A stretch of DNA of 32,000 nt from Nitratidesulfovibrio vulgaris str. Hildenborough (GCF_000195755.1 NC_002937.3:2850001-2882000); one strand, 5' to 3'. Shown: positions 1-32,000, counted from the stretch's first letter. Made by a program: numbers and translations. The notes: a model not told the origin generated them from the sequence alone.

Positions 1-711
1 GATGAGTGCCACGATGTTGTAGTTCTCGGGCAGGAAGATGAAGTCGGGCTTGGCTGCGAGCAGCTTGGTCAGCTGGGCCGAGAAGTCCTGGTCCTTGGTG
101 CCGTGCGACTCGAAGGCGACCACGGTGCCCTTGCCGTGCTTCTCTTCCCACTTCACGCGGAAGATGTCGGCAAGGCCCTTGGAGTAGTCGTTGGAGACGT
201 CGAACATGACGGCGGCGGTCTTGGCGCCGAACTGCTTCGAGGCGAAGTTCACGACCACAGGAGCCTGGAAGGGGTCGAGGAAGGCGGCGCGGAACACCCA
301 GGGACGCCCCTTGGTGGTGTCGGGGTTGGTGGACCACGGCGAGATGAGCGGGGTCTCGTTGTCGTCGGCGACGCCGCCAGCGGGCACAGCCTGCTTGGAG
401 GAGTTGGGGCCGACGATGGCGAGCACCTGATCGCGCTCGATGAGCTTGAGTGCCGCGTTGACGGCCGACTCAGGCTTGGACTCGTTGTCCTCATACACGA
501 ATTCGAGCATGTACTTCTTGCCGCCCACTTCGAGACCGCCCTTGGCGTTGATCTCGTCGCGCAGCATCTCGGCGGCGAACTTGGAGGCCTCGCCGACCTT
601 GGGGATGTCACCGGTGAGCGGGATGTCGAAGCCTATCTTGATGGTATCGGCCGCATACGCTGCCGAAGCCATCAGAAGGAGCATCAGCATGGACAGAACG
701 GTTTTCCTCAT
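1..711 (-). CDS. Amino-acid (branched-chain type) ABC transporter periplasmic substrate-binding protein, LivJ/LivK-like; 3' end runs off the window
   Basis: Absent from the ORF track because it is open at the window edge. Reverse-strand translation from ATG (complement of 709-711) gives MRKTVLSMLMLLLMASAAYAADTIKIGFDIPLTGDIPKVGEASKFAAEMLRDEINAKGGLEVGGKKYMLEFVYEDNESKPESAVNAALKLIERDQVLAIVGPNSS..., with 237 sense codons down to position 1. It has a signal peptide and the typical Leu/Ile/Val-binding-protein N-terminal pattern. GGAGG lies 6 nt upstream of the ATG. Confidence 0.85.
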   Translation of the reverse strand, partial: MRKTVLSMLMLLLMASAAYAADTIKIGFDIPLTGDIPKVGEASKFAAEMLRDEINAKGGLEVGGKKYMLEFVYEDNESKPESAVNAALKLIERDQVLAIVGPNSSKQAVPAGGVADDNETPLISPWSTNPDTTKGRPWVFRAAFLDPFQAPVVVNFASKQFGAKTAAVMFDVSNDYSKGLADIFRVKWEEKHGKGTVVAFESHGTKDQDFSAQLTKLLAAKPDFIFLPENYNIVALI

Positions 712-774
712 CGCTAGCCTCCTCGCAAGGTGATGAATGAAATGACGGTTCGCAATTAGTACAGCAATCAGCGG

Positions 775-1060
775 GAGATGGGAACATCATTTATCAATTT
801 TGTCCTTATTGTAAACAGCATATAAAATCAATATGTTATAACTTGACATTATTGTTATAATAAAATACGCGTATTTTCAGTATGTTAACTTTGTAGCATT
901 AGATTACGGTCTGTTTTAATTCCATGCATACTGAATGACAAAACAGTCGTTTTTTAATATATTGATTTCAGTGCAGTTATGGAATGACAAGCCACCACCG
1001 AGATTTCTGTGCAACCGTTTTAGTGGTCTGAAAAACTACCATTTACAGCATCGTCAAACG
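775..1060. promoter_or_regulatory. Visibly AT-rich divergent intergenic region between the liv-like gene (-) and the DapF-like gene (+); contains a perfect 16-bp palindrome AAAATACGCGTATTTT (862-877) flanked by TATGTTA(TA)AC direct repeats (832-842, 881-889)
   Basis: Direct reading of the sequence. The composition contrasts sharply with the GC-rich flanks. The palindrome is its own reverse complement. Confidence 0.5.
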
Positions 1061-1088
1061 ATTAAACGCGCAAACACACAGGGTCGCC

Positions 1089-2033
1089 ATGTTAGCCATC
1101 CCATTCCACAAAATGAGTCCCGGCGGAAACACCACCATCCTCGTCCCCCACTCCGCTGTAGATGCCCTTCACAGGGCCCCTGTCGCCACGCGGCTCATGC
1201 ACGGCCTCCACCTTGGGGCGGAACAGGTGGGCTTCATCGACATGGGGTCTTCCATCCCCCGCCTCGACATGATGGGAGGCGAATTCTGCGGCAATGCCTG
1301 CCGCTGCCTTGCCGCACTCCTCCTGCTTGAAGGACGGGTGCAGGACGACGGACAAGGAGGGAGCACAGGGCGCATCGCCGCCTCCGGCGTATCGACTCCG
1401 GTACACTTCACAGCAAGGCACCTGCCTGACGGTGCAGTGGACGCCTCCATACGCATGGACCTTCCCGCCATGCCAGACATGGTCGACATCGCACCGGGCA
1501 TGAGCCTTGTCCGCCTTCCCGGCATCAGCCACCTGTTGCTCGACCTTGCGCTTCACCCCTACCCCGGACGCCCCGGTGAGACAGTGCCAGGCATCCTGCG
1601 GCGCTACGGACTGGATGAGGCACCCGCTGCGGGGTGCATCTGGTTCGGTGAAAACGGCGGAAGGCGGTTCATCAAGCCGGTAGTGCATGTCCGGGACACC
1701 GCCACCATCCATGAAGAGACGGCGTGCGGGTCGGGGACGCTGGCGCTGGCATTGCACCTCTCGCGCCACGCCGCCCCTGCGGCTGATGCCATCGACAAGG
1801 CCGCAAGCCCCGCAACGGGCAAGCCAGCCGAACGCATCACCCGCGTACCCCGTGATTGCTGCACTCCTCCGGATGATGCGGAGTGCACGAACGACGCGTG
1901 GCACGTCATCGGACAACCAAGCGGTGCCGTCATCCGTGCCACAGTGAAGGCGGGTGCCGACGGCATCGAGGCATGGATTGGCGGGCCTGTGACCCTCATC
2001 GCCCAAGGCAAGGCTTTCGTTTCCATCGCCTGA
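1089..2033 (+). CDS. DapF-family (PLP-independent) epimerase/racemase-like protein, substrate unknown
   Basis: The N-terminus MLAIPFHKMSPGGNTTIL parallels the DapF N-terminal F-x-K-M-x-G-x-G-N-D pattern. Two Cys motifs, GGEFCGNACRC and EETACGSGTLAL, resemble the paired catalytic-cysteine motifs of diaminopimelate-epimerase-fold enzymes. By-eye comparison only. Confidence 0.7.
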   Translation: MLAIPFHKMSPGGNTTILVPHSAVDALHRAPVATRLMHGLHLGAEQVGFIDMGSSIPRLDMMGGEFCGNACRCLAALLLLEGRVQDDGQGGSTGRIAASGVSTPVHFTARHLPDGAVDASIRMDLPAMPDMVDIAPGMSLVRLPGISHLLLDLALHPYPGRPGETVPGILRRYGLDEAPAAGCIWFGENGGRRFIKPVVHVRDTATIHEETACGSGTLALALHLSRHAAPAADAIDKAASPATGKPAERITRVPRDCCTPPDDAECTNDAWHVIGQPSGAVIRATVKAGADGIEAWIGGPVTLIAQGKAFVSIA

Positions 2034-2450
2034 GGCCTTCATGCGCCTGCGCAAGGGCTGTCGAAGCCGACGGGTGAGGAGGCGGAGAGGTCGCGCAGCA
2101 GGCGAGGCGATAGGCCCGACGGCAGGCAGGGACGCCGTGTGGCGACGGACAGGACAATCAGGATGACAGACGGGGGCAAGCCAGAACGGCAGACGGACAC
2201 AGGCAGGAAACCTGCCGGACACGCAGGAGACGACGTACGTCAACAGGCCAGATACCGCAGTCGGGCCAGCTGCCGCATGGTGACGCCGGACCGTGAGTCC
2301 GATACCCGGCGCCCTGTAATGACACCCGCCGCGGAGTCGACACCGTCCATCATGAATACTGTCGCCCACACATGCACACTCGCGTTGACGAGTCCGTAAC
2401 CATTCCGTAACAATGGCACTGCTCCCGTCCCTTCGACGGGCAACACCAAC

Positions 2451-5400
2451 ATGCGAGCTGTGGCCCAGATGTCCTTCCGTTCCCTCTTCTTCGACCAGCA
2501 AGACCGCGAACTGCTGCTCATGGCCAACAAGGTCATCGAACGGCAGTACACCAGTCCCATGGTCCGGAAACTCTTCGACGGCAACCTGCACCCACACGGC
2601 ATCAAGGAGCTTTCGGTCTCGCGTGAACTCCGTATCGCCTACGCCGTCATCAACCTTCTCGACACCCTCGAGGCAGGCAGGGCCGAAGACCGCCTCATGG
2701 CCCTCACCGCCCTGCGCGACGAAGCCCTCATGAGCGCCGAGACCGGGCTTCGCCGCAACACGGCCCGGGTGCTCATCCAGATCATGAAGGAACTGGTGCG
2801 AGCGCATGGCGACCAGTGCCGACAGCTCAAACTCGCGCACGACTTCAGGCGTGCGGCTTCGGGCAAGCCCCGCGTCATCCGCGCCCTTCTGCGGCGCTAT
2901 CACCTGCTGGAGATGCCCGAGGCATGGAACCAGCTTGCCTTCGACAACCACGTCCACGACGCCAACACCAAGGGGCGCAAGAACCCCACGCACCTCATCA
3001 TGGATGCGTGGATCAAGGGCATACGCCACCTCACGGTCATCTATTACAACTACATCGAGCCCGCCGCCGCACAGGAACTCTTGCAGGCGGCAGAGATCAT
3101 GGGCGTGTCCATCCGCATCGGCGTCGAGTTCAAGTCACCGCTGCGAGGCAAGTATGTCGACCTCATCTGGGTGCCCCGCGGCTTCTCCGACGCACAGGGT
3201 TTTCTGGCCTTTCTCGCCGAAGCCCCCACGCAGCACCTCATGCACGAAGGGCGCAAGGCGTCGCGCTGGCAAGAGCAGTATGTGCTGCGCATGCTCCAGC
3301 GCTGGAACAACCGCCACCGCCGCACTCTGAACACCGAGCTTGGCCTCACCCTCGAACCCTTGGGACGCGAGGAGTTTCTCGCCTTCGTGGGCACGGGACA
3401 GGCGTCGCTGCTGCACCTTGCCGAGTTCATCCACAAGCGGATGAAGCCCGCGCTGGAGAGTCGTGTCGAGGAACTGCGCGACGAATGGCGCATCGCCACA
3501 CCGCCGCGACGTGCCGAAATCGAGACACGGGTCGAACAGCTCAACAGGCTCGACCCTGAGACCATCCTCGACACATGGCTCACCCATGTGGCCAACGACG
3601 ACCTGCCCGACCCGGAAGTGCCTTCCGAAGCACCCGAACTGCCCGACATCCTGCGCATGGACCCGCGCTCGCTGCTCGACTGGCTCACCAGTCTGCACAG
3701 CGGCTACCGCGTGACGCTCAACCTCGGGGGCGTCACGGTCGAGGATGTGCTCGAACTGCTGTGGGACTGCGAAGGCCTCATCACGCACCTTGAGCTGTTC
3801 AACCTCAAGGACTGGCACGAGGGCAAGGCGGACGGGCTCGAAGCCATCAATGCCCTGCAGCTGGCCATCAACAGCGGTCGCGTGCCCCTGCTCAAGCAGC
3901 TCATCCGCAACATCATCAAGGACTATACGGAGTCCGGCACGGCAGACTGCAAGGAACGGTGTGACAAGTTCCGCGCCGTTCTCCGAAATATCCCGAGGCT
4001 TCAGGGCTTCTACAAGTCGGTGCCGCTCAGGTCGCGCATCGGCACCGACTCCACCAGCCGTTCGCACCGGATGCACGGCATGGGCCTTGTCTTTCCCGAG
4101 ACGCTGCCGCCACGCGCCCAGCGGGTCATCCGCGACCCGAAGGACACCATGCGGCAGATCATCCCCGTGCGCACCACGGTCTTCCTGCGTGAAAGCTACC
4201 AGCCCCGGCGCCACCCGCCCCTCGGGCGACGGCTCACGGCAATGCTGCGCCGCATTCCGGGACTTTCGCGCCTCGGCTACCGGCGCGAGACGGAGTGGGT
4301 GGTACGCACCGACAGTTCGCGGGTCACGGCGGACGGCAACATCGCCACGCTGGGCGGCTTCCTGCGCGACAACGACAACGACCTGTCCCTGAAGGAGACC
4401 GCCGGGGCGGCCTGTCCGCGCTGGATGGGCTTCGGCTACATGAACACCGGCATCGTCAACCTGCTCAAGGTGCTTGCGGGCTTCATCCCTGCCATGCTCT
4501 CGTTCCAGTACACACAGTCATGGTGGGTGCTGGCGTGGTTCGGCGCACTCATATGGTTCGGCATCACGGGGTTCCGCAACATCCTGCAGGCGGTGCTCGG
4601 CGGTGGAGGCATCAGCCGCACCCCGCTGCTGCGCTGGAACGACTACGTGAGCTGGAGCCGCATCAGCGACTCGCTCATGTACACCGGCATCTCCGTCCCC
4701 CTGCTGGAAGTGGTGATGCGCAGCCTCGTGCTGCAAGACATGCTGGGACTCACCGTACAGTCCAACCCCACGCTGGTGTACACCTGCATCGCCGTGGCCA
4801 ACGGCCTGTACATCGCCGCGCACAACAGCTACCGGGGCCTGCAACGCGAGGCCATCATCGGCAACCTGTTCCGCAGTGCGCTCGCCATCCCCATGTCGAT
4901 GCTCTACAACGAGATAGCCCTCGAACTGCTCGTCCTTGGCGGCGTGGCAGACCCGTGGGCCATGATCCAGCCCGGTGCGGCTGTCATCTCCAAGACGGCA
5001 TCCGACACCGTGGCCGCCATCATCGAAGGATTCGCCGACCGCAACAGCAACCTGCGGATGCGCCGGTGGGACTACGAGAGCAAACTCGAACAGCTCTATG
5101 ACAGCTACGCCCGCCTCGAACTGCTCTTCCCCGAGGAGGACGTGCTGGAACTGCTCAAGGCGCCCAAGCAGTTCATCCGCGCCGTCGAAGCCGAGGCGAG
5201 GCATCTTGAGACCGCCATCATCATCAACGCCCTCGACCTCATGTACTTCTGGATGTACCAGCCGCGGGCCCGCGACATCCTGCGCGAGCAACTGCGGAGC
5301 ATGTCCGCGGATGAACGCAAGGTACTCGTCCGTTCACAGCTGGTGCTCACCCGCGAACGGGAGGTAAGCCAGCTGTTCGTGGACGGTATCGTGGGACGCA

Positions 5401-5495
5401 ACTTCTCCCGCCCGCTGGCCTTCTATCTCGACCGCCACGAAGAGTACCTGCGCGACATGGAACAGATTTGCGCCAGAGGGTCCGCAGGCTGCTGA
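2451..5495 (+). CDS. Large (1014 aa) uncharacterised protein: ~660-aa soluble N-terminal region, multi-pass membrane region (approx nt 4440-4955), ~180-aa helical C-terminal region
   Basis: 3-kb uninterrupted ORF starting at ATG 2451 (alternative ATG 2469), with an in-frame TAA at 2397. Hydrophobic segments include GIVNLLKVLAGFIPAMLSF, WWVLAWFGALIWFGITGF, LVYTCIAVANGLYIAA and IIGNLFRSALAIPMSMLY. I recognise no catalytic motif. Confidence 0.8.
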   Translation: MRAVAQMSFRSLFFDQQDRELLLMANKVIERQYTSPMVRKLFDGNLHPHGIKELSVSRELRIAYAVINLLDTLEAGRAEDRLMALTALRDEALMSAETGLRRNTARVLIQIMKELVRAHGDQCRQLKLAHDFRRAASGKPRVIRALLRRYHLLEMPEAWNQLAFDNHVHDANTKGRKNPTHLIMDAWIKGIRHLTVIYYNYIEPAAAQELLQAAEIMGVSIRIGVEFKSPLRGKYVDLIWVPRGFSDAQGFLAFLAEAPTQHLMHEGRKASRWQEQYVLRMLQRWNNRHRRTLNTELGLTLEPLGREEFLAFVGTGQASLLHLAEFIHKRMKPALESRVEELRDEWRIATPPRRAEIETRVEQLNRLDPETILDTWLTHVANDDLPDPEVPSEAPELPDILRMDPRSLLDWLTSLHSGYRVTLNLGGVTVEDVLELLWDCEGLITHLELFNLKDWHEGKADGLEAINALQLAINSGRVPLLKQLIRNIIKDYTESGTADCKERCDKFRAVLRNIPRLQGFYKSVPLRSRIGTDSTSRSHRMHGMGLVFPETLPPRAQRVIRDPKDTMRQIIPVRTTVFLRESYQPRRHPPLGRRLTAMLRRIPGLSRLGYRRETEWVVRTDSSRVTADGNIATLGGFLRDNDNDLSLKETAGAACPRWMGFGYMNTGIVNLLKVLAGFIPAMLSFQYTQSWWVLAWFGALIWFGITGFRNILQAVLGGGGISRTPLLRWNDYVSWSRISDSLMYTGISVPLLEVVMRSLVLQDMLGLTVQSNPTLVYTCIAVANGLYIAAHNSYRGLQREAIIGNLFRSALAIPMSMLYNEIALELLVLGGVADPWAMIQPGAAVISKTASDTVAAIIEGFADRNSNLRMRRWDYESKLEQLYDSYARLELLFPEEDVLELLKAPKQFIRAVEAEARHLETAIIINALDLMYFWMYQPRARDILREQLRSMSADERKVLVRSQLVLTREREVSQLFVDGIVGRNFSRPLAFYLDRHEEYLRDMEQICARGSAGC

Positions 5496-5561
5496 CGACA
5501 TCGGGGGCAAGGGGAACGTCCACGGCAGTGGCTTTCCGCCCACAGATTGCACCATATGCAA

Positions 5562-5595
5562 GAACGGCCGCTGCGCTCATGCGCAGCGGCCGTTC
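5562..5595. terminator. Perfect 15-bp inverted repeat (GAACGGCCGCTGCGC-tcat-GCGCAGCGGCCGTTC) between convergent gene ends; candidate bidirectional terminator hairpin
   Basis: Read directly. It lies between the stop of the 1014-aa ORF (5495) and the stop of cobM (5627). No clear U-tract on either side. Confidence 0.5.
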
Positions 5596-5626
5596 CAGTC
5601 ATCGACAGCCGCAAGGCCGCAGGGGT

Positions 5627-6415
5627 TCAACGGGCTTCACGCCAGCCGTGGGCGAATGTCTCGTCATACAGCCGTGAGACCGTCTCCGGCCCCGTCTCGC
5701 CGGGCAGCACCAGAAAGACCGTCTGGCGCGAGTAACCTGTCTCGCTCATGGTCTCCGCAAGCGCCTGCACCGTGGTCATGACATGGCTGCCGTCGGGCCA
5801 CCCCACCCGGTGGGCAGCCAGCACGCACGTCTCCGGTGCGACCCCCGCAGCCAGCAATTCGTCACGCAGGCGTTCAGGCGTCGCTGCTGAAAGATAGATG
5901 GCCAGCGCGCTGCCATGCGCGGCAAGGGCGCGCAGCCGTTCGCGTTCAGGCACGGGGGTGCGTCCTTCAAGACGGGTGATGACGAGACTCTGCGTGACCT
6001 CCGGCGCGGTGAACGAGACACACGCCTGTGCCGCCGCCGCGAAGGCTGCCGTCACGCCCGGCACCACGCCATAGGCGATGCCGTCCGCATCGAGAAGCCG
6101 CATCTGCTCACGGGTGGCCCCGTATAGCGCCGGGTCGCCCGTGTGCACCCGCGCCACTGTCCCCCCACGCCGGACGGTGTCCCGCATGAGCGAGTGCGTC
6201 TCTTCCAGTGTCATGGATGAGGAATCCGCCACCTGTGCGCCAGCGTGGGCGCATGCCACCACCTCGGGCGGCACCAGCGAGCCCGCATAGAGTACGAGGT
6301 CGGCCCCGGCGATGATGCGCTGTCCCTTGATGGTGAGCAATTCCGGGTCTCCCGGCCCTGCCCCCACGAACCATACCCGTATGGTGTCATGGCCTTTCAC
6401 GGTATCGTCTCCCAT
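5627..6415 (-). CDS. cobM: Precorrin-4 / cobalt-precorrin-4 C11-methyltransferase (CobM/CbiF)
   Basis: IRVWFVGAGPGDPELLTIKGQRIIAGADLVLYAGSLVP is the classic tetrapyrrole-methylase N-terminus, and the length fits. I prefer ATG at 6415 (GGGAGGG 8 nt upstream) over the track's GTG at 6421. The start lies within a few nt of the cobL stop (6418-6420). Confidence 0.9.
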   Translation of the reverse strand: MGDDTVKGHDTIRVWFVGAGPGDPELLTIKGQRIIAGADLVLYAGSLVPPEVVACAHAGAQVADSSSMTLEETHSLMRDTVRRGGTVARVHTGDPALYGATREQMRLLDADGIAYGVVPGVTAAFAAAAQACVSFTAPEVTQSLVITRLEGRTPVPERERLRALAAHGSALAIYLSAATPERLRDELLAAGVAPETCVLAAHRVGWPDGSHVMTTVQALAETMSETGYSRQTVFLVLPGETGPETVSRLYDETFAHGWREAR

Positions 6416-6417
6416 GG

Positions 6418-8739
6418 TCACTGCCCTCCCGTCTGTGGCCGTGCGGCAGAGACAAGATGCACGGGGTTGAACGCCGCAAGGCGCATGTCACCGGCAAGAG
6501 GCGACGAGACCGAAGCCTGTACGCAGACGACCTCGGCGGGCCACCCGAGGTTGCGGAACACCCCCAGTGCCCTTTCGAGGCTGCCCAGCAGCACGCACGC
6601 CACGACCACGCGCCCGCCGGGGGCGAGTCTCTCGCAGACGGTATGCAGCACCGGACAGGAGGCATCGGCACTGATGCCACCGAGACCGCCGCCCATGAAC
6701 ACCCGGTCGGGTGTGGGCAGGCTGGCGAGACACGCCGGGGCGTCGCCGTGCACGACCTCGATGTTGGCCGCCCCCATACGACGCCGATTCTCCTCCACGC
6801 AGACCACGCGGGCAGCGTCGCGTTCGACGGCCCATACGCTACCCCGCGATGCGACGGCGGCACACTCCACCGACATGGCACCGCTACCGGCACCCACGTC
6901 CCACACGGTATCCGCAGGGTTCACGCGCAACGCGGCAAGGGCCACCGCCCGCACGGGCCATTTGGTGAGCAGCCCCGCCTCGGCGGCAAAGAAGGTGTCG
7001 GGCATCCCGGTGCGGGGGCCGCGCACCTCGCCCTGCGGCACCAGAAGCACGGTGCAGCACGGCCCGAAGTCGAGGGCGGCACATGCGGCAAGCGAAAGGT
7101 CGTGAGCCTGTTCCTCCACCGTACCCATGTCCTCGAAGACATGCGCACGGAACCAGTCCACACCGCGGTCGAGAAGATGGCGGGCGATGCGGTCGGGCGT
7201 GTTCACGCCGTCGGTGAGCACGCAGACGGGGTGCCCGCCGAGTACCGCCGCCGCGAGAGGCCGCCAGTCGTCGCGTCCGTGCATGGAGACGGTCACGGTG
7301 TCGTGCCACGCCATGCCAAGCCGCGCCGCAGCCGCCTGCAGACAGCTTACGGACGGCACCACCCGGACGGCATCGGGCCCGAAATCACGGGCCACACGGG
7401 TGCCTATGCCGAAGAAGAGCGGGTCGCCATCGGCAAGCACCACCACACGCCGCCCTTCTTCACGCAAGCGGGCGACGGCTTCAAGGGCGTCCGTCACGGG
7501 CGAGGCGATGACCACCTGTCGCGCGGGGTGCCCGCGGAAGGCGGCAAGCTGCCGCCTGCCGCCCACCAGCACCTCCGCATCACGCAAGAGCGACTCATGG
7601 ACAGGAGAGAGCGCCGTATCCCCCGTGCCGAGACCGAGTACCGTCAGCGGAGGCAGACAGCACCCGGCATCACCGACTTCAGGAGAGGCGCAGAACGCAG
7701 ATTCAGAAACCTTGGCGTGACCATCGGAGGCACTGCCACCGGAGAGTCCTGCGTCGAGGGAGACCGCCTCGGCACCATCACGTCCAGCTAGGGCATCCGG
7801 TGCTGCACCGCATTCGGGGACGGCGACATGAGCGGCACCGATATCAGCCGCGGCAGTCGCCGGGCTGGCGTCTTCCAAGACGGCACCCCCGTGGCAACCG
7901 TCGCCCGTATCGTCGCAAGCGGCCTCTTGGGACGCGGCCCCGCAGACTGCGTCATCCGCTTCAGGGAATATATGACCGCCATCGCCATCCTCGGTCGCAG
8001 CGGACGCATGGGCACTCCCCTGCACCTCGACGGTGCACAGCGATGCCAGCACATCCGGCGTGAACGGGGGCCATGCCTGCGCCTCATCCCCCTCTTCACC
8101 GTCGTCGCCCGCGCCGTCGCCTTCATCCAAGCCGCCATGCCCCGCATCAGCGCCAAACACACCAGAAGCAGCAGGCACATCAGAAGTGCCAAACTCATCA
8201 GAGGCGTCGGGCGCATCCGCGAACGCAGGCATGATGTCAGAGGCCTCCGGCATCTCAGCCTCCCCGCCCGCCGTGAAACCATCCGTCACAGAGGCTCCTG
8301 ATACGGGTTCGCCCGATGAAGAGCCGCCTGACACAGGCCTATCCGTTGTGAATCCAACCGGTTCAGACTCGTCTGATGAGAGTTCGCCCGCTTCAGGCTC
8401 ACATAGGGAGGGGCCATCCGCGGCGGAGTCACCCGGTGCGGGTTCTCCGGGCGCAAGGCCGCCCGCTGCACCAAGCCATCGCAAGAGGGGCAGTTCATGG
8501 ACGGGGACGGACGACTCCGCGTCGCCTACTGTCTCGTGGTCGGGGCATCCGGTGACATCATCATGACTATCCGTGCAATGGCAGGGCGTGTCACCACTCC
8601 CCGTCCCTTCGGGACAGGCAAGGTCGCTGGCTTCACAGGGCGACACACCGTCTGCCACGTCGGGTTGCGGGGCTTCAGAGACGCCCTCATCCACCGGAGA
8701 GGGCAAGATGATACCGGGAAGAAGGGCCTGTCCGTTCAT
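6418..8739 (-). CDS. cobL: Precorrin-6Y C5,15-methyltransferase (decarboxylating), CbiE-CbiT fusion (CobL), with a 364-codon acidic low-complexity N-terminal extension
   Basis: The CbiE part begins at LTVLGLGTGDTALSP (L codon 7645-7647) and includes VVVLADGDPLFFGIG. The CbiT part carries the SAM motif VWDVGAGSGAMSVE. I set the start at ATG 8737-8739, which overlaps the cbiD stop as ATGA. The track start at 8961 would overlap cbiD by more than 200 nt and encodes Arg-rich junk. The start still carries uncertainty (see findings). Confidence 0.85.
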   Translation of the reverse strand: MNGQALLPGIILPSPVDEGVSEAPQPDVADGVSPCEASDLACPEGTGSGDTPCHCTDSHDDVTGCPDHETVGDAESSVPVHELPLLRWLGAAGGLAPGEPAPGDSAADGPSLCEPEAGELSSDESEPVGFTTDRPVSGGSSSGEPVSGASVTDGFTAGGEAEMPEASDIMPAFADAPDASDEFGTSDVPAASGVFGADAGHGGLDEGDGAGDDGEEGDEAQAWPPFTPDVLASLCTVEVQGSAHASAATEDGDGGHIFPEADDAVCGAASQEAACDDTGDGCHGGAVLEDASPATAAADIGAAHVAVPECGAAPDALAGRDGAEAVSLDAGLSGGSASDGHAKVSESAFCASPEVGDAGCCLPPLTVLGLGTGDTALSPVHESLLRDAEVLVGGRRQLAAFRGHPARQVVIASPVTDALEAVARLREEGRRVVVLADGDPLFFGIGTRVARDFGPDAVRVVPSVSCLQAAAARLGMAWHDTVTVSMHGRDDWRPLAAAVLGGHPVCVLTDGVNTPDRIARHLLDRGVDWFRAHVFEDMGTVEEQAHDLSLAACAALDFGPCCTVLLVPQGEVRGPRTGMPDTFFAAEAGLLTKWPVRAVALAALRVNPADTVWDVGAGSGAMSVECAAVASRGSVWAVERDAARVVCVEENRRRMGAANIEVVHGDAPACLASLPTPDRVFMGGGLGGISADASCPVLHTVCERLAPGGRVVVACVLLGSLERALGVFRNLGWPAEVVCVQASVSSPLAGDMRLAAFNPVHLVSAARPQTGGQ

Positions 8740-10013
8740 GCGCTGGTCAGTTCCGTTCCGTTCAGGTGAAAGAGATGGATGGTGACGCCCACCCCCGGCC
8801 CGGCGAAGCGTTCGGCGTGCGCCTTGGCGCGTCGCGTCACCGCGTCGAGTGCGGTATGGCATGCGGCATCCGGGGTGATGATGTCGAGCGCCTGCCCGGC
8901 GGTGTTCGCCCCCGCAACAGCCTCGACGCGCGCCTCGTCTACACCCGCTTCGCGGCACCATTGCGCCAGCAGAGGCAGATCGAGGGGCGCAGTGCGTGCA
9001 TGCGTGTGCGGCAACCCCTGCGCGAGCTTCACCAACTTACCGAAAAAACAGCCCCATGCAAGCGCTTCGAACCCCCGTTCGGCCGCCGCCCCAAGCGCGA
9101 AGGCCACGAAGTCGGCCGCCTGCACGAACGCCTGTTCAGGCAGGTCGGGGTAGCGTCGCATGAGCAGCGTCTCGCTGCGCCTGCCCGTGGAAAGACAGGC
9201 GCGGCGGTGGCCAAGGGCACGCGCCACGGAGAGTTCCTGCGCGATGGCGGCCTTCCACGCCTCATGGCTGTAAGGACGCACCGTGCCCCGCGTGCCGAGG
9301 ATGGAGATGCCGCCCACGATGCCCAGACGACCGTTGAGAGTATGTCTTGCGATGGCTTCGCCTTCAGGCACACGAACAGTGACCCGTACACCGCCACCAT
9401 AGCCCTGCGCCGCGCAGACCTCGCGCACGGCGAACTCCAGCTGGGCGCGCGGGCCGGGATTGACGGCCACCTCGCCCACCGCCACCGGCAGTCCGGGCAG
9501 GGTGACGCGCCCCACGCCCGTGCCGCCCTCAAGCAGAAGCGTAGCCGTCGCATCGGGCAGCAGGCGAACATGGGTCTCGATGCGCGCCCCGTGGGTGGCA
9601 TCCGGGTCGTCCCCGCCATCCTTGATGACGACACCCGTGGCACCGTCACCTTCGGTCAGCACTTCCGCCACGGGCACACCGAGGCGTCCCGGCACGCCCA
9701 CGCCCTCCTGCGGCGGCAGCGGCACGGAGAGAACAGGCAGGAACGGCAGGCCGAACACGTGACGCAACGCGGCCACCGCCCCGGCGGTCATGGCCGTGCC
9801 AGTGGTGAACCCCTCGCGCAGGGCCGCGCGGTCGCGTCCGCGGGGAGGTTCCGTCGCGCCGTGCCCTTCGTCCGCAGGGACGGCATGGTCGGCGCGTGAC
9901 TCCATGCCCGCAACGGGCCGGGATACCCGCGCTGCGGGCCCTCCGGCATCGTCCGCCGGGGCCTTCTTTTGAGCGGAGCACGTCGCTCCGCTATCGGTCG
10001 TGTCGATAGACAT
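8736..10013 (-). CDS. cbiD: Cobalt-precorrin-5B (C1)-methyltransferase CbiD
   Basis: LREGFTTGTAMTAGAVAAL is the conserved CbiD N-terminal core, and the length and operon context with cobL/cobM fit. The start is uncertain: ATG 10013 gives a ~60-aa leader, and ATG 9905 (MESRADH...) is an alternative. An 8-bp hairpin (AGCGGAGC/GCTCCGCT, 9972-9992) lies between the two. Confidence 0.85.
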   Translation of the reverse strand: MSIDTTDSGATCSAQKKAPADDAGGPAARVSRPVAGMESRADHAVPADEGHGATEPPRGRDRAALREGFTTGTAMTAGAVAALRHVFGLPFLPVLSVPLPPQEGVGVPGRLGVPVAEVLTEGDGATGVVIKDGGDDPDATHGARIETHVRLLPDATATLLLEGGTGVGRVTLPGLPVAVGEVAVNPGPRAQLEFAVREVCAAQGYGGGVRVTVRVPEGEAIARHTLNGRLGIVGGISILGTRGTVRPYSHEAWKAAIAQELSVARALGHRRACLSTGRRSETLLMRRYPDLPEQAFVQAADFVAFALGAAAERGFEALAWGCFFGKLVKLAQGLPHTHARTAPLDLPLLAQWCREAGVDEARVEAVAGANTAGQALDIITPDAACHTALDAVTRRAKAHAERFAGPGVGVTIHLFHLNGTELTSA

Positions 10014-10074
10014 AGTGCAACATCATAAGAACAATCGATTTGACGGATGCGCCAGCATCGTAGACCACCGTACC

Positions 10075-10575
10075 ATGTCCGTTCAGACCACCGTCATCTC
10101 CCCGTCGCGACTGCGAGACTTCGCGCTGGCCCGCCCTGTGCTGTTCACAGTGCGTCTTGCGCTTGCAGCGGTCTATATCATCGCGGGGGCGACGAAGCTG
10201 TACGATGTGCGCGGTTTCGCTGAAATCGTCAACATGTACGGCATCGTCCCCATAGACCTGCTGCCCTTCGTGGCGCTGCTGCTACCGCTTGTCGAAGTCG
10301 TGGCCGGTGTGGCCCTGCTGGCAGGGCGGGATTGGGGGCTTGCGCTCGTCACGGCCCTGACGGTTCTATTCCTAGCCGTTCTCGGGTACGCCATCTGGTC
10401 GGGGCTGTCCATCGGCGACTGTGGCTGCTTCGCCCCAGGTGACATCCCGTCCGGACACGACGACGGGTCGGCACTGAAAGAGGCGTTCATCCGCGACCTG
10501 CTGCTTCTCGCCGGGTCGCTTCATCTGTATCTCGGTCGGCACACACGCGCCGCCCTGCACGTTCCACACCCCTGA
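10075..10575 (+). CDS. MauE/DoxX-family integral membrane protein with DCGCF motif
   Basis: About four hydrophobic helices (LFTVRLALAAVYIIAGATKLY, LLPFVALLLPLVEVVAGVALLAG, LALVTALTVLFLAVLGYAIW) and a GDCGCF motif, as in MauE-like proteins. ATG 10075 gives a typical ~166 aa. The track start at 10000 is a GTG abutting the cbiD start. Confidence 0.7.
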   Translation: MSVQTTVISPSRLRDFALARPVLFTVRLALAAVYIIAGATKLYDVRGFAEIVNMYGIVPIDLLPFVALLLPLVEVVAGVALLAGRDWGLALVTALTVLFLAVLGYAIWSGLSIGDCGCFAPGDIPSGHDDGSALKEAFIRDLLLLAGSLHLYLGRHTRAALHVPHP

Positions 10576-10585
10576 GGAGGACATC

Positions 10586-11107
10586 ATGAACCTGAAGAAA
10601 CTGCTCGCCCCACTGCTCATGCTCACCGCGCTGGGCCTCACCGCCTGCGACAATCCCTTTCAGGGCCTTTCCGAAAAGGATCTTGAAGCCAAGTCCGTCA
10701 AACTCGCGCGCGAGACCGTGAAGGGCGGCTACAAGCTGCTGACCGTGGACGAGACCAAGAAGATGATGGATGGAGACAAGACCGTCCTTGTCATCGACAC
10801 CATGCCCTATGAGGATTCGTACAAGAAGAACCACATCCCCGGTGCCGTGCAGTTCCTCTTCCCCATCCCCGACATGAACGACTGGAACATGGCCGAGACC
10901 GGCGACAAGAGCCAGCAGGACTTCGAGGCGCTTCTCGGCCCCGACAAGAACCGTCCTCTGGTCTTCTACTGCGGTTTCGTGAAGTGCACCCGCTCGCACA
11001 ACGGTGCGGTGTGGGCCCAGAAGCTGGGCTACACCAATGTCTACCGTATGCCCGGCGGCATCGTCGCGTGGAAGGAAGCCAAGTTCCCCGTCGACACCGT
11101 GAAGTAG
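10586..11107 (+). CDS. Rhodanese-domain lipoprotein (periplasmic sulfurtransferase-like)
   Basis: Lipoprotein signal MNLKKLLAPLLMLTALGLTAC (lipobox LTAC). Rhodanese pattern VLVIDTMPYEDSYKKNHIPGAV ... LVFYCGFVKCTRSHNGA ... VYRMPGGIVAW, with an active-site-loop Cys. GAGGAGG lies 5 nt upstream and overlaps the stop of the MauE-like gene. Confidence 0.8.
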   Translation: MNLKKLLAPLLMLTALGLTACDNPFQGLSEKDLEAKSVKLARETVKGGYKLLTVDETKKMMDGDKTVLVIDTMPYEDSYKKNHIPGAVQFLFPIPDMNDWNMAETGDKSQQDFEALLGPDKNRPLVFYCGFVKCTRSHNGAVWAQKLGYTNVYRMPGGIVAWKEAKFPVDTVK

Positions 11108-11115
11108 ACATCTTC

Positions 11116-11152
11116 GGGGCGACGGGTCGTGCCCGCCGCCCCTTTTCGCTTT
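11116..11152 (+). terminator. Rho-independent terminator after the MauE-rhodanese pair
   Basis: GGGGCGACGGG-tcgtg-CCCGCCGCCCC (11-bp stem, one mismatch) followed by TTTTCGCTTTC, 9 nt after the stop codon. Confidence 0.7.
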
Positions 11153-11492
11153 CTGGCATGCCGGGCGTGGCACCCCCCCGGCGTCTTCATGCCCCCGCCC
11201 GAGACCCACAAACGACATGACCGCCCCACGGCATGGACTCGAGATGGCACGCAACGGCACCATCACCGGCCCCCCTTCCGGGACAGCCCCGAACGACGCC
11301 ATTCCCTCCATGACACCGGACAAGCCAACGCCGCTGGTGCCCCTGACGCCGAGAAAAGGCGTTGCACCCCTGAAAGACATCATGCCTGAACGGCCGGACG
11401 CCATCGCGCCGGAAGCATCCCCGCACGAAAGCACCCGTAACGAATCGGGACACGACACCTTCGCCAGCACAGCCGCCCGATACAATGGCGGC

Positions 11493-12044
11493 ATGTCCGG
11501 CTTGCGTGATGTCGACACGCCCGACTTGTGCGACGCCGTGGCACAGCGGGCAGCCAACCTGTTCGCCACACGGCAGCATCTCTGTGCCGAGGCCGTGCTT
11601 CGCGCCCTCGCCGAGGGGCTGGGCGGGCCACTGTCTCCGGAACAGGCTGCCGCACTGGGCACGCCATTCTGTCAGGGCATGGGCGGCGCGGGCTGCACCT
11701 GCGGTGCGCTGTCCGGCGGTATCGCCGGGGTGGGGCTGTATCTGGGCAGACGATGCGACGGTGCCAGCGGCGCACCCGGCAGACGCCACGCCCGCGTTCT
11801 GCATGACGCCTTCAGGCGTGCCTTCGGGGCCACCTGTTGCAGGGTGCTCACGAAGAACCTCGACAAGGCCGCCCATTTCGCCCAGTGCCAGCATCTGACG
11901 CAGGAGGCTGCGCGCATGGCGGCACGGCTTCTTCTCGACGAAGGTGTGCGGCCCGTGAACGCGCAGGGACTGCCCCGCAGGCCGGACACGCGCCTCACAG
12001 CATGGCGACGCCGTTTCACGGCCCTGTTCCGCAGGCGCGCCTGA
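11493..12044 (+). CDS. C_GCAxxG_C_C-family putative redox-active protein
   Basis: Cys pattern LCAEAVL ... GAGCTCGALSGG ... TCCRVL ... AQCQHL matches the family signature as I remember it. ATG 11493 gives ~183 aa, typical for the family. The track start 11217 adds a Pro-rich 92-aa leader that may or may not be translated. Confidence 0.65.
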   Translation: MSGLRDVDTPDLCDAVAQRAANLFATRQHLCAEAVLRALAEGLGGPLSPEQAAALGTPFCQGMGGAGCTCGALSGGIAGVGLYLGRRCDGASGAPGRRHARVLHDAFRRAFGATCCRVLTKNLDKAAHFAQCQHLTQEAARMAARLLLDEGVRPVNAQGLPRRPDTRLTAWRRRFTALFRRRA

Positions 12045-12223
12045 CCTACAAGGTGCACACCCTGACCCGCATCTGGTGGCGGCTGCCCCACAACGCGACA
12101 ATGGGGGGGCCGCAATGAGCCGGCATCGGGGCACCAAAGGGCACCCCGCACCGGGACAGTCCCGAGGTCGCGCCACGCTGGCAATCACGCCAGCCCGCCC
12201 CGCCTGAACGTGCACAGTCAGCA

Positions 12224-12275
12224 CGATGGGGCCTCACGATGGGGCCTCAAGTCGGGGCCTCAAGTCGGGGCCTCG
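12224..12275. repeat. Four contiguous 13-bp tandem units (CGATGGGGCCTCA x2, AGTCGGGGCCTCA then AGTCGGGGCCTCG)
   Basis: Read directly. It lies in the convergent intergenic spacer just 3' of qor (stop 12310-12312) and is followed by a C8 tract at 12294-12301. Confidence 0.9.
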
Positions 12276-12309
12276 CGTCACCAACGCAGCCAGCCCCCCC
12301 CGGAACAGG

Positions 12310-13287
12310 CTACACGTCCAGCACCATCGTGCCCGTCGTACGGCGCGATTCGAGCGCGGTATGCGCCTCTGCCACCTGTGCAAGAGGCCACGACTGGTCG
12401 ATGTGCACGGAGACGACACCCCGCGCCACCACGTCGAAGAGGTCTGCGGCATGGGCGAGCAGGTCTTCACGGCGTTCGGTGTAATGCATGAGGCTGGGCC
12501 GCGTGAGGAACAGCGACCCGCGCGCCGCCAGCACGCCGGGGTCGAAGGGCGGCACCGCGCCGGACGACTGCCCGAACGAGACCATCGTGCCCATGGGACG
12601 CAGGCAATCGAGCGAATCCATGAACGTGGCCTGCCCCACGGAATCATAGACCACATCCACCCCGCGGCCGTCGGTCAGTTCACGTATCCGTGCCGCGACG
12701 CCGCCAGTACGGTAGTCGATGACGTGATGGCAGCCGGCAGCCAGCGCCTTTTCGCGCTTCTCCGGCGAACCCGCCGTGCCGATGACCGTGGCCCCGAGAT
12801 GACACGCCCACGGCACGAGCATCGACCCCACGCCCCCGGCAGCGGCATGCACAAGCAGGGTTGTCCCCTGCCTCACAGGGTAGCATCCGTGCAGCAGGTA
12901 ACGGGCGGTCATGCCCCGCAGCATCATGGCGGCTGCCATGCGGGTGGGAATGGCGTCAGGCAGGGGCACAAGCCGACGTGCCGGGATGCACCGTTCCTCC
13001 GCATACGCGCCGATGGGCCTTCCCGCATAGGCCACGCGCTGCCCGGGCTGCACCTCGGTGACGCCCTCACCCACGGCAAGCACGATGCCCGCGCCCTCCA
13101 TGCCCAGCACGGCGGGCAGGGCAGGCAGCGGGTACAACCCCGTCCGATGGTAGATGTCGATGAAGTTGACCCCCACGGCCTCGTGACGGATGAGGGCCTC
13201 ACCGGCACCGGGGCGACCGGGGTCGCGCTCTTCCCAGTGAAGGTTGTCGACGCCTCCGTGGGCGTGCAGGACGATGGCTTTTGACAT
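12310..13287 (-). CDS. qor: NADPH:quinone oxidoreductase (zeta-crystallin / MDR family)
   Basis: MSKAIVLHAHGGVDNLHWEERDPGRPGAGEALIRHEAVGVNFIDIYHRTGLYPLPALPAVLGMEGAGIV ... AAGGVGS is typical of the Qor family. Length 325 aa. Confidence 0.85.
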   Translation of the reverse strand: MSKAIVLHAHGGVDNLHWEERDPGRPGAGEALIRHEAVGVNFIDIYHRTGLYPLPALPAVLGMEGAGIVLAVGEGVTEVQPGQRVAYAGRPIGAYAEERCIPARRLVPLPDAIPTRMAAAMMLRGMTARYLLHGCYPVRQGTTLLVHAAAGGVGSMLVPWACHLGATVIGTAGSPEKREKALAAGCHHVIDYRTGGVAARIRELTDGRGVDVVYDSVGQATFMDSLDCLRPMGTMVSFGQSSGAVPPFDPGVLAARGSLFLTRPSLMHYTERREDLLAHAADLFDVVARGVVSVHIDQSWPLAQVAEAHTALESRRTTGTMVLDV

Positions 13288-13563
13288 GGTCGCCTCCTTG
13301 CGGGCTACGCACCCGTTACGCTGGATGATGGCGGGCGGGTACGGCTGGCATGGCTACCCCCCTGACAGGAAGCACCTTGCAACAGGACGCCCGCGCCGGA
13401 CGGCGCCCAGCCCGAAGCGGAGTGCCATCACCTTCAACCTTACCACGCAAGGGATGCAGGGCAAGAAGGCACCACGGGGTTCGATGGGCACCGCAGGCAT
13501 ACCGTCAAAAGCGGCACGACAGCGTGAAAGGCGGCACGGGCTGCGCGAAAGGCCCGTTCGACG

Positions 13564-14406
13564 CTACCCTTCAAGGAACAGGGGGGCGTCCGGCAGGGCG
13601 ACGCCCGCGACCTCTGCGGCCTTGGCGACCAGCGCAGACACGGCGGACTGCCCCTCCGGCCCGAGGTCCATGCTGAAATCGTTGACGAAGGTGCGGATAT
13701 GACTGTCGATGACCTCGTCGGCCAATTCCTGCGCATGGGCCTTGATATAGGGTCGTCCGTCGGCGGGATGCGAACGCGCATGGGCGAGGCTGCGCCGTAT
13801 GGCGTCCTCCACCGCCAGCGCAGTGGCGTCGTCGATGTCGCGGCGGATGGCGATGGCCCCGAGGGGCAACGGCATGCCCGTGGCCCCCTCCCACCAGCGG
13901 CCGAGGTCGAGGACGAGGTCGAGACCGAAGGCCGGATAGGTGAAGCGCCCCTCGTGGATGACCACGCCGCAGGGCACCTCCCCGGCGGCCACGGCGGGCA
14001 TGACCTCGTCGAAGACCATCTCCACACGGTCGCCCCTGAAGCCGCCATGCAGGCCAAGCAGCAGGTTGGCGGTGGTCATGGCGCCCGGAATGGCCACATC
14101 CGCATGGGTGAGGTCTTCCACCGACAGTCCGGGCCTTGCCACCAGCAACGGGCCGCATCCCCGGCCCAGCGCCCCTCCGGCACGAAGCAGCCGGTAACGC
14201 CCTGCGGCATGGGCCATGGCAGCGATGGAGAGTTTGGTCACATCCAGAGACCCCTCACGCGCCCGGCCGTTCAGCACCTCCACATCGGCCATGAACATCT
14301 CGAAACCGCAGGGCAGGGGAATGCGCCCGTTGGCGAGGGCCTCGAAGATGAAGGTGTCGTTGGGGCAGGGCGATATGCCCAGCGAGAAGGTGCGCATGGC
14401 GTTCAT
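13564..14406 (-). CDS. mqnD: 1,4-dihydroxy-6-naphthoate synthase (MqnD, futalosine pathway)
   Basis: MRTFSLGISPCPNDTFIFEAL is the MqnD N-terminal signature. ATG 14406 is preceded by AAGGAG with a 5-nt spacer. The track start 14487 lacks an SD. Confidence 0.8.
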   Translation of the reverse strand: MNAMRTFSLGISPCPNDTFIFEALANGRIPLPCGFEMFMADVEVLNGRAREGSLDVTKLSIAAMAHAAGRYRLLRAGGALGRGCGPLLVARPGLSVEDLTHADVAIPGAMTTANLLLGLHGGFRGDRVEMVFDEVMPAVAAGEVPCGVVIHEGRFTYPAFGLDLVLDLGRWWEGATGMPLPLGAIAIRRDIDDATALAVEDAIRRSLAHARSHPADGRPYIKAHAQELADEVIDSHIRTFVNDFSMDLGPEGQSAVSALVAKAAEVAGVALPDAPLFLEG

Positions 14407-14777
14407 GAAGACTCCTTGGGATACGGGCCGAAGCCCTCGGTCATTCTCATACATTGGGATGTGTTGTCCGGCACCAGCCCGGAACATGCTGCCGGGCTAC
14501 CCCGCAACAGGTCATCCGCGGGGGCCGTAGGGCTGTGACTCTCTCTTCAAGTAGCTTGCAGACCATTGCCCGCATGATGCGCCCCGCCCCCTGACGAGGT
14601 CAAGCGCACTCCCCGGATGGTGCGGGCACACCAGCGGCGGGCACGCCAGCTAAAGACGGGGACGCCCCTCGGCCCGGTCGCAGGACACACGCCGGGTGAA
14701 CGACGAATGCCGACGCAAGCTTGCCACAGCGCGACCATGGCGCGACCATGGCGTTGACCTCACCGTTGCCGCACAGG

Positions 14778-14806
14778 TTGACATGCCCGCCCCACGGGGC
14801 GAATAT
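14778..14806 (+). promoter_or_regulatory. Candidate sigma70-type promoter for mqnE-mqnC-mqnA (TTGACA - 17 nt - GAATAT)
   Basis: Perfect -35 hexamer at 14778-14783 and an AT-containing hexamer 17-18 nt downstream, about 45 nt upstream of the mqnE ATG. Pattern match only. Confidence 0.3.
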
Positions 14807-14852
14807 TCCAGCCCCGCGCCGGGTGCACTGCCCGGCCCTTCCCGGAGGACAC

Positions 14853-15971
14853 ATGCTCGATACGGACCACTACGCCCGCCTCGGACTGGGCGAGATACGC
14901 GACAAGGTCATGGCGGGCCACCGCCTGTCATACGACGACGGGCTTCGCCTGTTCGCCTGCCCAGACATCACCGCCATCGGCGCACTGGCGCACCATGTGC
15001 GCACACGCCTGCATGGCGACAGGACGTATTACGTCGTCAACAGGCAGGTCAACTACACCAACATCTGCGTCAACGGTTGCCTCTTCTGCGCCTTCCAGCG
15101 CGAACGCGGGCAGCAGGGGGCCTTTGCCCTCACCCCTGACGAGATGGTGGCCCGTGTCATGGACGACGGCGGCGTGCCCTTCAGCGAGGTGCACATCGTG
15201 GGCGGCTGCCACCCCGACCTGCCGCTGGAGTGGTTCGAGGATGTCATCCGCCGCATCCACGCAGCGCGCCCGTCCATCGTGGTGAAGGCGTTCACCGCTG
15301 TGGAAATCGCCCATTTCGCCAAACTCGCAGGCATCGACACCGAAGAGGTTCTGCGTCGCCTCAAGGCCGCTGGCCTCTCGCAACTGCCCGGTGGCGGGGC
15401 CGAGATATTCGCGCCCGATGTCCGGCAGCGCATCTGCCCCCGCAAGATAGACGCAGAAGCATGGCTGCGTGTGGCGGGCGAGGCGCACCGCCTCGGCATC
15501 GGCACCAACTGCACCATGCTCTTCGGGCACCTCGAAAGCGAGGCCGACAGGGTCGACCATCTGTGCCGTCTGCGTGCCCAGCAGGACGAGACGGGCGGCT
15601 TCACCTGCTTCATCCCCCTGCCCTTCCTCACCGAGAACAGCCTCCTCAAGCTTCCACCTGAACGCGTGGGGCAGCATGTGGGTCTCGACAGGCTGCGCAC
15701 CGTGGCGGTGAGCCGCCTGATGCTCGACAACATCGCGCACATCAAGGCCTACTGGGTGATGATGGGCGTCAAGCTGGCGCAGGTCGCGCTGCACTACGGC
15801 GCCAACGACCTCGACGGCACCATCGTCGAAGAGAAGATAGGCCACATGGCAGGTTCCGACGCGGTGCAGGCCATGACCATCGCCCAGCTTGAAGACATGA
15901 TACGCCGTTCCGGTTTCACGCCGGTGCGCCGCGACACCCACTTCAACCCCGTCGAGGAGGCTCGGGCATGA
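14853..15971 (+). CDS. mqnE: Aminofutalosine synthase (radical SAM, MqnE)
   Basis: Radical-SAM motif NYTNICVNGCLFCAF. EVHIVGGCHPDL, GGFTCFIPLPF, HIKAYWVMMG and GANDLDGTIVEEKIGHMAG match what I recall of MqnE rather than MqnC. GGAGGA lies just upstream of ATG 14853. Confidence 0.8.
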   Translation: MLDTDHYARLGLGEIRDKVMAGHRLSYDDGLRLFACPDITAIGALAHHVRTRLHGDRTYYVVNRQVNYTNICVNGCLFCAFQRERGQQGAFALTPDEMVARVMDDGGVPFSEVHIVGGCHPDLPLEWFEDVIRRIHAARPSIVVKAFTAVEIAHFAKLAGIDTEEVLRRLKAAGLSQLPGGGAEIFAPDVRQRICPRKIDAEAWLRVAGEAHRLGIGTNCTMLFGHLESEADRVDHLCRLRAQQDETGGFTCFIPLPFLTENSLLKLPPERVGQHVGLDRLRTVAVSRLMLDNIAHIKAYWVMMGVKLAQVALHYGANDLDGTIVEEKIGHMAGSDAVQAMTIAQLEDMIRRSGFTPVRRDTHFNPVEEARA

Positions 15972-17095
15972 GCCAGCACCCGGTAGCCGGAACCCAGTCA
16001 CCCTTCATGGAAGCCGACGCCGTGCGCACCATCGCCGCACACGTGCTTTCCGGCGGGCGCATCGACCGCGCCGGGGCCGAGACGCTCTACCATGAGGCAT
16101 CGCTGCACACCCTTGCCCATCTGGCCCACGCCGTGCGGCTGCGGCGTCACCCTGAACCGGTGGTGACCTATGTGGCCGACCGCAACATCAACTACTCCAA
16201 CATCTGCGTGTGCGCCTGCCGCTTCTGTGCCTTCTACCGCGCCCCCGGCGCGGAAGGCGGCTATGTGCTCTCCCGCGAGGAACTCGCCCGCAAGATAGAC
16301 GAGACGCTGGTCCTCGGCGGCACGCAGATACTGTTGCAGGGGGGCCATCACCCCGACCTGCCGCTGCACTTCTACGAGGACATGATAGGCTGGATACGCG
16401 CCACCTACCCCGCCATCCATATCCATGCCTTCTCGCCGCCCGAAATCGTCTTCTTTGCCGAGAAGGAGCACCTCACCATCGGCGAGGTCATCGAACGCCT
16501 CCGAGCTGCGGGGCTCGACTCCATCCCCGGCGGCGGTGCGGAGATACTGGTGGACGAGGTGCGCACGAAGGTCTCGCCCAACAAGTGCTCGGCCGAACTG
16601 TGGCTCGCCGTCATGGAAGAGGCGCACTATCAGGGGCTGCGCACCACGGCGACCATGATGTTCGGCCATGAGGAGACCCACGCCCACCGCCTCGACCACC
16701 TCTTCGCCGTGCGCGATGTGCAGGACCGTACCGGAGGCTTCACCGCCTTCATCCCGTGGACGTTCCAGCCCGCCAACACCGCCATCGACCGCGACCCCGA
16801 ACCCGCGCCCGCCTACCTTCGACTGCTGGCCCTCTCGCGCATCGTGCTCGACAACATCGACAACATCCAGGCCTCGTGGGTGACCATGGGCCCGCACGTG
16901 GCGCAGCTTGCGCTCTTCTACGGCGCCAACGACTTCGGTTCGCTGATGATAGAGGAGAACGTCGTGGCCGCAGCCGGTGTGAGCTTCAGCCTTTCGCGCG
17001 GCGAGATACACAAGATCATCCGGGCAGCGGGCTTCACCCCCGTGCAACGCACCATGGACTACACCCCCGTGGTGCCCCAACCCGTCGAAGCATAG
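15968..17095 (+). CDS. mqnC: Cyclic dehypoxanthinyl futalosine synthase (radical SAM, MqnC)
   Basis: DRNINYSNICVCACRFCAFY, GGTQILLQGGHHPDL, FTAFIPWTFQP, IQASWVTMG and FYGANDFGSLMIEENVVAAAG match the MqnC pattern as I recall it. ATGA overlap with the mqnE stop. Confidence 0.8.
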   Translation: MSQHPVAGTQSPFMEADAVRTIAAHVLSGGRIDRAGAETLYHEASLHTLAHLAHAVRLRRHPEPVVTYVADRNINYSNICVCACRFCAFYRAPGAEGGYVLSREELARKIDETLVLGGTQILLQGGHHPDLPLHFYEDMIGWIRATYPAIHIHAFSPPEIVFFAEKEHLTIGEVIERLRAAGLDSIPGGGAEILVDEVRTKVSPNKCSAELWLAVMEEAHYQGLRTTATMMFGHEETHAHRLDHLFAVRDVQDRTGGFTAFIPWTFQPANTAIDRDPEPAPAYLRLLALSRIVLDNIDNIQASWVTMGPHVAQLALFYGANDFGSLMIEENVVAAAGVSFSLSRGEIHKIIRAAGFTPVQRTMDYTPVVPQPVEA

Positions 17096-17156
17096 CACTC
17101 CGGGGGGCGAAGGCATGCGCCGCGCCCCCCGGCTGACACCCTGCGGAGAACGCACC

Positions 17157-17999
17157 ATGCACACCCCCTGCACCTACCCCCTGCGCCTCGGCCGCATCGG
17201 ATACCTCAACGTGCTGCCCATCTACCACCCGCTGGAGACGGGCATCATCCCGCACGAGTTCGACATCGTTGCGGGGCCGCCCGCCGTGCTCAACAACATG
17301 ATGGCGCGTGGCGACCTGCATGTGTCCGCCACATCGTCCATCGAGTACGGACGCCATGCCGACGACTACCTTCTGGTGCCCGACATGGCCATCGGCAGCC
17401 GTGGGCCCGTCATGAGCGTGCTGCTTCTCTCGCGCCGCCCCGTCGAAGAACTTGCGGGGCAGACCGTACTCGTCAGTGCCGAGACCCATACCTCCGCCGC
17501 CCTGCTGCGCCTGCTGTTCCGCGAATACTACCGTTTCCCTGTCAGCTATGTCACCGGATGCGCCACCACGCAGATTGCAGGCCCAGAGGCCCCCGAGGCA
17601 TTTCTCGCCATCGGTGACGAGGCATTGCGCCTGCGCAACCACCCGGACTACCCCCATGTGCTCGACCTTGGCGAGGCATGGCGTCAGTGGACGGGGCTGC
17701 CCTTCATCTTCGGTGTCTGGGTGGTCAGCCGCGCCGCAGCCGCGGCCTGTCGCTTCAGCGAGAACCCCGCCGACCTGCTTCGCCGCGCCCGCGACTGGGG
17801 AGAGGCCCACATGGACACCATCCTCGACCTCACCCTTCAGGGATGCCCACTCACCCGCGAAGAACTGCGCGTCTACTACGACGGACTCGTGTACCACCTC
17901 GGTGACGAGGAACAGGAAGGGCTGAGGCTGTTCTACAGCCGACTCGCCGCCAGTGGCGACCTTGCACGCGCCCCCGCGCTCGCCTTCTTCGGCGCATAA
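17157..17999 (+). CDS. mqnA: Chorismate dehydratase (MqnA)
   Basis: LRLGRIGYLNVLPIYHPLETG ... FDIVAGPPAVLNNMMARGDLHVSATSSIEY ... LPFIFGVWVV is the typical MqnA (periplasmic-binding-protein-like fold) pattern. ATG 17157 has GGAGA 7 nt upstream. Confidence 0.8.
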   Translation: MHTPCTYPLRLGRIGYLNVLPIYHPLETGIIPHEFDIVAGPPAVLNNMMARGDLHVSATSSIEYGRHADDYLLVPDMAIGSRGPVMSVLLLSRRPVEELAGQTVLVSAETHTSAALLRLLFREYYRFPVSYVTGCATTQIAGPEAPEAFLAIGDEALRLRNHPDYPHVLDLGEAWRQWTGLPFIFGVWVVSRAAAAACRFSENPADLLRRARDWGEAHMDTILDLTLQGCPLTREELRVYYDGLVYHLGDEEQEGLRLFYSRLAASGDLARAPALAFFGA

Positions 18000-18035
18000 C
18001 CGTTCCTGCGCTGTTCCTGCTGCCGCACTTCAGGC

Positions 18036-18067
18036 TTGCATTATATATAGCAAACACTATATATAAT
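18036..18067 (+). promoter_or_regulatory. AT-rich perfect 11-bp inverted repeat ATTATATATAG-caaaca-CTATATATAAT overlapping a candidate promoter (TTGCAT - 16 nt - TATATA)
   Basis: Read directly: 18040-18050 and 18057-18067 are exact reverse complements. It sits 29 nt upstream of the ATG of the cyclase-like gene and is the only AT-rich patch in this spacer. Confidence 0.45.
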
Positions 18068-18095
18068 TTCGCAAGACGCTAGATGGAGGGGGCAT

Positions 18096-18983
18096 ATGGC
18101 AACCCGTGACAGCGGAACGTGGTGCAACGGCAACGGGCCTGCGGAAGAGATGCCCTCCCGCAGGGTATACGACGGAGATGTCTGCAAGGGTTACGACCAG
18201 CTGCCCCCGGCGCCCTCCAGTCGCCCCTCACCATACGAAACCGAAGCACCCCGCGCCTTCTGCGGGACAGTCCTCGTTGCCGACATCACCAACCATAGCC
18301 TGCTGTTCACACCCTCCAAGGAGACCGCCGGGCAGCAAGACACCGCAGACTCGCCGACGGCCTGCATCCTGATGCGAACGCTGCATGAACGCCTGCTTCC
18401 CGTCGTCATCACAGGTGCCGGAAACGTCAACGTCACCCGCGACGGCGTCACGGCAGCCTATGCGGACACGACGACGGAAACGGCGGCACGGCGGGCCATG
18501 CGGGATGCGCTCGAACTTCGGGCCCGTACAACGGCACTCCTCTCTTCCAGCCGGTATGCCAAGCTCATACCGCCCGGTACGGGGTTGCGCATCGCCATCG
18601 TCACGGGGGCGGTGCACCTTGTGCCCATTGAACCGCCCCTCGCCCATGCGTCCCGCACCGGCACCATCCTGCCCTTCATCATGGGCGACACGGTAAGCCT
18701 CGCCACGAGGCTGTGCGCCAGCAGCTTCCTGCGACCCGACGGGCTGGCCCTTTGCGACACCACCTACCGGGCGCTTCAGGGCGAACCCGGTCTTGCCAGC
18801 CTGCATTTCGCGCACCGTATGTGGCGACCCACCCCCGGCACGACCCACCCGATTCACCTGTTCCAATGCCGCTGCCCCCGCAACACGGCGAGAGGCACCG
18901 GAAAGACCCGCCCCCCTACACGTGCAGACGGTGCGCGCCATAAATCCCCCTGCCATTGCCGCGTGCCGTCTGCACGTTCCTGA
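18096..18983 (+). CDS. Stand-alone class III nucleotidyl-cyclase-homology-domain protein (partly degenerate active site)
   Basis: GGAGGGGG SD. GTVLVADITNHSLLF resembles the VTVLFADIxGFT strand with the first metal Asp. VNVTRDGVTAAY resembles IKTIGDAxM. GLRIAIVTGAVHL resembles LRIGIHTGPV. FIMGDTVSLATRLCAS resembles GDTVNxAxRLE, with Asn replaced by Ser. By-eye comparison only. Confidence 0.6.
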   Translation: MATRDSGTWCNGNGPAEEMPSRRVYDGDVCKGYDQLPPAPSSRPSPYETEAPRAFCGTVLVADITNHSLLFTPSKETAGQQDTADSPTACILMRTLHERLLPVVITGAGNVNVTRDGVTAAYADTTTETAARRAMRDALELRARTTALLSSSRYAKLIPPGTGLRIAIVTGAVHLVPIEPPLAHASRTGTILPFIMGDTVSLATRLCASSFLRPDGLALCDTTYRALQGEPGLASLHFAHRMWRPTPGTTHPIHLFQCRCPRNTARGTGKTRPPTRADGARHKSPCHCRVPSARS

Positions 18984-19106
18984 GTGCCTACCCGGATTCG
19001 GGCGCACCTGAAGACCACGTGACAAGACGACGCACACCGGAGGACACCATGTGACGCGGGCATATCCTGACCATGCCACCAGAACGCGAGAAGGGCTGTC
19101 GACAGA

Positions 19107-19295
19107 CTATGGTGTCGTGAGATGGCGTAGCAGCGAAAAGAAGGTGAAGAGCGACCACCCGAGGGCCAAACCCGCCACAAGCAGAGTGACGGGCATCGTC
19201 CTGCGGCCCTTACGCCCGAGGTCGCGAAGATAGAGGACGGCAGCTGCCGGAACAAGGACAAGCAAGGCCAGTTGCAGGAACACGCGCATCATCAT
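19107..19295 (-). CDS. Possible small (62 aa) two-helix membrane protein
   Basis: ATG start. MMMRVFLQLALLVLVPAAAVLYL and TLLVAGLALGWSLFTFFSLL are two hydrophobic helices separated by a basic loop (RDLGRKGRR). Third codon positions are mostly G/C. It lies 61 nt downstream of the EamA gene on the same strand. I see no clear SD. Confidence 0.4.
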   Translation of the reverse strand: MMMRVFLQLALLVLVPAAAVLYLRDLGRKGRRTMPVTLLVAGLALGWSLFTFFSLLRHLTTP

Positions 19296-19356
19296 CCCTC
19301 ACGTACGACAGACGGGAATGACCACGATGGCAAAGACGCCCGGAGGACGCCCGCCA

Positions 19357-20316
19357 TCAGTCGTCCTCGCCCGCACGGCACACCCGTTCACGTCGCCCGC
19401 CTGAAGACAGTCCAAGCCATATGGCAAAGAGCGCGAGAGACGCCCCCACAAGCCCCAAGGGCCCCGTGGGCCTGTCGAAGAACACGATGTCCCAGACGAA
19501 GGCAAGCGCAGGCTGCGCCAGCATGACCAGCCCCCCAAGCGAGGCGGGCAGACGCGGCAGACCGCTCGAAAGCAGCAGCCAGCCAAGCCCCTGACAGAAG
19601 ACGCCATAGACCAGCAGCACTGCCAGCGACCCCGCGTCGGGAATGGAGAAATCTCCGCCCCTGCCCAGCACGCCGAGACCGATGAGGGCCGCACACGCCA
19701 GTGAGACGAGCGCCATGTTCGCCTCTGCGGGCAACTGCCCCGCCATGCCCTGCGACCGCCGCAACAGCAGTATGTACAGCGCATACCAGAAGGCCGTGGC
19801 GAAGCCGTAGCCCACACCGGGAAGCATGTCACCGGACAGGCTGTCGGGCGTCACCCCGAGAAGCAGCCATAGCCCTGCCACGGCAAGGGGCATGGCCACC
19901 AGCAACCGGACGGGGATGCGTTCACGCAGCAGCAAGGCCCCGGCCAGTGCCACGAGAAAGACCTGAAAATTGCCGAGGATGGTCGCCAGCCCCGGCCCCA
20001 CCAGCAGGATGGAGCGATGCCAGCATTCGAGGTCGAATCCGAAGAAGAGGGCCGCCCCGAGTGTGACCGCGTAGACGCCCTTCGGCGCCGCGAAGCGCTG
20101 CCCGCGCCACAGGGCCACGGCAAGCAGGGCGACGCCGCCGAAGAACAGCCTGTAGAAGGCGGTCTGGCTGGGGCCCACGTCGACCATCTTCACGAAGACC
20201 GGCGAGAAGCTGATGATGACAGCCCCGGCGAACACGCGAAGCAGTCCGCCGCGGGAGAGACAGGTGGAATCTTCCATTGTCGCAGGATACGTGAAGCCCC
20301 CCGGCACGTCCAGCAT
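19357..20316 (-). CDS. EamA/DMT-family transporter (about 10 TM)
   Basis: Two EamA-like halves, for example FSPVFVKMVDVGPSQTAFYRLFFGGVALLAVALW and a repeated hydrophobic pattern. The start is uncertain: the track start 20343 is TTG, and ATG candidates are at 20316 and 20277, none with a good SD. Confidence 0.75.
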   Translation of the reverse strand: MLDVPGGFTYPATMEDSTCLSRGGLLRVFAGAVIISFSPVFVKMVDVGPSQTAFYRLFFGGVALLAVALWRGQRFAAPKGVYAVTLGAALFFGFDLECWHRSILLVGPGLATILGNFQVFLVALAGALLLRERIPVRLLVAMPLAVAGLWLLLGVTPDSLSGDMLPGVGYGFATAFWYALYILLLRRSQGMAGQLPAEANMALVSLACAALIGLGVLGRGGDFSIPDAGSLAVLLVYGVFCQGLGWLLLSSGLPRLPASLGGLVMLAQPALAFVWDIVFFDRPTGPLGLVGASLALFAIWLGLSSGGRRERVCRAGEDD

Positions 20317-20484
20317 GAGACCGGCGAGGGAGGGCGTGGGCAAGGCCTGAGCAGGACATCATGACCGCCTCAACACCGACGCCCTTCGGGTCTGCACGGC
20401 ATGAGCAGGGCACGAGAGGGCATCATGACCCGATGGCTTCCGGGCGGCCTGCCCTGCGGCACCCAAGACAGCAGTCAGCGAGGA

Positions 20485-22863
20485 CTAGCGTTCGCCAGCC
20501 CTGAGTCGGGCCTCGCGCGCTTCAGCCACATGGCCACGGGCGTCGAGGGCACGCGCCAGTTCAAGCCAGCCCTGCTTGAGGTCGGGACGCAGGGCGACAC
20601 TCTGCCTGGAGAGGGCCTCGGCCATGGCCGGGTCTTCTCCGCCATCAAGATAGAGACGGGCCATCAGCTGCAAGGCCACGGCATCCTGCGGATTACGCAA
20701 CAGGGCGTCGTGCAGATGCTCACGGGCCTCGTCGGGGCGGCCCTGTCGCATGGAGAGACGGGCGAGGTTGCGGTGGACGAGGCCGCCGGAGTCTCCCGCA
20801 CGGGCCGCCTTGTTGAAGTACTGGCGGGCCTGCGCGTAACGCTTCTCCCCTTCGGCGAGTTGACCGAGGCGCACCAGCGCGAAGACATGGCCCGGTGCGT
20901 ACTTGAGGCATTTCCGGTACTGCTTGCGGGCTTCGGCCGTCTCACCCAGCGACTGGCAGACCGTGCCAAGGTTGTACAGTGCCATGGGGTCGCCCGGCTT
21001 GCGTTGCAGCGCCTGTTCGAAGTAGCGGCGCGCCTCGCCGTGCCTGCCGAGACCCGCCATGCACACACCAAGCGAATTCCACGCCATGGTGTTGCCTTCG
21101 TCCGCCAGCAGGGCCGTCTTGTACTCCTCGATGGCACCGAACGTATCGCCGAGGCTGAACCGCTTGTCGGCGCTGATGTTGAGGGCCAGCGAATCGAAGA
21201 TGCCCACACGCGGTTCAGGCAGCAGCAAAGCGTATTCGAGGGCCTTGAGGGCGTTCTCCAGCGCGTCCGCCCTGCGGTAGGCGAGGAAGGGGTGGCACCC
21301 CACACCCACCGCGGCGTCGATGCGCAACCGCTTCGACAACAGGTCGCACAGCTGGCGGTAGCTTTCGCGCGCCGCGTCGCATGTCATATCGGGGTGGAAG
21401 AACACGATGCTGTTCAGGCCGTATCGCCCACCCAGAGTCTCTGCGCCGAAATGGTCGCGGCACAGTTGGGCAGCCTCCGCCATGAGCTGTTCGGGGTGCG
21501 AGGCACGCCCTTCCGGGTCGCGCCCGTCGTCGCTGAAGCGGACCAGCGCAAGGGCGAAGCAGTCGCAACCTTCGCGTGCCTCACTCCAGCGGGCGAGGAA
21601 GTCGCCATGCCGGTACAATCCGGTGAGGGGGTCCACCTGCACGCCGCTGGCATCGCGCCGGGCATCACCGCCCTTCTCCTCGGGCAGCAGGGTGAGCCTG
21701 TCGCCGGGTTCGATGGGCCACGTCGGGTCGCCAAGGTGCAGGATTTCAGCCACGCTCCGGTCTTCACGCACCTCAAGCAGCACGACCTCGCCCTTGTAGA
21801 GTGGCTGACGCGGTTCATGCGTCCCCCCGCGCACGGGATAGGCCACCGACCACACCGAGAAACGCTGCCCCTCGCGGGCGTTCATGCTCCGGCCCAGATT
21901 CACCATCACCCGCGAGAGGGGATGCGTCTCCACCACGGCCCCCCCCTCGGCGAGGATACGGGCGAAGCCCATCACACCGGGGCCTTCGCTGCCCTCACCC
22001 TCACCGGCAACGGCTGCCGCCAGACGCGCCTTGCGCAGCAGCACCCTCGCCTGTTCGGCCATGTCACGCTCGAACAGCGCCCCCTCCATGTCGCGGGGGT
22101 AGACGGCGTAACCAGCCGACACGCAGACGCGCACGGCCTTCTCCGTCAGTCCGCACCGCAGCGACACGGCGCTGAGGCGTTGCACGGCCTCTTCGGCCAG
22201 CTTGCGGCAGACGCCAGAGGCGGCCGCAGGAACCAGCAGGGCGAACTCGTAGTCTCCGGTGCGGGCCGCAAGAGCCTGTTCGGGCGCAAGGGCCGACAGT
22301 TCGCGGGCCAACTCTGTCGTGAGCCTGTCGGCGAAGGTGTAGCCGTGGTCACGCGCCACCTGCCGCAGCGAGGCGAGACGCACCACCACAAGTCCCATGC
22401 AGGCCCTGTGCAACGGTGCACCGAGGTCTCCCTCGCCCTCGGGCGGGTTGGCGAAACAGGTGCGCACATGGTCGGCCTCGCGCGCCATCCGTTCCACGAG
22501 ATGCTGCCGGGTGGACAGCCCGGTCAACGCATCGGTGCGCCCGGCCTTGTAGAGGGCGAGGTTCTCCATGCACAGCGCCAGCAACCCCGGGAAGGCGGGC
22601 ATCAGCGACCGCACGATGCGTCGGGGCACCCCGCGGGCCACGAACACGGCAAGCAGGGCGCCACCATGGATGAGCGGCAGCAGCAGCCGCCCCTCACCGG
22701 GCAACCACAGGGGTTCCACCGTCTCCGCCTCGCGGGGGAAGTAGAGACTGTAGGCCTTGAACGGCAGGAAACGCGACACGGCTTCGCGGAGGCGGGATTC
22801 GAGGGCGATGAGGTCGCGCCGCGAGAGTTCCGCCTCACGGCTGAGGAGTGCTGGTGCTGTCAT
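20485..22863 (-). CDS. Multidomain signalling protein: N-terminal sensor-like segment, degenerate GGDEF domain 1 (GDYEF), beta-rich middle domain, degenerate GGDEF domain 2 (GLNSI), C-terminal TPR repeats
   Basis: DALTGLSTRQHL ... ARTGDYEFALLV and DPLTGLYRHGDFL ... GGRYGLNSIVFF follow GGDEF-domain spacing, but the signature is not intact in either. The C-terminal ~230 aa has repeated TPR-like units (AWNSLGVCMAGLGRHGEARRYFEQALQRKPGD, ALYNLGTVCQSLGETAEARKQYRKCLKYAPG, and more). I set the start at ATG 22863 (MTAPALLSRE...). The track start 23655 would run through the divergent nitroreductase gene. Confidence 0.75.
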   Translation of the reverse strand: MTAPALLSREAELSRRDLIALESRLREAVSRFLPFKAYSLYFPREAETVEPLWLPGEGRLLLPLIHGGALLAVFVARGVPRRIVRSLMPAFPGLLALCMENLALYKAGRTDALTGLSTRQHLVERMAREADHVRTCFANPPEGEGDLGAPLHRACMGLVVVRLASLRQVARDHGYTFADRLTTELARELSALAPEQALAARTGDYEFALLVPAAASGVCRKLAEEAVQRLSAVSLRCGLTEKAVRVCVSAGYAVYPRDMEGALFERDMAEQARVLLRKARLAAAVAGEGEGSEGPGVMGFARILAEGGAVVETHPLSRVMVNLGRSMNAREGQRFSVWSVAYPVRGGTHEPRQPLYKGEVVLLEVREDRSVAEILHLGDPTWPIEPGDRLTLLPEEKGGDARRDASGVQVDPLTGLYRHGDFLARWSEAREGCDCFALALVRFSDDGRDPEGRASHPEQLMAEAAQLCRDHFGAETLGGRYGLNSIVFFHPDMTCDAARESYRQLCDLLSKRLRIDAAVGVGCHPFLAYRRADALENALKALEYALLLPEPRVGIFDSLALNISADKRFSLGDTFGAIEEYKTALLADEGNTMAWNSLGVCMAGLGRHGEARRYFEQALQRKPGDPMALYNLGTVCQSLGETAEARKQYRKCLKYAPGHVFALVRLGQLAEGEKRYAQARQYFNKAARAGDSGGLVHRNLARLSMRQGRPDEAREHLHDALLRNPQDAVALQLMARLYLDGGEDPAMAEALSRQSVALRPDLKQGWLELARALDARGHVAEAREARLRAGER

Positions 22864-23108
22864 GGTTCCGGTATATAGCCCGACGTCGCCCCGATGAAAA
22901 GCGTCAAGCATGTGAAGATGCGGATTTCGTTCATGAACAAAGGAACGGCGGCACGTAGCCCTTACCCGTCCGGCCCCTGTGACATCAGGACAGGGAACAT
23001 GGTGACATCCACACCATGATAAAGCCCTTGAGCCCCTGCGGGATGCGGCCCCGGGCTGGTCGATGCGCAGGCGGCCCCTGCCAGTCTCACCCGACCGATG
23101 CCTTTGAC

Positions 23109-23137
23109 TTGAACGATGGCCCCACAGGCGGTATGAC
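23109..23137 (+). promoter_or_regulatory. Candidate sigma70-type promoter for the nitroreductase operon (TTGAAC - 17 nt - TATGAC)
   Basis: Pattern match only. It lies about 60 nt upstream of ATG 23200. Confidence 0.3.
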
Positions 23138-23199
23138 TTTCCGCTGTGGCAGCAGCGCATGGCGCCATGCGGCCCGAATCTTCCCCGAGGAGACCCGGC

Positions 23200-23718
23200 A
23201 TGACACAGCAGGACGTCATACTCTGCGCCATCCGCGAACGGCGTAGCGTACGGCATTACACCGGCGAACCGGTCGCCCGCGAGACCGTGCGCACCATCCT
23301 TGATGCGGGCCGATGGGCCCCCAGCGGCCTCAACAACCAGCCATGGCGGTTTCTCGTCGTCTTTCCGGGCGACCCGCGGCAGGAAGTGCTCGCAGGGCTC
23401 ACCAAGTACGCACGCATCGTGCGCGAGGCGGGGGCGCTCATCATGGTGTGCCTCGAACGCCAGCGCATGTACAATGCCATGAAAGACCATCAGGGCGCCG
23501 GGGCCTGCATCCAGAACATGCTGCTTGGCGCACACGCCGTCGGCCTCGGGGCCGTCTGGCTTGGCGAGATCGTCAATCGTGGCGATGAGGTGCTCACTGC
23601 CACGGGCCTTTCGCCCGAACGTCTCGAACTCATGGCCGTCGTCGCGCTGGGCCACCCCGAACGCGCTGGCGGCGGCGACCGCATCCCCCTTGACGACATG
23701 CTTCTGGAGCCCTTCTGA
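23200..23718 (+). CDS. Nitroreductase-family FMN oxidoreductase
   Basis: AIRERRSVRHYTGEPVARETVRTILDAGRWAPSGLNNQPWRFLVV is the classic nitroreductase N-terminus. GAGGAG lies 7 nt upstream of ATG 23200. Confidence 0.85.
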   Translation: MTQQDVILCAIRERRSVRHYTGEPVARETVRTILDAGRWAPSGLNNQPWRFLVVFPGDPRQEVLAGLTKYARIVREAGALIMVCLERQRMYNAMKDHQGAGACIQNMLLGAHAVGLGAVWLGEIVNRGDEVLTATGLSPERLELMAVVALGHPERAGGGDRIPLDDMLLEPF

Positions 23719-24344
23719 TGCCTATCAAGACCTTTCCCCTCGGCCCGCTGGAGACCAACTGCCACCTCGTCCACAACGGCAGGACGGCCGTCGTCGTCGA
23801 CCCCGGCGGTGCTCCGCGCCCGGTGCTCAACTATCTGGAGATGCAGGGCCTCACCCTCACGCACATCCTGAACACGCACCTGCACTTCGACCACATCTAC
23901 GGCAACGCAGCCCTCGCCGCAGCCACGGGCGCGCCCATCCTCGCCAGTGCGGGTGACGCCTTCCTGCGGCAGACCGAACTCGGCAAGGGCGGGGCCTTCG
24001 GCTTTCCGGCTGTCGACGACTTCACGAGCATCGACCTCGAACCGGGCGAACACCGCTTCGGCGACCTCGCGTGCACCGCCTTCGCCACCCCCGGGCACAC
24101 ACCGGGCAGCCTCTCGTTCTATTTCCCCGAAGAGGACACCATCATCGTCGGCGACCTCATCTTCTACCGTTCCATAGGCAGAACGGACTTTCCCGGTGGC
24201 GACCTCGAAAAACTGCGGGCCTCCGTCCGCGACCACATCTTCACCCTGCCGGGCAAGACGCGCATCCTGCCCGGGCACGGCCCCGCCACATCGGTGGACG
24301 ACGAAACACGCAACAACCCGTATTTCGGAGACTTCGCCGTATAG
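23718..24344 (+). CDS. MBL-fold metallo-hydrolase (GloB/hydroxyacylglutathione-hydrolase-like)
   Basis: THILNTHLHFDHIYGN contains the HxHxDH zinc motif. PGHTPGS and LPGHGP are later metal ligands. The start ATG overlaps the nitroreductase stop (TGATG). Confidence 0.85.
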   Translation: MPIKTFPLGPLETNCHLVHNGRTAVVVDPGGAPRPVLNYLEMQGLTLTHILNTHLHFDHIYGNAALAAATGAPILASAGDAFLRQTELGKGGAFGFPAVDDFTSIDLEPGEHRFGDLACTAFATPGHTPGSLSFYFPEEDTIIVGDLIFYRSIGRTDFPGGDLEKLRASVRDHIFTLPGKTRILPGHGPATSVDDETRNNPYFGDFAV

Positions 24345-24362
24345 CGAAGCCCGGAGGACAGC

Positions 24363-24599
24363 ATGGACGGCAAGACCATCGACCTGCGTGACAAGTGTTG
24401 AGGCGTCGGCCTGGAGGTACGGTGGTACCTCATGTATGACGGGACCTCGCCGCTGACCTTCATGCTGCGCCCCGATACCGTGGGACAGGCGCTGGAGGCC
24501 ACGAGCATCGTTCCCGGCTGGCAGGCGGAGAGCACCGTCACGCCCGAAGGGGCGACCGTACGCTTCACCCGGATGGTCGCAAAGGAGCACACGGCATGA
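24363..24599 (+). CDS. Candidate selenoprotein: TusA/SirA-like sulfur-carrier protein with in-frame TGA (24399-24401) read as Sec; 78 codons
   Basis: GGAGGA lies 4 nt upstream of ATG 24363. Translation: MDGKTIDLRDKC-U-GVGLEVRWYLMYDGTSPLTFMLRPDTVGQALEATSIVPGWQAESTVTPEGATVRFTRMVAKEHTA. G/C at codon position 3 is 10/12 before the TGA and 9/10 in the 10 codons after it. IDLRDKCUG aligns by eye with the TusA LDxxGLxCP motif, with U on the catalytic Cys. The stop overlaps the next gene's ATG (ATGA). Neither part reaches the 60-aa threshold of the ORF track. Confidence 0.55.
24414..24431 (+). other. SECIS-like hairpin (GAGGUAC-GGUG-GUACCUC) 12 nt downstream of the in-frame UGA
   Basis: Perfect 7-bp stem with a 4-nt loop containing GGU. 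Position and loop resemble the minimal E. coli fdhF SECIS (stem-loop about 11 nt after UGA, G-U in the apical loop). The 5' arm also contains a GGAGG-like sequence. Confidence 0.5.
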
Positions 24600-25210
24600 C
24601 GCCTGTCGCACACCCCGCCCGCGCCCTCGCGTGCAGCCCGCGCGGAGGCGGCAACACCGATACGGCCACGGCCCTGTTCGCACAGGGCTTCACCGATGCC
24701 GGCGGGCGCATCGAGGTGGCGCATCTGCGTACCTACCACGTCGCCCCCTGTGTCTCGTGCCAGCACTGCGAGCGTTCCCCAGAAGGTTCATGCCCTCTCT
24801 CGCCTACCGACAACAGCACACCGCTGTTCGACATGCTGCTCACGGCTCCGACACTGTTCATCGCCTCGCCCATCTACTTCTACCATCTTCCGGCGCAACT
24901 GAAGGCGTTCATCGACCGGGGGCAGAGTCACTGGATACGCCGCGCGCGGGGTGACAGCACCCTCGAGTCGCTGCCGCGCCGCACGGCGTGGGTGACGCTG
25001 GTGGCAGGGCGCAAACAGGGCGAAAGACTCTTCGAAGGCAGTCTCATCACGTTGCGCTACTTCCTGCGCATCTTCAACTTCGACCTCGCCCCGCCGCTGA
25101 CGCTGCTGGGATGTGACGACGCGGCATCTCTGGGCGGCAACACCGACCTCGCAGCCCGAGTGCACGCCTACGGGGCACAGGCAGCGCGCCACTGCCCCCC
25201 TGCATCGTGA
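24596..25210 (+). CDS. Iron-sulfur flavoprotein / NADPH-dependent FMN reductase family (Isf-like)
   Basis: ALACSPRGGGNTD is a flavodoxin-like FMN loop. The compact Cys cluster CVSCQHCERSPEGSC (CxxCxxCx7C) resembles archaeal/bacterial Isf. LFIASPIYFYHLPAQLKAFIDR is also present. AAGGAG lies 8 nt upstream of the ATG. Confidence 0.8.
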   Translation: MTPVAHPARALACSPRGGGNTDTATALFAQGFTDAGGRIEVAHLRTYHVAPCVSCQHCERSPEGSCPLSPTDNSTPLFDMLLTAPTLFIASPIYFYHLPAQLKAFIDRGQSHWIRRARGDSTLESLPRRTAWVTLVAGRKQGERLFEGSLITLRYFLRIFNFDLAPPLTLLGCDDAASLGGNTDLAARVHAYGAQAARHCPPAS

Positions 25211-25301
25211 AACCGGCACGATGTTGCCGCAAGGCAGCCCCCCGCACCGGGATGCGCCCACTTCTGCCTTGTAGGGCCTCGCACACCGGGGCCTGTCACT
25301 G

Positions 25302-26198
25302 ATGGCCCCCATCCGGTACATGGCGACTCTGCGGGCCCATGTCCGCATGTGGCTGCACAGACTGCGCCTTGACGAACGCCGTTGCGCGATGTGCCTCGCC
25401 CCGTTCGCCCCCGACATCCCCCCTCTTCCCCCCTCATTCCCGGATAACGCCCCGTGGCGACCCGGTCGGCATGACGGACACGAACCATCAACGCCACCAC
25501 ACGGGCAGGGCGATGCCCCTGGCGGGCAGGATGCCGCACCCGTACGCGCCGCGCCGCCCTCACCCTCGCAACTCTGTCCGCACTGCCTCGCCATGATGCC
25601 TCGCAGAATGGCCGGATTCTGCCCGTACTGCGGCGACCTCTTCCCGGCGCACCACGCGCCCTGCACCCCCTGCGCCCACTGCCTCCGTGAAACTCCGCCG
25701 TGGCGGCACCTGTGCTTCTACGGAAGCTACGAACATGCTTTGCGCCAATTGCTTCTGCAGGCGAAGTTCCATAGCGACCCCACCGCCGCCCATATCGCCG
25801 GTGAACTTCTCGCCAGCGTCTGCGCCGACCTGCCACATCCCGACGCCATCGTGCCCGTACCGTTGCATACGGCGCGACTGCGCGACCGGGGTTTCAACCA
25901 GTGTGTCGAGGTGGCGCGTCCCATCTCACGCATCCTGCAAGCCCCCTTGCGCCCCGACCTTCTCGCCCGCACCCGCCATACCCCTCCACAGACCGGACTG
26001 CATCGCAAGGAAAGGCTGCGCAACCTGCGCGAAGCCTTCGCCGCCTCTCCGTGCTGCGCGGGGCTGCACCTCCTGCTTGTGGACGACACCATGACCACCG
26101 GCACCACTCTCGCCCATGCAGCGCGGCACCTTCTGGCCGCCGGGGCCGCCAGTGTGGATGTGGCCGTTGTGGCACGCACACCCAGACATTTCGGGTAG
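25302..26198 (+). CDS. ComF/GntX-family phosphoribosyltransferase-domain protein
   Basis: N-terminal CxxC pairs (CAMC, CPHC, CPYC, CTPCAHC) and a C-terminal PRT motif LLLVDDTMTTGTTL, plus VPVPLH. The start could be a later Met. Confidence 0.75.
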   Translation: MAPIRYMATLRAHVRMWLHRLRLDERRCAMCLAPFAPDIPPLPPSFPDNAPWRPGRHDGHEPSTPPHGQGDAPGGQDAAPVRAAPPSPSQLCPHCLAMMPRRMAGFCPYCGDLFPAHHAPCTPCAHCLRETPPWRHLCFYGSYEHALRQLLLQAKFHSDPTAAHIAGELLASVCADLPHPDAIVPVPLHTARLRDRGFNQCVEVARPISRILQAPLRPDLLARTRHTPPQTGLHRKERLRNLREAFAASPCCAGLHLLLVDDTMTTGTTLAHAARHLLAAGAASVDVAVVARTPRHFG

Positions 26199-26537
26199 AC
26201 ACTGCGGCTGACGCGCCCACCGGACGCGGCCTGCGCCTGCTACGCCCCGCGTGGCCAAGGAATGCGTGGTGCCATGCCGCCTTGGCAGTGTTTTCCCCGC
26301 ACTGCGAAGGACGACTTGACTCCTGTGCAGAGGCAACGGGCTTGCCTTAGCCTTGAACGGCAGGCGGGCCGCGGTGCAGGGTGGCGGTCTGCCCGCAAGC
26401 CACGCCTCTGTATGCATGGCCATGCGTGCACACCGGATTGTCCTCCCGCAGCCGCACGCGGGAGACCAGGCCACACCCCGCCGATGACCGGAGGCCTTGT
26501 GCGCGACAGGGTTGACCGCGCGAACAGGGCAAAAGAA

Positions 26538-26564
26538 GTGACACGCCTTGGCGTTTCGTGTAAC
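26538..26564. promoter_or_regulatory. Inverted repeat GTGACAC-N13-GTGTAAC in the leader of the DUF4198 (Ni/Co-binding type) gene; candidate operator
   Basis: Read directly, 6 of 7 positions complementary. It lies 57 nt upstream of ATG 26621. Related half-sites GTGTTTC (26582-26588) and TGTCAC (26592-26597) follow. Confidence 0.35.
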
Positions 26565-26620
26565 GAAGCAACATCTTTTAGGTGTTTCATATGTCACTTC
26601 GCCAAACAGAAGGAGTCATC

Positions 26621-27403
26621 ATGAGAATCTCGCGCCTTTTCGCCGCCCTCCTCGTACTGGGCATGGCGTCCCCCGCTTTCGCCCATTTCGGCATGGTCAT
26701 CCCCGACGCCCCGGTCGCCACGCAGGCCAAGAAGACACTCGGCCTCAACATATCCTTCTCGCATCCGTTCGAGGGCAAGGGCATGGACATGGCCCGCCCG
26801 CAGGCGTTCAGCGTCATCCGCATGGATGACGGCAAGGCCGAACGCACCGAACTGCTGGCCGCGTTGCAAGAGACCAAGGTCATGGGCAAGGCCGCATGGA
26901 AGACCGACTACAAGGTGGCACGGCCCGGCGTGTACCAGTTCGTGCTCGACCCCGCACCCTACTGGGAACCCGAAGAGAACGTCTTCATCCGCCATCTGAC
27001 CAAGGTCGTCGTGCCTGCGTTCGGCGCCGAAGAGGGATGGGACACCCCTGCCGGCCTCAAGTTCGAAATCGTGCCGCTCACCCGCCCCTTCGGCAACTTC
27101 GCGGGCATGACCTTCACCGGGCAGGTGCTTCTTGAAGGCAAGCCCGCCGCCGGGGTCGTGGTCGAAGCCGAACTCTACAACAAGGGCAAGTTCACGCCTC
27201 CCACGGAATACAACGTCACCCAGAGCGTGAAGACCGACGCCAACGGCGTGTTCTCGTTCACCTGCCCGCAGCCCGGCTGGTGGGGCTTTGCCGCGCTGAC
27301 CACCGACAAGGACACCCTCAAGGGGCCCGATGGCGCGGACAAGGAGATAGAACTGGGCGCAGTGCTGTGGACGCACTTCGACGCATGGAAACAGGGCAAG
27401 TAG
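26621..27403 (+). CDS. Secreted DUF4198-family protein (COG5266-type periplasmic Ni/Co-binding component)
   Basis: AAGGAG lies 5 nt upstream of ATG 26621. Signal peptide MRISRLFAALLVLGMASPAFA followed by HFGMVIP (N-terminal His after cleavage, typical of this family). Beta-rich sequence with GKPAAGVVVEAELYN ... DANGVFSF, a transthyretin-like motif. Confidence 0.75.
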   Translation: MRISRLFAALLVLGMASPAFAHFGMVIPDAPVATQAKKTLGLNISFSHPFEGKGMDMARPQAFSVIRMDDGKAERTELLAALQETKVMGKAAWKTDYKVARPGVYQFVLDPAPYWEPEENVFIRHLTKVVVPAFGAEEGWDTPAGLKFEIVPLTRPFGNFAGMTFTGQVLLEGKPAAGVVVEAELYNKGKFTPPTEYNVTQSVKTDANGVFSFTCPQPGWWGFAALTTDKDTLKGPDGADKEIELGAVLWTHFDAWKQGK

Positions 27404-27415
27404 CCATCTGTATGC

Positions 27416-27444
27416 AAGGACCCCGGAATCTCACCGGGGGCCTT
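27416..27444 (+). terminator. Hairpin AAGGACCCCGG-aatctca-CCGGGGGCCTT after the DUF4198 gene (no U-tract)
   Basis: 11-bp stem with one mismatch, 13 nt after the stop codon. Possible terminator or attenuator before the response-regulator gene. Confidence 0.35.
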
Positions 27445-27512
27445 CGAAAAAGGTTGGCAGAACGCATCGGAGCACTTATGGTAGGACTGGTACCCATACG
27501 AATGGAGGCTCC

Positions 27513-27911
27513 ATGCGTTTTTTGATCGTCGAAGACGACTTCACCAGCCGCAAGTTCCTGCAGAACATGCTTGCACCTTTCGGGGAGTGCGACATAGCCG
27601 TGAACGGCGTCGAAGCCGTCGAAGCGTTCAAGACCGCGCTCGACTCCAGTGTACCCTATGACCTTGTCTGTCTTGACATCATGATGCCCGAGATGGACGG
27701 ACACGAAGCGTTGCGGGCCATGCGTTCCATCGAACGCGAAAGAGACGTCGCCCCGGCGCAGGAAGTGCCCGTGGTCATGACCACGGCACTCGACGACCCC
27801 AAAAACGTGGTGGAAGCGTATTACAAGGGCGGGGCCACATCGTATGTGCCCAAGCCCATCGACAGGCAGCTGTTCCTGCAACTGTTGCGGAACCTCGGCG
27901 TCCTCCACTGA
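27513..27911 (+). CDS. Single-domain CheY-like response regulator
   Basis: MRFLIVEDDFTSRKFL ... DLVCLDIMMPEMDGHEAL ... VVMTTAL ... YVPKPI carries all receiver-domain hallmarks (DD, phospho-acceptor D, T, K). GGAGG lies 4 nt upstream. Confidence 0.9.
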   Translation: MRFLIVEDDFTSRKFLQNMLAPFGECDIAVNGVEAVEAFKTALDSSVPYDLVCLDIMMPEMDGHEALRAMRSIERERDVAPAQEVPVVMTTALDDPKNVVEAYYKGGATSYVPKPIDRQLFLQLLRNLGVLH

Positions 27912-27952
27912 AGCCCGCGCGGGTGAGCGCTTGCGCGGTAGCCCCACGAGCC

Positions 27953-28888
27953 ATGACACACTTCCGCAAATCCTTCTTCGTTGCCGCGTTCTGTGCGGCA
28001 CTGGTTCTCTGCATGTCCCCCCTCGCCGATGCCAAGCGCATGGGCGGCGGAGGGTCTTTCGGCAGCAGGCCGTCCATGCAGCGCTCGTTCACGCCCACGC
28101 CCCAACAGGCGCCGCAGATGCAGCGCCAGCAGACGCCCACCCAGCAGGGCATCAACCAGCAGAATCCCGGTGCAGCACAGCAACCCGGCATGGCACAGCA
28201 GCCGCGCCGCGGTCTCTTCGGCGGCATGGGCGGCTTCCTCGGCGGCATGCTCGCTGGCGGGCTTCTCGGGTCGCTGTTCTTCGGCGGCGGCTTCGGCGGT
28301 ATGCCGGGCATCCTCGACATGCTGCTTCTGGCCCTCGTGGCCTACGGCATCTTCAAGTTCATCTCCATGCGTCGTCAGGCCGCCAATCCCCAGCCCGCAG
28401 CGGCGGGGTACGGCGCACACACCTCCCCTTCCGACAACGACAACGGATGGGGCACGCTACGCAGCGCCCCGCAGGGCGGCACGACCTATCAGGAACAGGC
28501 CGGGCCTGAAGTCCCCGCCGGGTTCGACATCGAGCAGTTCATCAAGGGTGCCAAGATGGCCTTCACCCGCTTGCAGGCGTCGTGGGACAAGCGCGACCTT
28601 GAAGACATCTCCCAGTTTTCCACCCCTGCGGTGCTGGATGAGATACGCAGGCAGGCCGAAGCCGACCCAGTGCCCTCCACCACGGAGATACTGCTGGTGA
28701 ACGCCAACCTTCTCGGCGTCGTCGAAGAGAACGGCCAGCAGACAGCCACCGTGTTCTTCGACGTCCTGCTGCGCGAAGACCCCAGACAGGATGCCCCCAC
28801 CTCGGTGCGCGAGGTATGGCATTTCGTCAGACCCGTCAAAGGCACGGGCATGTGGCAACTCGACGGCATCCAGCAGGTCGACCAGTAG
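27953..28888 (+). CDS. Tim44-like-domain membrane protein (Gln-rich and Gly-rich linker, one TM, C-terminal Tim44-like domain)
   Basis: Signal/anchor MTHFRKSFFVAAFCAALVLCMSPLADA, a Q-rich stretch, GLFGGMGGFLGGMLAGGLLGSLFFGGGFGG, then FDIEQFIKGAKMAFTRLQASWDKRDLEDISQFSTPAVLDEI ... WHFVRP ... WQLDGIQQ, typical of bacterial Tim44-like proteins. Confidence 0.75.
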   Translation: MTHFRKSFFVAAFCAALVLCMSPLADAKRMGGGGSFGSRPSMQRSFTPTPQQAPQMQRQQTPTQQGINQQNPGAAQQPGMAQQPRRGLFGGMGGFLGGMLAGGLLGSLFFGGGFGGMPGILDMLLLALVAYGIFKFISMRRQAANPQPAAAGYGAHTSPSDNDNGWGTLRSAPQGGTTYQEQAGPEVPAGFDIEQFIKGAKMAFTRLQASWDKRDLEDISQFSTPAVLDEIRRQAEADPVPSTTEILLVNANLLGVVEENGQQTATVFFDVLLREDPRQDAPTSVREVWHFVRPVKGTGMWQLDGIQQVDQ

Positions 28889-28916
28889 CCCAACGCATCT
28901 TCAGCCCGAAACGCAC

Positions 28917-28951
28917 GGGGCCGCGGCAGACGTCGCGGCCCCTCTTCTTTT
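28917..28951 (+). terminator. Rho-independent terminator (GGGGCCGCG-gcagacgt-CGCGGCCCC-TCTTCTTTT)
   Basis: Perfect 9-bp GC stem plus a T-rich tract, 29 nt after the Tim44-like gene stop and between convergent genes. Confidence 0.8.
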
Positions 28952-29147
28952 CCGGGATATTCAGCGTCCTGCGTTCATGCCGCACCACCGTGGCCTGCTG
29001 CGAGACTGGATGGAGAGGCCAGAGGGCTGAACGACGCGGCCTGAGAAAGAGAACGTGCAGCGTGGCAGGACTGTGTGGCGGGACAGTGTACGACCGCAGA
29101 CGGACAACGCAGCCAGACAGGGCAGAAGGGCCACCCGTCCACCGGCA

Positions 29148-30470
29148 TCACCGTACAGGCTGCACGTTGCCGGGGGCAGTCTCCACCTCGTCTTCCTCCG
29201 CGTCTCCCGCATCCTGTGGAAGACCCGAGTCCGTCATGGTCGGCCCACGTTCCCCCCACAGCATCATGCGCAAGGCGGGCAAACTGCGTCCGGTGCGACG
29301 CGAAAGGTCGCACAGGGCGTCGTACTCCGGACGCGAAAAGGTCACACCATCCACCTCGTAGCCTTTGGCGGGCACATCTTCATCTCCCACTTCCACCAGC
29401 GACGCCCCACGCGCAGCCACCACCCTTTCGAGCAGTTGCCGGCGTATGCCGAGCGTATGCGTATGCTCGAAGATGGCGGCTTCGACACCTGACCGGGCAC
29501 GGGGTTCACACAGCACACGCAGCACACCGCCGGGGCGATTCTTCTTCATGACACCGGGCAGCCACAGGACATCCAGCGCGCCAGCCTGCGGCAACACATC
29601 GAAACACCGCCCCAACTCCTCGCCAGTGAGATGGTCGAGGTGCGTCTCCAGCTGCACGACGGTCTCGACCCTGTACCCCTTCTGTGCAGCCCCGGTCGTC
29701 GTGACGTCACCAGCGGTGGGGTTGCCGTGTCCAGTCCCGTACCGCCCCTGACCAGACAGGGCACACGGGGCGGCTTCATGCAGGAAGAGGCGCAACCCGC
29801 CCCCCGAAGGACGACTGCCGTATCCGGTGGCACTGGCACGGACGATGCCCGACGGCCCCTCATCGAAACGGTCGGCAAGTGCCGTGGCGACAAGTGCCCC
29901 GGTGGGGGTCACCAATTCCTCGCGGGCGGCAGTGGGAAACACGGGCACCCCCTCCAGCAGTCGCACCACGGCGGGCGCAGGCAGGGGCAGCGTGCCGTGC
30001 GCACAGACGACGACACCTGAAAACCACGGCAAGGCAGAGCACACGACCTCGTCCACGCCGAGTCGTTCCAGTGCCCAGAAGGCCCCCACCACGTCGACCA
30101 GCGTGTCGATGGCACCCACTTCATGAAAATGGACGTCCTCGGGCCGGACACCGTGCACCGCCGCCTCGACCTCGGCAAGGCGCGTGAAAGCACGCCATGC
30201 GCGTTGGCGCACGGTCCCGGTGCAGGCAAGCCCATCAAGCACTGCCGCCATGTCCGGCAGCGTCCTTAGCGGCTGAGGGTCATCCCACTCCACCGAGAGC
30301 GTGTGACCGGTCAGCCCGTGCCGCGTCACCGGAATCGCACGTATGCGACAGTCGACGCCCGCAGCGACGAAGAGTGCCTGCAACGGCTGCATGTCGACGC
30401 CCAATCCGGCGAACGCGGCAAGCACCATGTCTCCGGCGATACCTGCCCTGCAATCCATGAATAGCCGCAT
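29148..30470 (-). CDS. larC: LarC-family nickel insertion protein (DUF111; pyridinium-3,5-bisthiocarboxylic acid mononucleotide nickel chelatase type)
   Basis: MRLFMDCRAGIAGDMVLAAF ... HFHEVGAIDTLVDVVG ... ELVTPTGA ... PGVMKKNRPG are LarC/DUF111 hallmarks. AAGGAG lies 5 nt upstream of ATG 30470. The track start 30749 overlaps the upstream gene. Confidence 0.85.
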   Translation of the reverse strand: MRLFMDCRAGIAGDMVLAAFAGLGVDMQPLQALFVAAGVDCRIRAIPVTRHGLTGHTLSVEWDDPQPLRTLPDMAAVLDGLACTGTVRQRAWRAFTRLAEVEAAVHGVRPEDVHFHEVGAIDTLVDVVGAFWALERLGVDEVVCSALPWFSGVVVCAHGTLPLPAPAVVRLLEGVPVFPTAAREELVTPTGALVATALADRFDEGPSGIVRASATGYGSRPSGGGLRLFLHEAAPCALSGQGRYGTGHGNPTAGDVTTTGAAQKGYRVETVVQLETHLDHLTGEELGRCFDVLPQAGALDVLWLPGVMKKNRPGGVLRVLCEPRARSGVEAAIFEHTHTLGIRRQLLERVVAARGASLVEVGDEDVPAKGYEVDGVTFSRPEYDALCDLSRRTGRSLPALRMMLWGERGPTMTDSGLPQDAGDAEEDEVETAPGNVQPVR

Positions 30471-30708
30471 CCCTGCTCCTTTTGCTGCCCTGTCCGCACA
30501 CGACGGCCGAGGCTCGTCATGCCAGCCATGGCTGGCGACACGCCCGACTATATACCCGCGGCCACGCCATCCACCGTGTCGCAGAAGCCATCCGATACGG
30601 TCACAGTCGCCGAAGACGGGATGGGGTCCAAGCACACGTGGGGTGTGCCCGCATCGCCGCCCGCATCGCCGCCAACGCCATGGACCATTGCCTGTCAGTG
30701 CGTTGCGG

Positions 30709-31575
30709 CTAGTAGACCTTGCGCCGCGAGAACCCCGACCCGAGGACATTGAAGGTGTTCTCGATGATCATGAAGGCGTTGGGGTCGGCGTTGAACACCA
30801 GTTCTTCCAGCCGCTTGAGCTGTATGTTGGGCACCACGATGAGTGCGACCCTCTTGCTGCGCCCCGTGAACGCCCCCTGCCCTTCAAGAAGGGTCACCCC
30901 CCGGTGCAGGTGTTCAAGCACGTCATGTGCGATGCAGTCGACACAATCGGAGATGATGAACACGAGTTTGCGCTGGTTGAAGAGCGAGTGCACATAGTCC
31001 ATGACCGTCGAATAGGTGTACACCATGATGACGGAATACAGGACGACATCGGTCTCCATGGTGGCAAGGCCTATCATGAACAGCAGGAAGTTGTAGGCGA
31101 AGCTGAACTGTCCGACCCTGATGTTCCAGCGCTGGTGCAGGACGATGGATATGATCGTGAGCCCGCCCTCACTCCCCAGTGACCGCAGTACGATGCCAAG
31201 TCCGGCACCGCACACCGTGCCCGCCGCCACCGCGGCGAGCAAAGGGTCGTGGATGCTCGACTGGAAGGTGATGAACTGCGCCGCCAGTGTGGTCACCGCT
31301 GTTCCGTAGAGGCTGTAGAAAAAGAAGCGACGGCTGACGCACAACCAGCCGACCACGAATATGGGCAGGTTCAGCAGCACATACCAGACGGCAGGCGTGA
31401 AGAGCCCCGTGGCGTAGTAGATATAGAGACCGGTACCGAACACACCTCCGGAGATGAACGCATGGGGCATGGCGATGGACTTGAGTCCCAGCGAGAAGAG
31501 CACCCCGCCCACCGTTAGCAGGAACAGGTTCCACGGCACTGTCATGGTCACGTCGCGCATCCGTCGCGCAAGCAT
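30709..31575 (-). CDS. YitT-family membrane protein with C-terminal DUF2179 domain
   Basis: Five to six TM helices (NLFLLTVGGVLFSLGLKSIAMPHAFISGGVFG ...) followed by a soluble C-terminus HRGVTLLEGQGAFTG ... VVPNIQLKRLEELV ... AFMII. GGAGGG SD. Confidence 0.8.
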   Translation of the reverse strand: MLARRMRDVTMTVPWNLFLLTVGGVLFSLGLKSIAMPHAFISGGVFGTGLYIYYATGLFTPAVWYVLLNLPIFVVGWLCVSRRFFFYSLYGTAVTTLAAQFITFQSSIHDPLLAAVAAGTVCGAGLGIVLRSLGSEGGLTIISIVLHQRWNIRVGQFSFAYNFLLFMIGLATMETDVVLYSVIMVYTYSTVMDYVHSLFNQRKLVFIISDCVDCIAHDVLEHLHRGVTLLEGQGAFTGRSKRVALIVVPNIQLKRLEELVFNADPNAFMIIENTFNVLGSGFSRRKVY

Positions 31576-31612
31576 ATTCCCTCCCTCGCACGGGGAGCCC
31601 GCATCGGGGCTG

Positions 31613-31642
31613 TTGTGCGATTCTCTGAATCAGGTATAGAAT
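31613..31642 (+). promoter_or_regulatory. Candidate promoter for the CBS-domain gene (TTGTGC - 18 nt - TAGAAT)
   Basis: Pattern match only, in the 126-bp divergent spacer. Confidence 0.25.
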
Positions 31643-31701
31643 GGTTCCAGCAGGATAACCGTAACCGTCCCGTGCGCCAAGACCGCCGCAAGGAGGCCAC
31701 C

Positions 31702-32000
31702 ATGCTCATTCGCGAGTGGATGACCCGCAACGTCATCACCGTCACACCCGACACGTCCATGATGAAGGCGTCGAAGTTGATGAAGGAGAACGGCTTCCGC
31801 CGTCTGCCCGTTCTTGACGGCAACGGAAAGCTGATCGGCATCGTCTCCGACCGCGACATCAAGGAGGCTTCGCCCTCCAAGGCGACCACGCTCGACATGC
31901 ACGAGCTGTACTATCTGCTGTCCGAGATCAAGGTCAAAGACATCATGACCCGTGATCCCATTTGCGTCCAACCGGATGAAACCGTCGAGCGCGTGGCATT
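31702..32000 (+). CDS. CBS-domain protein, 3' end beyond the window
   Basis: Absent from the track (open at the edge). AAGGAGG lies 5 nt upstream of ATG 31702. MLIREWMTRNVITVTPDTSMMKASKLMKENGFRRLPVLDGNGKLIGIVSDRDIKEA ... VKDIMTRDPICVQPDETVERVA is a canonical tandem CBS pattern. Confidence 0.85.
   Translation, partial: MLIREWMTRNVITVTPDTSMMKASKLMKENGFRRLPVLDGNGKLIGIVSDRDIKEASPSKATTLDMHELYYLLSEIKVKDIMTRDPICVQPDETVERVA

What the first reader, a model, noticed from the sequence alone, without database searches (positions are those of the whole stretch)
24353..24599. In-frame UGA plus SECIS-like hairpin: candidate selenocysteine-containing TusA/SirA-like protein hidden between called genes
**Seen in the sequence**
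- A strong SD (GGAGGA, 24353-24358) precedes ATG 24363 by 4 nt. That ATG opens only 12 codons (MDGKTIDLRDKC) before TGA at 24399-24401.
- The next 10 codons and a 55-codon ORF (ATG 24432 to TGA 24597-24599) are in the same frame, so one TGA interrupts a 78-codon reading frame.
- G/C at codon position 3 stays high across the junction: 10/12 before the TGA and 9/10 after it.
- A perfect 7-bp hairpin with loop GGUG starts 12 nt after the UGA.
- The frame ends in an ATGA overlap with the downstream iron-sulfur flavoprotein gene.

**Established knowledge**
- Bacterial SECIS elements are stem-loops beginning about 11 nt after the UGA, with G-U in the apical loop (E. coli fdhF).
- TusA/SirA carriers have an N-terminal LDxxGLxCP motif whose Cys carries the persulfide.
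- Desulfovibrio-type organisms use Sec ([NiFeSe] hydrogenase, formate dehydrogenases).

**Inference**
- IDLRDKC-U-G aligns by eye so that U falls on the TusA catalytic Cys, the usual hallmark of a true selenoprotein.
- The remainder (..LEVRWYL..DG..LTFMLRPD....L.......GW.......EGATVRFTRMV) has TusA-like length and hydrophobic pattern.
- The 55-aa ORF alone would lack the active site.
- A Sec-TusA coupled to an Isf flavoprotein, downstream of nitroreductase and MBL genes, suggests a sulfur/selenium-transfer or detoxification module.
- I cannot tell from memory whether Sec-containing TusA homologues are already catalogued.
Basis: partly seen in the sequence, partly recalled or inferred. Interest (0 to 1): 0.85.

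Follow-up and report, generated by a model that had tools for sequence, protein, structure and literature searches.

The report
Overlooked selenocysteine protein with TusA-like fold
A tiny gene in the sulfate reducer Nitratidesulfovibrio (Desulfovibrio) vulgaris, annotated only as a truncated 55-residue hypothetical protein, almost certainly encodes a 78-residue selenocysteine protein with a sulfur-carrier-like (TusA-like) fold, and it belongs to a selenoprotein family that I could not find in current catalogues.

Summary

Comparative data make it a real selenoprotein gene.
- 19 distinct loci from at least five genera (Nitratidesulfovibrio, Pseudodesulfovibrio, Desulfocurvus, Desulfomicrobium and MAGs; 23-39% identity) keep the frame.
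- All keep an invariant Cys followed by TGA, never TAA or TAG, and a start codon with an SD upstream.
- Codon-position variation is the same on both sides of the TGA.
- 15 of 19 hairpins, including the window's, meet the published bacterial SECIS model.
- Two rare Cys forms exist (C-P-C and S-C-G).

Database entries are almost all 53-69-residue "hypothetical proteins" starting just after the TGA.

The TusA claim is only partly upheld.
- No Pfam, NCBIfam, PDB-sequence or hhalign signal was found.
- Two AlphaFold models (pLDDT 94.6 and 84.9) give a β-α-β-α-β-β fold whose best PDB match is a SirA-like protein.
- The Cys-Sec dyad sits just before helix 1.

The gene is an optional cassette between a conserved MBL-fold hydrolase gene and an Isf-like flavoprotein gene. 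Function is inferred: a Cys-Sec chalcogen or redox relay. No matching family was found in a 2026 list of 119 selenoprotein families or in NCBIfam.

The parts
24353..24358 (+). Shine-Dalgarno sequence GGAGGA, 4 nt before the start codon
   Evidence: SD-like GGAGG/AGGAG motifs precede the start codon in most of the 18 loci tabulated. The motif is weak or absent in L018, L019, L051 and L057, and L056 has a GTG start.
24363..24599 (+). Full selenoprotein gene: 78 residues, MDGKTIDLRDKC-U-GVGLEVRWYL...KEHTA, Sec at residue 13
   Evidence: a homologous continuous frame with TGA at the same column in 19 distinct loci; the same codon-position variation pattern on both sides of the TGA.
24396..24398 (+). 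Cys12 codon (TGT), conserved partner of Sec, forming a vicinal C-U dyad
   Evidence: Invariant in all 19 Sec forms, alternating between synonymous TGT and TGC.
24399..24401 (+). In-frame TGA read as selenocysteine (Sec13)
   Evidence: TGA in 19/19 Sec-form loci, never TAA or TAG. Cys occupies this column in P0136, and P0008 has C-P-C here.
24414..24431 (+). SECIS-like hairpin: stem 24414-24420 / loop GGUG 24421-24424 / stem 24425-24431
   Evidence: 7-bp stem, 4-nt loop starting GG, 19 nt between the UGA and the loop, -11.8 kcal/mol. This meets the published bSECIS model (PMC13188914). A hairpin is conserved at this position in all 19 loci.
24432..24599 (+). Currently annotated, N-terminally truncated 55-aa 'hypothetical protein' (AAS97238.1 / Q727T8)
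   Evidence: Its Met is not conserved outside the N. vulgaris clade, where the position is Arg.
24596..25210 (+). Downstream FMN_red/Flavodoxin_2 flavoprotein with a CX2CX2CX7C motif (Isf-like), start overlapping the selenoprotein stop (ATGA)
   Evidence: It follows the small gene directly in every locus that has it.
23718..24344 (+). Upstream MBL-fold (Lactamase_B, glyoxalase-II-like) hydrolase gene
   Evidence: It is conserved immediately upstream in nearly all loci; L031 has a 1288-nt gap.
23146..23718 (+). Nitroreductase-family gene, first gene of the cluster (true start probably downstream of 23146)
   Evidence: It occupies the same position in Pseudodesulfovibrio and Desulfocurvus loci.
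25302..26198 (+). ComF-like phosphoribosyltransferase gene, conserved last gene of the cluster

Best explanation
Window 24363-24599 is one gene for a 78-residue selenoprotein.

How it is made:
- Translation starts at ATG 24363.
- UGA 24399-24401 is recoded to selenocysteine by SelB and Sec-tRNA, guided by the hairpin at 24414-24431.
- Translation ends at TGA 24597, where it is coupled (ATGA) to the next gene.

What it looks like:
- The product folds as a TusA/SirA-like β-α-β-α-β-β domain.
- A vicinal Cys12-Sec13 pair sits in the loop just before helix 1. In TusA and YeeD, the persulfide-carrying Cys sits at this site.

Proposed function (inferred, not shown):
- The Cys-Sec dyad accepts a sulfane sulfur or selenium atom, or an oxidising equivalent.
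- It resolves this into an intramolecular selenenylsulfide.
- The selenenylsulfide is re-reduced by the translationally coupled Isf-like Fe-S flavoprotein.
- The whole would form a thiol/persulfide-processing module with the upstream MBL-fold hydrolase.

The gene is an optional cassette of a conserved MBL-flavoprotein-ComF cluster in Desulfovibrionales.
For: Evidence for Sec decoding:
- tblastn and HMM searches find the frame directly upstream of the flavoprotein gene in divergent genera at 23-39% identity. An invariant Cys-TGA is present in 19/19 Sec-form loci.
- A start codon and SD lie upstream of the TGA. Pairwise variation per codon position is 0.36/0.27/0.52 upstream and 0.36/0.31/0.51 downstream.
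- Cys forms read straight through the position: P0008 (C-P-C) and P0136 (S-C-G).
- A hairpin is present at a fixed distance in all loci, and 15/19 meet the bSECIS constraints (model from PMC13188914).
- Hairpin stability exceeds the synonymous-resampling mean in 18/18 loci tested.
- The hairpin is kept in two different registers although the encoded peptides differ: EVxWYL versus DAxWHL.
- D. vulgaris is a documented Sec user with 8 known selenoproteins (PMC1794560).

Evidence for mis-annotation:
- 67 database clusters and 75 exhaustive-search representatives are nearly all 53-69 aa and start at a GTG or ATG just after the TGA.
- One was called with 'W' for the TGA.

Evidence for the fold:
- AF2 pLDDT is 94.6 (pTM 0.83) for the Cys form and 84.9 (pTM 0.70) for the Sec-type member. 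Both have the same topology, with the dyad at the N-terminus of helix 1.
- The top Foldseek PDB hit for both is SirA-like 3hz7. YeeD scores TM 0.77-0.81.

Evidence for linkage:
- Synteny of MBL, small gene, flavoprotein and ComF is conserved.
- The MBL-to-flavoprotein gap is 214-267 nt where the small gene is present (1288 nt in L031). It is about -18 to +70 nt in most loci that lack it.
Against: - There is no experimental evidence for Se incorporation. No paper mentions the protein's accessions.
- Formal covariation in the hairpin is weak. Each subfamily has only one pair changed on both sides, and column shuffles are not exceeded.
- 4 of 19 hairpins fail my strict reading of the bSECIS model.
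- No sequence-level link to TusA was found.
- Foldseek E-values are only 3e-3 to 2e-2. The same superfold (Alba, IF3-C) also appears among the hits.
- The N-terminal 14-20 residues of both AF2 models rest on one to three sequences.
- No cysteine desulfurase, rhodanese or DsrE partner lies in the cluster, so the carrier function is purely inferred.
- selA/B/C/D are not in this window.
Confidence: 0.8

Rival explanations
1. The current annotation is right. UGA 24399 terminates a 12-codon leader peptide, and the hairpin is a regulatory or incidental structure. A separate 55-aa protein initiates at ATG 24432, or at the GTG/ATG just after the TGA in other genera.
For: - Gene callers produce exactly these ORFs.
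- A GTG lies two codons after the TGA in many loci.
- In the window, a GGAGGU lies 13 nt upstream of ATG 24432.
Against: - The internal start is not conserved. It is ATG at +11 codons in N. vulgaris and a GTG/ATG at +2 to +4 elsewhere; L005 shows no start codon in the first nine codons after the TGA.
- The upstream 8 codons are conserved as protein (xDxRxxC) with a coding-type substitution pattern.
- The stop is always TGA (19/19).
- The Cys forms are continuous through this position.
- In both AF2 models, strand 1 and the start of helix 1 come from the upstream segment, so the truncated product would lack an integral β-strand.
Confidence: 0.04
2. The UGA is read through, but by a near-cognate or suppressor tRNA that inserts Trp, Cys or Arg rather than selenocysteine.
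For: - Read-through products would also conserve both flanks.
- One metagenomic gene call wrote W at this position.
Against: - That 'W' is simply a TGA called under another genetic code.
- A SECIS-type hairpin sits at the canonical distance, with G in the first two loop positions.
- The host is a known Sec decoder.
- The residue that replaces the TGA in homologues is Cys, the usual Sec/Cys signature.
- The TGA follows an invariant Cys, as in other CU-motif selenoproteins (PMC13188914 Table 1).
Confidence: 0.04
3. It is the same Sec-containing protein, but the Cys-Sec dyad is a soft-metal, metalloid or organometal ligand rather than a sulfur/selenium relay. Candidates include Hg, As, Cu and Ni. 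It would resemble other CU-motif selenoproteins (SaoL, SaoC, HgcA, MbdU, CopZ-like).
For: - CU dipeptides recur in predicted metal or organometallic selenoproteins (PMC13188914 Table 1; bioRxiv 10.1101/2022.07.06.499078).
- No sulfur-relay partner (desulfurase, rhodanese, DsrE) lies in the cluster.
Against: - No metal transporter or regulator is conserved next to the gene.
- The best structural matches are sulfur carriers (SirA-like, YeeD).
- The conserved partners are a hydrolase and a redox flavoprotein.
Confidence: 0.2

Closest known systems
TusA / SirA / YeeD (TsuB) sulfur-carrier family (Pfam PF01206, COG0425); e.g. E. coli TusA 1dcj/3lvj, SirA-like DSY4693 3hz7, YeeE-YeeD 8j4c/8k1r
   Same: - Size of about 75-80 residues.
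- β-α-β-α-β-β two-layer fold.
- Best whole-domain PDB matches.
- The reactive chalcogen residue lies in the β1-α1 loop at the N-terminus of helix 1. Sec is at D+6 from the strand-1 Asp, like TusA Cys19, and the Cys form P0008 even has 'CP'.
   Different: - No detectable sequence or profile similarity.
- No CPxP motif in the Sec forms (C-U-G-V-G or C-U-H-V-G).
- A vicinal Cys-Sec dyad replaces the single Cys.
- The genomic partners are an MBL hydrolase and an Isf-like flavoprotein, not IscS, DsrE, rhodanese or YeeE.
YedF / 'SirA-like' proteins linked to selD and selenium metabolism (PMC2432076, PMC5322559)
   Same: Both are TusA-like domains associated with selenium biology.
   Different: The YedF-type proteins are Cys proteins, proposed as accessory factors encoded near selD or yedE and not reported as selenoproteins. 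The protein here carries Sec itself and is not next to sel genes.
CU-motif bacterial selenoproteins (SaoL, SaoC, HgcA, MbdU, Csac_0668 CopZ-like, KCU-star/DUF466) catalogued in PMC13188914
   Same: - An adjacent Cys-Sec dipeptide (here K-C-U).
- Typically truncated in databases at the CU site.
   Different: - Unrelated folds and families.
- None of their NCBIfam models hits any of 18 members at E<=1.
- In KCU-star the CU is C-terminal; here it is N-terminal, before helix 1.
C-terminal Gly-Cys-Sec-Gly redox centre of mammalian thioredoxin reductase (own knowledge)
   Same: - A vicinal Cys-Sec followed by Gly could form an eight-membered selenenylsulfide ring.
- A flavoprotein would reduce that ring.
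   Different: - The context is a separate small TusA-fold protein, not a flexible tail of the flavoenzyme.
- The analogy is chemical only and was not tested.

Membership tests
Bacterial selenoprotein gene (SelB/SECIS-dependent UGA recoding) | In-frame TGA conserved at the same column in orthologues, never replaced by TAA or TAG | tested here: met
   19/19 Sec-form loci from several genera.
Bacterial selenoprotein gene (SelB/SECIS-dependent UGA recoding) | Protein-level conservation and coding-type substitution pattern on both sides of the TGA, with a start codon and RBS upstream | tested here: met
   Variation per codon position is 0.36/0.27/0.52 upstream and 0.36/0.31/0.51 downstream. ATG or GTG plus an SD-like motif precedes the TGA in most of the 18 loci tabulated.
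Bacterial selenoprotein gene (SelB/SECIS-dependent UGA recoding) | [quoted passage not shown] | tested here: met
   The window has a 7-bp stem, loop GGUG, 19-nt spacing and -11.8 kcal/mol. 15/19 loci pass. The hairpin is more stable than synonymous resamples in 18/18 loci. Covariation statistics are weak.
Bacterial selenoprotein gene (SelB/SECIS-dependent UGA recoding) | Homologues with Cys in place of Sec | tested here: met
   P0136 has S-C-G with Cys in the Sec column. P0008 has C-P-C. These are only 2 of about 75 representatives, so Cys forms are rare.
Bacterial selenoprotein gene (SelB/SECIS-dependent UGA recoding) | Host has selA/selB/selC/selD | not tested
   These genes are not in the window. 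The literature lists D. vulgaris as a Sec user with 8 selenoproteins including SelD (PMC1794560). The other host genomes were not examined.
Bacterial selenoprotein gene (SelB/SECIS-dependent UGA recoding) | Direct detection of selenium in the protein | not testable with these tools
   Needs 75Se labelling or MS/MS.
TusA/SirA family (PF01206) | Significant match to the family HMM or profile | tested here: not met
   - Pfam: no hit at E<=1 (window protein) or E<=10 (11 members).
- NCBIfam: none.
- PDB sequence and profile searches: none.
- BLASTP against TusA: none.
- hhalign against 4 TusA-family PDB sequences: probability 0.3%.
TusA/SirA family (PF01206) | β-α-β-α-β-β two-layer sandwich fold | tested here: met
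   Two AF2 models show this topology. The top Foldseek hit for both is 3hz7 SirA-like (TM 0.67-0.72), and YeeD scores TM up to 0.81. E-values are modest (>= 3e-3), and Alba/IF3-C superfold hits also appear.
TusA/SirA family (PF01206) | Conserved Cys in a C-P-x-P motif at the N-terminus of helix 1 | tested here: inconclusive
   The Cys-Sec dyad is in the same loop, right before helix 1. 'CP' is present only in the Cys form P0008; the Sec forms have C-U-G or C-U-H. No residue-level superposition was available.
TusA/SirA family (PF01206) | Persulfide carrier activity with a desulfurase, DsrE, rhodanese or YeeE partner | not testable with these tools
   No such partner gene lies in the conserved cluster.

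The most novel reading that the evidence does not exclude
This is a previously uncatalogued bacterial selenoprotein family and the first selenoprotein with a TusA-type sulfur-carrier fold. Sec is nearly obligatory, since Cys forms are very rare. A vicinal Cys-Sec dyad would act as a selenenylsulfide/persulfide relay between an MBL-fold hydrolase and an Fe-S flavoprotein. The family would have been missed for about 20 years in the model sulfate reducer D. vulgaris Hildenborough because Sec/Cys-pair-based searches need Cys homologues.
Probability: 0.55. Interest if true: 0.7.

Novelty: new variant of a known kind. Interest (0 to 1): 0.62.

Why it matters
- It would add a ninth selenoprotein to a heavily studied model anaerobe and correct dozens of truncated 'hypothetical protein' annotations across Desulfovibrionales.
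- It would extend selenocysteine use into the TusA-like sulfur-carrier fold, linking sulfur-relay architecture with selenium chemistry.
- It shows a blind spot of current selenoprotein finders, which discard families that lack Cys homologues (stated for deep-Sep in PMC12013277).
- N. vulgaris is genetically tractable, so the prediction and the function of the conserved nitroreductase-MBL-Sec protein-flavoprotein cluster can be tested directly.

Tried and rejected
Searches that gave nothing or little:
- Direct family assignment: Pfam, NCBIfam, PDB sequence search, BLASTP against E. coli TusA, and hhalign against a 4-sequence TusA alignment were all negative.
- Rfam and tRNA scans of the window found nothing, so there is no SECIS family hit and no selC here.
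- The first word-indexed protein search with the read-through product found only the N. vulgaris 55-aa ORFs.
- The metagenome scan with the 78-aa query found only near-identical N. vulgaris contigs.
- A search for the protein's accessions in the literature gave no hits.
- BSepDB supplementary tables and Haft & Tolstoy 2025 are not held.

Tool restrictions:
I used database homologues instead.

Tests that fell short:
- Covariation within each subfamily was not significant. I rely instead on hairpin conservation, register-specific codon choice and synonymous resampling.

Candidates rejected:
- The 261-nt MBL-flavoprotein gap in L026 is not a divergent copy. It is AT-rich, repeat-like spacer with no open frame.
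- The known CU-motif families (KCU-star/DUF466, SaoL and others) and the deep-Sep 'hypothetical protein DG/DW/DF' families are not the same family. Their motifs differ and no NCBIfam model hits.

Full report
**1. The observation**

Reading 24200-24800 and translating 24363-24599 confirms every sequence statement.
- GGAGGA lies at 24353-24358 and ATG at 24363.
- Twelve codons (MDGKTIDLRDKC) run up to TGA 24399-24401.
- The same frame continues through ATG 24432 to TGA 24597-24599, which overlaps ATG 24596 of the next gene.
- The hairpin GAGGUAC-GGUG-GUACCUC occupies 24414-24431, 12 nt after the UGA.

Folding 24396-24450 gives -23.5 kcal/mol, z = -2.7 against dinucleotide shuffles.

The window is from Nitratidesulfovibrio (Desulfovibrio) vulgaris. 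The last 55 codons are annotated as hypothetical protein AAS97238.1 / Q727T8.

**2. Is the UGA decoded?**

*Finding relatives.* The read-through product has only near-identical relatives in the word-indexed protein search. A 94%-identical contig already keeps the ATG, the frame and the TGA, with mostly third-position changes.

I therefore fetched 47 loci through the downstream flavoprotein and searched them with the read-through peptide.
- Eight loci at 25-37% identity carry the same frame directly upstream of the flavoprotein gene, each with a stop after a conserved Cys.
- A ninth locus (L044) has C-P-C and no stop.

*The stop codon.* Extraction of the ORFs shows the internal stop is TGA in every case. 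A profile search then retrieved 67 database clusters. Fetching DNA for Pseudodesulfovibrio, Desulfocurvus, Desulfomicrobium and metagenomic members gave the same arrangement each time: [ILF]D[ILF]R[DG][KR]C-TGA-[GH]VG, preceded by a start codon and SD. In all, 19 distinct Sec-form loci were found.

*Coding signal.* Pairwise variation per codon position is 0.36/0.27/0.52 in the 8 codons before the TGA and 0.36/0.31/0.51 in the 20 codons after it. The Cys codon alternates between TGT and TGC. Both sides are therefore translated in one frame.

*Cys forms and mis-calls.* An exhaustive HMMER search of 1.84 billion representatives found 75 members.
- Nearly all are 53-69 aa and begin at a GTG or ATG just after the TGA. 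This is the usual footprint of a mis-called selenoprotein gene.
- Three are longer: P0008 (C-P-C), P0136 (S-C-G, with Cys in the Sec column) and P0122.
- The 'W' in P0122 is a TGA called under another genetic code.

The Met that starts the N. vulgaris annotation is Arg elsewhere.

**3. The SECIS**

A hairpin lies in the same place in all loci. Its register differs by one nucleotide between two subfamilies.
- The GVG-x-E-V/I-x-W-Y-L subfamily has stem GAGGUA/UACCUC.
- The HVG-x-D-A-x-W-H/R/Y-L subfamily has stem GAUGCC/GGCAUC with loop AGUU.

- The window meets it: 7 bp, loop GGUG, 19 nt, -11.8 kcal/mol.
- 15 of 19 loci meet it.

Resampling synonymous codons while keeping each peptide shows the real sequence is more stable than the mean in 18/18 loci. 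The window gives z = -2.4. The stem uses Val GUA, which makes up only 5% of Val codons in neighbouring genes.

Formal covariation is weak.
- Cells paired are 94% and 86% in the two subfamilies, against 28-71% for slid controls.
- Each subfamily has only one pair changed on both sides, and column shuffles are not exceeded.

The structural argument therefore rests on conservation, position and codon choice, not on covariation statistics.

D. vulgaris is a documented Sec user with eight known selenoproteins; this protein is not among them (PMC1794560; PMC1914089).

**4. What the protein is**

*Sequence.* Sequence methods give nothing.
- Pfam and NCBIfam have no hit for the window protein or for 11-18 family members.
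- PDB sequence and profile searches find nothing relevant.
- BLASTP against E. coli TusA finds nothing. My recalled TusA sequence was verified as identical to 1dcj.
- hhalign of an 18-sequence full-length family alignment against four TusA-family PDB sequences gives probability 0.3%. The only local alignment it reports does place Sec on TusA Cys19.

*Structure.* Structure prediction is informative.
- The Cys form P0008 folds with pLDDT 94.6 and pTM 0.83 as β(2-5)-α(11-24)-β(29-34)-α(36-48)-β(52-60)-β(63-70). C10-P11-C12 sits at the helix-1 N-terminus.
- The Sec-type member P0122 gives the same topology at pLDDT 84.9. C20-U21-G22 lies in the loop just before helix 1, which starts at residue 23.
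- For both models the best Foldseek PDB hit is the SirA-like protein 3hz7 (TM 0.67-0.72).
- E-values are modest (3e-3 to 2e-2), and Alba/IF3-C-type folds also appear.

I therefore call this a TusA-like fold with the reactive dyad at the TusA active-site location. Membership of PF01206 is not demonstrated.

**5. Context and likely mechanism**

The cluster nitroreductase - MBL-fold hydrolase - [small gene] - FMN_red/Isf-like flavoprotein - ComF-like PRTase is conserved across Desulfovibrionales. The flavoprotein carries a CX2CX2CX7C motif.

The small gene is an optional cassette.
- Where it is present, the MBL-to-flavoprotein gap is 214-267 nt, apart from L031, where it is 1288 nt.
- In the 38 loci that lack it, the two genes abut (about -18 to +70 nt) in most. 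L023, L048 and L026 have gaps of 103-261 nt, and five loci have no MBL gene on that strand.

Its stop overlaps, or lies within a few nucleotides of, the flavoprotein start wherever it is present.

Shown:
- Sec-type recoding signals.
- The fold and the position of the dyad.
- Tight linkage to the flavoprotein and the MBL hydrolase.

Inferred:
- The vicinal Cys-Sec accepts a sulfane sulfur or selenium atom, or an oxidising equivalent.
- It forms a selenenylsulfide, chemically like the GCUG centre of thioredoxin reductase (own knowledge).
- The flavoprotein re-reduces it, making a persulfide/thiol-processing or detoxification module with the MBL hydrolase.

A metal or organometal-binding role, as proposed for other CU-motif selenoproteins, is a serious functional rival.

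**6. Novelty**

A 2026 inventory of 119 prokaryotic selenoprotein families lists no TusA/SirA-like family and none with matching features.
- Families with CU motifs (SaoL, SaoC, HgcA, MbdU, CopZ-like, KCU-star) have NCBIfam models. None of them hits this family.
- SirA-like/YedF proteins are known only as Cys-containing selenium-metabolism accessories.
- deep-Sep's authors state that their pipeline drops candidates without Cys homologues. This plausibly explains the omission, since Cys forms here are about 2 in 75.

I could not read BSepDB's tables or Haft & Tolstoy 2025, so prior description cannot be fully excluded.

**7. Verdict**

- A genuine, mis-annotated selenoprotein gene: about 0.9.
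- A TusA-like fold: about 0.8.
- TusA family membership is unproven.
- The specific relay function: about 0.35.
- It is a new variant of a known kind, namely a new selenoprotein family on a sulfur-carrier fold.
- Interest is moderate to high.

Noticed in passing
window 24414-24431 versus L018/L019/L022/L027/L032/L054/L058/L059 (18 nt from position +16 after the U of the TGA): The SECIS hairpin is kept in two registers shifted by one nucleotide between the GVG/E-V and HVG/D-A subfamilies. Leu codon choice tracks the register: CUC in 9/10 of the first group and CUG in 6/8 of the second.
   Followed up: partly
L026:3713-3974: In one Desulfovibrionaceae MAG, the slot between the MBL and flavoprotein genes holds a 261-nt AT-rich element with internal inverted repeats and no open frame, instead of the selenoprotein gene. 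It may be a small mobile or repeat element.
   Followed up: partly
L031:2686-3760: About 1.3 kb of extra sequence lies between the MBL gene and the small selenoprotein gene in this locus, unlike all the others. Its content was not examined.
   Followed up: no
window 24596-25210: The downstream flavoprotein carries a compact CX2CX2CX7C motif (PCVSCQHCERSPEGSC), typical of iron-sulfur flavoproteins (Isf). It matches Pfam only as FMN_red/Flavodoxin_2.
   Followed up: partly
L060:82-321 (protein P0122): A metagenomic gene caller translated the Sec TGA as Trp, presumably under genetic code 4 or 25. This produced the only 'full-length' Sec-type entry in the protein databases.
   Followed up: yes
window 20485-22950 (- strand): A large GGDEF + TPR protein is encoded divergently upstream of the cluster. 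A similar GGDEF/TPR gene sits in the same position in Desulfomicrobium (L054) and near it in Desulfocurvus (L055).
   Followed up: no
window 26582-27403, 27513-27911, 27923-28888: Downstream genes encode a DUF4198 protein, a stand-alone response regulator and a Tim44-like domain protein. In Pseudodesulfovibrio and Desulfocurvus the cluster is instead followed by rplU-rpmA-obg.
   Followed up: no
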